Of a DNA stretch of 64,000 bases, positions 1-64,000 are shown one piece after another (position 1 is the stretch's first letter; every line of letters starts with the position of its first letter). The DNA is from Alphaproteobacteria bacterium (lineage in GTDB: Bacteria > Pseudomonadota > Alphaproteobacteria > Rs-D84): NCBI GenBank assembly GCA_016927735.1, contig JAFGMC010000012.1, forward strand, positions 13,093-77,092, given 5' to 3'. Below the pieces are notes generated by a model. It had not been told where the DNA came from and searched no databases. It saw only the letters and a program-made list of their open reading frames with translations. The position numbers and the translations under genes were made by a program.

Positions 1-179
1 ATCTGGCGAATTGATGATGTCAACAACATCTCCTTTGAAAATAGGTAGTTGGTATTTTCCATCTACAACACCACCAAAATTTTCAGAATTTAAGTTATCA
101 CGTGCAACAATACCAAGTATGCCTAATGTTTCTGAATTTGATAAACTGATGCAAAGCACATGGAAAGATTAATTAAAAA

Positions 180-1511
180 ATGAAAATAAAAGAAACTATT
201 TTAAATAAAAATAAATCAACATTGGCTGAGCGTGGCGGAATGATGGTTGAGCTTTTGCTTACCTTGGCATTGGTCGCTATTATTTTACCATTTATTGTAA
301 ATTTTCAAAAATCAAGAATAGATAGGGCTCAGAATATTGCAATTGCAAAAGAAATGAAGGTTATTCAATCTGGTTTGGAAAAATATATAGATTCTAATAA
401 AAAAGAACTTCTTAAAACAGTTGGGAAAAATATAACACGTGTAAAAATTGAAGAACTGGAAGAATATGGTGTACCAATTGATTCTTTGAAAAAATACGGT
501 GATAACTTTCAAATACGTATAATTAAATCTGGTAATACTGATGGTCATTCAATATTACAAGGTGTAATTGTTTTAAATGATAAAGATATATCACCCATAC
601 GAACCCGCGAGATTATAAATCTTGGTGATGACAAAATGGGTTTTGTTGAAGAAAATAAAGCTTTTGGTGCATTTGGAACCTGGCATGGGGACGCTGTTGA
701 TTTTGGAATCGGTGGTTTAAATGGGATTATTAAAACAACTGAAACTATTTTGGATTCTGAAAAATATTTATGGAGATTACCTTCTACAAACGAAACCGAT
801 GCCACAATGCTTTCAAATTTAAATTTATCTGGTCATAATATAATCAGTGCAAAATTTGTAGATTCAGATATTGCAAAATTTGAAGAAATTATAAAAACAG
901 ATAAAATAATTTCAGATAAAATTGTTTTTCAAAACAGAACTACTGTTGATAAAAACTTTAATGCATCTGATGCCGTTGTTTCTGGGACATTATCTTCTGA
1001 TTCCAGAGGTATGGAAATATCAAACAATTTAAACCTTGCTGATACTGCAAAACTTTCAAGTTTTACAACTAATGATTTATGGGCAACTAATTTAAACCTA
1101 TCTGGATTATCTATTTCCACAGATAATAATAACAACGCAACTATTTTAAAAATAAATAAAACCATTGATATGGTTGCTGGACATATAACCGCTATGTTCG
1201 TAACGGTTAGTTTTGATGGTTCTATAACACCAAAATTAGTCATAAAAAATAAAATTGAAGATTCAACTAATCCTGATTATTTTTGGAATGTTTCAGCAAA
1301 TACCGCATATCTATCAGATGCAACTTTCCCAGAATTAACCAGAATGGCATCATTGTCACTTAACAAAGAATATGATACAAATACAAAAACTAGTCAGATA
1401 TTCAGCACTGTGGTATCAAATAAGAACGCAACCGCTTCAGATTTTATGAACGCTTTATCTGAAATTCAAAAACAAGTTAAATTAAAATATAGCCAGTTGA
1501 ATTTAGATTAA
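180..1511 (+). CDS. Pilin-like protein with a prepilin-type N-terminal hydrophobic helix and a large repeat-bearing C-terminal domain; function unknown
   Basis: ATG at 180. The N-terminus ...AERGGMMVELLLTLALVAIILPF has Gly, a Glu about 5 residues later, and a hydrophobic helix, as in type IV pilin/pseudopilin leaders (degenerate match). The motif NLNLSG/NLNLAD occurs three times. No enzymatic motif seen. Confidence 0.45.
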   Translation: MKIKETILNKNKSTLAERGGMMVELLLTLALVAIILPFIVNFQKSRIDRAQNIAIAKEMKVIQSGLEKYIDSNKKELLKTVGKNITRVKIEELEEYGVPIDSLKKYGDNFQIRIIKSGNTDGHSILQGVIVLNDKDISPIRTREIINLGDDKMGFVEENKAFGAFGTWHGDAVDFGIGGLNGIIKTTETILDSEKYLWRLPSTNETDATMLSNLNLSGHNIISAKFVDSDIAKFEEIIKTDKIISDKIVFQNRTTVDKNFNASDAVVSGTLSSDSRGMEISNNLNLADTAKLSSFTTNDLWATNLNLSGLSISTDNNNNATILKINKTIDMVAGHITAMFVTVSFDGSITPKLVIKNKIEDSTNPDYFWNVSANTAYLSDATFPELTRMASLSLNKEYDTNTKTSQIFSTVVSNKNATASDFMNALSEIQKQVKLKYSQLNLD

Positions 1512-1531
1512 TATATGGTATAACTTAAAGC

Positions 1532-2035
1532 ATGAAAACAGTATGCAGCTTTTGTAAAACCGAATATACATTAAATTCTGTGCCAACATGTCCTGTCCAA
1601 TGTGCTGTTTGTGGTCATACATGGAATGTTCCTGCGCCGCATCATAAAAATTCATTTCTGGTTTTTATTGCTGCATTATGTGCATTAATGGCGGCATCTA
1701 TATTCACATTTGTTGTAATTACCCAGCACCATGAAAATAATATTCAAAAAAACCCATTGGTTGCAGAAATTTCTAATATAAATAAAACAACTGATGATTT
1801 GGGTGTACAACACTTTGTTGTTAATGGGTTTGTGACCAATCAATCGAAAAATATTTATGGTGTGCCTGATCTTGTAATTGTATCATTTGACAATAATGGA
1901 AAAATAATTGCACAACAAAAGTTTTTTGCATCAGCAACATTACTGGAAGCTGGTAACAAAGCACCCTTTTCACATACTTTGTCTGTACCAACCGATGGTG
2001 TACACAAAATAACTGTTAAATTAAAAAGTAATTAA
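1532..2035 (+). CDS. Zinc-ribbon (MJ0042-type, CxxC...CxxC) single-pass membrane protein with a DUF3426-like C-terminal domain
   Basis: N-terminus is MKTVCSFCKTEY...CPVQCAVCGHTW, followed by a hydrophobic segment FLVFIAALCALMAASIFTFVVI. It starts 20 nt after the preceding stop. Confidence 0.55.
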   Translation: MKTVCSFCKTEYTLNSVPTCPVQCAVCGHTWNVPAPHHKNSFLVFIAALCALMAASIFTFVVITQHHENNIQKNPLVAEISNINKTTDDLGVQHFVVNGFVTNQSKNIYGVPDLVIVSFDNNGKIIAQQKFFASATLLEAGNKAPFSHTLSVPTDGVHKITVKLKSN

Positions 2036-2046
2036 AGGTGTTAAAT

Positions 2047-2511
2047 ATGAAAAAATTTAGTCACATACTTTTGTTTTTACTGTGCCTTGTACCTTTTGCG
2101 TCAAACGCCACAGACCCAGTGCCAATTATTCGTCGTAGTATATTTTCTACCAGTACCGACTGGGAAGCTGTGACCGGTATATACTTATCTCAATTCGATG
2201 TTGAATTCTATGTTGATAAACACTTGGTTAATAATGGTTTAGAATTATATTTTCTTGACGGGTTCCCTTGTTTTGCACAAACTGACTCTTCAAGAATTTG
2301 GATTGATAGAAACAACAAGAATGATAACAAAATCAGATTAACTTGTTTATTTGCTCCAAAAACTGTTTATTTTGCATGGCGTAACGCTGCACGCGATGCA
2401 TCACAAGATAAAACAACTGGAATACTGGAATGCCCTGTCAGTTTTGATAATAATTTAAAAATAGATTTATCGAAATGCACCAAGGGTAAAGATTGGAAAG
2501 AATATAGGTAA
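2047..2511 (+). CDS. Small secreted protein, unknown function
   Basis: The track ORF opens with GTG at 2038. The ATG at 2047 gives MKKFSHILLFLLCLVPFASNA, a Sec-type signal peptide. Contains five Cys. Tightly packed between its neighbours. Confidence 0.5.
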   Translation: MKKFSHILLFLLCLVPFASNATDPVPIIRRSIFSTSTDWEAVTGIYLSQFDVEFYVDKHLVNNGLELYFLDGFPCFAQTDSSRIWIDRNNKNDNKIRLTCLFAPKTVYFAWRNAARDASQDKTTGILECPVSFDNNLKIDLSKCTKGKDWKEYR

Positions 2512-2519
2512 TAAAAAAT

Positions 2520-3491
2520 ATGACAGAAAGTAGAGTTTTTAAAGTTTATGATAATGATATTGGTCAAAGGTTGGATAAATTTCTGGCGTTTCAACTGCCT
2601 GAATTTTCACGCAGTGAAATTCAAAAATTCAATGTAGAAAAGCTGGTTAATAATAAAAAGGTTGCAATAAAATTTTCTGATAAAATAAAACACGATGAAG
2701 AATTTATTGTCGATGTTCCAACAAACCAAACTGTTTCTGAAATGCCAAAAGCATCTTCTGATTTTGAATTAAGTATTACATACGAAGATGATGATATTAT
2801 TGTTATAAATAAACCCCGTGGAATTGTTATGTACCCTGCTGCTGGTAATCCAACAGGAACATTGGTGCAAAATATTTTGTCCCATACAACCTTGTCTGGT
2901 CTGGGCGGTTCAAGCAGACCTGGTGTTGTTCATAGATTAGATAAAGATACCAGTGGTGTTGTAATTTTGGCAAAATCTGACGCGGCATATCGTGAATTGA
3001 TAAAAACTTTTTCAGAACATGACCTGACCAGAAAATATGTTGCATTTGTTTGGGGAATTCCAACATGGGAAAGCGCAGAGATTACTGGAAATATCACACG
3101 ATCCAGCAGAAACCGGCAAAAAATGACAATGGTTAAACGTGGCGGTAAAGAAGCACAAACAAATGTTGAGCTTATGAATATCTGGGAAAAAGACAATATT
3201 TCGGAAATACGTTGTACATTGTTAACTGGACGAACCCATCAAATCAGGGTTCATTTATCTGGTCATGGATTCCCTGTATTATGTGATCCTGTTTATGGTC
3301 GTGGATCCAGCCGAATTGGCAGTGTAAAAAATCCAGAATTATTAGAATTTTTAAAAACAAATACCGGGCAAATGTTGCATGCCGAGGTTTTAGAACTGAA
3401 ACACCCAATAACTGGTGAACAAATGCGTTTTAAATCCAGGCTGCCAGGGGACATGCAATCATTGAAAGATATTCTTAATTATACTGAATAA
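2520..3491 (+). CDS. rluD: 23S rRNA pseudouridine synthase, RluA/RluD family
   Basis: S4-like N-terminus, catalytic motif HRLDKDTSGVVILAKS, and C-terminal HQIRVH motif. Confidence 0.85.
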   Translation: MTESRVFKVYDNDIGQRLDKFLAFQLPEFSRSEIQKFNVEKLVNNKKVAIKFSDKIKHDEEFIVDVPTNQTVSEMPKASSDFELSITYEDDDIIVINKPRGIVMYPAAGNPTGTLVQNILSHTTLSGLGGSSRPGVVHRLDKDTSGVVILAKSDAAYRELIKTFSEHDLTRKYVAFVWGIPTWESAEITGNITRSSRNRQKMTMVKRGGKEAQTNVELMNIWEKDNISEIRCTLLTGRTHQIRVHLSGHGFPVLCDPVYGRGSSRIGSVKNPELLEFLKTNTGQMLHAEVLELKHPITGEQMRFKSRLPGDMQSLKDILNYTE

Positions 3492-3562
3492 TTTCTGTAT
3501 TATTTTGTTTGTCTAGTTATAGTTTTGTGGTATAATGAAGCAATGAATAATGGAGTTAGGGG

Positions 3563-6500
3563 ATGATTTTTCTGAAAAGATTGGTTGGTTTTGTAGCTGT
3601 TTTAACAGTTGTTCCAACAGTATTCGCTGCAACGGCACGCCCGAGCATAATTACAACTGCGTCATCTAGAATGCCTACTATGACCACTCAGATAAGTGGA
3701 AATACATCGTCTTCCACAACAACAACTGTGACACTTTTGGTTGATACAGAATGTATCGAGGCATACACTGATTGTGTGAAGGGCGCTGATGTTTGTGGTC
3801 CAAACTTTGAAGAATGTACAAACAAGACCCTGTTTTATGGAAAAAAACCACAATGTGCCAGTACTTTGATGCAGTGCAAAACATCTGGGGTTCTCAGTCT
3901 GTTCGGTACAAGTAATCAAACCTATTTTTCAAATAAAAATTCAGCCGGTGAATATGTTTACCCTACAAATGGAAGTGTTTTGGGTCAATTGATAGAGGCC
4001 GCGTATGTAAACAATCGTTATGACACCAGTACTTGTGTTAAAAGATATACAAGTTGCTTGAAGAAAAATGATATTTGCGGTTCAGACTTTGAACTTTGCA
4101 CCAGTAATACAGAATTTAGAACACAAAAAATATTCTGTGAATCAACATTGGCAAGATGCCAAGATGATGGTAAAACAGAATTGTTTGGTTCAACAAATAC
4201 AGCGGCCAGTCCAGCTGCTGACAGTCGTTTGGGTGTTATGATTTCCGAAGGTGCTGCCTTGGCTGCTGTTAACGCAGTTGCAACATGCTATAAGGTTATC
4301 GACCAATGTATGTTACAAGCATGCTCAAAAAATCCGTACGAATGTAAAGAAGGTGCATCTCATACTTTGGTTGATGCAGCTGGGAATACATTTGTTGATG
4401 ATCCAACAACAACTACAACACCTTATATAACTGATAATGGTGCCGTTAACCGTACTGAGATTGCAGGATTTATCAAAAATGCTTGTTATGACACAATTGG
4501 TGCAAACAAATTCTGCTATGCAACATTTATTGGAAATGGCGCAATGCCAACAAATGCACAATTGCAAGATGAAGATAACAAAGATACAATTTACTCTGAT
4601 GCTTACTCTTCACGCATGAATGATTCTATGAAATCAAAGATTGATGATTTAATCGAAATATTTGATACAAAAACAAAACAAAAATGTCAAAACACAATCA
4701 CATCATGTGCTATGCGTTCATGTGGTGGTGGCAGTGGTGCTGCTTGCTATGCATCTGCATTCAATTCTGCGAATACAATCAAGGGTGTGACAAATCCTGC
4801 TACTTTGGCTGATATTAAATATGGTTGCGAAGCTGTTGTTAATAATGACACATATTGTAAATATTCTGTCGCGACATTCGAAACTGCAACCGGTATTATT
4901 GGTTTCTTATCTGGCAGTTTATTTGATATATTATTCACAGCTGCTGATGATACAAGTGTTACAAATCCAGACGCAGTTGGTGCGGTTGCAACATTGAATT
5001 CAAAATTGTCATTGTCATACAACCAGGCTTCTTTAGATAATATGAAGAAACAATGTCAAACAATTGCAACAGGTTGTGTAAAATCAATGTGTGGAACAGA
5101 TTATACCAACTGTTACCGTAACCGTACTGATGTTTACTCTACACTGACAAATACTGGTGATAACAGTTTTGATAAAAGTATGAACAAGGTTGGTGGTGTT
5201 TTGGATCATACAATTATATTGGGATTGTGCCTTAACACTATTAAAAATAATCCAGTCTGTGAAGAACACATCAAAGCCGAAGCTGCACGTCGCACAGCAA
5301 GTGTAAGTACCGCTGATTCTTGGGGTGCCGGTATAAACAGCACACGTGACGGATGGTTGGGTGCTGGTACATATGGTGCAACATTGACTGGTGATACAGT
5401 TCAAGATGTTGATGCTGATGGAAATCTGTTATGCACAACAGGCGCAGACAGCACTGGCGATACTGGACGCTGCGACAGTTCAAGTGGCAGATACATATAT
5501 CCAAAAATGATTTCAGAAAGTGCTTATAATATTGCGCAAACAGAACGCTCTGTATTTAATGACTTGGTATATGACTTGGAAGTTGAAGCCCAGGCAAATT
5601 ATAATGCAAAACTGACAAAACAACAAAATATGTGTATGTCAAATAACAGTGGTGGAATCATAGGTTCTCGTGAAAATGGTAGCACATTTATGTGGGTAAA
5701 ATTAAAGAATAGTAAGGTTCCAACCAATTATGCAATGAATGGTCTACAAAACAATCAGTTCGTTGCCAGCAATGACATTTATGGAAGCTTCTGCCGTATA
5801 CGCGTGACATTGCAATCAGATGATAAATATATCCAAGATGCAATTAATGATGGCAGAGATTGGAGTACAGCATACTTTGCAGCCGGTGATACATTCACAT
5901 GCGGCAGCTGGATATCTGGTGATGAATTAGAAACAATATCTAACGTTGTTGGTGGTAAGGCAAAAAGTGAAGCAACCAGTGGTGACAGTCGTACACGTAC
6001 ATGGTTGACACTTGCTGGAACAGTATTGGGTGGTGTCGGTGGTGGCGTCGCAACAAATGCATTACAAAAAGGATCTTTGGGTGGTTTGTTGGGAACAAAA
6101 AGAACAGACACCAATACAACAGACGCTAATCGTTGCAAAACATTGGCAAAATTGTACCAAGATGAAAAAGATGGTGTTGCTGCCAAGGCAACTGGTGAAT
6201 CTGCAATTGCAACAGCAGAATCATTGGGTGTCAAAGAAGATTTAACAGCACCTATTAAAAGATCTGTTCAAAAAGCTGGCACAGTAACAAGTCCTGCAAA
6301 TCCAGAAGCTGACGCCGTAAATAAACAAAGTGCTAATAATGCTATGGATTCATTGAAAACATTGTGTGAATCAGAGTTAACTAGTGCTAAAGGCAGTAAT
6401 ACAAAAACCAAAACTACATTACTTGGTGCTGGTGTTGGTGCAGTGGCTGGTGGTGCATTAACATACTTTGCAACACGTGACATCCAAGATGCCCAAGGCG

Positions 6501-6622
6501 ACAATGCAGCTACTAAGGCCAGACAAGAATGGATGGATGAAGTTGGTAAGCATATACGTTGCTATATCGGCGCAGATGAAGTCGGTATGTATGGTGATAT
6601 AATCAGTACAGAAATGGAATAA
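3563..6622 (+). CDS. Large secreted cysteine-rich repeat protein with two C-terminal glycine-zipper hydrophobic segments; unknown family
   Basis: SD GGAG upstream of ATG 3563. Signal peptide MIFLKRLVGFVAVLTVVPTVFA, then an S/T-rich linker. 38 Cys, with five C-x6-C-x4/6-C-x6/7-C units. Gly-rich hydrophobic segments at about nt 6002-6063 and 6415-6472. A strong terminator follows directly. Confidence 0.8.
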   Translation: MIFLKRLVGFVAVLTVVPTVFAATARPSIITTASSRMPTMTTQISGNTSSSTTTTVTLLVDTECIEAYTDCVKGADVCGPNFEECTNKTLFYGKKPQCASTLMQCKTSGVLSLFGTSNQTYFSNKNSAGEYVYPTNGSVLGQLIEAAYVNNRYDTSTCVKRYTSCLKKNDICGSDFELCTSNTEFRTQKIFCESTLARCQDDGKTELFGSTNTAASPAADSRLGVMISEGAALAAVNAVATCYKVIDQCMLQACSKNPYECKEGASHTLVDAAGNTFVDDPTTTTTPYITDNGAVNRTEIAGFIKNACYDTIGANKFCYATFIGNGAMPTNAQLQDEDNKDTIYSDAYSSRMNDSMKSKIDDLIEIFDTKTKQKCQNTITSCAMRSCGGGSGAACYASAFNSANTIKGVTNPATLADIKYGCEAVVNNDTYCKYSVATFETATGIIGFLSGSLFDILFTAADDTSVTNPDAVGAVATLNSKLSLSYNQASLDNMKKQCQTIATGCVKSMCGTDYTNCYRNRTDVYSTLTNTGDNSFDKSMNKVGGVLDHTIILGLCLNTIKNNPVCEEHIKAEAARRTASVSTADSWGAGINSTRDGWLGAGTYGATLTGDTVQDVDADGNLLCTTGADSTGDTGRCDSSSGRYIYPKMISESAYNIAQTERSVFNDLVYDLEVEAQANYNAKLTKQQNMCMSNNSGGIIGSRENGSTFMWVKLKNSKVPTNYAMNGLQNNQFVASNDIYGSFCRIRVTLQSDDKYIQDAINDGRDWSTAYFAAGDTFTCGSWISGDELETISNVVGGKAKSEATSGDSRTRTWLTLAGTVLGGVGGGVATNALQKGSLGGLLGTKRTDTNTTDANRCKTLAKLYQDEKDGVAAKATGESAIATAESLGVKEDLTAPIKRSVQKAGTVTSPANPEADAVNKQSANNAMDSLKTLCESELTSAKGSNTKTKTTLLGAGVGAVAGGALTYFATRDIQDAQGDNAATKARQEWMDEVGKHIRCYIGADEVGMYGDIISTEME

Positions 6623-6643
6623 TAAATCCATTAACAATTAAAT

Positions 6644-6672
6644 AAAAAGACCGGTGTTATACCGGTCTTTTT
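6644..6672 (+). terminator. Rho-independent terminator after the Cys-rich protein gene
   Basis: Stem AGACCGGT / ACCGGTCT with loop GTTAT, followed by a T run. Confidence 0.8.
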
Positions 6673-6840
6673 ATTAGATAAACATATTTTACAACATAAT
6701 AGTATTATCGCATTAGCAAGCAGAATAAAGAAAGTTCTATCAATAATGTTTAATGTGTAACTTAACTATATAGCACAGTGCCCTTTATATATCAATACAG
6801 CCGTATTAATTCGCTATTGCCCCAATGATAAATGAATAAT

Positions 6841-6868
6841 AAAATACCCACCAAATGGTGGGTATTTC
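6841..6868 (-). terminator. Rho-independent terminator of the TPR gene
   Basis: Stem TACCCACC / GGTGGGTA with loop AAAT. A T run follows on the minus strand. Confidence 0.7.
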
Positions 6869-6887
6869 TTTATTTAAATCTAATACT

Positions 6888-7889
6888 TTATCGCATTTCA
6901 GATATCAATTTATTCAATCTTTCAATATTATCAACATCATTCAATGCAACTGCAATTGTATATGCGGATTCCAAATCACTTCTTGCAGATTCTAAATCAC
7001 CCATATTTAAATTTAAGGCTGCTGATTTTTCAAAATATCCCATTGCGCGACGTGATAAGTCTTCACGTGCCTCTGCATTTGTTGCGCCTTGGATTTGTTC
7101 AGATATAACACGTACTGCTGACATATAATCATTTGCAGCTTCTTTGTATTTATTTAATGCAGTATATGCCTCGGCACGTTCTGCATAAACAGAAGGGTTA
7201 ACAACACCTTCTGGACGCGCCAGTGAATTAGTATAATCCGCTATTGCGCCATCCCAGTTTTTTAACCACAAATTCAACTGTCCACGTTTTGCATAAATGT
7301 CACGTAATTGTAAAACATCGTTTGGACGTACCGCACGTGCAGCCAAAGCATTATTTATATCTGATAATGCAGATGAATAATCTTCCATTCTTGTGTATAA
7401 CAATGCACGATCATAAAATGCAACAGAATTCAAAGAATCTATTTCAACAGCAGTATTGAAATCTTCAACTGCATTGTTATATTTCCCAGATTGCATATAT
7501 GCTTCACCACGTAAAATGAAAGCATCCACTGATGGGTTATCTGTCTCAATCGCAGCTGTTAAATCACTAATTGCCTCATCAATATTACCAGCCAATAATT
7601 TTTCCTTGCCGGAATTCAAATATTGATTTGGTTTAATCAATGCTTCTTCAGTTATTTCCACATTATTTGTAATTGGATGTAATATTCCATGACTGCGTCC
7701 CAGAATATAAAATGTTGCAGAGATAAAGAATATTATAATAAACCAATAAACATAAATTGAAAGAGACCATGCATTAAAATGCGGTTTAACAACTTCTATA
7801 TTTTTTGTTATAGGTGATGTTTTCTTAGAAACTGGCTTTGACGTTTTCTTAGGGGCCAACTTTTTCTTAGTTGATTTTTTATTCTTCAT
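6888..7889 (-). CDS. TPR-repeat protein with a Lys-rich N-terminal tail and one transmembrane segment
   Basis: MKNKKSTKKKLAPKK... is followed by the hydrophobic stretch WSLSIYVYWFIIIFFISATFYILG. Repeated A/Y/G-patterned 34-aa TPR-like units follow. Confidence 0.7.
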   Translation of the reverse strand: MKNKKSTKKKLAPKKTSKPVSKKTSPITKNIEVVKPHFNAWSLSIYVYWFIIIFFISATFYILGRSHGILHPITNNVEITEEALIKPNQYLNSGKEKLLAGNIDEAISDLTAAIETDNPSVDAFILRGEAYMQSGKYNNAVEDFNTAVEIDSLNSVAFYDRALLYTRMEDYSSALSDINNALAARAVRPNDVLQLRDIYAKRGQLNLWLKNWDGAIADYTNSLARPEGVVNPSVYAERAEAYTALNKYKEAANDYMSAVRVISEQIQGATNAEAREDLSRRAMGYFEKSAALNLNMGDLESARSDLESAYTIAVALNDVDNIERLNKLISEMR

Positions 7890-7915
7890 TAAATTCTCCC
7901 TTCCTTGGTGTAATT

Positions 7916-8611
7916 TTAGAAGGATTTTTTCAATACGTCAATGCTTTTCTGTGGAATTTCAATAATTTCTCCGACAGAAATATTTTCAAGATTTATAGTT
8001 CCATAAGATATTCTGTGCAATTTTTTCACTGGTAAATTACAAGCTGCCAAAACTATACGAATTTCGTTTTTTTTACCTTCGGTGATTGTAATTTTTAATT
8101 CATTGTTTTCTAAAACTTCTATATTCATTGGACGATAATTAATTCCATCAACGTTAATACCAGAACGTGCAGGCTCTAATTTTGAAAAATCATCCCCTTC
8201 AACTTTTGCAATATAAACCCTTGGGATTCCGGATGATGGCAAGGTAAGCTTTCGTGCCAATTCGCCATCATTTGTAAGCAATAATAATCCTGTAGTTTTA
8301 TAATCCAAACGACCAATATATTTAAGATTATTATACTGCTGGGGCAAAATATCGTATATTGTTTTTCGGCCCTCTGGGTCACTTGCGGTTGTCATTGTGT
8401 TAATAGGTTTATAAAAAGCATACAATTTTGTTTCATTATTTGATTCAATAACTCTTCCAGAAACTGAAATTTCTTCTGACCCATCAACAAAAAATACAGG
8501 GCTGGTTATAACCACATTGTTTACAGTGACCACACCAGATTCAATTAGCCTTTCTGCTGCGCGACGCGACGCCATACCACTATCTGCCAAGAATTTTGCT
8601 ATTCGTATCAT
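7916..8611 (-). CDS. rRNA pseudouridine synthase, RsuA/RluB/RluF family
   Basis: S4 domain (LADSGMASRRAAERLIESG) and catalytic motif GRLDYKTTGLLLLTNDG. Overlaps the rsmE stop by 4 nt. Confidence 0.85.
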   Translation of the reverse strand: MIRIAKFLADSGMASRRAAERLIESGVVTVNNVVITSPVFFVDGSEEISVSGRVIESNNETKLYAFYKPINTMTTASDPEGRKTIYDILPQQYNNLKYIGRLDYKTTGLLLLTNDGELARKLTLPSSGIPRVYIAKVEGDDFSKLEPARSGINVDGINYRPMNIEVLENNELKITITEGKKNEIRIVLAACNLPVKKLHRISYGTINLENISVGEIIEIPQKSIDVLKKSF

Positions 8612-9264
8612 TTTATTATCTTTGCCAAAGCTGTAACCGCGGCTGTTTCAGCACGCAAAATTGTTTTACCGAGTGAGATACCAACCGCCCCTGCATTATC
8701 CAGCGCATTAAACTCTGAATCAGAAAAACCACCCTCTGGTCCAATTAATATTGCGGAAATATTATTGTAATCAGAAATGCAATTTTTTCCAAAAACTGAC
8801 CTTTCATCTGCAAAAACTAAACTTTCTTTATCTAAATCCGAAAATTTTATAGGTGATAATAGTTTTGGAACACTGTTGCGGTTTGATTGCTCGGACGCCT
8901 CGGTAATAATTTTTTCAACCCTCTTCCAATTAATATGATGTGCGACAGTTCTGTCTGTTATAACTGGTTGTAACTTTGCCACACCCATTTGGGTCACCAT
9001 ATTTAACATTTCATCCGTTTTCTTAATTGGCGCAAAATAAAAAATTATGTCATTACTGGGATCACGATGCTCTGTTTTTAATTCTGGTACCAAAAATTTT
9101 GAATCATCAGATAGTTTTGCTGAAAATTCATTCCCGTCATTAAAGACAAGACAGTTTTCAGTCCGCATAACATTTTTCAGGTAATGAGAAATATCTTTTT
9201 CAATTAAAATCTTCTTTCCAGATTCTATTTTTTCATTAACAAAAATTCGTGGAATATTCTTCAT
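8608..9264 (-). CDS. rsmE: 16S rRNA (uracil1498-N3)-methyltransferase
   Basis: Typical length and the C-terminal motif LIGPEGGFSDSE...LGKTILRAETA. Confidence 0.8.
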   Translation of the reverse strand: MKNIPRIFVNEKIESGKKILIEKDISHYLKNVMRTENCLVFNDGNEFSAKLSDDSKFLVPELKTEHRDPSNDIIFYFAPIKKTDEMLNMVTQMGVAKLQPVITDRTVAHHINWKRVEKIITEASEQSNRNSVPKLLSPIKFSDLDKESLVFADERSVFGKNCISDYNNISAILIGPEGGFSDSEFNALDNAGAVGISLGKTILRAETAAVTALAKIIK

Positions 9265-9291
9265 GAGTGTCTTTTTTATTTGGTCTTTTTC

Positions 9292-9300
9292 TGGTATAAT
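9292..9300 (+). promoter_or_regulatory. Candidate extended -10 promoter element (TGGTATAAT) for the T4CP-like operon
   Basis: TGnTATAAT at 9292-9300 lies in the divergent gap between rsmE and the VirD4-like gene. The first ATG (9310) is only 10 nt downstream and has no SD, so the mRNA may be leaderless or short-leadered. Confidence 0.35.
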
Positions 9301-9309
9301 TGTATCACA

Positions 9310-11511
9310 ATGGCAAGCAAGTTCAAGATTTTATCCGCAGGTGGTACTTCCAAGGGATTGAATATATTCAAGTCGTCCTCGTACAAGGAACATCTACAAA
9401 CGCCAATGGCCGCGCTTTTCTGGAAAATGCGTTGGGCAGCTGGTATTTGGCTCGTTTCTTTTGCTGCTTTTGGTATGGCATTTGCTGTTGAACATATTTG
9501 GCGATATGGCTGGTCGCCAGCAACCACAAAATGGATTTCTATTTATTTTCAAAATATGCTGACATCTGGTGGATTATCAATTTTGGCAGAAGTTCCAGCT
9601 TGGCTGACACGAACATTTATGCAAACAGATATGGCATGTGTGACACCATTAATACCAATTATTATATATTACCTTTTATCTGACGCGACATTGATTGGTG
9701 AATTTAATCCACATGGTAATGATAAATTCGCCGAAAAATCTTCTAACAAGGCATCCAAAGAAGATATTGAAAAAATGGGATTATTAAAGGGATTTATGAT
9801 GGTTTTGGGGTACTTTAAGAAAAAACCCCTGATGATGAACGAATGCCTATCAACCCTTTGTGTTGCACCCCCTGGGACCGGAAAAACCCAAGGCGTTGTT
9901 CTGCCAACAATTTTTGAATGTAATACTGTTTCAATGATTATAAATGACCCAAAGCCAGAATTAAAACAGGCGTCCAGTGCCTATCGTGCAACTATTGGTC
10001 CTGTATTTATTATGAACTGGGCGGGACAAGATGACCCACAAAATGGTATATATTACCCCAGCTGGAATCCACTATCACCTGAACATGTACCGTTTAACCA
10101 AGAACAACGTGATTTATATATTGATTCTATGTGCAGTGTTTTGATTGCAGAAAAGGCGTCCAGTTCTGCAGATCCACACTGGACAATATCTGGTCGTGCG
10201 GCACTTTCTGGATTAATACAGTTTATGGTTTCAAAAATTGAACGTGCCAAAGCCGATGATTATTTCTATTCAAGAATCACATCTGGTACATTTGATGAAG
10301 AAGATGCAACTGTTCTAAGTGATTATTATATTTCAATGATAAACGATCCAAATGCATATGCTGCAAATGCAAGGTTGCGAGCAAAACAATTGGACGCTAT
10401 GAATTATGTTCATATCGGAACCTGGGCAAATATTCCAGATGCCTGGCGTGGAAAAGAAGCATCACTTTCCATGATACTGGACTGGTTAAACGCAAATCAA
10501 ATTCGTATTGCAGAAGATATTGAAAATCGTCGTAAGCAAGGTGACCAAATGGTTATGATGGCCGACCCGATGAAGGATTTATTCTTGGATGCAGTTAATG
10601 AAGCGCGACAATTCTCATATGCTCATCGTGCCATACTTGAATTAACACAACTTGCAAATACACCTGACAAGGAACGTGGATCTATTTTATCAACCGTAAT
10701 GGCGGGACTGGGTATTTTCCGAAATGCCGCTGTTCGTAATCGTACCAGTCATTCTGATTTTCATTTTTCTGACCTGCGTGGATTAAAAGATCCACGCGAC
10801 GGAAAAATTAAACCCGTGACTGTTTATTTATCTATCAATATGGTTGATGCTGAAGCATTAAATCCAATAACTGGTATATTTATTGAACTGATGTCCAGTT
10901 ATCTTCTTTCAAATGCACCAGATCAGATAAAAGATGGTCAAAAAATGGGACCATTCCCAGTATTATTTGTATTGGATGAAATGCCAAAGATGCAGAAATT
11001 ACAAGCTGTTATTCAAGGACCAGATTTGGGACGCGGTCAGAAAATATCCTATTTAATTATCGGTCAGGATCTGCATCAGATTGCAGAAAAGTATGGTAAT
11101 GATGCGGCCGCAACCATTGTTTCAACAACCGCCGCCAAGGTTGTATTACGACAAAATGATCCAGATACCGCAAAAAGATTTTCTGATATGATGGGATTCA
11201 AAATGAAAATTAAAACAGATAAAGATGGAAAAGATAGCCCCCCAAGTGAAGAAATACTCTATACCCCTATGGACATTATGAAACTATCAGAAAAGAAACA
11301 GTTAGTAATATTCCAGGGTTATTATAACAGACCAATTGAGGCTGATCATCAGCCTGCCTGGAAAGACGAAAGATTAAAAGGTTTTATGAACATGGGCGAA
11401 AGTTCACCTTTGCCAGAATTTCTGATACCCGTACATCATGCTGCAATGGGATATGGCGGAACACCAAAGGTCTATAATCCAATGACCAAAGAAATAAAAG
11501 TTTTAGCATAA
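9310..11511 (+). CDS. VirD4/TraG-family type IV coupling protein homolog (membrane-anchored FtsK/HerA-like ATPase)
   Basis: N-terminal hydrophobic segments. Walker A CVAPPGTGKTQGVVLPT at about nt 9860-9895 and Walker B VLFVLDEMPKM. TraG/VirD4-like ISYLIIGQDLHQIAEKYG...VVLRQNDPDTAKRFSDMMG. The track ORF opens at TTG 9280. ATG 9310 was chosen but the start is uncertain (another ATG at 9406). Confidence 0.8.
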   Translation: MASKFKILSAGGTSKGLNIFKSSSYKEHLQTPMAALFWKMRWAAGIWLVSFAAFGMAFAVEHIWRYGWSPATTKWISIYFQNMLTSGGLSILAEVPAWLTRTFMQTDMACVTPLIPIIIYYLLSDATLIGEFNPHGNDKFAEKSSNKASKEDIEKMGLLKGFMMVLGYFKKKPLMMNECLSTLCVAPPGTGKTQGVVLPTIFECNTVSMIINDPKPELKQASSAYRATIGPVFIMNWAGQDDPQNGIYYPSWNPLSPEHVPFNQEQRDLYIDSMCSVLIAEKASSSADPHWTISGRAALSGLIQFMVSKIERAKADDYFYSRITSGTFDEEDATVLSDYYISMINDPNAYAANARLRAKQLDAMNYVHIGTWANIPDAWRGKEASLSMILDWLNANQIRIAEDIENRRKQGDQMVMMADPMKDLFLDAVNEARQFSYAHRAILELTQLANTPDKERGSILSTVMAGLGIFRNAAVRNRTSHSDFHFSDLRGLKDPRDGKIKPVTVYLSINMVDAEALNPITGIFIELMSSYLLSNAPDQIKDGQKMGPFPVLFVLDEMPKMQKLQAVIQGPDLGRGQKISYLIIGQDLHQIAEKYGNDAAATIVSTTAAKVVLRQNDPDTAKRFSDMMGFKMKIKTDKDGKDSPPSEEILYTPMDIMKLSEKKQLVIFQGYYNRPIEADHQPAWKDERLKGFMNMGESSPLPEFLIPVHHAAMGYGGTPKVYNPMTKEIKVLA

Positions 11512-11549
11512 ATTTGACGCGATATATCGTAAAGGTTATAATTCCTGTT

Positions 11550-12752
11550 ATGAAGTTTAAAGTTATATTTTCATTATTTGTTTTACCAGTTTTATTATCT
11601 GCATGTGCAACTTCTGCACACCTGGATTCTGTTCGCAGCGATTACGCAAATGCAGAATTTGCAAAACTGACCGCTGATAAAAAATCGGATAATCTAGATT
11701 TATTAATCGGAGCAGACGCCGCTTTACAAAATGGTGAATTCAAACGCAGTGACGATCTATTCGAAACATTTAATAGAAGAAACATAGATCCAACCAGCAC
11801 CAGTATAAGTAGCGAGTTGGGTAAACTGGCTGGTGGTCAGATGGCCAGTTCTTACAAGCCTTACATGATGGATTATATGTTTGTATCATACTATCAAATA
11901 TGGGATGCTATTCTGGACGGTCGCATGAATGATGCACGCGTTATTATAAATCAATCTTATTCGCGCCAACAAAAAATGAGTACTGCATACAGAAAATTGG
12001 TTTCTAAACGTCAAAAATCAGATTTGGCAAATAAATTAAAAACAGATACATCTAATTGGTCTGCATATTCAGATATTATGAATCCTGCATTAACATATTT
12101 GGCTGGTATATATTTCTTGAATATTGGTGAATACGAAAATGCGCGACAATATTTGGTACGTAGCAGTGGTATGATGCCAGAAAATACATTTATTACATCT
12201 GATTTGGAATCTGCTGAAAAAGGAATTGCACCAAAAAATACAGCATGGATATTTATTGAAACCGGATTTGCGCCGCGCCTGCGTGAAAAAAAAGCCACTG
12301 TCCCATGGTTGGTTGGAAAAAATATGCAGTTAATATCTATTGCAACATCTTATCCAGAAAAATTCAGTGGTTCTGCCGCTGTGCCTGATATGTCACAAAA
12401 ATTGGCTGATATTGATTCTATGTTTATAACTGAATTCAAAGAATATCAAATAAACGATGCTTTGCGTGCTTTTACCAAGGCTGTTTCAAACTCTGCCCTA
12501 CAATCTGCAACACATGATAAAATAGGGGGATTTGGTGGTGTATTAAGTGCAGCATATTCAATCGCAACAACAAATGCGGAAATTCGCTCTTGGGTAACTT
12601 TGCCACAGCGTATTTATTTACTGCGTATCAAAAAAGATAAATCCGGATTGATTAAATTAAATTCTAGTGATACGATTAACGTGGACTATTCGGGTAATCA
12701 TTTAATTTATATTAGAAACAACAATATAAAGAAAATTAAAATCAAAAATTAA
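11550..12752 (+). CDS. Lipoprotein of unknown function (possibly COG3014-like)
   Basis: ATG 11550 gives MKFKVIFSLFVLPVLLSAC with a lipobox LLSA-C. It lies 38 nt after the T4CP stop. The family assignment is tentative, from memory only. Confidence 0.6.
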   Translation: MKFKVIFSLFVLPVLLSACATSAHLDSVRSDYANAEFAKLTADKKSDNLDLLIGADAALQNGEFKRSDDLFETFNRRNIDPTSTSISSELGKLAGGQMASSYKPYMMDYMFVSYYQIWDAILDGRMNDARVIINQSYSRQQKMSTAYRKLVSKRQKSDLANKLKTDTSNWSAYSDIMNPALTYLAGIYFLNIGEYENARQYLVRSSGMMPENTFITSDLESAEKGIAPKNTAWIFIETGFAPRLREKKATVPWLVGKNMQLISIATSYPEKFSGSAAVPDMSQKLADIDSMFITEFKEYQINDALRAFTKAVSNSALQSATHDKIGGFGGVLSAAYSIATTNAEIRSWVTLPQRIYLLRIKKDKSGLIKLNSSDTINVDYSGNHLIYIRNNNIKKIKIKN

Positions 12753-12765
12753 CAAGGAGAAAGAA

Positions 12766-13380
12766 ATGAAAATATCATCAATAGCAGTTTTTGCTTCGTT
12801 ATTGGTTGCACTGGGCGGCTGTGGCGAAACAAATGTTGTGGATTTAAATAACCAGGCCGAAGTTGCAGGTATGCAAAATGTTATGGAATTGGAATATCGT
12901 GATTGGACCAAGACAGCTGAAAATATGACATCCAGCATGTTGAAAAGTGGTGCATTTGGACGTGTCAAAGATCCTATTATTGCAATGGGTCCAATGAAGA
13001 ATGATACAATGCAACGTTTTGATACAGATATTATGACCAAGAAAATCAGAACTGTTATTGTAAATTCTGGTCGCGCACAAATTGCAACTAACTTTACTGG
13101 CGAAGATTCAACCAGTGATACTGTTCGCAATACACGTGGTAATTCAGAATATGCTGCAAACACAATAGTTGCCAAGGGCACATTGGTTGCACCAAATATG
13201 TCGCTGTCTGGAAAAATGATTCAACGTAATTTGGAATTGAAATCTGGATGGTTTTCAAGCACAGATACACGCGTTGAATATTATTTGCAGTTAACATTGA
13301 CAGACTTGAAGACAGGTTTGTCAGTATGGGAAGATGAACAGCCAATCGTAAAAGAAGGTGATCACGCCCCAACATGGTAA
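12766..13380 (+). CDS. LpoB/YcfM-like (COG3417) lipoprotein
   Basis: SD AAGGAGA upstream and lipobox LVALGG-C. The blocks YRDWTKTAENMTSSML, IIAMGPMKNDTMQRFDTDIMTKKIRTVIVNSGRAQIA and YYLQLTLTDLKTGLSVWEDE align by eye with E. coli LpoB. Confidence 0.6.
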   Translation: MKISSIAVFASLLVALGGCGETNVVDLNNQAEVAGMQNVMELEYRDWTKTAENMTSSMLKSGAFGRVKDPIIAMGPMKNDTMQRFDTDIMTKKIRTVIVNSGRAQIATNFTGEDSTSDTVRNTRGNSEYAANTIVAKGTLVAPNMSLSGKMIQRNLELKSGWFSSTDTRVEYYLQLTLTDLKTGLSVWEDEQPIVKEGDHAPTW

Positions 13381-13393
13381 AATATATAACTAA

Positions 13394-13422
13394 TAAAAAA
13401 TCCGCCAAATGGCGGATTTTTT
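13394..13422. terminator. Bidirectional Rho-independent terminator
   Basis: A6-ATCCGCC-AAAT-GGCGGAT-T6, located between the convergent lipoprotein and der genes. Confidence 0.8.
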
Positions 13423-14746
13423 AATCAAATGGATTTTCTGATTTTTTATATTCCAAAATTATTGGTATTTGTTCCCAATTTAGCTCACGTGCCAGACCAC
13501 GACGAAGATAACGTGTATAACTTTCTGGAATATCAGATGCACCCCCTGTATTTATAACGATGCGATTCGGATGAATTCCAACCTGGGATGCGAATTTAAT
13601 TTTCATTGGACGTTTTAAACGCGACATTGGCGGTTGACGTTTTTCTATCAAATTTTCCAATATCTTATTAATTAAACTGGTCGGTGCGCGCGAATTTGAA
13701 ATATCCCATAATTCATAAACACGCTTGAATACATTTTTTACCCCTGTCCCTTTTTCTGCGGAAATTGCAAGTATCAAAGGTTTCATAATTTGATGAAATG
13801 AATTATTAAACTGATGTTTTAATTTTAATAATTTAGCTTCGCGTTCATTCTCGTCAACCAAATCCCACTTATTTAAGGCAACGCACAATATCTTACCCGC
13901 ATCATAAACGCGCGATGCGATACCTAATGCTTGGTTTTCAATATCACGGGTCGCATCAATAATAAGTATTACAACATTTGAATTTTCTATTGCAGACAAT
14001 GACTTTAATGCAGATAGTGTTTCAACATCATCTGTGACACCTGCCTTGCGACGAAGTCCAGCCGTATCCATTAAGACAATATCACGGCCATAAAAGTTTG
14101 TTGAAATTTTAACTGTATCACGGGTTACCCCAGGTTCATCTTTGACAATCTGTCTATTTTCACCCAAAACCTTGTTTACAAATGTTGATTTTCCAACATT
14201 CGGCTGCCCCAGGATTGCAATTTTTAATTCATTATCTGTTTTTATCTCAACTTCTTCGGACTTACCACCAATACTTTCCAGGAATTCATAAATTTTATCA
14301 AAGCCCTTTTTATGCTCTGCTGCTATTAAAACAGGTTCTCCGAAACCTAATTTATAGAAATCATGAATGCCTGTCAGACGTTTTTCTGATTCCGATTTAT
14401 TAACAAGTAATAATACTTTGGCTTTATTTTTTCTTTTTATTTGTCTGGCCCAATCAATATCTTCAGACATCAATCCTGCACGTCCATCAACAACAAAAAG
14501 TATCGCGTCTGCCTTTTCTATTGCGGACATGGCCATATTTGTTGAATCTGCACCAATACCGATTTTTGTTTTTTCCAACCCAGCTGTATCAAATATTTTC
14601 CAAGTTGTTCTTGGAATATTTCCCTGCACAACATCACGTGTTACACCAGGTCTATCATGAACCAACGCATCCCTGGTTCCTGTTAATCCGTTAAACAAAG
14701 TTGATTTGCCTGTATTAGGTCTTCCTGCAATTGCGATTTTAATCAT
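13421..14746 (-). CDS. der: Ribosome-associated GTPase Der (EngA)
   Basis: Two tandem G domains (GRPNTGKST..DTAG..NKSE and GQPNVGKST..DTAG..NKWD) and a KH-like C-terminus. Start trimmed to MIKIAIAG at 14746; the track ORF opens at TTG 14782. Confidence 0.9.
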   Translation of the reverse strand: MIKIAIAGRPNTGKSTLFNGLTGTRDALVHDRPGVTRDVVQGNIPRTTWKIFDTAGLEKTKIGIGADSTNMAMSAIEKADAILFVVDGRAGLMSEDIDWARQIKRKNKAKVLLLVNKSESEKRLTGIHDFYKLGFGEPVLIAAEHKKGFDKIYEFLESIGGKSEEVEIKTDNELKIAILGQPNVGKSTFVNKVLGENRQIVKDEPGVTRDTVKISTNFYGRDIVLMDTAGLRRKAGVTDDVETLSALKSLSAIENSNVVILIIDATRDIENQALGIASRVYDAGKILCVALNKWDLVDENEREAKLLKLKHQFNNSFHQIMKPLILAISAEKGTGVKNVFKRVYELWDISNSRAPTSLINKILENLIEKRQPPMSRLKRPMKIKFASQVGIHPNRIVINTGGASDIPESYTRYLRRGLARELNWEQIPIILEYKKSENPFD

Positions 14747-14811
14747 AACTTTTTCCATTGCTTTTTTCGAATTATAAAGCAAAAATACAAATAAGCAAAT
14801 GGGAGTATAAA

Positions 14812-15408
14812 ATGAAAAACAAATTCAAGAACTGGACAAAGCATATTTTGGATGTTTTAACAAAACCAAAACGTTACTTTACCAAGATTGTTGCTGACGG
14901 TAATTTAGAAGAATCAATGCTGCGTGCATTTATGTATGGTCTATTGGGTGGCGTTTTGGTTTTAATGCTGCGTCTTATTGGTGGTGCAACCATTACTATT
15001 GGATCTGTATTCACCGCTGTAATCATTGTGCCTGTTCTGGCAGTTGCCCTGCTTTTCATTCTGGGGGGATTATTAATGTTGGTTTCTGAAATTACTGGTG
15101 GCGAACGCGATTGGGAAATTGTAATCAAGGGATTGGCATCGGTATTCTTTATATATCCAGTTATCTTGGTTCTTAACGCACTGGCATTTAACTGTACATC
15201 TATATGGATTATCAGTTTGATTGTTGACGCATACATTTTGTTCTTGTTTTATAATATCAGTCTGTACTGCATGAAAGGTAAACGACACAATGTTATGCTG
15301 GTTATCGGTGTTCTGGCACTATTTATGGCAATGGTCTACATAACCGATTATCGTATTGGCTGGTTTATGTTAAAAAATACCAGCGCAACACTTGCTTGTT
15401 TACTATAA
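14812..15408 (+). CDS. Multi-pass membrane protein, Yip1-like
   Basis: SD GGGAG precedes ATG 14812. About five hydrophobic segments. The family call is weak. Confidence 0.45.
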   Translation: MKNKFKNWTKHILDVLTKPKRYFTKIVADGNLEESMLRAFMYGLLGGVLVLMLRLIGGATITIGSVFTAVIIVPVLAVALLFILGGLLMLVSEITGGERDWEIVIKGLASVFFIYPVILVLNALAFNCTSIWIISLIVDAYILFLFYNISLYCMKGKRHNVMLVIGVLALFMAMVYITDYRIGWFMLKNTSATLACLL

Positions 15409-15434
15409 AAAAACCGCCAAATTGGCGGTTTTTA
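15407..15434. terminator. Bidirectional Rho-independent terminator
   Basis: A-run-AACCGCC-AAATT-GGCGGTT-T-run between convergent genes. Nearly identical to the hairpin at 13394-13422. Confidence 0.8.
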
Positions 15435-15435
15435 T

Positions 15436-16464
15436 TTAAAAATTTAATTTCAATCCAGCAGATACAAAAGGTGACCCGGCTGAAAATCCTGTTGAAATCC
15501 AACCATTAACGTTTTCACTATATTTATATCTGAATGATAAAACCTGGGTATGTGCTGTATAGTTTGGCATATCATCCCAAATACCTGTTTGTGAAAATAA
15601 ATAAGTTCCAGATATCGTATAATTTAATAAATCATAACTGATGCCCGTCCCTGCAATAACACCATCTGATGAAACCATACCGATGGAATTTTCATCATAA
15701 ATAATACGGCCAGATAAACCCCAAACCCAGCTGTTATATTGAAGATTTAATCCTGTTGATAATTGTGCGCGCCAATCCGCTGTCACACTTGGGGTATAAA
15801 TATCCGTTTGAAAATTCTCTGGCGAATCAATAAATGATGCACCAAAAGAAAAGGCTGTTTTTGTCTTACCTTCTGGTCGACGATATTTTATACCCAAATC
15901 CGCAGCATAATTATATTTCGATGATAATCCAGCAATTGAAAAACCATATTGCACAGGACGTGTTGGCGTCGACACAAAATTTGCACGCATATCATATCTG
16001 CCACTGGACAGTGTTGTATTTGAAATAATCGCGCCTGATGGTTTAATTTTATTATAAAATAATGGATTATCATTAATACGCAGTCCGCCGACATCTGGTA
16101 ATCCAACACCTAACTTTGTTGCAATCGAATCTGTCAGTCCTAACTCTATACGACCAAGATTAGTATTTTCCATAAATATAAAAGAATCACGTGCAGCATT
16201 ATCCTGATATATCGCTAATTCATCTATGGCGTAAACCAAACCAATTGTATTATTTGCTGCAACAGCATAATTAATTTGACTGCGAACTAACCAATCCCCA
16301 ACAAAAACAGGATTTTCAAAATCAAGCTCTATCACACCGGCACTTCCATAGCCTGTAAACTTCATACCATATCTTCCGTTATTATATTCATAAGCGTTTG
16401 CATTAAAAACACAAAAGCAGGCAAAAAAAGATAAAAAGCTTATTTTAAAAACCGAATTACACAT
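15436..16464 (-). CDS. Outer-membrane beta-barrel porin-like protein
   Basis: Signal peptide MCNSVFKISFLSFFACFCVFNANA, alternating aromatic/Gly-rich strands, and a C-terminal ...GLKLNF with terminal Phe. An alternative GTG start at 16482 would overlap the rpoH stop. Confidence 0.65.
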   Translation of the reverse strand: MCNSVFKISFLSFFACFCVFNANAYEYNNGRYGMKFTGYGSAGVIELDFENPVFVGDWLVRSQINYAVAANNTIGLVYAIDELAIYQDNAARDSFIFMENTNLGRIELGLTDSIATKLGVGLPDVGGLRINDNPLFYNKIKPSGAIISNTTLSSGRYDMRANFVSTPTRPVQYGFSIAGLSSKYNYAADLGIKYRRPEGKTKTAFSFGASFIDSPENFQTDIYTPSVTADWRAQLSTGLNLQYNSWVWGLSGRIIYDENSIGMVSSDGVIAGTGISYDLLNYTISGTYLFSQTGIWDDMPNYTAHTQVLSFRYKYSENVNGWISTGFSAGSPFVSAGLKLNF

Positions 16465-16471
16465 ATTATTT

Positions 16472-17377
16472 TTATCCTTCACTTTCTTTTAAAATTGCAT
16501 CACGTAATTTTTTATATGCACGTTCTTCTATTTGACGGACACGTTCCCTGGAAATTTCGTACTTTTGTGCCAATATTTCTAATGTTGCAACTGGATCTTG
16601 TAACTTTCTCGCACGCAATATTTCACGATCACGTTCTGGTAATTCAGATAAATGTTTGCGCAATAATGCGTATCCACGACGACGGAATTCCAGTTTCTCT
16701 ACATTATCTTCTATCCCTTCGCTTTTATCTTCTAGATTAGATAATGCGTCCCTGGTATCACTGTCACTAACAGGTGTATTTAATGATAAATCACGCGCGC
16801 CAACCCTGGTTGCCATACGAGTGACATCATTTTCTGGAACCTGCAAAAATTCGGCAACCTTTTTTGTTTGATCTTCTGACAAGTTGTTATCCATAATTCC
16901 CAAAGCTTTTTTAGCACGTGACAAATTAAAGAAAACACGTTTTTGATTTGCCGAAGTCCCGATTTTTACAATTGACCAATTACTTAGAATGGTTTCATAA
17001 ATCTCGGCCTTGATCCAAAACATCGCATATGTCGAGAACCTGAATCCACGCTCTGGGTCAAATTTCTGCAAGGCCTGCATCAAACCCATATTCCCACTGG
17101 CAATCAGGTCGGATACCGGTATTCCATAATTACGAAAATCATATGCAACAGATACAACTAATCGCAAATGACTGGACACCAGCTTTTCAGCTGCTAATTT
17201 ATCACGTTTCGTTTGCCACAAACTGGCGTATTCATATTCCTGCTGGGCCGATAATATCGGAAATTTCTGAATATTTTGAATATATTGCTCTAACCCCGAT
17301 TCATCGGATACACCACGTGCCACCATCAAACTGGGGGCTGATACAACAGGCAAAGCGTCCTTGATTTGCTTTTTCAT
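16472..17377 (-). CDS. rpoH: RNA polymerase sigma-32 heat-shock factor
   Basis: Sigma-70 regions 2-4 are present. An RpoH-box-like NQKRVFFNLSRAKK and region 4 SRERVRQIEERA are seen. Confidence 0.85.
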   Translation of the reverse strand: MKKQIKDALPVVSAPSLMVARGVSDESGLEQYIQNIQKFPILSAQQEYEYASLWQTKRDKLAAEKLVSSHLRLVVSVAYDFRNYGIPVSDLIASGNMGLMQALQKFDPERGFRFSTYAMFWIKAEIYETILSNWSIVKIGTSANQKRVFFNLSRAKKALGIMDNNLSEDQTKKVAEFLQVPENDVTRMATRVGARDLSLNTPVSDSDTRDALSNLEDKSEGIEDNVEKLEFRRRGYALLRKHLSELPERDREILRARKLQDPVATLEILAQKYEISRERVRQIEERAYKKLRDAILKESEG

Positions 17378-17430
17378 AACCTATATAGTATATCAATAAA
17401 GATATAAATATCAAGACAGGAGAATTTTCA

Positions 17431-18081
17431 ATGGCAACAATCCTTGAAAGAAATAAAAAAGTTAAAACCCCTAAGAAAAGCCAAGAAGACTATGCAGAAG
17501 ATGCCTTGTATCGCGAGGTATGGGAAGATGTTAATAATGAAAAAACAATGGTATTTTTGCGTAAATATTCACGCACTTTGATAGCGGGTGCAATTATTTT
17601 ATTAATTTTAATAACAGGAATACAATTAATTCGTCACAACAATCATATTTCACGTATTGCAACAGCGGAAAGTTATGAAAAAGCCATAGAAACAGTTGAT
17701 GCACGTGCATTGGTTTCTTTATCAAAAAATTCATCTGGTGCAACCGCAGACTTGGCAATATTCCAATCGTTTATTTTATCTGGCGATATATCAAAATTAG
17801 AAATATTGGCAAAAGATGGCCATACACGTGATTTTCGTGATCTGGCTAAATTACATTTGGCTGGGCAAAAGGGTGATTCAATGTCCGCAAAAGACTTTGA
17901 AAAATATCTATCATCTTTGAATACTAAACATTCACCTTTTTATTACAACAGCCTGTTGATGATTTCACAGAAATATTTAGCCGAAGGGAATAAAAAAACA
18001 GGAAATGTTTGGTTAAATAAAATTATTAATGATAAAGATGCACCTGCAATAATTTCTGCAAGCGCCCAAACATTACTATAA
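17431..18081 (+). CDS. YfgM-like single-pass membrane protein with TPR-like domain
   Basis: Charged N-terminus, TM segment LIAGAIILLILITGIQLI, then a helical domain. Positioned directly upstream of the bamB-like gene, as yfgM is in other proteobacteria. Confidence 0.5.
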   Translation: MATILERNKKVKTPKKSQEDYAEDALYREVWEDVNNEKTMVFLRKYSRTLIAGAIILLILITGIQLIRHNNHISRIATAESYEKAIETVDARALVSLSKNSSGATADLAIFQSFILSGDISKLEILAKDGHTRDFRDLAKLHLAGQKGDSMSAKDFEKYLSSLNTKHSPFYYNSLLMISQKYLAEGNKKTGNVWLNKIINDKDAPAIISASAQTLL

Positions 18082-18092
18082 GGCATTGAATT

Positions 18093-18824
18093 ATGCACAA
18101 AATTAGCATACTGATATCTTTACTATTAGTATTTTTAACTGCTTGTTCAAAACAGGATCCTATTTTACCGGGACAACGGGAATCCATATTTCAGGGTTCT
18201 GCAATAACGGTTATTGGAAAAGAAATTTCAGATTTACCAGAAAATACTGATGAAACTGAACCAAAAGATTGCCCTTATACCCAAGATTCTTCTAATATAA
18301 TTTGGGATGGTGATAAAAAAATATTCAGCGGTTTTCCAACGAATAATTTTGTAAAAAATAAACAAATTCCTGTGTGTGATGGTAATTTTATTTATGCAGG
18401 ATTAACAACTGGTGAACTGGTCAAAGTTAATAAAAAAACACGTGATATTGCATGGATAACTGACATTTATCGTGAAAGCAATTTGACTGGTGGTGCAGAT
18501 GTATTGGATATAGTTGCACCAATTATCGTAAAAAATGATGGTGTTTATGTTGGTGGATTGGGGGACGCTTTTTGCAAGCTTAATAAATCAGATGGGCATA
18601 AAATATGGTGCATAAATATAAGTGTGGTTACATCATTTATAATTATTGATAATTTTGCATTTGTTGTTGGAACAAACAATAAATTGTATGCTATTAATAC
18701 CGCAAAAGGCGACATTTACTGGGATCAAAAAGTTGAACAACAATCAAAACCAATATATAAAGACAAAACTATAATAATTGATGATGAAGTATTTGAAGTA
18801 TCAAATGGAAAGAAAATCCACTAA
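18093..18824 (+). CDS. bamB: BamB-like PQQ-repeat beta-propeller lipoprotein (short form)
   Basis: Lipobox FLTA-C. Repeated motifs of the type GELVKVNKKTRDIAW, KLNKSDGHKIW and KLYAINTAKGDIYW. Only 243 aa. Confidence 0.55.
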   Translation: MHKISILISLLLVFLTACSKQDPILPGQRESIFQGSAITVIGKEISDLPENTDETEPKDCPYTQDSSNIIWDGDKKIFSGFPTNNFVKNKQIPVCDGNFIYAGLTTGELVKVNKKTRDIAWITDIYRESNLTGGADVLDIVAPIIVKNDGVYVGGLGDAFCKLNKSDGHKIWCINISVVTSFIIIDNFAFVVGTNNKLYAINTAKGDIYWDQKVEQQSKPIYKDKTIIIDDEVFEVSNGKKIH

Positions 18825-18826
18825 AT

Positions 18827-18853
18827 AAAAAACTGGCAAGTCACCAGTTTTTT
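18827..18853. terminator. Bidirectional Rho-independent terminator
   Basis: A-run-AACTGG-CAAGTCA-CCAGTT-T-run between convergent genes. Confidence 0.7.
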
Positions 18854-19241
18854 ATCTGCTATTTTTACTTATCTTTTTCAATGTTCGTATTAAATTATCT
18901 ATTTCTTTCATTTTGTATATTTCTTCTTTTTTAACAAAATCATTAAATTTCTTGAATGCACCTATTAAATCAAAATCTTTACTATTACCAACTAAATCAT
19001 ATTTAAAGCGTTTATATCTTTTATTGTAGACATAACTATTTTCAATATACCAATCATCTCCACGAAAAATATCTTCACAATCTGCTTTTACTTCTGTATC
19101 AATACCACAAAAAATTATTGTGGCGCTTTTTACATTAATCTTTATTGATTTAGGGGCATAAACACACACGTAATCATTCTGCGGCTTATCTATCTCGCAA
19201 ATATCATTATTTATTAAAGAATAATTTTTAACTTTTTTCAT
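18852..19241 (-). CDS. Hypothetical protein (129 aa), no recognisable family
   Basis: ATG-initiated ORF, very AT-rich and Lys/Asn-rich, with five Cys. It sits between two terminators. Confidence 0.45.
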   Translation of the reverse strand: MKKVKNYSLINNDICEIDKPQNDYVCVYAPKSIKINVKSATIIFCGIDTEVKADCEDIFRGDDWYIENSYVYNKRYKRFKYDLVGNSKDFDLIGAFKKFNDFVKKEEIYKMKEIDNLIRTLKKISKNSR

Positions 19242-19294
19242 TATAATATATCTCTTATATGTACTATAAATACATTTGTCAATATGTCAAGCAT

Positions 19295-19318
19295 AAAAAA
19301 TGCGGGATTTCCCGCACT
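19295..19318 (-). terminator. Rho-independent terminator of infB
   Basis: On the minus strand: GTGCGGG-AAAT-CCCGCA followed by T6, 20 nt after the infB stop. Confidence 0.75.
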
Positions 19319-19337
19319 TATTATTAATGATTAATTA

Positions 19338-21704
19338 TTACAGTTTTACCTTAAACTCTTCTACTTCATAACATTCGATTGAATCGCCTTCTTTCATATC
19401 ATTATATTTATCAAAACTCATACCGAATTCAGTTCCAACAGTAACTTCTTTAACCTCGTTCTTTTCACGTTTCAATATACCAATCTTACCGTCATAAACA
19501 ACAACATTATCACGCAACAATCGTACAAATGCATCTTTCTTGATAATTCCTTCGGTAACACGACAACCCGCAACACGCATACCCTTACCCACTGTAAACA
19601 ATGCGATAATGTCTGCATAACCAATAAATGTTTCACGTCTTTCTGGTGCCAACTTACCAGACAATATTTCTTTCAATTCATCATTAATACGATAAACAAC
19701 AGAATGATATCTGATATCAACACCATTATTACGTGCCATATCACGTACAGCCGCATCAGCACGGACATTAAACGCAATAATAACCGCGCCACTTGCAGTT
19801 GCTAATCTTATATCACCTTCGGTAATTTGACCAACACCACCAGCCAAAACTTCAACAGATGCTTTTTCGGAATTTATATCAGTCAGCATATCACAAATAG
19901 CTTCTACACTGCCTTGTACATCGGCACGCAAAATTATTGGTAATACCATTTTCTTAGTATCATCACGTTTTGCGAACAACTCTTCCAAAGAAGAACGTTT
20001 TGCAGCATTTGCTTTATCTTTGGCCTTTTGAGCACGATAGCTTGCAACTTCACGAGTTTGTGCTTCATTTTCCATAACATTAAAACTGTCACCTGCATTA
20101 GGAACAGATTCCAAACCCAAAACCATAACAGGTTGTGAAGGCCCAACGGATTTCACACGTTCACCAAAAGAATTTATCAATCCACGAACACGTCCAAATG
20201 TTTCACCAACAACAAATACATTACCGATTTCGAGTTTTCCCTGACGTATCAATAAAGTTGCGACAGGCCCTAATCCTTTTTCCATTTTTGCTTCGACAAC
20301 AGTTGCAATGGCTGGCATATCTGCATCAGCCTTTAGATCCATCATTTCTGCTTGCAATAAAATTGCTTCCAACAATTTGTCCAAACCTGTTTTATTTTTT
20401 GCAGAGATTTCAACCGATTGAACTTCTCCACCCATTTCTTCTACTTGGACTTCTTGTTGTAATAAATCTGTTTTTACCTTTTGTGGATTTGCTTCTGGCA
20501 AATCTACTTTATTAATCGCAACAATAAATGGAACATTAGCCGCACGGATATGATTAATCGCCTCAATCGTTTGTGGCATAATAGAATCATTGGCAGCAAC
20601 AACCAATACAACAATATCTGCAATCTGTGCACCACGTGCACGCATAGCTGTAAATGTTTCATGCCCTGGGGTATCCAAGAATGTGATTGTTTGACCAGAT
20701 TTTGTTTTTACTTCATAAGAAGAAATATGTTGTGTAATTCCGCCAGCTTCACCAGCAACAACATTTGCATCACGCAAAGCATCCAAAAGTGAAGTTTTAC
20801 CATGATCAACATGTCCAACAACTGTAACAACTGGGGCACGAGATTTTAAGTTTTCTGGATTTGGCCCACGATCTAACATTTCTGCAAAAGGTTTAAAATC
20901 AACACGTTTAATTGTTGCGCCGAATTCACATGCAATCAATTCTGCAGTATCTGCATCAATAGACTGATTTTGGGTAACCATCATTCCCATTTCCATCAGT
21001 TTTTTAATAACATTACCAACTTTTTCTGCCATACCAGCAGCCAAATCTTTTACAGTAATTGTATCTCCTAAAACAACTTCACGGGCAACCTTCTGGGGTG
21101 CCGTAAATGCAGCACGAGCCTTTTCACGAAAGCGTCGTAGCGATGCTTCGGAACGACGGCGATTTGCACCACGGATTCCAATTTCTTGGGTATCATCTTC
21201 GCCCTTACCAATAACAATATCATGCAAAGATATTTTTCCACCTTTTTTAAAGCCTTTTTTTGGATTAGATTTTACAGAACGTAAATCTTCTTCGGAATTG
21301 GCTTTGCGTGGATATGTATTTGTAAATACTTTCTTAGAAGAGTTATCAGTTTTATCTTCTGTAACTTCTGTTATTGTGGTTGTTTCGCGTGCAGCCAATT
21401 GTTCTTTTACTTGTTCATATTCACGTGTATCGCGTGCAATTTCAGCCTCGCGGGCATTACGTTGTGATTCTTCTTCAGCCTCGCGGGCGCGACGTTCTTC
21501 ATCACGTGCCTTGGCTGCTTCCAGAACTGCACGCAATTTTTCATCTGCTGCAGATCTTGAAGAAGATGGCGATTTTGGTTCATCTCGCAATTCATTACTT
21601 CCTGGTGCAACTACACGTCTACGACGTTCAACAAAAACGGCATCGCCCTTTTTACTTTGAACTGCATCAATAGTTACTGATTTTCCGAGTGTTAATGTTG
21701 CCAT
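19338..21704 (-). CDS. infB: Translation initiation factor IF-2
   Basis: Charged N-terminal region, G domain [26 protein letters not shown], and conserved C-terminal domains. Confidence 0.95.
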
Positions 21705-21748
21705 TCAGTTTACTCCTTGCCGCCACACAGAAAGATTAAGATTGTATC

Positions 21749-23293
21749 TTATTCTTCCTCGTCTTGTATTATATTATATGCTATTTCACGTGCTTTCATT
21801 ACTACGCGTTCTGCTAAACGCCCAGACATAATATCTTCGCCCAATATCTCAACTAATTCATCAGAAGCTAAATCTGCTAAATCTTCCAAAGATCTGATTC
21901 CAGCATGACCCAGTTTCATTATAATCGGACGTTTGATAAAGTCAAAGGACAACAAATCATCTTTCATGCCCAATTTATTACCTTCGTCTTTATAATCTTG
22001 TTCAACCTTTTCCAGATAAGCTTTGGCACGTGTTTGTAATTCACCAGCCAACTCTGTATTAAAGCCTTCGATTTCTTGTAATTCAGCAATATCTATAAAT
22101 GCTACTTCTTCAATAGTTCTGAATCCTTCTGTTATCAACAGATGTGCGATCATTTCATCAACATCTAACCCCTTGATAAACAACTCTGTTTTTTCTTTAA
22201 ATTCTTTGGCACGACGTTCTTGTTCTTGGGCTTCGCTCATAACATCGATATTCCAACCTGTCAATTGTGATGCCAAACGAACGTTTTGACCACGACGACC
22301 AATTGCAAGTGATTGCTGATCTTCATTTACAACAACAGCTGCTGTATGTGTATCTTCATCAACAATAATTTTTGCAACTTTTGCAGGCTGCATAGAGTTA
22401 ACAATAAACGCAGCTGGATCTTCAGAATACAATATAACATCAATTTTTTCGCCATGACATTCATTGATAACTGGTTGAATTCTTGTTCCTTTCATACCAA
22501 CAGTCATACCAACAGCATCAATAGATGGATCTTCGGTTTGAACTGCGATCTTTGCATGTGATCCAGGCGCACGTGCAACAGATTTAATTTTTATAACACC
22601 TTCGTATATTTCTGGTACTTCTTGAACAAACAATTTCTCCATAAACATTGGATGTGTTCTGGTCAAGAAAATCTGTGGACCTGAATTAGAACGTGAAACA
22701 TCCATAATCAATGCGCGTACACGATCACCCGCCGCCAATCTTTCACCTGGGATTAATTCTGTACCCTTGATATAACCTTCGGCTTTGCCATTAATATCGA
22801 CAAATACATTTCCAAATTCAATACGTTTTACAACACCACTGATGATATCACCGATATTATCTTTAAATTCTTCAAATTGATGTCCCTTTTCTGCGTCACG
22901 AACGCGAGCTGTCATAATCTGTTTTGCAGTCTGAAAAGCCATACGTCCAAATTCTGGTTCTGGTAATTGATCTTCAACAATATCACCAACTTGTGGATCT
23001 TTTGAATATTTTTTTGCCTCAGAGATTGTCAGCATTGTATTCGAATTATATTCTTCTTCACCAATAGATTCAGGAGATTCAATAACCTCAAACAGGCGCT
23101 TTACAGAAATAGCACCATTTTTACGATCTATTGTCGCAGTAATATCAAACTCTTCGCCATACTTATGCTTCGCTATTTTTGCAATCGCAGCTTCTAATGA
23201 TTCTATGACAATATTACGTTCTATTTGTTTTTCTTGTGCCAAAGAATCGATCGCTAATAACAAATCTTGTCTTGGCATTGAAACGAAAGACAT
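21749..23293 (-). CDS. nusA: Transcription termination/antitermination factor NusA
   Basis: NusA N-terminal domain, S1 and two KH domains (IGRRGQNVRLASQLTGW), plus C-terminal HhH repeats. Directly upstream of infB. Confidence 0.95.
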   Translation of the reverse strand: MSFVSMPRQDLLLAIDSLAQEKQIERNIVIESLEAAIAKIAKHKYGEEFDITATIDRKNGAISVKRLFEVIESPESIGEEEYNSNTMLTISEAKKYSKDPQVGDIVEDQLPEPEFGRMAFQTAKQIMTARVRDAEKGHQFEEFKDNIGDIISGVVKRIEFGNVFVDINGKAEGYIKGTELIPGERLAAGDRVRALIMDVSRSNSGPQIFLTRTHPMFMEKLFVQEVPEIYEGVIKIKSVARAPGSHAKIAVQTEDPSIDAVGMTVGMKGTRIQPVINECHGEKIDVILYSEDPAAFIVNSMQPAKVAKIIVDEDTHTAAVVVNEDQQSLAIGRRGQNVRLASQLTGWNIDVMSEAQEQERRAKEFKEKTELFIKGLDVDEMIAHLLITEGFRTIEEVAFIDIAELQEIEGFNTELAGELQTRAKAYLEKVEQDYKDEGNKLGMKDDLLSFDFIKRPIIMKLGHAGIRSLEDLADLASDELVEILGEDIMSGRLAERVVMKAREIAYNIIQDEEE

Positions 23294-23410
23294 CTTATTT
23301 CTCCTTGCTTATTGAAAGAGCGGGGGTTTTCGCTTGGCGCTTTACGCCTGCTAGTAATCTCATAAAGACAACAAATTGTCAATTCGATTTCAACCCTACT
23401 CTATTTACAA

Positions 23411-23434
23411 GGGCGGGGTTTTTCAACCCCGCCC
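23411..23434. other. Perfect 10-bp GC-rich hairpin in the divergent nusA/lptF intergenic region
   Basis: GGGCGGGGTT-TTTC-AACCCCGCCC. No canonical T run follows on either strand. Confidence 0.6.
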
Positions 23435-23567
23435 TTAAAAATTATTCTAAGAACAGACTAATTATTATATCCGAATCGATAAAATGCAAGTAAAAAACAT
23501 ACTTTTTACCCAATATTATTGGGCTTGATGCTTGACGCTGGAACATTTGGGCTTTATACTTTAACTT

Positions 23568-24626
23568 ATGAAAATTATCAAACAATACTTTATAAGACAG
23601 CTGGTGACAATATTCATTATGCTGCTTTTGGTTTTAACTGGTTTGGCGTGGATGTTGCAAATTATGTCCATGATGAAATTTTTACTTAACTATGGCATAG
23701 AACTTAAGAGTTTTATTGGTCTGACTGTTTTGATGGTACCGTTTATCGTATCTATAATAATCCCATTCGTAACATTTATATCTATAATATTTGTTTATAA
23801 TAAACTGATTGGTGATAACGAAATAACCGTTATGTCCGCATCTGGTCTTTCACCAATACAAATTGCCAGACCTGCATTGACCCTGGCAATATTTTTAACA
23901 ATTATTAACTGGGGTTTAAATATATGGGCTGTACCAATGACCCAGGCGAAATTTTATGATACACAATGGGAATTGCGATATGGTCTGGCGCATATGAAAT
24001 TAAAAGAGACCGCATTTAACCAAATGGCAAATGGTTTGGTGGTATATGTCGATAAAGTATCTGGTCATGATTTATCTCAATTAATGCTTTCTGATACCCG
24101 TAATAAAAAATCCGAACTGACAATATTTGCTGAAAAAGGCAAATTAATATCTACACAACGCGGATTATCTATTGTTATGAATAATGGCTCATTACAATCC
24201 AAAGATGATAATGTAACAATTGGGACATTCGAAAGTTTTGATATGGATTTAAATGTTGCAGATAAATCTGGTGAATCTGTATTTAAAGTTAGAAGGATTC
24301 CAACTTTTGAACTTTTAAAGTCTGTAACTGAACAATCAGATAATAAACAACATAAACAGTTTCTAACTGAAATTTATACCCGTCTTTTAAGTCCTGTTAT
24401 GAATTTGATTCTGGCTGCATTATGCGTTATGATTTTATTACGTTCTTCACTACTTCGAAGAAGAACCAGTTTTGCCCCTGTAATTGCGGTTGGCGCTATG
24501 GCTGCTGTGATGGCTGGTTTTATGTCCGCATCTAATATGATAAACAGTCTCACTGAACTTGGTCTTATTATGGCAGCGCAGATATTTGTTTTAACAGTTA
24601 TAATGATAGTACTGACCAAGAAATGA
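23568..24626 (+). CDS. LPS export ABC permease, LptF/LptG (YjgP/YjgQ) family
   Basis: N-terminus IIKQYFIRQLVTIFIMLLLVL. Six hydrophobic segments with a central periplasmic domain. Directly upstream of lptD, with a 4-nt overlap. Confidence 0.8.
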   Translation: MKIIKQYFIRQLVTIFIMLLLVLTGLAWMLQIMSMMKFLLNYGIELKSFIGLTVLMVPFIVSIIIPFVTFISIIFVYNKLIGDNEITVMSASGLSPIQIARPALTLAIFLTIINWGLNIWAVPMTQAKFYDTQWELRYGLAHMKLKETAFNQMANGLVVYVDKVSGHDLSQLMLSDTRNKKSELTIFAEKGKLISTQRGLSIVMNNGSLQSKDDNVTIGTFESFDMDLNVADKSGESVFKVRRIPTFELLKSVTEQSDNKQHKQFLTEIYTRLLSPVMNLILAALCVMILLRSSLLRRRTSFAPVIAVGAMAAVMAGFMSASNMINSLTELGLIMAAQIFVLTVIMIVLTKK

Positions 24627-26638
24627 AAATATTTAAATCAATTTTTTTATTTTGTCTTATACCCAGCGCATTATTCGCAGGTACAATCTATGATACAGAT
24701 TTACCAAAAACAATAACTGCACCAAAGATTGAATACAATATAAAATCAGAAACTATGAAAACAACCGGAAAAACAGAGGTTTCAAATACATCCGGACAAA
24801 AAATAACATTGGTTGATTCATATATGTCAAACAAAGGTGCAAACTCGTCCGGACAAGATGTACAATTATGGTTGGGCAAAAGTGTTTATATCACCGCTGA
24901 TAAAATTACACGCGAAAACGAAAATACTGTATCTAGGAACGCTGTATTTACCGCATGCTATGAATGTGACAGTTTTGGGAATGCTTGGGAAATATCTACA
25001 ACCAAACTTACCCACAATATAGAAAGTCATTTGATACGATTTTATAATCCTGTTTTTTGGGTATATAATTTACCGGTTTTATGGTTCCCATTTTTTCAGA
25101 TACCTGACCCGAGTGTAAAACACAAAACTGGTTTATTGATTCCAGATTTTAATTCAACAAATAATATGGGTACCCAATTTAATTTGCCGGTTTATATATC
25201 TTTTTCAGATACACATGATGCGACAGTTAAATTATCTTACCTGACCCAAGAAAACCCATTATTCCAGTTAGAACATCGTTTAAACGCAAGTCATTCAGAG
25301 TTTAGAACATCTGGTTCTTTTACCCGTAACAAAGAAGGTGAAAATCGTTGGCATATTTTCAATGATGACATTATTGAAATGGGGGATAATGTCAGAACAA
25401 CTATTTTCTTGGAACGCGCATCTGATAAAACTTATTTGCAAAAATATGGATTCTATGGGGATCAACCTTATCTAGATTCTGGTGCCAAGGTTGAATTATT
25501 CGGTCAAACCGGATATGTTGTTGCAGACACACATACTTTCCAAGAATTACGTACCGATAGCACAAAGTATTCAACACCATCTGGTAATATTTTACCAAAC
25601 ATTCGTGGTGTTTATCAGACAGAGCCGTTATTCAATCAAACATACATAAATTTAAATACTGATATTCTTGGGGTTGCTGGATCTGGTACATCCAGTCAAC
25701 GCGTTATTGGTGAATCAAGTATCGTATCACCTTGGACATTATGGGGTGGAAATAGACTTACCGCTAATTTATCCGCAAGGTATGATTTTTATAATTTTGG
25801 TAATACCGAAATGATAGACGGCGAAAACTTTTCTGGTATTAAAACACGTTTCTTACCGAGTGGTTATTTAGAATGGGGTCTACCACTAGTGCGTTCAGGT
25901 GAATCCTGGAAACAGGTTATTGAACCACGCGCTCGTATTACAACTATGCGAAATCTTGATGATTCGGCATTTGCATTAAATAATGATTCTGCTGGTGCAT
26001 TATTATCAGACGCTACGCTTTTTTCTGATAATCGTTTTTCTGGATTGGATCTTTGGGAAAACGGAACATTCAGTGATTATGGTGTGCGCTGGGCCGCATT
26101 TAATAATAATGGCCACAATATAGAAACTTTTTTGGGACAAACATATGACTTTACAAAACGTACTGACACAGATCCAAACAGCGGGTTCCATAACGGACAA
26201 TCTGATTATGTTGGAAGAATTGGTTACGAAAATTCAAAATGGTTACAATTATCTAGCCGATTCCGATTTGCAGAAGATACTATGTCTTTACAACACATAG
26301 AAAACTCTGCACGTATTGGAACAACCAGAAATTATTTTGATATCGGTCATATATGGGCAACACAATTTATTGATGCATTGACCATAGATAATAATATAAA
26401 TGAAATTACTTCTGGATTTGGTATACAACTAACTGAAAGAATTGGTATAAAATTCAACGCTATATACAATGCAACCGAAGAAAGATTTCAACGTCATACA
26501 GGTGGTGTTTTTTATACTCATCCTTGTTATTTCTTGTCTTTGGAATACCGTCGTGATAATACGATCAAGGAAGACTATGTTGGGAACACGACATTACAAT
26601 TCCGTTTTGGTGTTAATATTGACGGAAAAAAACTTTAA
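24623..26638 (+). CDS. lptD: LPS-assembly outer-membrane protein LptD
   Basis: Signal peptide, OstA-like N-terminus, and the conserved ...FWVYNLPVLWFPFFQIPDPSVKHKTGLLIPDF block. Confidence 0.85.
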   Translation: MKIFKSIFLFCLIPSALFAGTIYDTDLPKTITAPKIEYNIKSETMKTTGKTEVSNTSGQKITLVDSYMSNKGANSSGQDVQLWLGKSVYITADKITRENENTVSRNAVFTACYECDSFGNAWEISTTKLTHNIESHLIRFYNPVFWVYNLPVLWFPFFQIPDPSVKHKTGLLIPDFNSTNNMGTQFNLPVYISFSDTHDATVKLSYLTQENPLFQLEHRLNASHSEFRTSGSFTRNKEGENRWHIFNDDIIEMGDNVRTTIFLERASDKTYLQKYGFYGDQPYLDSGAKVELFGQTGYVVADTHTFQELRTDSTKYSTPSGNILPNIRGVYQTEPLFNQTYINLNTDILGVAGSGTSSQRVIGESSIVSPWTLWGGNRLTANLSARYDFYNFGNTEMIDGENFSGIKTRFLPSGYLEWGLPLVRSGESWKQVIEPRARITTMRNLDDSAFALNNDSAGALLSDATLFSDNRFSGLDLWENGTFSDYGVRWAAFNNNGHNIETFLGQTYDFTKRTDTDPNSGFHNGQSDYVGRIGYENSKWLQLSSRFRFAEDTMSLQHIENSARIGTTRNYFDIGHIWATQFIDALTIDNNINEITSGFGIQLTERIGIKFNAIYNATEERFQRHTGGVFYTHPCYFLSLEYRRDNTIKEDYVGNTTLQFRFGVNIDGKKL

Positions 26639-26655
26639 AAAAATGAAGGTCAAAA

Positions 26656-27492
26656 ATGAAAACTATAAAAATTAAAACTATCGCTGCTTTTATTTTTTCT
26701 GTGTTAATTATCCAATCATCATTTGGCGCATCTGTTGTTGCGACTATTGGCGGAAAACCTATTACTGATACAGATATAACTGCACGCACAAAATTGATGT
26801 CAAAACAAGGTGATGTGTCTACAGATAATCGTCGCAAGGCTTTTCAAAATATAATTGATGATTATGTAAAACTGGAATATGCTGGAAACTTTAATATATC
26901 AACATCAAAATCTGATATAGATAAAGAACTTAAATCTATGAAACTGGGTGATATATCGGCAACAGAACTTGCGATGGCAAAGAATGCAATCAGCGCGAAT
27001 ATGGCCTGGCAAATTGTAATTGCACGTACAATTGTTCCAACTATTGATGTATCAAATGATGAAATAACCCAGGAAAAACAAGATCTTGAGCGTACACGTG
27101 GACTGCCATTGGAAATGACAATTGTACGTCTGATTGATGTTCCAGATAATATATCTGCAAAACTAATAAACCCTAAAGATTGTAATGATGCAATACAACA
27201 GGCAAAAAACCTGGGCGGTGATCCACAAAAATTCACAGCCGCACAATACGAATTATCTGTTGATATACGCGAACAAATTGTCGGTCTGGATAAACTGACA
27301 TGGTCAAAACCAATAAATGGTTCTGTATTGTTGGTATGCGATTCCAGGAAAACAAAAGATTATGGAAAATTGGACGATATAATAAAACAGAATGCTATTT
27401 ATAAAAAAGCAATGTTCAAGGCCGACCAACAACTGAAACAATTACGTCGCAAAGCAGTTATTGTTATAAACGACAGTAATTATAAAATATGA
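26656..27492 (+). CDS. surA: SurA-like periplasmic chaperone (short, no clear parvulin domain)
   Basis: Signal peptide and a SurA N-domain-like start ATIGGKPITDTDITARTKL. Conserved position downstream of lptD. Confidence 0.55.
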   Translation: MKTIKIKTIAAFIFSVLIIQSSFGASVVATIGGKPITDTDITARTKLMSKQGDVSTDNRRKAFQNIIDDYVKLEYAGNFNISTSKSDIDKELKSMKLGDISATELAMAKNAISANMAWQIVIARTIVPTIDVSNDEITQEKQDLERTRGLPLEMTIVRLIDVPDNISAKLINPKDCNDAIQQAKNLGGDPQKFTAAQYELSVDIREQIVGLDKLTWSKPINGSVLLVCDSRKTKDYGKLDDIIKQNAIYKKAMFKADQQLKQLRRKAVIVINDSNYKI

Positions 27493-28565
27493 TTGATAAA
27501 CCAATTCTTTTTAACATGACTAATACAGAGCTGGAACAGTTCGTTGTATCCATTGGTCAGCCAAAATTTCGCGCAAAACAAATTTCTGAATGGTTATCAC
27601 GTGGTGCGCCTGACTTTTCTGTGATGAAGAATTTACCAGAAATACTGCGTAATGATTTAGACAAGGTTGCGCGTACAATGCCATGTACAATTATAAAAAA
27701 ATTGGAATCAACAGATAATCAAACCACCAAGTTTCTATTAGAGATGCTTGATGGTGAGCAAATAGAAAGTGTCCTGATGCGTACCAGCTATGGCAACAGT
27801 GTTTGTGTCAGTTCCCAGGCAGGATGTGCAATGGGATGTAAATTCTGTGCCAGCACATTGTTGGGATTAAAACGAAATCTATCTATAAATGAAATGTTTG
27901 CCCAGGTCTTGGTCGCCCAATGGGAATTGCGTGGTGATAAAGATAAAAAGAACATAAAACCAAATGGTGATCCAAAAAATTCCGATGTATCACACATTGT
28001 TGTTATGGGAACTGGGGAACCCCTTCAAAATACAGAAAACCTGATCGGTTTTTTAGAACGTGCAAATAACGATCTGGGAATCGGCTGGCGTCGCATTACG
28101 GTATCCACTTGCGGTATTGTGCCTGGTATCAAGGAATTAAATGCTTGGGGGTATCCGATTAACTTGGCTATATCATTACATGCGCCAAATGATGAACTGC
28201 GCAGCAAATTGATGCCTGTGAACAATAAATATAAAATTTCGGACGTTTTAGATGCATCATTTGAATTTGTGACGAAGAATAACCGTCAATTAATGATTGA
28301 ATATATATTGCTGGCCGGAACAAATGATTCGATTGAAAATGCTGAAGAGTTATCAAAATTATTGACTTCCAAGAACTGCATGGTAAATTTAATACCATGG
28401 AATACAGTTGATGAACGTGAATTTATATCACCATCTGGTAATGCGGTACACAGATTCCAAGATATTTTAATTAAAAATGGTATTCACACACGAATAAGGA
28501 GAGAGCGTGGTCAGGATATCGGAAGTGCCTGTGGGCAATTACGATTAAACAACAAAAAGGACTGA
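27489..28565 (+). CDS. rlmN: Dual-specificity rRNA/tRNA adenine-C2 methyltransferase RlmN (radical SAM)
   Basis: FRAKQISEWL at the N-terminus, the CAMGCKFCAS radical-SAM cluster motif, and C-terminal GSACGQL. Confidence 0.9.
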   Translation: MIDKPILFNMTNTELEQFVVSIGQPKFRAKQISEWLSRGAPDFSVMKNLPEILRNDLDKVARTMPCTIIKKLESTDNQTTKFLLEMLDGEQIESVLMRTSYGNSVCVSSQAGCAMGCKFCASTLLGLKRNLSINEMFAQVLVAQWELRGDKDKKNIKPNGDPKNSDVSHIVVMGTGEPLQNTENLIGFLERANNDLGIGWRRITVSTCGIVPGIKELNAWGYPINLAISLHAPNDELRSKLMPVNNKYKISDVLDASFEFVTKNNRQLMIEYILLAGTNDSIENAEELSKLLTSKNCMVNLIPWNTVDEREFISPSGNAVHRFQDILIKNGIHTRIRRERGQDIGSACGQLRLNNKKD

Positions 28566-28567
28566 AA

Positions 28568-29320
28568 ATGAATATTAGTCATATTACTTGTTCGGGTCTA
28601 CGCGAAGAAACCTCTTATAAAAATGTTTTTGAATTACTACAATTGTCAGAAAAAGTCGAACTTGCTGTTAATGCTTACCCTTCTGTAATGGAATCTGGAA
28701 CCAGGGGAAATGAATGGTTTTCATATCTATTAGAAGCGTCTTCAAATCTTAAAAAACCTTTAAATCTTGCTGTTCATGTGGATTATGAATGGGGTAACAA
28801 ATTTTGTAATGGTTTAATTGATGCTGATCTTTTAGATTGGTTTTATATGTTAAATAAGAAATCTGGTGACCCTGTCATTAAAAGGTGGCAAATTAATTTT
28901 AATGGTAATCCACGTGACTTCAGTATTTACAAAATTGCCAAGATAATTTCAAATTATCATGACCGCGAATTTATATTCCCTTATAATGATAAATTGAAAA
29001 AAGAAATATCAAAATTAAACGCAACAGGCGTAAAATTTTCTTTGATTTACGACACACAACATAGTTATAACAACCCTCAACAAAGATGGCTTCCACCCGT
29101 ATTTGATAATCATAAACAGGGTTATTCTGGCGGATTATCTGGTGAAAATGTTTCGTTTAATTTGGATCGTATTTCCGAACAGGTTCCAAAGAATTCTGAA
29201 ATATGGATACAAGCATATAAAAACTTGATAAATCAGGAAATAAATGAATTTGATTTCGCGCGTGCCAAAACTTTTATAAATAATGTCTTAAAATGGTCAA
29301 AAGATAATCATGTAAAATAA
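28568..29320 (+). CDS. Hypothetical protein with faint resemblance to the TrpF/PRAI-type TIM barrel
   Basis: ATG lies 2 nt after the rlmN stop. GYSGGLSGENV resembles the TrpF (L/V)(A/S)GGLxxxNV phosphate-binding loop. No other family signal. Confidence 0.4.
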   Translation: MNISHITCSGLREETSYKNVFELLQLSEKVELAVNAYPSVMESGTRGNEWFSYLLEASSNLKKPLNLAVHVDYEWGNKFCNGLIDADLLDWFYMLNKKSGDPVIKRWQINFNGNPRDFSIYKIAKIISNYHDREFIFPYNDKLKKEISKLNATGVKFSLIYDTQHSYNNPQQRWLPPVFDNHKQGYSGGLSGENVSFNLDRISEQVPKNSEIWIQAYKNLINQEINEFDFARAKTFINNVLKWSKDNHVK

Positions 29321-29343
29321 AAACACCCGAAAGGGTGTTTTTA
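29321..29343. terminator. Bidirectional Rho-independent terminator
   Basis: AAAACACCC-GAAA-GGGTGTTTTT, located between a + strand CDS and the minus-strand tRNA-Val. Confidence 0.75.
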
Positions 29344-29350
29344 TTTTATC

Positions 29351-29427
29351 TGGTGGATGTTGAGGGACTCGAACCCCCGACCCTCTCGGTGTAAACGAGA
29401 TGCTCTAGCCAACTGAGCTAAACATCC
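29351..29427 (-). tRNA. tRNA-Val (anticodon TAC), CCA encoded
   Basis: Reverse complement folds as a cloverleaf. Acceptor GGATGTT/AACATCC, anticodon stem TCTCG/CGAGA, loop TTTACAC, T-loop TTCGAGT. Confidence 0.9.
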
Positions 29428-29482
29428 TTAACTTAGACAAGCGAGGCTATGTTAAATTATTTTTTTTAGCTTGTCCAGATTT

Positions 29483-29782
29483 TTATTCTGGCATTGGCAT
29501 ACCAGCGGTGGCTTCGCCCATAATCTTATCAATCGTCACATCTGCCTTTGCCTTGGCGTCATTAAATGCGGCCTTGATAGTTTCTGAAACGGTTACAGCG
29601 TCTTGTTTTAATAATTCTGGGGATATTGTCAGGTTCAACAAATCATATTTACCAGACATATCAAGAATGCATTGTCCATTATTTGCGATTCCTTTTACAC
29701 TGGTTGTGGCCAGTCTATCTTGGGCAGCAGCAACTTTGCTTTGCAAGTTTTTTGCATGTTCCATCAATGATCCCATATCCAT
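29483..29782 (-). CDS. ybaB: Nucleoid-associated protein YbaB/EbfC
   Basis: About 100 aa. The N-terminal MEHAKNLQSKVAAAQDRL... pattern and overall layout are typical of YbaB. Confidence 0.8.
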   Translation of the reverse strand: MDMGSLMEHAKNLQSKVAAAQDRLATTSVKGIANNGQCILDMSGKYDLLNLTISPELLKQDAVTVSETIKAAFNDAKAKADVTIDKIMGEATAGMPMPE

Positions 29783-29829
29783 TTTATATACCCCATTATA
29801 TTAAAAAGTTAAAAGATATAAGGTTACCC

Positions 29830-32001
29830 TTATTCTTTTACTTCTTTACCTGTTTTTTGATCAATACCAACCATACTCATTTTGGTTTTGCCGCGTTTAT
29901 CAGCACCAAGGTATTTTACAAATACTTTGTCACCTTCTTTTAACTTGGCCTCTTCAATTTTTTCCATACGTTTTCCAGTAATTTCAGAGATATGAACCAT
30001 AGCTTCGAATCCACTCATAATCTTTACAAACAATCCGAAATCTTTCATACCACTGATTACACCTTCGTAAATTTGACCAACTTCTGGTTCGGCAGTAATT
30101 TCTTTGATACGTGCAATTGCATCATCAGCCTGCTCTTTGGAAGTTGCCATAATTTTAACAGTGCCATCATCTGTTAAATCAATCTGAGTACCTGTTTCGC
30201 GGGTCAAAGCCTGTATAACACTGCCACCCTTGCCAATAACTTCACGAATTTTGTCTGGATTAATTTTCATTGTATAGCATTGTGGTGCAAATTCAGACAC
30301 GTTCTTACGTGGTGCTTTGATTGCATTTTCAATCTTGCCCAAGATATGTACACGGCCATCTTTTGCCTGTGCCAACGCTTTTTCCATGATTTCAAAAGTA
30401 ATGGATGTAATTTTAATATCCATCTGCACTGCAGTGATACCACGATCTGTACCCGTCACTTTAAAGTCCATATCACCAAGATGATCTTCATCACCCAAGA
30501 TATCTGTCAAAACAGCGTAATCATCACCTTCTTTGATTAATCCCATTGCGATACCTGCAACTGGACGTTTCAATGGCACACCACCATCCATCATGGCCAA
30601 TGTTGCGCCACATGTTGTTGCCATAGAAGATGAACCATTTGATTCTAATACATCAGAAACGATACGAATTACATAGTCAAATTCACTGCGAGATGGAACC
30701 ATTGGATGAATCGCGCGCCATGCCAAATTTCCATGACCAATTTCACGACGTCCTGGGGATCTTAACATTTTCGCTTCACCAACAGAAAATCCAGGGAAAT
30801 TATAGTTCAAAAAGAAATCCATTTCTTCCTGACCATCCATAGATTCCAAAGGTAATGCATCTTTACCACCACCCAAGGTCAATGTTACCAAAGCCTGTGT
30901 TTCACCGCGTGTGAACAATGCAGAACCGTGTGCACGTGGCAATACACCCAATTCAATTTCAATTGGACGAACTGTTTTATTATCACGACCATCAATACGT
31001 GGTTTACCAGCCAATATATTTCCACGCATAATGCGTGCAGTCAATCCATCAATAACTTCGGTTGCCCATGAATTCAATGTCGAAGCTGCTGTTGTTGATT
31101 CTGGTAATAATTCTGCAATACGTGATTTCGCTTTTTTGCCAATTTCGGACAAAGTTTCCAAGCGTCCCATTTTCTCTTTGATTCCCAAAGCATTTTCAAT
31201 TTCACCAGCGAACTGTTCGAAATCTTTTTCCAATGCGATATATTCATCAGAATGAACTGGTGTTGCCCATGCTTCTTTACCAACCTTTTCAGCCAATTCA
31301 TTAATTGCCTTAATAACAGCCTGTTGTGCATCGAAACCAAATTTTACTGCGCCCAAGGTTGTTTTTTCATCCAATTCGCCGATTTCGGATTCAACCATTA
31401 AAACACCGTCTTTTGTTGCTGCAACAACCATGTCCATTTCTGAATCAACAGTTTGTTTCTTTGAAGGATTCAATACATATGCGCCATCCATATAACCAAC
31501 GCGCGCTGCACCAATTGGTCCAGCAAAAGGAACGCCAGACAATGCCAATGCTGCACTTGATGCAATCATAGCCAAAATGTCTGGTTGATTCTTTTTATCG
31601 TATGAGAAAACCTCTACTGTGATTTGAACTTTGTTTTTAAAAGTTTCTGGAAACAGTGGACGCAACGGACGATCAATCATACGCGCAATCAATGTTTCTG
31701 CGTTTGATGGTCTGCCTTCGCGGCGATCACGTGATCCTGGTATACGACCAGCACTTGCAAATTTTTCTTGATAATCAACGGTCAGGGGAAAGAAATCTTG
31801 TCCTTCAACCGCTGTTTTTTCAGCACAAACTGCTGCCAAAACCATTGTTCCGCCCAATGTTGCCATAATACTGCCGTTTGCTTGCTTTGCAAATCGTCCA
31901 GTTTCAAGGCGCAGCGTTTCATCACCGAATGGGATTTCAACTGCGACCGGATTATTCAAACCAGTCTGTTCGTCTTTTTTATTAAATAAACCAAATAACA
32001 T
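29830..32001 (-). CDS. pnp: Polyribonucleotide nucleotidyltransferase (PNPase)
   Basis: Two RNase PH domains, KH (IGKGGSVIQAL) and S1 (GQIYEGVISGMKDFGLFV). Downstream of rpsO. Confidence 0.95.
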   Translation of the reverse strand: MLFGLFNKKDEQTGLNNPVAVEIPFGDETLRLETGRFAKQANGSIMATLGGTMVLAAVCAEKTAVEGQDFFPLTVDYQEKFASAGRIPGSRDRREGRPSNAETLIARMIDRPLRPLFPETFKNKVQITVEVFSYDKKNQPDILAMIASSAALALSGVPFAGPIGAARVGYMDGAYVLNPSKKQTVDSEMDMVVAATKDGVLMVESEIGELDEKTTLGAVKFGFDAQQAVIKAINELAEKVGKEAWATPVHSDEYIALEKDFEQFAGEIENALGIKEKMGRLETLSEIGKKAKSRIAELLPESTTAASTLNSWATEVIDGLTARIMRGNILAGKPRIDGRDNKTVRPIEIELGVLPRAHGSALFTRGETQALVTLTLGGGKDALPLESMDGQEEMDFFLNYNFPGFSVGEAKMLRSPGRREIGHGNLAWRAIHPMVPSRSEFDYVIRIVSDVLESNGSSSMATTCGATLAMMDGGVPLKRPVAGIAMGLIKEGDDYAVLTDILGDEDHLGDMDFKVTGTDRGITAVQMDIKITSITFEIMEKALAQAKDGRVHILGKIENAIKAPRKNVSEFAPQCYTMKINPDKIREVIGKGGSVIQALTRETGTQIDLTDDGTVKIMATSKEQADDAIARIKEITAEPEVGQIYEGVISGMKDFGLFVKIMSGFEAMVHISEITGKRMEKIEEAKLKEGDKVFVKYLGADKRGKTKMSMVGIDQKTGKEVKE

Positions 32002-32154
32002 TATTTTTTCTCCATTTTGTTATTATTAACCACGGGCACCTTGCCCATATACTGGAGAAAAATCATTCGTCATTGCGCCCTTTGGTAGTCGCAAAAAGGA
32101 ATAATCTTCTCTCCAACCTTTTGATTATATAGCATAAATCTACGTTTGCAAATA

Positions 32155-32178
32155 AAAACCCGCACACAGCGGGATTTT
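32155..32178 (-). terminator. rpsO terminator/attenuator hairpin ahead of the pnp leader
   Basis: On the minus strand: CCCGC-TGTGT-GCGGG followed by T5. Confidence 0.7.
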
Positions 32179-32182
32179 ATTA

Positions 32183-32455
32183 TTATTTACGCAGACCCAG
32201 TTTTTTAATCAAGTCTTCGTATTCGCTTACATTATTTTTCTTAATATAAGACAATAATTTTTTACGACGATTAACCATCAACAACAGACCACGTTTTGAA
32301 TGTTGATCTTTTTTGTTAAATTTCATATGTTCTGTCAGGTTATTAATACGTTCTGTTAAAACCGCAACCTGGGCTGCAGATGAACCACCGTTATCAACAT
32401 CTGATATTTTGAACTGGCTAATCAGTTCTGTTTTTTTTACTTTTGTAATGGACAT
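32183..32455 (-). CDS. rpsO: 30S ribosomal protein S15
   Basis: 90 aa with the HLKxNKKDxHSxRGLLxMVxxRRxLLxYL signature. Confidence 0.95.
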
Positions 32456-32467
32456 TGCATTTCCTTT

Positions 32468-33340
32468 TTATTTTATTGTTCGTTTTGGCTTCAGCAAACC
32501 ATTCTCAGACTTTCCTATTCCGATAAATTTATCACCGGAATAAACACGGATTAGCCCAGAATCACCTGCTTCTGCCATTTCGATAAATCCGCCATTTTTA
32601 TATAATTTGACATCTTTATCATCCAGATTAAGAACCGGAATGTCCCCCAGTCCAAAATCAACTGACTTCAAATATTCTTCAAAGTTCCCGCCATTATTAA
32701 CTAAACTTTCTAAAAAATCAAGTTTTACAGTATCTTTTATTTCTAGACCATTTGTTTTTTCGCGCCGTATCATATCAACAGTCGCCAATGTCCCGCACAA
32801 CTTTGCGATATCACGCGCGATACTCCGAACATAAGTTCCCGGCGAGCAAACGACACGAAATATCCAAGATTTTTCACCGATCTCTAATAATTCCAGGTTT
32901 TCTATTTTGACACGTCTGGGGGGTATTTCAAAGATTTTCCCCGCTCTTGCCAGTTTATGAGCACGCTGACCACCGATATGCACGGCGGAATACTGTGGTG
33001 GAATCTGGTCTGCTTCACCAATCAACTTTTTACACGCGTCCAAAACTTGTTTTTTTGTTGGAATGATAAGTCTATCACAAAATATCTGACCTGTAATATC
33101 AAGAGTGTCGGTTTCAAAACCCCATTGAACACCAAACATATATTCTTTGTTTTGACCATCTTTCCAAAACGGTATCATTTTTGTAGCGTCACCCAGCGCA
33201 ATAGGCAGTAATCCAGAAGCCATTGGATCCAATGTTCCAATATGACCAAAAGTTTTCACATCGAATATATTACGCAAAATATTACCAGCTTTGCGACTAT
33301 TCATACCTTCCGGCTTATCCAAGATTATCCATCCGTCCAT
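32468..33340 (-). CDS. truB: tRNA pseudouridine-55 synthase
   Basis: GHIGTLDPMASGLLPI catalytic motif. Conserved truB-rpsO-pnp order. Confidence 0.9.
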   Translation of the reverse strand: MDGWIILDKPEGMNSRKAGNILRNIFDVKTFGHIGTLDPMASGLLPIALGDATKMIPFWKDGQNKEYMFGVQWGFETDTLDITGQIFCDRLIIPTKKQVLDACKKLIGEADQIPPQYSAVHIGGQRAHKLARAGKIFEIPPRRVKIENLELLEIGEKSWIFRVVCSPGTYVRSIARDIAKLCGTLATVDMIRREKTNGLEIKDTVKLDFLESLVNNGGNFEEYLKSVDFGLGDIPVLNLDDKDVKLYKNGGFIEMAEAGDSGLIRVYSGDKFIGIGKSENGLLKPKRTIK

Positions 33341-33422
33341 TTATTTTCTTTTATTATTAATCCAACAATAATAACTATCACTTATTATTTTGCCACCTTT
33401 GCCACCATTTTTATTAAATGCA

Positions 33423-33884
33423 TTATCTATTATTTTTTTTTGAAGGTATATTATCTGTATAACAACTAATACAAATCTGTTTTAATCCTAATTTTTCTGC
33501 TTTCTTAAATAATAATTCCAGCATATTTGTTCCATAGCCCATTTTACGCTTGTTGGGGCGAACATCATAACCAACATGTCCGAAATTCTCTGCTTGTTTT
33601 TTTGTTATATTAGGACGCAATCTTATTGTACCGATATATTCTTCGTTATCTATTAACCAATATGTTATGGAACTGGAATATCCGGGTTTTAAATTTATTC
33701 CGTTTGCTTCATCTTTTATTGTTTGTATATAATTATCAAATTCTTTATCAGACATGCCAAACATTTCAGCATATTCTTTATCTTGAGTACTTTTATTTTT
33801 TAACTTTTTGTATCCTTTGATTGCTGATAAAAAACTTTCTTTATATTTTTTATTTGGTATTACAAGTTTCATTTTATTCCTCAA
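33423..33884 (-). CDS. GNAT-family N-acetyltransferase (COG3981-like), apparently truncated by a frameshift in an A9 tract
   Basis: GHVGYDVRPNKRKMGYGTNMLELLFKKAEKLG acetyl-CoA-binding region. The ORF stops just after an A9 run; an alternative frame continues to 33341. Confidence 0.65.
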   Translation of the reverse strand: MRNKMKLVIPNKKYKESFLSAIKGYKKLKNKSTQDKEYAEMFGMSDKEFDNYIQTIKDEANGINLKPGYSSSITYWLIDNEEYIGTIRLRPNITKKQAENFGHVGYDVRPNKRKMGYGTNMLELLFKKAEKLGLKQICISCYTDNIPSKKNNR

Positions 33885-36516
33885 ATAAATTTAATTGCGA
33901 TTTTTTGAATGGTTGGGCAACCTTTTCGTTATGTGGTTTTACGCCTGGTTCATCAATAATTGTTTCAATAATTTCTGGTGATACCTCTTCTATAACTTGT
34001 ACATTGTCTTCTATATGAACTTCTGATTCTGGGATTTGAAACGATTTGCTTTCCAGTCCTTCCAACACCTGCTCTGCACGAAGTACAACTGATTTTGGAA
34101 TACCAGCCATTTTTGCAACATGTATTCCATAAGACCTGTTTGCAACACCGGGTATTATTTTGTGCATAAAGATAATTTCATTATTATGTTCACGAACATC
34201 AATTGTCAGACACTGAACCGATTTTAATCCGTCTTTATCATTAACTAAGTGGGTCAATTCATGATAATGTGTTGCAAATAATGTTCTGGGTTTTAATTTA
34301 TTTAAAAATTCTAACACCGCTTGGGCAATTGCCATCCCGTCATAGGTTGCAGTACCACGTCCAATTTCATCAAATATAATAAATGACTTTTCAGTTGCGC
34401 GATTCAAAATATTTGCAGTCTCTTTCATTTCAACCATGAATGTTGATTGTCCAGCCGCCAAATTATCAGACGCACCAACACGTGAAAATAATTGATCACA
34501 AATTCCAATAGTCGCAGAGATAGCTGGAACAAAAGACCCAAGGTGCGCCAGAACAACAATCAAAGCATTCTGACGCAAATATGTCGATTTACCAGCCATA
34601 TTTGGACCTGTCAACAATGCGATATTTTTATTATTTAACTCACAGTCATTCTTAACAAATTTATCCCCATGGGAATTCAACACTGATTCGATAACCGGAT
34701 GACGACCAGAACGAACATCAAATTCAACAGAATCTGTCATTTTCGGTCGAACCCAAGAATATTCATTTACACAAATTGCCAGCGCATGCCAAACATCCAC
34801 ATCCGCAATCAGTTCAGCACTGTTCAATAAATCGTCCGATATTTCACGAATTTCTTCGATAAGATTGGTTACTATTTCTGATTCTATTCCGGCTGCTTTT
34901 TCAGCAGCACTGCGGACATCGTTATCCAAATCAATCAGTTTTGATGTCGTAAATCGCATATTTCCAGACATTGTTTGACGATGAATAAAACCATTTTCTG
35001 GCTTCATCAAAATATCTGCACGAAGACTCGGCACTTCTATAAAATATCCCAAAATATTATTATATTTAATTTTAAGTGTATTAATACCTGTCTGGTTTAC
35101 ATATTCGGATTGTAATGCCGCAATAGTTTCTTTGGCACCATTTGCCAATTTCTTCATATTATCTAAACTGGGATCAAATCCGCTGCGAATTACACCGCCA
35201 TCACGAAAGAATGTTGGCAGTTCATCGCTTAACGCGAACTTTAATTTTCCAGCCAAAGAATCGTGAATATTTATATTCACAAATTTAGCCGCCAAATCTG
35301 AATCTAACTTGCTCCCGATTATTTTGATATCTGGCAACATAATAACAAAGTCTGAAACATGACGTAAATCACGTGGCGTTCCACGACCCGATAATAATCT
35401 TGATAACGATCGTCCAACATCTGGAACACGTGTTAAACCCTGTGACAACATGCCCATAATTTCGGGATTTAAAACCATATGACCAATATGTTCTTGGCGA
35501 CGACGAATTACACCAATATCACCAGACAATGTACGTAAATATGAACGCAGACGACGTGCACCAGCCGATGTTTTTGTTTTATCCAAAATATCTATCAGGC
35601 ATTTGCCACCCTCATTTATAGCAGAATCAATTTCCAAGCTTTTCCAAGTGGCCGAATCTATCAATAATTGTTTCCCGGCCTTGAAACTGTACGGTGTTCG
35701 AAATGCAATACTGGTACCGCGTTGTGTATTAAATAAATACCCTGCCAGCAGCGCTACAACATTGTCTGATATTTTGCCATTATTATCAGAATCTTTCTTG
35801 TAATAATTATCCAAACTTTGTCCGAAAACCTTGGAAACAATTTGACCTATATCGGCACGATTATAAAGTTTTTCATAAACTGGTGTTGTTTTAAATACAT
35901 CGCGCAGATGTCCAATATCTTTATATTCTGCCAGATTTTCAGGATAAATTATTTCGGCTGGGGCGATTCGAACCATATCATCCATAATACTTTCTGACGC
36001 GCCTATAAAAAACTCACCCGTGGAAATATCACAACCAGCAATATCAAATTTAGAATTTTGCCCACTTGTCACTGCAACCAAAAAGTTTGATTTTTTTGGA
36101 CTTAATAAATTTTCATCTGTCAGTGTTCCAGGGGTCAAAACACGGACAACCTTTCTTTCTATAAACTTGCGACCTTTTTTCTTTGCTTCTGCTGGGGTTT
36201 CCATTTGTTCAACCAATGCAACCTTAAACCCTTCACGAACCAGACGACCAAAATAGTTATCAGCGGCATGCCATGGAATTCCACACATTGGAATATCATT
36301 ATCAGACAAATCTTTTCCGCGATGCGTTAATACCAAACCAAGAGTGTGGCTTACAGTTTTAGCGTCTTCGAAAAAAACCTCGTAAAAATCACCCAGACGA
36401 AACATTAAAATTGCATCGGGGTTTTCGGATTTCATGTCTACATACTGCTGCATAACAGGTGTAAGTTTACTATTCTGATTCAAATCTCTGCCTCGTATAG
36501 CTTTATTTGTTAGCAA
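33874..36516 (-). CDS. mutS: DNA mismatch repair protein MutS
   Basis: N-terminal TPVMQQY..FRLGDFYEVF and Walker A LLTGPNMAGKSTYLRQ. Full domain set. The only in-frame start upstream of the conserved N-terminus is TTG at 36516. Confidence 0.9.
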   Translation of the reverse strand: MLTNKAIRGRDLNQNSKLTPVMQQYVDMKSENPDAILMFRLGDFYEVFFEDAKTVSHTLGLVLTHRGKDLSDNDIPMCGIPWHAADNYFGRLVREGFKVALVEQMETPAEAKKKGRKFIERKVVRVLTPGTLTDENLLSPKKSNFLVAVTSGQNSKFDIAGCDISTGEFFIGASESIMDDMVRIAPAEIIYPENLAEYKDIGHLRDVFKTTPVYEKLYNRADIGQIVSKVFGQSLDNYYKKDSDNNGKISDNVVALLAGYLFNTQRGTSIAFRTPYSFKAGKQLLIDSATWKSLEIDSAINEGGKCLIDILDKTKTSAGARRLRSYLRTLSGDIGVIRRRQEHIGHMVLNPEIMGMLSQGLTRVPDVGRSLSRLLSGRGTPRDLRHVSDFVIMLPDIKIIGSKLDSDLAAKFVNINIHDSLAGKLKFALSDELPTFFRDGGVIRSGFDPSLDNMKKLANGAKETIAALQSEYVNQTGINTLKIKYNNILGYFIEVPSLRADILMKPENGFIHRQTMSGNMRFTTSKLIDLDNDVRSAAEKAAGIESEIVTNLIEEIREISDDLLNSAELIADVDVWHALAICVNEYSWVRPKMTDSVEFDVRSGRHPVIESVLNSHGDKFVKNDCELNNKNIALLTGPNMAGKSTYLRQNALIVVLAHLGSFVPAISATIGICDQLFSRVGASDNLAAGQSTFMVEMKETANILNRATEKSFIIFDEIGRGTATYDGMAIAQAVLEFLNKLKPRTLFATHYHELTHLVNDKDGLKSVQCLTIDVREHNNEIIFMHKIIPGVANRSYGIHVAKMAGIPKSVVLRAEQVLEGLESKSFQIPESEVHIEDNVQVIEEVSPEIIETIIDEPGVKPHNEKVAQPFKKSQLNLFEE

Positions 36517-36694
36517 TTGTTGATATTTTAAGTTCGGCCTCTTTCAACAACTGTTCACAAAAAGCCTTTAATTTTATACCTTTTTCGTACGCTGCGACAG
36601 AATCAGCCAACGGCATTTCGCCAGATTCCATTTTCTTTACTATTTCAGTTAATTGTTTATATGCGTCTTCAAAAGATAACTTTTCTTTTTCCAT
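36503..36694 (-). CDS. xseB: Exodeoxyribonuclease VII small subunit
   Basis: SFEDAYKQLTEIVKKMESGEMPLADSVAAYEKGIKL pattern. SD AAAGGA precedes ATG 36694. Overlaps the mutS start by 14 nt. Confidence 0.8.
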   Translation of the reverse strand: MEKEKLSFEDAYKQLTEIVKKMESGEMPLADSVAAYEKGIKLKAFCEQLLKEAELKISTIANK

Positions 36695-36763
36695 TTTAAA
36701 TCCTTTAGTTATATTGACTATACAGTACAAAAAGAAAAAAGAAAAATCAATAAATCAAACATA

Positions 36764-36790
36764 AAAAAACGCGCCGTTGGCGCGCTTTTT

Positions 36791-36792
<2 letters not shown>
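36764..36792 (-). terminator. Rho-independent terminator of mreB
   Basis: On the minus strand: A-run-GCGCGCC-AAC-GGCGCG-T7. Confidence 0.7.
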
Positions 36793-37924
<1,132 letters not shown>

Positions 37925-37950
37925 TTATTTGCTTATACGATAAATCTGTT

Positions 37951-38298
37951 ATGATTAAAGGTATGAGAAGTACTATAAGAAAACATTCTGATTTTATAAT
38001 GCCAGAAAATTGTGCAACCGCAAAGACGCCCTTGTTTATTGCCAAGGCACGAAAAACTATATTCCCAAATGATGCCCGTTATGGGTTAATTACCACAAAA
38101 AAAACATTTCGTCTGGCTGTAAATCGTAACAGGGCAAAGCGACTTTTACGTGTATGGTTATTTGAGAATAAATCTTTGTTAAATCCTGAACTTGATTATA
38201 TTTTTATTGCCAGAACACCTATTTTGAACACATTAAAACCAAATGGTGTCGCATTTATGAAAGAAGCATTAGAATCACTGGATAAACAAAATGACTAA
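37951..38298 (+). CDS. rnpA: RNase P protein component
   Basis: RLAVNRNRAKRLLR (RNR motif). The long track ORF from 37642 overlaps mreB and was trimmed to ATG 37951. Confidence 0.8.
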   Translation: MIKGMRSTIRKHSDFIMPENCATAKTPLFIAKARKTIFPNDARYGLITTKKTFRLAVNRNRAKRLLRVWLFENKSLLNPELDYIFIARTPILNTLKPNGVAFMKEALESLDKQND

Positions 38299-38542
38299 TG
38301 TTAAACCAAATACAATTTCGCACTTCGTTAGAAAATTCGCACTGTTTCTAATACAGACCTATCAGATATTAATTTCACCGTTTACTGGGGGTCGTGCGGT
38401 TTGCAGATTTACCCCAACCTGCAGCGAATACACAAAACAGGCTATTAAGAAATATGGTATAATTCGCGGTGGTATTATGGGTGCAAAAAGAATTTCAAGA
38501 TGTCGTCCAGGGGGTGGTTTCGGATTTGATCCTGTCCCTTGA
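38291..38542 (+). CDS. yidD: Membrane protein insertion efficiency factor YidD
   Basis: CRFTPTCSEYTKQAIKKYG...RCRPGGGFGFDPVP. Overlaps the rnpA end. Confidence 0.9.
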   Translation: MTNVKPNTISHFVRKFALFLIQTYQILISPFTGGRAVCRFTPTCSEYTKQAIKKYGIIRGGIMGAKRISRCRPGGGFGFDPVP

Positions 38543-38596
38543 CATCTGTCTTGGTTATGTTAAAATTCATTCTGCACAAAATAAAAGGATATAAAA

Positions 38597-39049
38597 ATGT
38601 CATTTCGCGCAACTGTTGAATCCATGTCTAAAATTATGGATGAAATGGGTATAACAGAACTAGATCTAGAAAGACAATTCTTATTCGGTGTTTATCGTAA
38701 ACATATTCACCTATCTAAACAAAATAATTCAAATAATATAACAATGCCAAACTTCCCTGTTGCTGCCCCAATAAAGGCAAATATAGAGGTTACAACAGAT
38801 ACTGCAAACACCAGTGGATTTGCTTTAAAATCTCCAATGGTTGGTGTTGCATATTTAGCACCAGAACCTGGTGCAAAAACATTCACATCTGTTGGGGCAA
38901 AAATCAAGGCTGGCGATACAGTTGCTTTGATTGAAGCTATGAAAACATTTAACCCAATCAAATCTGACCGTGACGGTATTGTAAAAGAAATACTGGTTAC
39001 TGACAGTCAGGCGGTTGAGTTTGATCAACCTTTGATTATTATTGAATAA
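38597..39049 (+). CDS. accB: Biotin carboxyl carrier protein of acetyl-CoA carboxylase
   Basis: C-terminal biotinyl domain with EAMKTFNPI (biotinyl-Lys motif). Upstream of accC. Confidence 0.9.
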   Translation: MSFRATVESMSKIMDEMGITELDLERQFLFGVYRKHIHLSKQNNSNNITMPNFPVAAPIKANIEVTTDTANTSGFALKSPMVGVAYLAPEPGAKTFTSVGAKIKAGDTVALIEAMKTFNPIKSDRDGIVKEILVTDSQAVEFDQPLIIIE

Positions 39050-39119
39050 TATTTAAGAGGAAAGTGAACAAAGAAAGAGCTGATTATTAGCTTTTTCTTT
39101 TGCTCTCACTTCTAAAAAA

Positions 39120-40517
39120 ATGCAAAAAATCAAAAAAGTACTAATTGCTAATCGTGGGGAGATTGCCCTGCGTATTATACGCGCATGTCGTGATATGGGA
39201 ATCAGAACCGTTGCGGTTCATTCAACTATTGATCGTAATGCAACACATGTAAGAATAGCTGACGAATCTGTTTGTATTGGGCCAGGACCTGCCAAAGATT
39301 CTTATTTAAATGAATCTGCAATTCTGACAGCAGCTCTGCTGACCAATTCTGATGCGATTCATCCTGGGTATGGTTTTTTATCAGAACGTGCAAGCTTTGT
39401 TGAAAAGGTTGAACAACATGGACTGATTTGGGTTGGACCAACAGCTGCAATGATTGTTAAAATGGGTGACAAGGTTAATGCCAAGAAAACTGCTGTTGAA
39501 TGTGGTTTGCCTGTTGTCCCTGGCTCTGATGGTGCAGTCAGAACTTTAGAAGAAGCTTTATCATGGGGCGAAAAAATTGGCTATCCTGTTATGTTAAAGG
39601 CATCTGCTGGTGGCGGTGGTAAGGGTATGCGTCCAGTAGCCAGTGCCAATGAAATGGCAGAGGCATTTCAGATGACAAAAAATGAAGCGCGTGCCGGTTT
39701 TGGTGATGATACTTTATACATGGAAAAACTGTTATTACACCCACGTCATATTGAATTTCAGGTTTTAGGTGATAATCACGGTGGTGTGGTTATTTTCGGC
39801 GAACGCGATTGTTCCCTGCAACGTAAAAACCAAAAAGTTATGGAAGAATGCCCAGCGTCGGCACTTAACCAAAAACAACGTGATGATATGATAGAGGTTT
39901 GTAAGACAGCTGCCAAAAAAATGGGGTATACCAATGCTGGAACATTTGAATTTATGTTCGAAGACGGAAAATTTTATTTCTTGGAAATGAATACACGTCT
40001 GCAGGTTGAACATCCAGTCACAGAAATGGTTTATGGTGTTGATCTGGTTCGTGAACAAATACGAATCGCAGATGGTGAAAAATTGGGTTACAGCCAGGCA
40101 AATATAGTACCATCTGGTCATGCAATTGAATTCAGAATTAATGCCGAAGATCCAGAAACATTTGTACCAAATCCTGGGAATATAACACTTTATTCTCCAT
40201 CTGGCGGATTGGGTGTACGTGTGGATTCTGCTGTTTATACTGGATATGTAATCCCACCAACATATGATTCTATGATTGCAAAATTGATTGTTTATGCGCC
40301 AAACAGACCGGCCTGTATTATGCGTGCTGGGCGCGCACTGGATGAATTTGTAATCGAAGGAATTAAAACAACAATTCCATTACAACAAAGATTATTAAGA
40401 AACAAAGATGTAAAAACTTTGAATTTTGACAATCATTGGTTGGAAACATTCTTGAAAAATTCCGATGCAAAAACAGAACTGGCAGAGCATGAAAAAAGCG
40501 AAGAAGAATCTGAATAA
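39120..40517 (+). CDS. accC: Biotin carboxylase
   Basis: [21 protein letters not shown]-grasp [22 protein letters not shown]. Confidence 0.95.
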
Positions 40518-40545
40518 AAAAACCGACATTTTGTCGGTTTTTATT
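40515..40545. terminator. Bidirectional Rho-independent terminator
   Basis: A-run-AACCGACA-TTT-TGTCGGTT-T-run between convergent accC and sspB. Confidence 0.75.
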
Positions 40546-41011
40546 TTTTAACTTTATCCGTTTTTTTCTTTCGAAAATCATCCAGACTGACCACCCTTTT
40601 ATCATCTGTTATTGTTTTATCTTCCAGTGGTAATTCCATATCATTACCGGCACTGGGGGCAACCTTGGGCTGAAACGATAACATAAAATCAGTGGACGGG
40701 TCTTTAAATTCAATTAATGCTGAAAAAGGTATTCTGATAAAAAATGGACGTCCATCAAAGGTTAACTGTACACCAAATTCTTTATCCGATACATTTAAAT
40801 TATTATAAGAATACTGTAAAACAACAGTCATAATATCTGGATATTTTATACGCAAAAAATCTGGTAATACAACACCTGGATCACGTGTTTTAAATGTTAT
40901 AAAAAAATGTGCACCATCGCCCAACCCATTGAATTGTGCATGAATTAATGCATCTTTTACAACTGATTTTAAAGCGTTATCTAATAATTTTTGATAGTCT
41001 ATTTTTTTCAT
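40541..41011 (-). CDS. sspB: ClpXP adaptor SspB (alpha-proteobacterial type)
   Basis: SspB fold signature (...HFFITFKTRDPGVVLPDFLRIKYPDIMTVVLQ...). A flexible linker is followed by a basic C-terminal tail SLDDFRKKK that resembles a ClpX-binding peptide. Confidence 0.65.
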   Translation of the reverse strand: MKKIDYQKLLDNALKSVVKDALIHAQFNGLGDGAHFFITFKTRDPGVVLPDFLRIKYPDIMTVVLQYSYNNLNVSDKEFGVQLTFDGRPFFIRIPFSALIEFKDPSTDFMLSFQPKVAPSAGNDMELPLEDKTITDDKRVVSLDDFRKKKTDKVKK

Positions 41012-42081
41012 GATTTCAGTATATTAAATATTTTACCTTCCTTGCAAGCAACAAATAAAGAATCGGCACAAGATTCGAAAACTTCTGGTTCTAATCCTGT
41101 TGCCCAAACCTGGGCATCCATGTTATTTAACTCTTCAAACAGCCTTTTTCTGGCGTTTACATCCAAATGTGCCGCTGCTTCATCCAGCAAAACAATTGGT
41201 GTCCGGTTTGTTTTTGTACGAACTAATTTAGAATGTGCCAAAATTAAATCAATCAATATGGATTTTTGTTGTCCAGTACTGGTTAAATTGGTTGGTAAAT
41301 TTAATGTTTTATTAAAAACGCCAAAATCAGACTTATGGGCGCCATCTATTACCATTTTATCACCCTGTAAATAACGATTGTCCGCCAAATATTCCAAATA
41401 CTGTTTTTCAGCATCCCCAGTGGTTCCACTTAATATCATTTTTTCAACCTGACCAGAAACAGAAACAGCACAGTTTTCTAGAAAATAGTTCAATTCTGCT
41501 GCATAACGTATTCGCGCAGCTGAAACTGCAATGGCTGTGCCCGCAATTTGAACCTCTAGTGCGGACAACCAGTTATTATCTGCCCTACTTTTTAATGCAA
41601 AGGCACGCTCGGATAATAATTTTGATAATCTAGCCACGCGTCCAGAATGCGGTGAATCAAAACTGGCAACCAATCTATCAAAAAACGCCCTTCTGTCAGA
41701 TGCTGAATCTACAAATAATCTATCTTCTTTTGGTGTTAACCAAATTATACCAAGACGCGATGATAAATCAGATAGTGACGCATTATCGCTGTCAATTTTT
41801 GCATGTCGATTTGAATCGTCTTTATTAAAAAACACTACTATTTCAGTATCGTCTTTCAAATTCGCAAATACACTGAATCCACCAGATCCATCAAAACGTG
41901 AAATTTCTGTCATTTGTGCGCTGCGCATTCCGCGATCACCACCCAGCATGGATATTGCTTCTAAAATAGCGGTTTTGCCAGAACCATTTGGACCAGTAAT
42001 TATAATATTTTTCATACCCCCGGTTTCTATTCGACCGAGGCAATGGTTTCTAAAATCAGTGAGAGTTAATGTTTTTATCAT
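41008..42081 (-). CDS. recF: DNA replication and repair protein RecF
   Basis: Walker A ITGPNGSGKTAILEAI, signature STGQQKS, Walker B VLLDEAAAHLD. Confidence 0.9.
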   Translation of the reverse strand: MIKTLTLTDFRNHCLGRIETGGMKNIIITGPNGSGKTAILEAISMLGGDRGMRSAQMTEISRFDGSGGFSVFANLKDDTEIVVFFNKDDSNRHAKIDSDNASLSDLSSRLGIIWLTPKEDRLFVDSASDRRAFFDRLVASFDSPHSGRVARLSKLLSERAFALKSRADNNWLSALEVQIAGTAIAVSAARIRYAAELNYFLENCAVSVSGQVEKMILSGTTGDAEKQYLEYLADNRYLQGDKMVIDGAHKSDFGVFNKTLNLPTNLTSTGQQKSILIDLILAHSKLVRTKTNRTPIVLLDEAAAHLDVNARKRLFEELNNMDAQVWATGLEPEVFESCADSLFVACKEGKIFNILKS

Positions 42082-42133
42082 TATAAATTGGCTTTAATTC
42101 CGAAAACAAAAAACAAATTAATAAAATTTAAAA

Positions 42134-42207
42134 TGGAGGCCCGGGTCGGAATCGAACCGGCATACAAGGATTTGCAGTCCTCTGCATAACCACTCTGCCA
42201 CCGGGCC
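42134..42207 (-). tRNA. tRNA-Cys (anticodon GCA), CCA encoded
   Basis: In the reverse complement: acceptor GGCCCGG/CCGGGCC, anticodon loop CTGCAAA, T-loop TTCGATT. Confidence 0.9.
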
Positions 42208-42321
42208 ATTGTTTGCGAAATGAATACTAGGCAATCTTAGATGAAAATTCAACAGAAAAATTTTGAAAATTCAATAAAATGTTCTATTTTATGATATAAT
42301 AGCGAGACGAGAGAGTTTGAT

Positions 42322-43635
42322 ATGAAAAAAACAATACTTGCACTTTGCTTGATACCGACTGCCGTTATGGCATCTGATGATTGTTTATCCAGAAAAACAC
42401 TGCCTGATGGTGAATTAACCCTGCAACAGATTATTGAACTGGGACTGTGCAGGAACCCACAAACTTCTGCAGCATATTTATCATCAGAAGTTGCCAGACT
42501 GAACAAAAATGCTGGTTATGCAGGATACCTGCCCAGTGTAAATGCGTCTGTATCTTCAACAAAATCTTATCAAAACAATGAATGGGGTGATTGGTCCAAT
42601 GGTGCATCACTGTCCGCATCGTATTTAATTTTTGATTTTGGAAAAAGATTATCTGATTTAAATAATTTGGCTGCGACATGGCGCGCAACTGGTTTCGATT
42701 ATGACGAATCGGTTCAAAATTACGTGTATGGTGTAATTGGTTCGTATTATGCATTGTTGAACGCAAACGCAGACATTAAAACTGCCCAATCATTAAAAAC
42801 TGTTGCACAAACAGCAAAAGATACTGCTGATAAGAAATTCAAAGCCGGTGTAGTTGCCAAGGCCGATGTATTAAAGGCTGATACAACCCTGGCCACAAGA
42901 AATCTGGAAATGGAACGTGCGAAAAATAATCGCGAAATTGCCAAAGGTAATCTGCTTTCTAAATTATCTTTTTCCGCGGACCAAGATATAAAAATATCTG
43001 ATATGCCATCTAATTTTGGTAAATCAGCTGAAAACAAGAGTATAGACGAATTGATTGCATTGGCCGAAAAATCACGCCCTGATCTGTTGAGTGCAACCGC
43101 AAACCGCGAGGCCGCCTGGCATCGCAGAAACAGTGCGTTTTTAAAGAACTTGCCAAGTATATCTGCATCTGGATCAATGTCTTATAACCCTTCACCTGAT
43201 ACTTTTTCTGGAAATGAACGTGTCAGTGGCAGTATTGGAATACGCGCATCAATGCCTATATTTGCTGGCTTTGCCAACGTTTATGGTGCACGCAGTGCAA
43301 TGGCCAGTTATGAACGCGCCAAAGAGCAAGAACGCGCAACATCTGATGCGGCATCATTGGATATATTTACCGCATATCAAAATTATAAAACCGCACAAAC
43401 TGTATTAACCCAAACAGAAACGCTGTTAAAATCAGCAACCGAAAGTGAACGCGTAACTGGTGGAATGTACAAAGTTGGACGTGCAACAATGCTAGACTGG
43501 CAAACGGTCCAAGCAGACTTGGCAAACGCACAAAAAGAAAACAATGCTGCAAAATATGATTTATTCACAAAACGTGCTGCACTTGCACTGGCAATCGGTG
43601 AAATAAAATTAGAATTATCAGGGGGCGAAAAATGA
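42322..43635 (+). CDS. tolC: TolC-family outer-membrane efflux protein
   Basis: Signal peptide and two OEP repeats (L.L..A...A..NNP...A; coiled-coil heptads). First gene of the efflux operon. Confidence 0.8.
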   Translation: MKKTILALCLIPTAVMASDDCLSRKTLPDGELTLQQIIELGLCRNPQTSAAYLSSEVARLNKNAGYAGYLPSVNASVSSTKSYQNNEWGDWSNGASLSASYLIFDFGKRLSDLNNLAATWRATGFDYDESVQNYVYGVIGSYYALLNANADIKTAQSLKTVAQTAKDTADKKFKAGVVAKADVLKADTTLATRNLEMERAKNNREIAKGNLLSKLSFSADQDIKISDMPSNFGKSAENKSIDELIALAEKSRPDLLSATANREAAWHRRNSAFLKNLPSISASGSMSYNPSPDTFSGNERVSGSIGIRASMPIFAGFANVYGARSAMASYERAKEQERATSDAASLDIFTAYQNYKTAQTVLTQTETLLKSATESERVTGGMYKVGRATMLDWQTVQADLANAQKENNAAKYDLFTKRAALALAIGEIKLELSGGEK

Positions 43636-44828
43636 AAAAAGAATCATTAATTAAACGTTTTTTAGGGTGGATTTATCATCGTAAATGGTGGTTAATTACT
43701 ATTTTAATACTGGTATTTGGCGGAATATCAATGTTTGGGGATACAAAAACCCAAACTGATTCCCAATTTGCCACTATTAATTTATCACGTGGCGATCTGC
43801 GTCAGGTTGTAACTGCAACTGGCGAAATAAGACCGCTAAACACAATCAGTATCGGATCCCAGGTCAGTGGAATAATTCAAAAAATATATGTTGATTATAA
43901 TTCCAAGGTAAAAAAGGGTGATACCCTTCTTACAATTGATCCAACTGTTCTGCAAGCATCTGTTGAAGAGGTCAAAGCATCACTGGTCAGTGCAGAATCC
44001 CAGCGCAATTATGCAAAAAATGAATTTAATCGGAATAAAACACTTTATTCTGACGGATTTATTGCCCGCGCAGAAATGGAACAATCACAAACAACCTATG
44101 AACAGGCCGAGCAAGCTGTTAAACGTACCAAATCTCAATATGATCGTGCTGTGACAAACCTCAGCTATGCGACAATCGTATCGCCTGTTGATGGGACTGT
44201 AATATCCAGAAAAGTTGACAAGGGACAAACAGTTGCGGCATCGTTCCAATCCCCAGACATGTTTGAAATTGCAGAAGATTTATCAAAAATGCAAATTGAA
44301 ACATCTGTGTCCGAGGCAGATATTGGTGTCATAAAAGAGGGTCAAGTTGTCACATTTACGGTAGATGCCTATCCAACACAAACTTTCCAAGGGAATGTTA
44401 AACAGATTCGCCTATCTCCAACAACTACATCCAATGTTGTTGTATATACTGTTGTTATTGATGTTGATAACTCTGACATGCGATTAATGCCAGGAATGAC
44501 AGCATTTGTCACAATCGTTATAGCAGAAAAAAAAGATGTTTTAAAAGCATCAAATTCTGCATTTTTACTTCGTAGCTTTGATGGTATTGCCGGCAAACCT
44601 GGCGATGCCACACCTAAAACACATATGGCCATAGAACGTATAATAAATGGAAAAACATCTATTATCTTAATTCCATATACCAAGGGACTTATCACTTCAA
44701 CCGAAACCGAGGTTATTTCTGATGGTTTAAAAGAAAGCGACAAGATAATAACCGGTGTACTGGGCAAAGCTGCATCATCCAACATCAAAATGGGACCCGG
44801 ATCTGGCAATGGCGTCAGAAATATGTAA
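43632..44828 (+). CDS. macA: Periplasmic adaptor (HlyD/MacA-type membrane fusion protein)
   Basis: N-terminal TM segment. Lipoyl-like motifs G.I.P...I.IGSQVSG.I..I.V and a coiled-coil hairpin, plus ATIVSPVDGTV. Overlaps the tolC stop by 4 nt. Confidence 0.8.
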   Translation: MKKESLIKRFLGWIYHRKWWLITILILVFGGISMFGDTKTQTDSQFATINLSRGDLRQVVTATGEIRPLNTISIGSQVSGIIQKIYVDYNSKVKKGDTLLTIDPTVLQASVEEVKASLVSAESQRNYAKNEFNRNKTLYSDGFIARAEMEQSQTTYEQAEQAVKRTKSQYDRAVTNLSYATIVSPVDGTVISRKVDKGQTVAASFQSPDMFEIAEDLSKMQIETSVSEADIGVIKEGQVVTFTVDAYPTQTFQGNVKQIRLSPTTTSNVVVYTVVIDVDNSDMRLMPGMTAFVTIVIAEKKDVLKASNSAFLLRSFDGIAGKPGDATPKTHMAIERIINGKTSIILIPYTKGLITSTETEVISDGLKESDKIITGVLGKAASSNIKMGPGSGNGVRNM

Positions 44829-44849
44829 AATAAATCCAAGAATAATTAT

Positions 44850-45569
44850 ATGAAAGAATCAAAAAATATTATTTCTATGAACAAGATTTGTAAAAGCTTC
44901 CCTGTGGAAATGGGGGGACAACAACAGGTCTTGTTCGATTTGACTTTTGATATAAAAGCCGGTGAATTCGTATCAATTATGGGACCCAGTGGCAGCGGAA
45001 AGTCAACTTGTATGAATATAATTGGTGCATTGGATACACCAACCAGTGGAACATACAAGCTTTATAACAAAGATGTAACAAACTTAACCCCCGACGAACT
45101 GGCCATAATCCGAAATGAATATATTGGATTCGTTTTTCAGAACTTTAACCTGCTGCCCAAGCGTTCTGTCTTAGATAATATAATGCTGCCGCTGATGTAC
45201 CGCGGATTACCAATGGATGAACGTATACAACATGCGCGTGCGATGTTAAAGCGTGTTGGTTTGGAAAAATTTGAAACATATCTGCCAACACAATTATCTG
45301 GTGGAATGAAACAACGTGTTGCAATTGCGCGTGCATTGGCCGGAAATCCAAAGGTTATACTGGCAGATGAACCAACTGGTGCGTTGGATAGTAAAATGGG
45401 TAATGAAATCCTGGATTTCTTTAATAAACTGAACAAAGATATGGGTATTACTATAATTATGATTACCCATGAATTTGATATCGCAAAATATTCAAACAGA
45501 TTGATACATATTCGTGACGGTCGTATAAATTATGATGGAAAAATACCAAAAGATGAAAAGGGATTATGA
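44850..45569 (+). CDS. MacB/LolD-type ABC transporter ATP-binding protein
   Basis: Walker A GPSGSGKST, signature LSGGMKQRVAIARAL, Walker B ILADEPTGALD, H-loop ITHE. Confidence 0.9.
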   Translation: MKESKNIISMNKICKSFPVEMGGQQQVLFDLTFDIKAGEFVSIMGPSGSGKSTCMNIIGALDTPTSGTYKLYNKDVTNLTPDELAIIRNEYIGFVFQNFNLLPKRSVLDNIMLPLMYRGLPMDERIQHARAMLKRVGLEKFETYLPTQLSGGMKQRVAIARALAGNPKVILADEPTGALDSKMGNEILDFFNKLNKDMGITIIMITHEFDIAKYSNRLIHIRDGRINYDGKIPKDEKGL

Positions 45570-46216
45570 TGGCTAAAACACTTATAACATCTGTAAATCA
45601 ATTTGAAACCGAATGGGCAAAAGTTTTTCGTACTAATTTTGATTCTTCTGCCAAACAATTAAATGAAATACTGTTAGAAAACAACATTTTCCCAAGTATT
45701 AAAATATTCTATGAATATAAACTTCCCAATAACTTTTCACCACAAGAATTTGAAAAAGAAATAAAAAAAATATGGGGGCATCTCATTTTTGATACCAACA
45801 GTGTCACTATTTATTTTGATATTGATAAAAAAACACTAAATGAATTGGAAAAACAACGTTCAAAACACACTGATATTCTAACTTCTTGGGTTAACAACAT
45901 TAAAAATAATAATCCAGAATTATCAAACATTTCTGTAAAAACCCAAGATAATGCCTTGGCATTAGTAGATGGTGCTTGTTACGGGTTTACCCCAGAAGAT
46001 ATAGAGTTTTTTATAAATAAACAAACTTATAAATCCGATAAAAAAGATTATAAAATAGAAGAAAAAAAGGACGAATTAGAAAAACTTCTAGGGAAAACAC
46101 CCTCTTTTGTTTTGTCATCTGAAAGATTAGATACATTAATAGATTCTGTAAAAAAACAAAAACGATTTAATGATTATATAGAATGGCGCCAATCCCGCGG
46201 AATGGAGGATGAGTAA
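45566..46216 (+). CDS. Hypothetical soluble protein (216 aa) embedded in the ABC exporter operon
   Basis: ATG overlaps the ATPase stop (ATGA). The stop lies 2 nt before the permease ATG. No TM segment, signal peptide or known motif. Lys/Glu/Asn-rich and visibly AT-rich. Confidence 0.55.
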   Translation: MMAKTLITSVNQFETEWAKVFRTNFDSSAKQLNEILLENNIFPSIKIFYEYKLPNNFSPQEFEKEIKKIWGHLIFDTNSVTIYFDIDKKTLNELEKQRSKHTDILTSWVNNIKNNNPELSNISVKTQDNALALVDGACYGFTPEDIEFFINKQTYKSDKKDYKIEEKKDELEKLLGKTPSFVLSSERLDTLIDSVKKQKRFNDYIEWRQSRGMEDE

Positions 46217-46218
46217 AA

Positions 46219-47436
46219 ATGACTTTTAATGATATTTTAAAAGAATCTTGGTTGTCTATCAGCGGAAACAAAATCCGGTCTTTTTTGACCGTTTTGGGGA
46301 TTATTATTGGTGTAATGGCGGTTGTAATAATGGTTGCGGTTGGTGAAACCGTTCAAAAACGAATTAATGACCAATTTTCATCACTTGGTACAAATACAAT
46401 CATGATTCGTGCTGGTGCGGCGCAATCAGCCGGGGTCAGAACTGGAAATCGTCAAACATTAACAACCCAAGATGCTGAAATTATCGGACAATTACCAGAT
46501 GTCGCAGCGGTAAGTCCTGTTCAAAACAGTGGTGCACAGATAATTTATGGTAATAAAAACTGGTCATCTTCTATGATTGGTGCCTATCCTGATTATATGA
46601 CGGTTCAAAATATAGAAATGGAATATGGGGTTTTCTTTGACCAATCTGCTGTCAGAAACGGTTCAACTTATGCAGTCATAGGTCCAAAAACCGCCGAAGA
46701 GTTAGAAATGCCAAAAAATCCAGTGGGTGAGGTTATACGTATTCAAAATACACCTTTTGTAATTATTGGTATGACCAAGGAACGCGGTGATTCTGCAATG
46801 GGCAGCCAAGATGATATGCTGATTATACCAATCAGCACTATGAAAAAACGTCTACAAGGCAGTCGTTTCCCTGATTCTGTTAATATGATTACGTTAAAAG
46901 TTTACGCTGACGCTGATAATGTGCTGGTCACAGATCAAATCACAACCCTGCTTCGCGATCGTCATAAACTGAAAGATTCTGATGTCGATGATTTTCAAAT
47001 TATGGATATGAAGCAAGTATTAGAAACAATGAATACAGTCACAGGTTATATGAAACTATTGTTGATTGCGATTGCCGGCGTATCTTTATTGGTTGGATCC
47101 ATTGGGATTATGAATATGATGTTGGTATCCGTGGCCGAACGTACGCGTGAAATTGGTATCCGCAAAGCGATTGGTGCACGTGAAAAAAACATAATTATAC
47201 AATTTCTATCAGAATCAATACTGATTTCGTTCATTGGGTCTATGTTTGGGCTTATTATCGGGGTTGGCCTGTCCCAAGGCGTTGGAAGATTTATAATGCA
47301 CTATGATGTACCGTTCAGCGCCTGGCCAGTCGTTTTATCAGTCAGTGTCGCTATTGTTGTTGGATTGTCATCTGGGGTTATGCCCGCAATAAAGGCAGCT
47401 AAATTAAACCCTATTGACAGTCTGCGATATGAATAA
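46219..47436 (+). CDS. MacB-type ABC permease (MacB periplasmic core domain plus FtsX domain)
   Basis: N-terminal TM (RSFLTVLGIIIGVMAVV), a periplasmic domain of about 220 aa, and a C-terminal FtsX-like three-TM bundle with ERTREIGIRKAIGA. Confidence 0.85.
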   Translation: MTFNDILKESWLSISGNKIRSFLTVLGIIIGVMAVVIMVAVGETVQKRINDQFSSLGTNTIMIRAGAAQSAGVRTGNRQTLTTQDAEIIGQLPDVAAVSPVQNSGAQIIYGNKNWSSSMIGAYPDYMTVQNIEMEYGVFFDQSAVRNGSTYAVIGPKTAEELEMPKNPVGEVIRIQNTPFVIIGMTKERGDSAMGSQDDMLIIPISTMKKRLQGSRFPDSVNMITLKVYADADNVLVTDQITTLLRDRHKLKDSDVDDFQIMDMKQVLETMNTVTGYMKLLLIAIAGVSLLVGSIGIMNMMLVSVAERTREIGIRKAIGAREKNIIIQFLSESILISFIGSMFGLIIGVGLSQGVGRFIMHYDVPFSAWPVVLSVSVAIVVGLSSGVMPAIKAAKLNPIDSLRYE

Positions 47437-47470
47437 TATATTAAAAAACCAGCTTTTTGCCGGTTTTTTA

Positions 47471-48346
47471 TTATTTTGTTAATTTATTAATCAGTTCTTG
47501 CATTTGTATCCGTGTACCAAATGATAAAACAATCTCGCCTGCCCCGCCCTTTTTCTGACGCAGCTTTACTGTCGTACCCAATGATTTTTTAATATTATTT
47601 TCTATATCTTTTACTTCTGAGTCTGGAATTGAATTTGATACAAAAGACCGGCTTTTTGAAGATCTTACTGTATCTTTTACCTTCTTTTCAGTATCTGCCA
47701 CAGACATCCTGTTTGCAATTATTTCGTGTGCCAAAGCTTCCGGATTTTCAGAAACAGCAATAGTGCGTGCATGCGAAGCTGATAATTCACCGCGTTCAAC
47801 CATACCCTTTACAGATTCTGGTAAATTGTCCAAACGCATAATATTTCTGATATAACTCTGCGATTTTCCAATTAAACGCGACACATCTGCCAATTCATAA
47901 TCACATTTTTCCATTAAATTTTTATAAGCGGATGATTCTTCAATTGGGTTCAAATTTTCACGCTGAACATTTTCAATCAATGCTATTTCCATTGCATTTT
48001 CATTTGTCAGCGTCTTTATTAATGCTGGAATTTCTGCCAATCCTGCCATTTTACTTGCACGAAAACGACGTTCACCTGCGACAATTTCATATTGATATGA
48101 CCGATCTTTGACCGCACGTAATAAAATTGGTTGCAGAACACCCTTTTCTTTTATAGACGCTGCTAAATCTTCCAATTCAGAAATATCAAAAGTCTTACGT
48201 GGCTGATCAGGATTCGCACCAATTTGTACTAAGGGGATTTGTCGCACCGCTACACGCTCGCTGCCGGTCAAAACAGAAATATCTGGAATATTGCCCATTT
48301 CTGCTTTTAAATCCGCCAAACCTTTTCCTAAACCAAATTTAGACAT
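47471..48346 (-). CDS. parB: Chromosome partitioning protein ParB
   Basis: ParB box GVLQPILLR...YEIVAGERRFRAS plus an HTH region. Downstream of parA. Confidence 0.9.
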   Translation of the reverse strand: MSKFGLGKGLADLKAEMGNIPDISVLTGSERVAVRQIPLVQIGANPDQPRKTFDISELEDLAASIKEKGVLQPILLRAVKDRSYQYEIVAGERRFRASKMAGLAEIPALIKTLTNENAMEIALIENVQRENLNPIEESSAYKNLMEKCDYELADVSRLIGKSQSYIRNIMRLDNLPESVKGMVERGELSASHARTIAVSENPEALAHEIIANRMSVADTEKKVKDTVRSSKSRSFVSNSIPDSEVKDIENNIKKSLGTTVKLRQKKGGAGEIVLSFGTRIQMQELINKLTK

Positions 48347-48364
48347 ATATTTTTCCTTTTTTTA

Positions 48365-49129
48365 TTAATCAATACTTTCTACTATTTCTGTCGCTACACG
48401 CAAATATGCCTGGGCCCCAGCCGAATTAAAATCATAAAACAAAGCTGGTTTTCCGTGTGACGGTGCCTCTGACACCCTGACATTACGTGGGACAACCGTC
48501 TTGAACACACGATCTCCGAATGTTTTACGAACATCTTCTTCTACGGCATGTGTCAAACCATAGCGCTTATCATACATGGTTAATAAAACACCCAAAATCT
48601 TTAATTCAGGATTCCATTTTTTTTGAACCTCGTTAATTGTGTTAACCAAATGTTGAACACCTTCCAACGCAAAGAATTCACACTGCAACGGAACAATTAC
48701 ACTATTCGCTGTTGTCAAAGCATTCAAAGTTAAATATCCCAAAGCTGGTGGGCAATCTATCAAAATATAATCATAATGCTCTTTGACCTGCTCTAACGCG
48801 TCACGCAAACGGTATTCACGGTTATCCATATCTAACAACTCGGCCTCTGCACCAGAAAGCGCTGGACTGGATGGTAATATATGCATACCAGGAACAGATG
48901 TTGATAAAATATTATCGCCAGCATTTGCCAATCCCATAATAACACCATAAACACTCTGACGATGTGCGGCGCGGACAAATCCCAAACCTGTTCCGGCATT
49001 ACCTTGTGGATCCAGATCGATTAATAATACGCGTTTTTTTATCGCAGCCAGCGAAGTACCGATATTTATAGCGGTTGTTGTTTTCCCAACACCACCTTTT
49101 TGATTTGCAAAAGCAATTATTTCCGTCAT
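48365..49129 (-). CDS. parA: Chromosome partitioning ATPase ParA (Soj)
   Basis: Deviant Walker A NQKGGVGKTTTAINIG, then LIDLDPQGN and IDCPP. Confidence 0.9.
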   Translation of the reverse strand: MTEIIAFANQKGGVGKTTTAINIGTSLAAIKKRVLLIDLDPQGNAGTGLGFVRAAHRQSVYGVIMGLANAGDNILSTSVPGMHILPSSPALSGAEAELLDMDNREYRLRDALEQVKEHYDYILIDCPPALGYLTLNALTTANSVIVPLQCEFFALEGVQHLVNTINEVQKKWNPELKILGVLLTMYDKRYGLTHAVEEDVRKTFGDRVFKTVVPRNVRVSEAPSHGKPALFYDFNSAGAQAYLRVATEIVESID

Positions 49130-49317
49130 TAAATTTCCTTCGAATACCCAGTAAGATAAGAAATCTTGGCGATTCAGTCAAGTACATAAAAATTCTATTT
49201 TTATATAACAGTAAATTCAAAGAATTATTAACAATTTTATATGAAATTCAAAATTATAAATTTATATAATTTAATTAAAAACATGAAAAATATTAAGTAA
49301 AATCAGTTGAATATTAA

Positions 49318-49893
49318 TTATTTCATATGAAACAGTTTTATATTATCAACTTGAATTATAAAACCATCACCAGTTTTAGATTGGGTTAATTTGTAATCAA
49401 AATTATATTTTTCTTTGGCAACCGACACTTCTGATTCAATTTCCCGGCCTTTTAATAAAAAAAGCCGGGTTTTTATTGGGTATACATAATCCATAATTTT
49501 TATCAACGACGCAAAGGCACGCGCCGTGAAAATAATTTCAGATTTACTCGATTTTATATTTTTAATAAAATCCTCTGCACGACCATGAAAAATTGTAAGA
49601 TTTGGTAAATCTAATTCATGTTTTAATGCTTTTAAATAATCTGCCTTTTTACCAATTGATTCTATACAAGTGACATTCCAACCCATTATTGCCAAAACCA
49701 CACCTGGAAATCCAGCCCCACTGCCAAGATCTGCAATATTAACACTGCTTGGCAAAATATCTGCCAATTGCATAGAGTCTTTGAAATGGCGATTTTCTAT
49801 ATCCACCAAAGTACTTGGTGCAACCAAATTCATTCTGCTGGACCAATCATGCAGCATTTCGGCATATTTTATAAATTTTTCTTTATTATTCAT
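49318..49893 (-). CDS. rsmG: 16S rRNA (guanine527-N7)-methyltransferase RsmG (GidB)
   Basis: SAM motif DLGSGAGFPGVVLAI. Upstream of parAB. Start trimmed from TTG 49920 to ATG 49893. Confidence 0.85.
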   Translation of the reverse strand: MNNKEKFIKYAEMLHDWSSRMNLVAPSTLVDIENRHFKDSMQLADILPSSVNIADLGSGAGFPGVVLAIMGWNVTCIESIGKKADYLKALKHELDLPNLTIFHGRAEDFIKNIKSSKSEIIFTARAFASLIKIMDYVYPIKTRLFLLKGREIESEVSVAKEKYNFDYKLTQSKTGDGFIIQVDNIKLFHMK

Positions 49894-49919
49894 GGAATTT
49901 ATTGTACCATAATGGGACA

Positions 49920-51539
49920 ATGAAAAAAATAAAAAGTTTATTCACGAGCATAAGTTTGTTTACAGTCATAATTGTGACTGGGGTGGCAATTTGGAATGTA
50001 AACCCAACCTCTACGAGGTTAGAAAATTCACATCAATATCCAACAAATAAATACGGTGCTTTTCTGGCTGCGCAGCATGCAATTTATGTTAATGATTTTG
50101 AAAAAGCAGCTGAGTTTTCAAAAAATCTACCCGATAAAGATATTAATATAATCAGAAATACAATTGTTCTGACCGATTTTCTGAACGGAAAGATACCAGA
50201 ATCCGCTAATTTATTGGCTGATGAAACAGGATCAGCTTCACAATTGATTTACGATGCTTATTTGATAAAAAATAATGATTGGGCAGCGGTTTACAAAAGA
50301 CATAAGAATGATGAATCTGCACTGGCATCCCCTTTGCGTATATGGTCTGGGGTGGCAATCGGTAAATCTGATGAAGTTATAAAATTTATAGGTGAATTAA
50401 AAACAACTGAATCATGGAAGTCTTTTGTACGTGGTCAAATTTATGCGAAAAATAATCAAATTGATAATGCTGCTGAACAATTCGCAAAAGTATCTGTCGA
50501 TTTTATGAATATTAATGATTATTTATATGTAATGGCATTTTATAATCATAATAAAATGGATACTGCTGCTTCAACTTTGTATAACAGTTTTACAGAACGT
50601 CCTGGCGGAATGTATATGTTGGATATGGATACAACTTCTGACTGGTCGAAATATAGTGGAATTAACAACTCTTTGGCGTTCAATTTGATACAAAATGTAT
50701 CTCATACACAGGTTATGATGTATTCCGATTTATCTTTGATTATGTTGCGTTTTGCAGAAATAGTTCAAAAAAATACTAATTCCGAAAAAGATGCTTTAAA
50801 TTATTACATCGGCCAATATTTTCTTAATAATGGTGGTGATTGCGAGAAATATTTCAGAGCAATTAATAAAAAAAGTCCATTCTATTCCTTTGCTATGATG
50901 AAAATTGCCGAAAAGACCGGTAAAATTTATGAATTAGAAAAAGCTATCAATGTTAATCCATTGTTTGTACCTGCAATAGTAAAACTAGTTGCAAGAAATG
51001 TACAACAGGGTAATGAGAAGAAAGCATTAAATATAGTTAATCGTGCATTAAAAAATGATAATTTAACCGAAACAGGTCGTGCATTTTTCCTAAAAACACG
51101 TGCTCATATTTATTTTACATTTAACGATATTGAATCTGCGCAATCTGATTTACGTTCTGCTGCTGATATTCTGCCTATGGACGCTGGAATTCTGGCTATA
51201 CAGTCAAAAATATGGTCTGTACAAAAGCGTGAATTAGATACCGCATATGAATATGCAATTGCATTGGTAACCAAAAACCCAACAGATATTGAATCTTGGG
51301 ATATTTTGGGAATGGTTGTGAATGCAAAAGAAGGACCAACAGCCGCACTAGAGGTTATAGAAAAGGTAGCCCAAATATCAGAAACTTGTTCTTCATTATT
51401 CGAACATTTGGGTGATTTACAAGCACAATTGGGAAATAAAAACCTTGCTCGTGATTCATATTTACGTGCAATTGATTTATCTGGCGATGGATTGACCATT
51501 GTTCCACATCTCGAAAAGAAAATAAGGAAACTGAAATGA
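49920..51539 (+). CDS. Membrane-anchored TPR-like repeat protein, unknown function
   Basis: MKKIKSLFTSISLFTVIIVTGVAIW anchor. The C-terminal half has TPR-like A/L/Y periodicity. The stop overlaps the gpsA start. Confidence 0.55.
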   Translation: MKKIKSLFTSISLFTVIIVTGVAIWNVNPTSTRLENSHQYPTNKYGAFLAAQHAIYVNDFEKAAEFSKNLPDKDINIIRNTIVLTDFLNGKIPESANLLADETGSASQLIYDAYLIKNNDWAAVYKRHKNDESALASPLRIWSGVAIGKSDEVIKFIGELKTTESWKSFVRGQIYAKNNQIDNAAEQFAKVSVDFMNINDYLYVMAFYNHNKMDTAASTLYNSFTERPGGMYMLDMDTTSDWSKYSGINNSLAFNLIQNVSHTQVMMYSDLSLIMLRFAEIVQKNTNSEKDALNYYIGQYFLNNGGDCEKYFRAINKKSPFYSFAMMKIAEKTGKIYELEKAINVNPLFVPAIVKLVARNVQQGNEKKALNIVNRALKNDNLTETGRAFFLKTRAHIYFTFNDIESAQSDLRSAADILPMDAGILAIQSKIWSVQKRELDTAYEYAIALVTKNPTDIESWDILGMVVNAKEGPTAALEVIEKVAQISETCSSLFEHLGDLQAQLGNKNLARDSYLRAIDLSGDGLTIVPHLEKKIRKLK

Positions 51540-52399
51540 AAGTTGGGATACTGGGGGCAGGGGCATGGGGAACAGCACTGGCTATTTTATCTGCAAAGAC
51601 CGGTAATAAAGTCACTTTATGGTCTTATGATGGATTAACTTCAAAATTCGAAGGTGTAAAGACACTTACATCTATAAAAACAACGAAAAATATCCAAGAT
51701 TTGCAAAATATGGATTTGTGGCTGGTCGTGACACCAGCTGCATATTTTCGTGAAACAATAAAGAAAAGTGCCGCTTTTTATAATGGGAAACCTGTAATTA
51801 TATGTACCAAAGGGATTGAACCTGACAGTCATAAATTTATGTCTGAAATTTTACAAGAAGAATTACCAAACTGTAAAGATTTTGGTGTATTATCTGGTCC
51901 ACAATTCGCGGCTGAGGTTGCAAGCGGTGTTCCAACTGGCAGCACACTGGCCGGAACAAAAAATACTATCACAGCAGGTAAAAAAATATTATCTGGTATG
52001 TATCTGGAAGAATCAAGCGATGTAATAGGCTCAGAAATATGCGGTGTTGGTAAAAATGCCATTGCATTGATTTCTGGTTTTACAAGCATAAAATCTGGTG
52101 GAGAAAACGAAAAAGCATTGATATTCACACGGGCGTGGAACGAAGTGGTCGATTTTGGTCTGGCCAATGGTGCAAACATCAGATCTTTCTTGGGACTTTG
52201 CGGAATAGGGGACTTATTCTTATCAGCGACATCCATAACCAGTCGCAATTATTCAGCTGGCGTATCTTTTGCAAAGAAAAAAAAGATTGTTGGAACCGTA
52301 GAAGGGATATCCGCATTAAACGGATTAATTTTCAGATCAAAAAAACAAAAAATTGCGATACCAGTATTAAAAGATATGAAATCAAAAATGGATTTATAA
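51536..52399 (+). CDS. gpsA: NAD(P)H-dependent glycerol-3-phosphate dehydrogenase (short form)
   Basis: Rossmann motif VGILGAGAWGTALAI. Also GPQFAAEVA, KNAIALISG and GLCGIGDL. Confidence 0.75.
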   Translation: MKVGILGAGAWGTALAILSAKTGNKVTLWSYDGLTSKFEGVKTLTSIKTTKNIQDLQNMDLWLVVTPAAYFRETIKKSAAFYNGKPVIICTKGIEPDSHKFMSEILQEELPNCKDFGVLSGPQFAAEVASGVPTGSTLAGTKNTITAGKKILSGMYLEESSDVIGSEICGVGKNAIALISGFTSIKSGGENEKALIFTRAWNEVVDFGLANGANIRSFLGLCGIGDLFLSATSITSRNYSAGVSFAKKKKIVGTVEGISALNGLIFRSKKQKIAIPVLKDMKSKMDL

Positions 52400-52519
52400 T
52401 CTATAAAATTTAATCCATATAAAAATAAATAAAAACAATAAAATACCGGCTATTTCATATGAAATCATATAATAAACCGGTATTTAAAAATTAAACCCGC
52501 TATTTAAGCGGGTTCAATA

Positions 52520-52933
52520 TTATTTAACAGAGGTTGCTGCATTTCTGTTTTGTGACCAAACTTCTTCGCCTGTACCCATAACAGATGGACGTTCTTTACC
52601 ATAAGAAATAGTAGAGATACGTTTTGAACTGATTCCATCTTTTACGATAACAGATTTAGCTGCGGCTGCACGATGTGCACCCAATGCCAGATTGTATTCT
52701 GTTGAACCACGTTCGTCGCAATTACCAGCGATTTGAATTTTTGTATCTGGGTGATTTTTCATATATAATGATTGACCCAAAAGGTTATTGTTTGCATCCT
52801 TAGAAATTTCTGAAGAATCGAAAGCAAAGAATACTTTTTGACCATTCATATCAGAAGGTTCTACGATTGAACCACCGCAAGCAGCCAATAATCCAGCGAT
52901 ACCGGCCAACATTGCAAAGTTTTTTATTTTCAT
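52520..52933 (-). CDS. pal: Peptidoglycan-associated lipoprotein (OmpA-family)
   Basis: Lipobox LLAA-C. OmpA-like domain F.FDSSEI......L......IQIAGNCDERGSTEYNLALGAHRA. Confidence 0.85.
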   Translation of the reverse strand: MKIKNFAMLAGIAGLLAACGGSIVEPSDMNGQKVFFAFDSSEISKDANNNLLGQSLYMKNHPDTKIQIAGNCDERGSTEYNLALGAHRAAAAKSVIVKDGISSKRISTISYGKERPSVMGTGEEVWSQNRNAATSVK

Positions 52934-53010
52934 GAAAATACTCCCTTGTATTTTTGTTGTTCATCCGTTAGTCTATAACAAAATATTTGAAAAATCAAGG
53001 GAAAATACTA

Positions 53011-53763
53011 ATGGGAACTAATTCTTTATGTGATTTAAAATTGGCTGGTGTTAAATGGGAATTAGTTGAAAACCTGGATGCATCAAAAGAAACTTTTAAA
53101 CCAAATGATTTGAAAAAAAATTCATCAAAAACTAACAACTCCATATCTTTTGAAACATCTGTAATACCACCCGTTGCACCAATTAATGTATCTGTATCAG
53201 AACGAATATCAAAAACTGTAAATAATTTATCTGAACTGTCCGATGTTATAAAAAGTTTTAATCACCCATTACGTCAATTCGTAAAAAATACAATTTTACC
53301 AAATTTCACAAAATCCAGTAGTTTATTGATTATTACAGATGCGCCTTCTAGTGATGACGATACAAATGGCAGTATACTGAGCGGTATTGCAGGTGAAATG
53401 TTGGACAAGATGCTTTCTGCAATTGGACTGAATAGGAATAATGTTTCTATTTTACCACTCGTATTTTGGCGAACACCTGGGGGACGAACCCCAACACGTG
53501 AAGAATTAGATCTGACAAGACCGTTTATTAATCGTACAATTGATTTATTAAAACCAAAAATAATTTTGACACTGGGCGCACTGACAGCAACTGAATTGAT
53601 AGATGCAAAATTACCAAAAAATCATGGTAATATCATGGAAAACCCTGATGGTATTCAAGTTATTCCTATTTATCATCCAAATTATTTGATTTTAAAACCT
53701 GATTCAAAAAAAGATGTTTGGGAAGCATTACAAAAACTACAAAACTTGTTGAAAGTTGACTGA
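53011..53763 (+). CDS. Uracil-DNA glycosylase superfamily protein (family-4-like, divergent motif A)
   Basis: LLIITDAPSSDDDTNGSILSGIAGEMLDKML and IYHPNYL blocks, with an N-terminal extension. The track ORF opens at TTG 52987; ATG 53011 is preferred. Confidence 0.6.
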   Translation: MGTNSLCDLKLAGVKWELVENLDASKETFKPNDLKKNSSKTNNSISFETSVIPPVAPINVSVSERISKTVNNLSELSDVIKSFNHPLRQFVKNTILPNFTKSSSLLIITDAPSSDDDTNGSILSGIAGEMLDKMLSAIGLNRNNVSILPLVFWRTPGGRTPTREELDLTRPFINRTIDLLKPKIILTLGALTATELIDAKLPKNHGNIMENPDGIQVIPIYHPNYLILKPDSKKDVWEALQKLQNLLKVD

Positions 53764-53794
53764 ATATAGTTAATAATTAACGCATAGACTAAAA

Positions 53795-53809
53795 AAGGAG
53801 CCTACTATT
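53795..53809 (+). promoter_or_regulatory. infC ribosome-binding site with candidate ATT initiation codon
   Basis: AAGGAG (53795-53800), a 6-nt spacer, then ATT (53807-53809) in frame with the IF-3 ORF. No ATG, GTG or TTG lies in the open frame upstream of 53843. Confidence 0.5.
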
Positions 53810-54355
53810 AAACCAACATTTAACCGTGATAATCGCAGGGATATGGGTCCCCGCATGAATAATAAAATTTTTGCCAAAAGTGTGCAGGTAATATCCAACA
53901 CTGGTGCTAATCTTGGTACAATGCCTACACCACAAGCCTTGCAAATTGCAATGGACGAAGGTTTGGATTTAGTTGAAATCAATGCCACATCTACACCACC
54001 AATTGTAAAAATTATGGATTATGGCAAGTTCAAATATGAACAGAAAAAGAAAGCCAACGAAGCCAAGAAAAATCAAAAAACCACGGAACTTAAAGAAGTA
54101 TGGATAAAACCTTTTATCGAAGAAAATGATTTTAATATTAAGATGAAGAAAGTTTTTGAGTTTTTGGACGATGGGAATAAAGTAAAAATTTCTGTTATGA
54201 CCAAGGGAAGTAAAAAGGTTTTGGCGCGTGGTAAAGACGTTGTTCCAGATTTGTTTAATAAGATAATTGAAACAATTGGGGACAAGGGAACACTGGAAAG
54301 TAAATCAAAACCAGATGAACGAACCAAATCAATTATTGTTGCTCCTGTTAAATAA
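53807..54355 (+). CDS. infC: Translation initiation factor IF-3
   Basis: LDLVEINATSTPPIVKIMDYGKFKYEQKKK and C-terminal domain motifs. Start inferred at ATT 53807; the conservative alternative is ATG 53843. Confidence 0.85.
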   Translation: MKPTFNRDNRRDMGPRMNNKIFAKSVQVISNTGANLGTMPTPQALQIAMDEGLDLVEINATSTPPIVKIMDYGKFKYEQKKKANEAKKNQKTTELKEVWIKPFIEENDFNIKMKKVFEFLDDGNKVKISVMTKGSKKVLARGKDVVPDLFNKIIETIGDKGTLESKSKPDERTKSIIVAPVK

Positions 54356-54380
54356 AAAAACCGGCAAAACGCCGGTTTTA
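54354..54380 (+). terminator. Rho-independent terminator after infC
   Basis: A-run-CCGGC-AAAAC-GCCGG-TTTT. Confidence 0.75.
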
Positions 54381-54432
54381 TTGTTTATTTTATTTGCAAT
54401 TATTTTTTACTTTGTTATAATTCGTGGCGCTT

Positions 54433-54509
54433 GGGTGATTAGCTCAGTTGGCTAGAGCGTTACGTTGACATCGTAGAGGTCGTTGGTTCGAGCCCAATAT
54501 CACCCACCA
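54433..54509 (+). tRNA. tRNA-Val (anticodon GAC), CCA encoded
   Basis: Acceptor GGGTGAT/ATCACCC, anticodon stem TTACG/CGTAG with loop TTGACAT, T-loop TTCGAGC. Confidence 0.9.
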
Positions 54510-54588
54510 GATTTTGTGGGGAAAAATATAGAAAATGCGAATGCAAAATTAATCTTGTAAAAATATTTAACGGGATTCACATTTTTTG

Positions 54589-54616
54589 AACGCCCCGTTT
54601 GGGGCGTTTATTTGTT
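54589..54616 (+). terminator. Rho-independent terminator after tRNA-Val
   Basis: AACGCCCC-GTTT-GGGGCGTT followed by TATTTGTT. Confidence 0.65.
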
Positions 54617-54632
54617 AAAAAACGAGAAATAG

Positions 54633-56624
54633 ATGAAAAATAAAGAAAACAAATATCTTATTACCAGCGCACTACCTTATGTTAATGGTGAATTACACAT
54701 TGGACATCTTGTTGGTTGTTATCTACCCAGTGATGTTTATGCCAGATTTTGTCGCGCAATGGGTCGTGATGTATTATTTATTTGTGGTGCAGATGAACAT
54801 GGGACACCTACAATTGTTGGTGCTGCAAAAGAGGGTATGTCCATTATCGATTACAATAACAAGTATCTAGAAAAACATTTAAAATCCGTTAATGATTTTA
54901 ATCTGTCTTTTGATTTGTACGGTCGCACACACACAGAATTACAAGAAAAACTGATTCATGAATTGTTTTTACGTTTGGACGAGCAAGGTTTAATTGAAGA
55001 ACGTGAAACTATCCAACCTTTCTCGGTCGATGATGATATGTTCTTGGCAGACAGACAAATAGAAGGAACTTGTCCAAAGTGCGGCTATGAAAAGGCACGT
55101 GGTGACCAGTGCGACGCATGCAGCGCAACATACGAGGCAAATGAGCTTAAAAATCCACATTCTGTGATTTCAGGTGGCACCAATATTGAAATGCGCCCAA
55201 CAAAAAACTTATTCTTTTTAGCATCCAAAATAGAAGATAAATGGAAAGAATGGCTGACAATCAAATCCCCAAAATGGTCAAAGTCCGCACATGCAATTGC
55301 AAAGGGTTGGGCAAACGAGGGACTGCGTGACACCAGTATAACCCGTGATTTATCTTGGGGAATACCTGTAAATAAACCAGGGTTTGAACACAAAGTATTT
55401 TATGTTTGGTTTGACGCGCCATGGGGATATGTTTCTATTTCACAAGCGGCAACCAATGATTGGGCGGATTGGTGGAAAAACAATAAATGCCACTATGCAC
55501 AATTCATGGGCAAAGATAATGTAAAATTCCATGCGGTATTTTTCCCAGAACAACAATTGGCTATGAATGACGGTTGGAAGACCGTGGATATGTTAAAGGG
55601 TTTGAATTTCTTGAATTTTGAGGGCGCAAAGATATCAAAATCAACCGGTAATGGGATATTTTTGGAAACCGCTATTACAGAGGCACCAGCTGACACCTGG
55701 CGTTATGCACTGATGGCATCTGCACCTGAAACAGATGATACAGATTTCACAATCCAAAGATTCGCAGACATTGTGAACAAGGATTTGAATGGAATTCTGG
55801 GCAACTTTGTTTCACGCGTCTGCAAAATGACAGAAAAGAGTTTTGAAAATAAAATTCCAGCCAATGCAAAAACAAATGATTTTAATCTAGACAAAAGAAT
55901 TAATGAAAAATTATCTGATTTAACAACTGCATTGGATGCGTGTGAGTTCCGCGCAGCAATCACTGCGCTACGCAGTATTTGGGCAATTGGCAATGAATTT
56001 ATGACAGAACAGGAACCTTGGACCTTGGTTAAAAATAATGATTTGACCAGGGCAGGGGTTGTATTGAATGAATGTTTTCAGTTAATTGATTTTTATGCAC
56101 GTATTTCTGCACCATTTATACCAGATACGGCTGATAAAATAAGGTCAATATTCAAGAATAAAAAAGACCTTTCTTGGCCAGCAGAATATAAACATCGTAT
56201 AAAAAATGATGAAGAATTCATTGTTCCAGAAAATCTATTTGCGCGTATCGATGAAGAAAAAATTAAATCGATGACCGAAAAGTACATTAAACAGGCACCA
56301 AAAATTGTAATCGCAAAAATCCTGTCCGCGTCGGCACATCCGGATTCTGACCACCTGCAGGTTTTGTCTGTTGATGCTGGCGATGGTAAAACACTGGAAA
56401 TCGTATGCGGTGCACCAAATGCACGGGCAGGCTTGGTCGGTGTACTGGCACGTGTTGGCGCTACACTTCCTGGATTTGATAAACCACTGGAAAAACGAAA
56501 AGTTCGTGGCATAATTTCTAATGGTATGATGTGTGCTGCTGATGAATTAGGGATCGGTGCTGATCATGACGGTATACTGGAATTACCAGATGATTCTGTT
56601 ATTGGATCTGAATTTAAAATGTAA
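54633..56624 (+). CDS. metG: Methionyl-tRNA synthetase with C-terminal tRNA-binding (Trbp111-like) domain
   Basis: [15 protein letters not shown] (HIGH), KISKS (KMSKS), a Cys knuckle CPKCGY..CDAC, and C-terminal [18 protein letters not shown]. Confidence 0.95.
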
Positions 56625-56639
56625 AAAAGGTGCAAAATT

Positions 56640-56948
56640 ATGTTTTTAAGAGTCATTAATTCAACAGAAACTTATGATGAAACAAATAATATGTTTTCTA
56701 TTTCTTGTAATAAATGTTTAAAGAACGCTTTGTGCCAACAAACCGAAAATACTTGTTCAATAATCAAATTAATTCAAAGTTCTCTTGGAAATAAAATTAT
56801 TGGTACACACATTCATTTCTATAATAATAAAGTATTTTTTTATGCAGAACCAAAAACAAATAAAGATTTTCAAACATTCCGAACCACATTTAAATCGATA
56901 AATACTGAATTCAGAAAATTTATATATAATGTTCAGAATGTAAAATGA
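56640..56948 (+). CDS. Hypothetical small protein (102 aa)
   Basis: ATG ORF between metG and queH. Its stop overlaps the queH ATG (ATGA). Four Cys near the N-terminus. No family recognised. Confidence 0.4.
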   Translation: MFLRVINSTETYDETNNMFSISCNKCLKNALCQQTENTCSIIKLIQSSLGNKIIGTHIHFYNNKVFFYAEPKTNKDFQTFRTTFKSINTEFRKFIYNVQNVK

Positions 56949-57487
56949 AAATTGGAATACGACTTGTTTTAATGTCTTGTTGTACACCTTGCAGTGCGGG
57001 GGCAATAAAGCAATTACATGATGGTGAATTTCCAGAAGTTGATGATTTTGTCGTACTGTTTTATAATCCTAATATATTTCCAGAAACAGAATATCAAAAA
57101 AGACTAGCTGAACAGATTAAATACTGCGAATCACTAGGCACAAAATATGCTGTTGGTGATTATAATCATAAAGAATGGTTGGCGGCGGTTAATGGTTTGG
57201 GAAACGAACCTGAACGTGGTGCACGCTGCAGTGAATGTTTTAAACATCGTTTTAAATTCGCGCAAAATTGGGCAATCCAAAATGGTTATAATACAATTGC
57301 TTCTGTTTTTGGCGTTTCAAAACACAAGGATCAAAACCAGGTTGATGCCTGTGCAATATCTGAAATACAAAAATTAACGTATTTACCGGCAAAATGGGAT
57401 AATTCTTTGAAACAAAAAATTAACCAAGAATCTAATTTTTATCGTCAGAATTATTGCGGTTGCGAATTCAGTTTTCGCAAAGTATAA
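56945..57487 (+). CDS. queH: Epoxyqueuosine reductase QueH (DUF208)
   Basis: LMSCCTPCS at the N-terminus, RCSECF in the middle, and C-terminal YRQNYCGCEFS. Confidence 0.8.
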   Translation: MKIGIRLVLMSCCTPCSAGAIKQLHDGEFPEVDDFVVLFYNPNIFPETEYQKRLAEQIKYCESLGTKYAVGDYNHKEWLAAVNGLGNEPERGARCSECFKHRFKFAQNWAIQNGYNTIASVFGVSKHKDQNQVDACAISEIQKLTYLPAKWDNSLKQKINQESNFYRQNYCGCEFSFRKV

Positions 57488-57515
57488 TAAACCAGTACAA
57501 AAAAAAGGAAAACAT

Positions 57516-58415
57516 ATGTCATCTATTTTTATTTTCCCAGGTCAGGGCAGTCAGGCTGTCGGTATGGGTAAAGATTTGTATGATAATCATGCAATTGCAC
57601 GTGAAGTTTTTAATGAGGTTGATGATGCACTGAATCAAAAATTATCTGATATTATATTTAATGGTCCAATCGAAGAATTAACACTGACCGCAAATGTTCA
57701 GCCTGCAATTATGGCTGTATCTATTGCTATGTTCCGTGTTGCAAATCTTCCATTAACGCCATTTGTTGCTGGTCATTCATTGGGTGAATATACCGCACTT
57801 TGCGCAGCTGGTGCTTTATCATTATCAGATACTGCGAAATTATTACGTCTGCGTGGTGATTCAATGCAACGCGCAGTCCCTGTTGGTCAGGGCGCAATGG
57901 CGGTTGTGTTGGGATTGGATATTGATAAATTAACAGAAATTTGCCGCACTGCCGAAGAAAAAGCAGGGACAGATATGGTTTGCGATATTGCAAATGATAA
58001 TTCGCCTGGTCAAGTTGTAATCTCTGGATCAAAACCAGCAATTGAAATTGCAATGGAGTTGGCAAAAGAAGCCGGGGCGAAACGCGCAATGTTGTTGCCA
58101 TTATCGGTACCACCACATTCCAGACTGATGGCACCGGTCGGAATTGAAATGCAAGAAATGTTATCAAACATAAAAATGAATACGCCTGCTGTACCTTTGA
58201 TTTCAAATAAAACATGTTCTCCGCTATCTGATATAGAAGAAATAAAAGAGGCATTGGTTTATCAGATTACACATGGTGTTCGTTGGCGCGAATCAATTTT
58301 GGCAATGCCAGCATTGGGTATTACCGAAACAATCGAAGTTGGTCCAGGTAATATCCTGACCGGAATGACCAGCAGAATTGAACCAAGTTTGACAGCAAAA
58401 AAATTAGAAATATAA
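57516..58415 (+). CDS. fabD: Malonyl-CoA:ACP transacylase
   Basis: FPGQGSQAVGMG, the active-site motif GHSLGEY, and NSPGQVVISG. Confidence 0.95.
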   Translation: MSSIFIFPGQGSQAVGMGKDLYDNHAIAREVFNEVDDALNQKLSDIIFNGPIEELTLTANVQPAIMAVSIAMFRVANLPLTPFVAGHSLGEYTALCAAGALSLSDTAKLLRLRGDSMQRAVPVGQGAMAVVLGLDIDKLTEICRTAEEKAGTDMVCDIANDNSPGQVVISGSKPAIEIAMELAKEAGAKRAMLLPLSVPPHSRLMAPVGIEMQEMLSNIKMNTPAVPLISNKTCSPLSDIEEIKEALVYQITHGVRWRESILAMPALGITETIEVGPGNILTGMTSRIEPSLTAKKLEI

Positions 58416-58427
58416 AAAGGAAAAATA

Positions 58428-59156
58428 ATGTTCAGCTTAAAAGATAAAGTAGCTTTGATAACAGGTGCAACCGGTGGTATCGGAATTGCAATTGCAAAAC
58501 AAATGAAAGAAGCTGGTGCAACAGTTGTTGTGACTGGTCGCAGTGAATCAAAATTAAATGATGAATTTGATGATTCCTTTATCAAAATTGCAACAGATGT
58601 GTCCAAAGAAGGTGCAGCAGAAGAATTAATCAAAAAAACTATTGAAAAGGCCGGTAAAATTGACATTTTGGTTAATAATGCTGGAATTACAAAAGATACA
58701 CTTTTAATGCGTATGACGGACGAACAGTTTGATGATGTTATAAACACTAATCTTCGTTCAACATTCAAATTGTGTCGCGCTGTTGTTATGCCAATGATGA
58801 AGAATAAATTCGGAAGAATTATTAATATGGCATCTATTGTTGGTGCAATCGGTGGACCAGGTCAGGCAAATTATGCGGCCAGTAAGGGTGGAATGATAGC
58901 AATGACAAAGTCAATTGCCGCAGAGGTTGCATCGCGCAACATCACAGCAAACTGTATCGCACCAGGATTTATCAAAACACCAATGACAGATATTTTGACT
59001 GATGAATTGAAAGCTGCTTATTTGGCACAAATTCCAGCAGGGCGCTTTGGTGAACCAGAAGACGTTGCATCTGCATGTGCATTCTTGTCTACTGACGAAG
59101 CCAGCTATATCAATGGACAAACACTGCACATTAATGGTGGTATGGGACGTTTTTAA
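58428..59156 (+). CDS. fabG: 3-oxoacyl-ACP reductase
   Basis: ITGATGGIGIAIA, NNAGIT and YAASKGG (SDR catalytic Y-x3-K). Downstream of fabD. Confidence 0.9.
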   Translation: MFSLKDKVALITGATGGIGIAIAKQMKEAGATVVVTGRSESKLNDEFDDSFIKIATDVSKEGAAEELIKKTIEKAGKIDILVNNAGITKDTLLMRMTDEQFDDVINTNLRSTFKLCRAVVMPMMKNKFGRIINMASIVGAIGGPGQANYAASKGGMIAMTKSIAAEVASRNITANCIAPGFIKTPMTDILTDELKAAYLAQIPAGRFGEPEDVASACAFLSTDEASYINGQTLHINGGMGRF

Positions 59157-59159
59157 TTT

Positions 59160-60812
59160 ATGACTGAATTTGATGTAATTGTAATTGGCGGCGGACATGC
59201 CGGGGTAGAGGCTGCCGCGGCGGCTGCGCGCCGTGGTGCAAACGTCGCTTTATTTACAAAATCAGAATCAGATTTGGGCGCTATGTCTTGTAATCCAAGT
59301 ATCGGCGGTCCTGGTAAATCACAAATGGTGGCAGAAATTGATTCTCTGGGTGGAATCATGCCGCATGCAGCAGATTTATCTGGAATCCATTTTCGTTTAT
59401 TAAATGCATCGCATGGCGCAGCAACCCAGGCATTGCGTGCGCAAATTGACAGGAAACTTTATCACAATAATGTCAAAACACTTTTGTCTGAATATAAAAA
59501 CTTGAAAATTATTTTCGAATCTGTAGAAAACTTGGATTTAAAAAATAAAACTGTTAATAAAAAATATTCCGCAACATCTATTGTTTTAACAACTGGAACT
59601 TTTTTACGCGGACTGGTTCATCGTGGGAACGAAAAAATAGAATCAGGTAGATTGCAAGATAACGGAACATATCAAGATGCGGATAAAAATATATCAAAAA
59701 TACTCGAAAAAGCCGGTTTTTCTTTATTAAGATTAAAGACTGGTACACCTGCCAGAATACACCGGGATTCAATAAACTTTGATGTATGCGAGCCACAACC
59801 AGGTGACAGTCCACACGAATGGTTTTCTGCACCCAATGATAAAGAAATTGAACAAGTGTCTTGTTTTATAACACACACCTCTGAAAAAACTCATGAATTT
59901 ATTCGCGATAATATAAAAAATGCACCAATGTATAACGGTGAAATTCTTGGAACTGGTCCGCGCTATTGTCCATCACTGGAAGATAAAGTTATGCGGTTTC
60001 CGGAACATAAAACACATCATGTCTTTTTAGAACCCGAGGGTTTAGAAAGTGATTTAATTTATCCTAATGGAATATCCACCAGTTTCAGCTCAGAAATTCA
60101 AGATAAATGGATTCGTATGATTCCGGGTCTCGAAAATGCGAAAATTGCAAAGTATGGATACGCAATTGAATATGATGCAATCGATGCGCGCGATTTGCGT
60201 GCAACGTTAGAATCCAAAGATATTCAAGGTTTATTTTTTGCAGGTCAAATCAACGGAACCAGCGGATACGAAGAGGCTGCTGCCCAAGGACTGGTCGCGG
60301 GGGTAAATGCCGCAGCACATGCATTAAACTTACCGACACTGGATTTGGATCGCACTAATTCAATGATTGGTGTTTTAATTGATGATATAACAACATTGGG
60401 TATCGATGAACCTTATCGCATGTTTACATCACGTGCAGAATTCAGATTATCACTGCGTGGTGATAATGCAATTGCACGCTTGGGTTATATGGGCGAAAAA
60501 TTAGGTCTGATTACAAAAGACCAGCATATAGAAAAATTCATAAAAAAAGCGGGGCAAATCGAAAAAAATAATAAATTCTATGCTGGATATATTGCACGAA
60601 GCGCACGCGAGATTGAAGGTTATAAACGTGATGCCAATCTTAAAATACCAACAACATTCGACTATAAATCACTTTCTGGATTGACCAACGAACTGGTTGA
60701 AAAGCTGGCGCGCACGCGTCCTGAAAATATCGCAGATTTATCCAGAATTACAGGTATGACACCAGCTGGTATTATGGTTGTTCTGCGCAAAATTAAAACT
60801 GGAAATTCCTAG
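59160..60812 (+). CDS. mnmG: tRNA uridine 5-carboxymethylaminomethyl modification enzyme MnmG (GidA), short form
   Basis: FAD motif VIVIGGGHAGVEAAAAAAR, then NPSIGGPGK, GPRYCPS and AGQINGTSGYEEAAAQG. C-terminal ITGMTPAG. Only 550 aa. Confidence 0.9.
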   Translation: MTEFDVIVIGGGHAGVEAAAAAARRGANVALFTKSESDLGAMSCNPSIGGPGKSQMVAEIDSLGGIMPHAADLSGIHFRLLNASHGAATQALRAQIDRKLYHNNVKTLLSEYKNLKIIFESVENLDLKNKTVNKKYSATSIVLTTGTFLRGLVHRGNEKIESGRLQDNGTYQDADKNISKILEKAGFSLLRLKTGTPARIHRDSINFDVCEPQPGDSPHEWFSAPNDKEIEQVSCFITHTSEKTHEFIRDNIKNAPMYNGEILGTGPRYCPSLEDKVMRFPEHKTHHVFLEPEGLESDLIYPNGISTSFSSEIQDKWIRMIPGLENAKIAKYGYAIEYDAIDARDLRATLESKDIQGLFFAGQINGTSGYEEAAAQGLVAGVNAAAHALNLPTLDLDRTNSMIGVLIDDITTLGIDEPYRMFTSRAEFRLSLRGDNAIARLGYMGEKLGLITKDQHIEKFIKKAGQIEKNNKFYAGYIARSAREIEGYKRDANLKIPTTFDYKSLSGLTNELVEKLARTRPENIADLSRITGMTPAGIMVVLRKIKTGNS

Positions 60813-60837
60813 AAACATATTATAAACTGCTGGACAT

Positions 60838-60913
60838 GCCGGTTTAGCTCAGTTGGTAGAGCATCTCATTCGTAATGAGGGGGTCAGAGGTTCGAATCCC
60901 CTAACCGGCACCA
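60838..60913 (+). tRNA. tRNA-Thr (anticodon CGT), CCA encoded
   Basis: Acceptor GCCGGTT/AACCGGC, anticodon stem TCTCA/TGAGG with loop TTCGTAA, T-loop TTCGAAT. Confidence 0.9.
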
Positions 60914-61070
60914 TTTTAAAATCAATAATTCTTGATTTTAAATCAAATTAATTGTATAAATACCGCATGACGATAAGAAGCATAATTATTATAGGATAAA
61001 TCAGTGATGCGCTTTGGCGATTGCTGGGGCGCATGTGCGTCCATTTTTTATGTTAAACAAAGGAATACAA

Positions 61071-64000
61071 ATGTCGTACCCAAAGACAGAACCAAAAGCA
61101 AACTTTCCAGAAATTGAAAAACAAGTATCCGAATTTTGGAAATCAGATGACACTTTTAATAAGGTTATTGACAAAAACATAGACGGCAATGTGTTCCAGT
61201 TTTTTGATGGGCCTGCAACACCTTCTTCTATCCCACACATTGGGCATTTGGGCGTGTCAGCCGTAAAGGATATGGTCTGCCGCTATCAAAGCATGTTGGG
61301 AAATAATGTTATTCATAAGCTTGGTTGGGACGTTCATGGACTGCCAACAGAGGTTATGGTTGAAAAAGCAACAGGTAAACAATCAAAAGATTTGGTTGCA
61401 GAATTTGGTCTCGAAAAATTTTGTGATATGTGCCGTGACGGTGTTATGAAATATGTAAATGATTGGGGTATGTATTTAAATCGTATCGGTCGTTGGGTCA
61501 ATATTGGCGAAGGCGAAATTGTTTACAACACCATGTATAAAGATTATATGGAATCTGTAATTTGGGGATTAAAAAAACTTTATGATGATGGTTTGTTGTA
61601 TAAAGATTTCAAAGTTAATCCATACGATTGGGCATTGGGTACAGTTGTATCAAATTCCGAGGCATCAAGCGAATACCAAGATATTGTAGATGAAACAGTG
61701 ACTGTGTGGTTTGGGCTAGATAATGGACGCAGACTTCTTGCTTGGACAACAACGCCGTGGACACTTCCTGCAAATTCAGCATTGGCGGTTAATCCAGAAA
61801 TGGTATACGTGATTATGCGTGAAACCGATGGTACAGAATATATAATTGCAAAAAGTCGATTGTCTGTATACGAAAAACAATTTGCAACTGCTGAAAAAGT
61901 CTCAGAAATCAAAGGTTCCGAGCTGGTTGGATTAAAATACAAACCCTTGTTTAATTATTATGATGATAAAAAACTTTATTCTGTAATTGCGGCTAATTAT
62001 GTTTCTGATTCCGATGGTACAGGTATTGTTCACATCGCACCAGCATTCGGTGAAGACGATTATTTGGCGGTCAAAGAATTGGATCCAAAATTTCCAGTAA
62101 TTGTAAATGTTGATGACTATGGAAACTTCACGTCTGATGTCACAGATTGGGCAGGAATAAACATTTTTGCTGCAAATCCAAAAATTATAGAAAACCTGAA
62201 AAATACCGGTCATTTGGTTAAAAAAGATAGCCATAAACACAGTTATCCTTTCAGTCCGCGCAGCAAGGAAAAATTAATCTATCGTGCAACCGAGGCATGG
62301 TATATTGACGTCCCAAAAATCCGCGACAAACTGATTGAAAATAATAAATTGGTTGATTGGAAATCCGGTGGCGGAAGATTCCAATCCTGGATTGAAAATG
62401 CGCGCCCATGGGGAATATCCAGAAATCGTTTCTGGGGTGTACCACTACCAATTTGGACAAACGAAGCCGGTGAATATAAAGTATTTGGATCTGTCGCTGA
62501 AATGGAAAAATTCTTTGATGTAAAGATTGATGATTTACATCGTGCCACATTGGATAAATTGGAACGTGATGGTTGGAAAAGAATTCCAGATGTTTTGGAT
62601 GCTTGGTTTGAATCAGGATCAATGCCATATGCATCAATGCATTACCCATTTGAAAATAAAGAACTTGTTGGTGATAAAAATTATATGTCCGATTATATTG
62701 TCGAGGGGCAAGATCAAACCCGCGGTTGGTTTTATACATTAATGGTTTTATCAACTGCACTATTTAATAAACCAGCATTTAAGACGATTTCCGCAAACGG
62801 ATTAACCGTTGATGAACATAAAAAGAAGATGTCAAAGTCGCTGGGAAACTATGTTGATCCGATTGTTATTTTAGATACATATGGTGCAGACGCAATGCGT
62901 TTGTATATATTGGGAAGTAATTTCTTGAAATCAGAACCAGTGCCAATCGATAAAGAAGGAAAAGTTTTTGCAGAAACAATTAAAACAATCTTGACACCAT
63001 TATGGAATGCATATCATTTCTTTACACTGTATGCGAACGCTGGGAATGTCAAAGCAGATATAAATAAAAACATTTTTGAAACCAAAAATGTTTTAGATAA
63101 ATATATTTTGGCTGAATTAAGCTCATTGGAAAAAATTGTTCATGAAGCACTTTCAGAATACAAACCTGATGTTGCTGTCAAAGAATTTACAAAATTCTTG
63201 GATATATTAAACAACTGGTACATTAGATTAAATCGGATGCGATTCTGGGATGAAGATCAAAACGCATTTGATACATTACATTATATTTTAACTGAGTTGT
63301 GTAAGTTGATGGCACCATTTGCACCATTTGTGAGTGATTATATTTACAAAAACTTGAATAATGATATAAGTGTTCATATGTGCGAATTCAAGAAACCAAA
63401 AAAATCTGATGATTCCAAATTGTTAGAAGATATGCGTCGTGTTCAATTAATTGTTTCAACAGGAAAACAATTGCGCGAACAATATAAGCTTCGTAATCGT
63501 TTGCCATTGGCAAAAATAACAATTGCTGGTAAAGACATGTCAGCATACGCAGAGATTATAAAAGATGAACTGAATGTAAAATCGGTTGATTTTATCGAAG
63601 ATGTTTCATCTGTTGCAGATTCATTTGTTTATCCAATAACACCAAATATTGGTGCACGACTGGGTTCTGCATTAAAAGATATTATACCAGCGGTAAAGCA
63701 GGGTAAATATAAAGCAAATGGCGATAAACTTGTTGTGGGCGAATATACTTTAAACTCTGACGAGTTCGAAATGCGTCTGACTGTAAAAGATGGTATAACC
63801 GGGGCGGCACTGCCGGATAACACCGCGGTTGTGGTTCTGGATACTGAATTAACACCAGAATTAGTAGCTGAGGGTTTGGCGAATGAAACACTGCGCTTTA
63901 TCCAAGATACCAGAAAAACTGTTGAATTGGACGTATCGGACAGAATTGTTTTGGAATATGAAACCGATTCTGAATTAACAGCTGCTATTGAAACACATCG
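61071..64000 (+). CDS. ileS: Isoleucyl-tRNA synthetase (type-2-like), 5' partial; it runs off the window
   Basis: Absent from the ORF track because no stop falls in the window. ATG 61071 gives MSYPKTEPKANFPEIEKQVSEFW. IPHIGH (HIGH), GQDQTRGWFYTL, and KMSKS at 62829 in frame. Confidence 0.9.
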   Translation, partial: MSYPKTEPKANFPEIEKQVSEFWKSDDTFNKVIDKNIDGNVFQFFDGPATPSSIPHIGHLGVSAVKDMVCRYQSMLGNNVIHKLGWDVHGLPTEVMVEKATGKQSKDLVAEFGLEKFCDMCRDGVMKYVNDWGMYLNRIGRWVNIGEGEIVYNTMYKDYMESVIWGLKKLYDDGLLYKDFKVNPYDWALGTVVSNSEASSEYQDIVDETVTVWFGLDNGRRLLAWTTTPWTLPANSALAVNPEMVYVIMRETDGTEYIIAKSRLSVYEKQFATAEKVSEIKGSELVGLKYKPLFNYYDDKKLYSVIAANYVSDSDGTGIVHIAPAFGEDDYLAVKELDPKFPVIVNVDDYGNFTSDVTDWAGINIFAANPKIIENLKNTGHLVKKDSHKHSYPFSPRSKEKLIYRATEAWYIDVPKIRDKLIENNKLVDWKSGGGRFQSWIENARPWGISRNRFWGVPLPIWTNEAGEYKVFGSVAEMEKFFDVKIDDLHRATLDKLERDGWKRIPDVLDAWFESGSMPYASMHYPFENKELVGDKNYMSDYIVEGQDQTRGWFYTLMVLSTALFNKPAFKTISANGLTVDEHKKKMSKSLGNYVDPIVILDTYGADAMRLYILGSNFLKSEPVPIDKEGKVFAETIKTILTPLWNAYHFFTLYANAGNVKADINKNIFETKNVLDKYILAELSSLEKIVHEALSEYKPDVAVKEFTKFLDILNNWYIRLNRMRFWDEDQNAFDTLHYILTELCKLMAPFAPFVSDYIYKNLNNDISVHMCEFKKPKKSDDSKLLEDMRRVQLIVSTGKQLREQYKLRNRLPLAKITIAGKDMSAYAEIIKDELNVKSVDFIEDVSSVADSFVYPITPNIGARLGSALKDIIPAVKQGKYKANGDKLVVGEYTLNSDEFEMRLTVKDGITGAALPDNTAVVVLDTELTPELVAEGLANETLRFIQDTRKTVELDVSDRIVLEYETDSELTAAIETH

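Follow-up and report, generated by a model that had tools for sequence, protein, structure and literature searches.

The window analyzed here, a 64,000-nucleotide (nt) stretch of DNA, contains an open reading frame at positions 3563-6622 of the plus strand. It starts with ATG and, stop codon included, encodes a protein of 1019 amino acids (aa). The rluD gene lies upstream, and a gene for a TPR protein is located downstream on the opposite strand. The 71-bp gap downstream of rluD contains a promoter-like site, TTGTCT-16-TGgTATAAT (3509-3536, +), with 10 of 12 matches and an extended -10 TG; its promoter-like score is the highest in region 1-7200. The motif TGnTATAAT is found approximately 35 nt upstream of the ATG in 15 of the 30 related loci examined. 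By sequence reading, a Shine-Dalgarno region (GGAG...AGGGG; 3552-3562, +) places GGAG 7 nt before the start codon at 3563. A bidirectional hairpin with a 15-bp stem and A- and T-runs on either side (6641-6675, assigned to neither strand) is a predicted intrinsic terminator. An equivalent hairpin with a T-run follows the stop codon at essentially all of the 30 loci. The earlier note had described a monocistronic gene with its own Shine-Dalgarno sequence and a strong terminator. These signals agree with that description and support a separate transcription unit with a conserved promoter and terminator, as far as sequence signals can indicate it.

Synteny with rluD had been raised earlier as a point of comparison between related genomes; the synteny with rluD and the pilin-like genes is gone in distant members. 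A gene for a VirD4-type coupling protein is located 2.7 kb downstream in the window. Together with the Cys-rich, exported character of the protein, this recalls TraN of F-type conjugation. However, TraN gave no Pfam or NCBIfam match even at E ≤ 10, it is not among the 31 families that one or more of 36 family members hit at E ≤ 1, and the VirD4 neighborhood is not kept among relatives. No functional partner for the 1019-aa protein is indicated by the genomic context.

A protein search returned 988 matches, and every named one is a "hypothetical protein." Homologs are 52-75% identical over the full length. Relatives were found in 245 of 250 pattern-matched stretches of GTDB species genomes, all of them gut metagenome-assembled genomes (MAGs) assigned to Alphaproteobacteria, "Rickettsiales," or "Ca. 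Enterousia." Among 1.84 billion representative proteins, the family accounts for only 260 clusters at 50% identity. Judged by these matches, it is restricted to one lineage, the species-level gut MAGs of Rs-D84/"Candidatus Enterousia," with genomes smaller than 1 Mb (PMC12306168); a reduced-genome bacterium had been suspected from the window. The lineage is widespread in the guts of humans, livestock, birds, and termites (PMC12306168). Its members are strictly anaerobic, have no respiratory chain, and are devoid of most biosynthesis and of standard transporters; a dependence on other cells, as obligate symbionts or parasites, is predicted (PMC12306168). They have many unexplained membrane proteins (PMC12306168).

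The gene is real and under strong purifying selection. Missing annotation, and nothing else, would speak for a fast-evolving filler ORF without conserved function. This possibility is refuted by full-length conservation in 245 species genomes, invariant Cys residues, a dN/dS of 0.03-0.19 in the N-domain, and the conserved promoter and terminator. The earlier note had linked a filler ORF to a Cys spacing that is not kept in homologs; the spacing is conserved. Searches of Pfam, NCBIfam, PHROGs, and PDB sequences gave no significant match. Foldseek, proposed at the outset together with AlphaFold modeling, returned no match at E ≤ 0.001, even for the confident model of the C-terminal half that includes the α/β domain described below. 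The protein represents an undescribed family with no known homolog or fold, as had been surmised.

All features of the protein are given with plus-strand positions. The predicted Sec-type signal peptide (residues 1-22; 3563-3628) looks like a classical SPase I substrate, with a basic n-region, an 11-residue hydrophobic core, and predicted cleavage at VFA/A, and is kept in homologs. The mature N terminus would begin with a conserved motif, (T/S)ARPS(V/I)-x6-7-R(M/L)P(T/S)(M/L) (residues 23-41; 3629-3685), which occurs in no other family in 1.66 Mb of DNA from related loci. In 116 relatives, R26 is present 110 times and R36 and P38 are present 106 times each. A poorly conserved Ser/Thr-rich linker (residues 42-60; 3686-3742) follows and is predicted to be disordered (pLDDT 29-43). 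Signal peptide and linker correspond to the first reading of the sequence. Behind them lie the six-Cys helical modules. Modules 1 and 2 comprise residues 62-121 and 156-215 and, together with the spacer, occupy 3746-4207; modules 3-5 (residues 237-580; 4271-5302) are helical with a pLDDT of about 75-88. The conserved α/β domain (residues 610-813; 5390-6001) was modeled with a pLDDT of 91-97 over most of its length in a second model and contains C624, C637, C691, C744, and C780. Residues from about 582 to 650 form a secondary stretch that is moderately variable.

The C-terminal part consists of Gly-zipper 1 (residues 814-846; 6002-6100), which starts with the invariant W814 and contains repeated GxxxG motifs, a hypervariable loop (residues 847-951; 6101-6415), Gly-zipper 2 (residues 952-970; 6416-6472), and a conserved tail (residues 971-1019; 6473-6619). 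The loop contains C858 and C935 and is modeled as a bundle of helices; its identity in the family is 0.20-0.33. Zipper 2 was recognized by GxxxG, hydropathy, and sub-threshold Pfam matches. The tail comprises a helix and β-hairpins with C1000 as its single Cys (identity, 0.73; pLDDT, 91-96). In the AlphaFold models, the protein is mostly α-helical apart from the one small α/β domain. Long helices flank both zippers, and the pLDDT of both zippers themselves is below 50.

The count of 38 Cys residues (3.7% of 1019 aa) was reproduced; other proteins of the window mostly contain 0-4. The 24 Cys residues of modules 2-5 and C691, C744, C780, and C1000 are each present in 115-116 of 116 non-redundant relatives, the panel used for Cys conservation. 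Because of this conservation and the low Cys counts of the other window proteins, the pattern is beyond chance. Five copies of a four-Cys unit, C-x6-C-x4/6-C-x6/7-C, had been proposed to start at residues 64, 158, 242, 375, and 498. The spacing is found at all five positions, but homology is demonstrable for modules 1 and 2 only. These two share 25 of 60 positions between residues 62-121 and 156-215 and were aligned by hhalign with a probability of 99.6% (E = 8e-24), in agreement with the suggested tandem duplication. The remaining module pairs, including modules 3-5 versus 1 and 2, gave weak or non-significant hhalign scores. Distant relatives have a single copy instead of modules 1 and 2. 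Demonstrable duplication is limited to these two modules.

The distribution of Cys residues between the domains follows a parity pattern. The loop contains 0, 2, 4, 6, or 8 Cys, an even number in 104 of 105 members; the mature N-domain has an odd number in 102 of 105, the tail has exactly one in 105 of 109, and the sum of N-domain and tail is even in 101 of 105, all counted on members that are not phylogenetically independent. In long loops, Cys residues were gained pairwise with the inserts. Because of this pattern, the protein is probably extracytoplasmic and held by many disulfide bonds, which is consistent with the disulfide-rich protein that the earlier note envisaged. The Cys residues could instead be ligands of Zn, Fe-S, or similar centers in a periplasmic metal-binding or redox protein. 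Such a role would suit a strictly anaerobic lineage without respiration, and neither the window nor the sampled loci, which cover a small and redundant part of the genomes, showed a Dsb-type oxidase. However, the Cys spacings are x6, x4-7, x9, and x12, CxxC and CxxCH motifs are absent from the protein, and no metalloprotein family was matched in Pfam, NCBIfam, or the profile search. The even and odd counts across domains fit pairing, not clusters, and we consider metal binding highly improbable.

Two glycine-zipper stretches had been noticed near the C terminus. The Gly-rich hydrophobic segments lie at residues 814-834 and 953-970, with 118 residues between them, and GxxxG runs are formed by G819/823/827, G824/828, G837/841, and G955/959/963; 36 homologs share this Gly pattern. 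The Kyte-Doolittle hydropathy (19-residue window) is 1.13 for zipper 1 and 1.42 for zipper 2, and such values of 1.1-1.4 are below those of typical inner-membrane helices. In addition to the invariant W814, an aromatic residue follows zipper 2 in many members; both are located toward the N-domain/tail side.

SlyB/Pcp, the rickettsial 17-kDa antigen, YfgH, and OsmB are likewise exported envelope proteins with short helices that carry GxxxG repeats and are weakly hydrophobic. The SlyB family forms rings. Unlike SlyB-type lipoproteins, the protein has no lipobox: the signal ends PTVFA/ATARPS, and a Cys at the cleavage site is absent here and in the consensus. Across the family, the zippers are 79-289 residues apart, whereas the SlyB-type tight hairpin comprises about 45 aa. 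The protein also carries a 790-aa Cys-rich N-domain and exceeds those lipoproteins in size about five- to tenfold. Pfam models of Gly-zippers (PF05433, PF13488, PF13441) matched zipper 2 below threshold and, at E ≤ 1, in only 3-4 of the 36 members of the Pfam panel. Membership in the glycine zipper 2TM or Gly-zipper_Omp families was rejected (6.6 bits versus a gathering threshold of 24.2 and 8.3 bits versus 25 for the 1019-aa protein). The comparison with SlyB and the 17-kDa antigen made in the earlier note stands as an analogy and not as family membership. SlyB, YfgH, and OsmB have outer-membrane transmembrane glycine-zipper helices, which in SlyB and YfgH drive oligomerization (bioRxiv 10.64898/2025.12.22.696046).

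The region between the zippers varies between close relatives. Its length in the family is 79-289 aa. In five clusters of at least 90% overall identity, 31-88% of the loop sites are variable, in comparison to 1-6% in the N-domain and 0-15% in the tail. At the nucleotide level, identity is about 0.96 ahead of the zippers, drops to about 0.6 in the stretch they enclose, and returns to 0.94-0.99 past zipper 2. The dS is 1-2.9 in the loop versus 0.13-0.55 in the flanks, up to ten-fold higher, and dN is also strongly raised, resulting in a loop dN/dS of about 0.1-0.8, mostly 0.3-0.4. The loop is a recombining hypervariable cassette bounded by the zippers. Neither tblastn nor blastn detected the loop or the C-terminal region a second time in the 64-kb window, and no paralogs or silent donor cassettes were found within it.

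Conserved flanks around a hypervariable center are also known from Anaplasma Msp2/P44, Neisseria PorB/Opa, and the central domain of flagellin, and the loop region has old, recombining alleles and elevated dN/dS. By analogy to these surface antigens, the cassette would be exchanged between strains. Msp2/P44, PorB/Opa, and flagellin are β-barrels or filament subunits; unlike them, this protein has a helical, disulfide-rich framework anchored by Gly-zippers. A β-barrel framework was not seen in the models, and the C-terminal aromatic β-signal is absent (the protein ends ...STEME). Hypervariability is proof of strong outside pressure or recombination, not of location. Because the strain-level variation sits between both Gly-zippers, it supports the envelope or surface role suggested earlier.

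Taken at face value, a signal peptide with two hydrophobic segments behind it would give an inner-membrane protein with a periplasmic N-domain and tail, zippers as ordinary transmembrane helices, and a cytoplasmic loop. This arrangement is compatible with Cys pairing between N-domain and tail. However, the even Cys number of the loop (104/105) and the pairwise Cys inserts argue for an oxidizing compartment. A recombining hypervariable cassette is unexpected in a cytoplasmic linker, and the zipper hydropathy is low for inner-membrane helices. This topology seems very unlikely to us.

The best explanation, to which we assign a probability of about 0.45, is an envelope protein anchored in the outer membrane, whose periplasmic base is conserved and whose variable head is displayed at the cell surface. 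After signal peptide removal, about 790 residues would fold in the periplasm as a chain of Cys-stapled α-helical modules followed by the α/β domain. The two weakly hydrophobic GxxxG helices would be embedded in a membrane as a hairpin, and the outer membrane is the most parsimonious choice. The hairpin would return the C-terminal tail to the N-domain side, where C1000 could pair with the odd Cys of the N-domain; the pLDDT of 91-97 in both the tail and the α/β domain was counted in favor of this topology. The 80-290-residue domain between the zippers, with disulfides of its own, would be exposed on the opposite side, the cell surface. There it may be under diversifying or frequency-dependent selection and be traded between strains by recombination. 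Such a head could be an adhesin, a recognition determinant, or a target of phages or immunity in a gut bacterium that depends obligately on partner cells. Several points count against this explanation. Both zippers were modeled with a pLDDT below 50, and the genomic context points to no functional partner. We know of no helical outer-membrane anchors that carry a large inserted domain. A Dsb-type oxidase is absent from the window and from the small, redundant sample of loci. No machinery was identified for moving a folded, disulfide-bonded domain of 80-290 aa over the outer membrane, and the route of disulfide formation is without explanation in anaerobes lacking a respiratory chain.

Alternatively, the protein may be a periplasmic or monotopic scaffold with non-spanning zippers that dip into one leaflet or mediate oligomerization. 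It would be a disulfide-cross-linked stiffener or a tether between outer membrane and peptidoglycan, in a role like that of the chlamydial Cys-rich outer membrane complex. All three segments look extracytoplasmic, the zippers are weakly hydrophobic, Sec suffices for export, and the N-terminal motif on its flexible Ser/Thr linker could dock a partner. The presence of the family in 245 species-level genomes and the slow evolution of the N-domain also fit. Like OmcB and OmcA, the protein is an unusually Cys-rich exported envelope protein of host-dependent bacteria, and a structural disulfide role is plausible in both cases. OmcB is β-rich; unlike OmcB/OmcA, the modeled protein is α-helical, and homology is absent. 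Chlam_OMP6 (PF03504) was rejected: the match (E = 0.053; 14.3 bits versus 34.1) was obtained for 1 of 36 members and covers residues 889-950 in the Cys-poor loop. The comparison with Chlamydia drawn at the outset therefore holds as analogy only. A scaffold leaves the recombining, loop-only hypervariability, with dS up to ten-fold over the flanks, unexplained, and these genomes already have tethers of the Pal and OmpA types. We regard it as unlikely.

Another alternative is an effector that is secreted or delivered by contact, an α-helical pore-former or anchor whose zippers enter a partner or host membrane with the loop as target-recognition head. The family profile weakly matched XaxA (E = 0.033) and YaxA (E = 0.14) in the loop/zipper-2/helix region, centered on the hydrophobic foot helix and the adjacent coiled coil. 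As in XaxA/YaxA (PDB 6gy6, 6ek7), a coiled-coil stalk leads to a Gly/Ala-rich hydrophobic "foot" helix. The long helices flanking both zippers and the predicted parasitic lifestyle of the lineage are also in line with an effector. However, these matches are far from significance and composition-driven, and Foldseek gave no significant toxin match (MakA, E of about 0.8; none at E ≤ 0.001), so membership in XaxA/YaxA was rejected. Unlike XaxA/YaxA, the protein has a signal peptide, 38 Cys, and a large domain between its hydrophobic helices. Neither a gene for a partner "B" subunit nor dedicated secretion genes are present nearby. Insertion of a hairpin from outside is incompatible with a folded domain, held by disulfides, that separates the two inserting helices, and the constraint on the 790-aa N-domain is housekeeping-like. 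An effector is thus quite unlikely.

A bolder version of the outer-membrane explanation would be a new display device, in which a glycine-zipper hairpin, not a β-barrel or lipid anchor, threads the disulfide-stapled, recombining head outward and the 790-residue base is covalently clasped to the tail. This lineage-defining protein would serve as an organelle for the attachment to or recognition of the partner cells on which Rs-D84/"Ca. Enterousia" bacteria depend. This version is, in our estimate, unlikely. If the topology is true, this would be the first glycine-zipper hairpin displaying a large domain.

The structural catalogue would gain an architecture of disulfide-stapled helical repeats and an α/β domain that appears to be new. 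As a marker, the conserved N-domain could serve in detection and the loop in strain typing. The 1019-aa protein is among the largest gene products of Rs-D84/"Ca. Enterousia" and is kept across the 245 species-level genomes with relatives. Because it is strongly constrained and also carries a recombining cassette that is strain-specific, it is the most obvious candidate from this analysis for a surface determinant of recognition or attachment, or for a target of phages or IgA.

The target gene runs from window position 3563 to 6622 on the plus strand and encodes, from an ATG start, 1019 codons with 38 cysteines (3.7%), as the earlier note had described. It has its own SD sequence (GGAG, 7 nt 5′ of the ATG) and a 15-bp hairpin with a T-run at 6641–6675. 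The 71-bp gap after rluD holds a promoter-like site (TTGTCT-16-TGgTATAAT, 3509–3536), the strongest in the first 7.2 kb. Of the 30 related loci inspected, 15 have an extended −10 box about 35 nt 5′ of the ATG, and in essentially all a hairpin/T-run directly follows the stop codon. Thus, these signals and their recurrence indicate that the target is its own transcription unit, in agreement with its previous description as monocistronic.

The protein begins with a textbook Sec-type signal peptide (residues 1–22; MIFLKR, an 11-residue hydrophobic core and VFA↓A). The mature N-terminal motif, (T/S)ARPS(V/I)-x6-7-R(M/L)P(T/S)(M/L), retains R26, R36 and P38 in 106–110 of 116 relatives, and a disordered Ser/Thr-rich linker follows it. 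As a general sorting signal, the ARPS...RMPT motif was rejected; in 1.66 Mb of related DNA it was found in the target family only. Residues 62–580 form five six-Cys helical modules. The four-Cys units C-x6-C-x4/6-C-x6/7-C noticed earlier start at residues 64, 158, 242, 375 and 498, and residues 62–121 match 156–215 at 25 of 60 positions. Homology is demonstrable for modules 1 and 2 (hhalign probability 99.6%, E 8e-24), whose duplication is specific to the Enterousia-like branch. The proposal of five copies is unsupported for the other pairs, the best of which, M2–M5, reached a probability of 51%. The 24 cysteines of modules 2–5 are kept in 115–116 of the 116 non-redundant relatives.

After the modules come a conserved alpha/beta domain (residues ~610–813, with invariant C691, C744 and C780), Gly-zipper 1 (814–846, starting with invariant W814), a helical loop (847–951, with C858 and C935), Gly-zipper 2 (952–970) and a conserved tail of a helix and beta-hairpins with the single cysteine C1000 (971–1019). 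The two Gly-rich hydrophobic stretches reported earlier correspond to residues 814–834 and 953–970. The full-length AlphaFold model had a mean pLDDT of 67, with helical modules at ~75–88. A second model, of residues 590–1019 with 114 sequences, had a mean pLDDT of 83, with values of 91–97 in the alpha/beta domain and tail and below 50 in both zippers.

Searches of Pfam, NCBIfam and PHROGs with single sequences and with 36 alignment members gave no significant match, and matches to PDB sequences (phmmer and the family profile) were compositional only, none of them significant. Foldseek returned nothing at E≤0.001 for the full-length model against PDB and BFVD or for the 590–1019 model against PDB; its output for both comprised generic helical (four-helix) bundles only. 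Chlam_OMP6 matched one of the 36 members (E 0.053), in the Cys-poor loop, and Gly-zipper models gave sub-threshold matches on zipper 2 in 3–4 of the 36. Weak matches of the family profile to XaxA/YaxA toxins (E 0.03–0.14) fall on their hydrophobic foot helix. Such sub-threshold matches are the sole basis for reading the target as a released XaxA-like membrane-inserting effector; no partner gene lies nearby, and we consider this reading quite improbable. None of the tests applied placed the target in a known family with which it was compared. The family is undescribed, and no relatives with a known function or structure could be detected in these resources, consistent with the idea of a new family raised before.

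A search of 5.8 billion proteins yielded 988 matches. The best 120 of these were mostly full-length (~1015–1190 aa), with 36–53 cysteines (mostly 38–46), and all were unnamed or annotated "hypothetical protein". When one genome per GTDB species was scanned, relatives turned up in 245 of the 250 pattern-matched stretches, all in gut metagenome-assembled genomes (MAGs) labeled Alphaproteobacteria, "Rickettsiales" or "Candidatus Enterousia". The MAGs derive from human, ruminant, horse, chicken, mouse or termite; one is a circular 958-kb chromosome. Among 1.84 billion representative proteins, the family profile matched just 260 clusters at E≤0.001. The most distant members (830–1100 aa, 17–34% identity), from termite- and animal-gut "Rickettsiales/Alphaproteobacteria" MAGs, share the plan but have four Cys modules, not five. 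An iterated search starting from the 16 members that diverge most returned just 6 matches, none from a new lineage. This lineage is the GTDB order Rs-D84, which is predicted to be obligately partner-dependent; its genomes are below 1 Mb and are devoid of respiration, most biosynthetic capacity and the standard transporters (PMC12306168). The target is a real, conserved, lineage-restricted gene, and its dismissal as a filler ORF is refuted.

One distant member, P0252 (10001–12505 of the related locus L085, 1–22505), has phage-type neighbors: genes for a T7-like terminase, portal (Head-tail_con), capsid_2, tube and lysozyme, among which DnaB, DapB and a ParA-like gene are interspersed. A prophage remnant is one possible explanation, a phage-like element that has been domesticated another.

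In Enterousia-like genomes, the upstream order starts with three pilin-like genes, continues with genes for a Zn-ribbon membrane protein and a 157-aa secreted four-Cys protein, and ends with rluD. This synteny does not extend to distant members, and downstream there is no conservation at all; therefore, the context yields no functional partner. The three tandem pilin-like proteins (window 180–1511, plus strand; 4056–5414, 5476–6609 and 6609–7919 in the related locus L001) have 380–450 aa, type-IV-pilin-like hydrophobic N-termini, e.g., RGGMMVELLLTLALVAIILPF, and a shared L-N-(L/M)-x-G-(N/H)-x-I motif; of the three, one is Cys-rich at its C-terminal end, and none matched Pfam or NCBIfam. Between these genes and rluD, two genes are kept, encoding a single-pass membrane protein (1532–2035, plus; weak Zn_ribbon_4) and the 157-aa secreted protein (2038–2511, plus), which matched no family and whose L001 homologue has four cysteines. 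Downstream, a VirD4/TraG-type type IV coupling protein with a TTG start (9280–11511), a lipoprotein with a weak TPR signal (11514–12752) and an LpoB-like lipoprotein (12766–13380), all on the plus strand, form a neighborhood that is not conserved beside the target gene in relatives. A link to VirD4 was rejected for this reason.

Elsewhere, the window carries ordinary chromosomal genes (Der, sigma factor, IF-2, NusA, LptF/G, LptD, PNPase, TruB, MutS, MreB and others). It includes a Pal-like lipoprotein (52520–52933, minus; lipobox LLAAC, OmpA-type C-terminal motif by eye), and the organism therefore has conventional outer-membrane-to-peptidoglycan tethers. At gathering score, Rfam found in the window only four tRNAs: Val-tac (29351–29427, minus), Cys-gca (42134–42207, minus), Val-gac (54433–54509, plus) and Thr-cgt (60838–60913, plus).

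The loop between the zippers evolves differently from its flanks. Family-wide identity is 0.65–0.81 in the modules, 0.73 in the tail and 0.20–0.33 in the loop. Within five clusters of at least 90% overall identity, 31–88% of loop sites vary, compared with 1–6% in the N-domain (the mature part before zipper 1) and 0–15% in the tail; in three clusters measured, pairwise loop identity falls to 22–42% at an N-domain identity of 95–99%. Between the zippers, nucleotide identity drops from ~0.96 to ~0.6, and past zipper 2 it is back at 0.94–0.99. In close genome pairs, loop dS reaches 1–2.9 versus 0.13–0.55 in the flanks, loop dN/dS is ~0.1–0.8 (mostly 0.3–0.4) and N-domain dN/dS is 0.03–0.19; some pairs share the same loop allele. 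Old alleles in young flanks imply allelic exchange and diversity kept long-term. These comparisons identify the loop as a hypervariable cassette that undergoes recombination. Neither silent cassettes nor a DGR-type template repeat was found for it within the 64-kb window.

Within the N-terminal part, which is conserved elsewhere, there is another stretch of weaker variability (window 5306–5512, residues ~582–650). Its family identity is 0.42–0.46, nucleotide identity dips to 0.62–0.89 in close pairs, and it includes the less conserved pair C624/C637. Beta-rich, Cys-rich loop inserts occur in family members P0047, P0048, P0062, P0077, P0081 and P0118, and P0036 (1067 aa, on a 4.4-kb contig) ends in a Cys-rich C-terminal extension of another type, in which C-x2-C-P-T-G-K-x-C-A-G-G is repeated. 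Pfam recognized no domain in this extension or these inserts, and Pfam scans of three long or Cys-rich loop inserts were negative.

Cysteines were counted in 105–109 non-redundant full-length members. The loop (79–289 residues) contains 0, 2, 4, 6 or 8, an even number in 104 of 105, and long-loop members have beta-rich inserts with cysteines added in pairs. For the mature N-domain, the count is odd in 102/105 (35, 37, 39, 33, 31 and so on); a single tail cysteine is present in 105/109, and N-domain and tail together have an even number in 101/105. On the simplest reading, these counts point to disulfides and a hairpin topology. The loop would form its own disulfides and therefore lie in an oxidizing compartment, not the cytoplasm; the tail cysteine would pair with the odd N-domain cysteine, placing both parts on the same side; together, this would make the two zippers a hairpin. 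That the cysteines instead bind metal seems highly improbable. No Dsb-like CxxC protein was found in the window and sampled loci, a small fraction of the genome.

Because both sides would be oxidizing and zipper hydropathy (19-residue window) is just 1.1–1.4, an inner-membrane assignment is unlikely. A conventional inner-membrane topology with a cytoplasmic loop, contradicted by both cysteine parity and hypervariability, is very unlikely. The outer membrane would fit better, where SlyB- and YfgH-type glycine-zipper helices reside (bioRxiv 10.64898/2025.12.22.696046). Alternatively, the zippers could be monotopic or serve oligomerization; a purely periplasmic or monotopic scaffold would leave the cassette unexplained, and we regard it as unlikely.

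We favor, with a probability of roughly 0.45, a Sec-exported, outer-membrane-anchored protein with a periplasmic base and a surface-exposed variable head. After export via Sec, the conserved disulfide-stapled base (N-domain and tail) would sit in the periplasm and the Gly-zipper hairpin would be embedded in the outer membrane. We know of no route by which the loop could cross that membrane, and it is doubtful that the target represents a categorically new outer-membrane display architecture. Cysteine parity and the hypervariable loop support the cautious envelope or surface interpretation of the earlier note, and in its mode of action the target would most resemble a variable surface protein carried by a glycine-zipper anchor. 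The loop pattern is characteristic of a region that faces phage, immunity or a co-evolving partner, and the disulfide-stabilized head at the surface would be a recognition, attachment or antigenic determinant.
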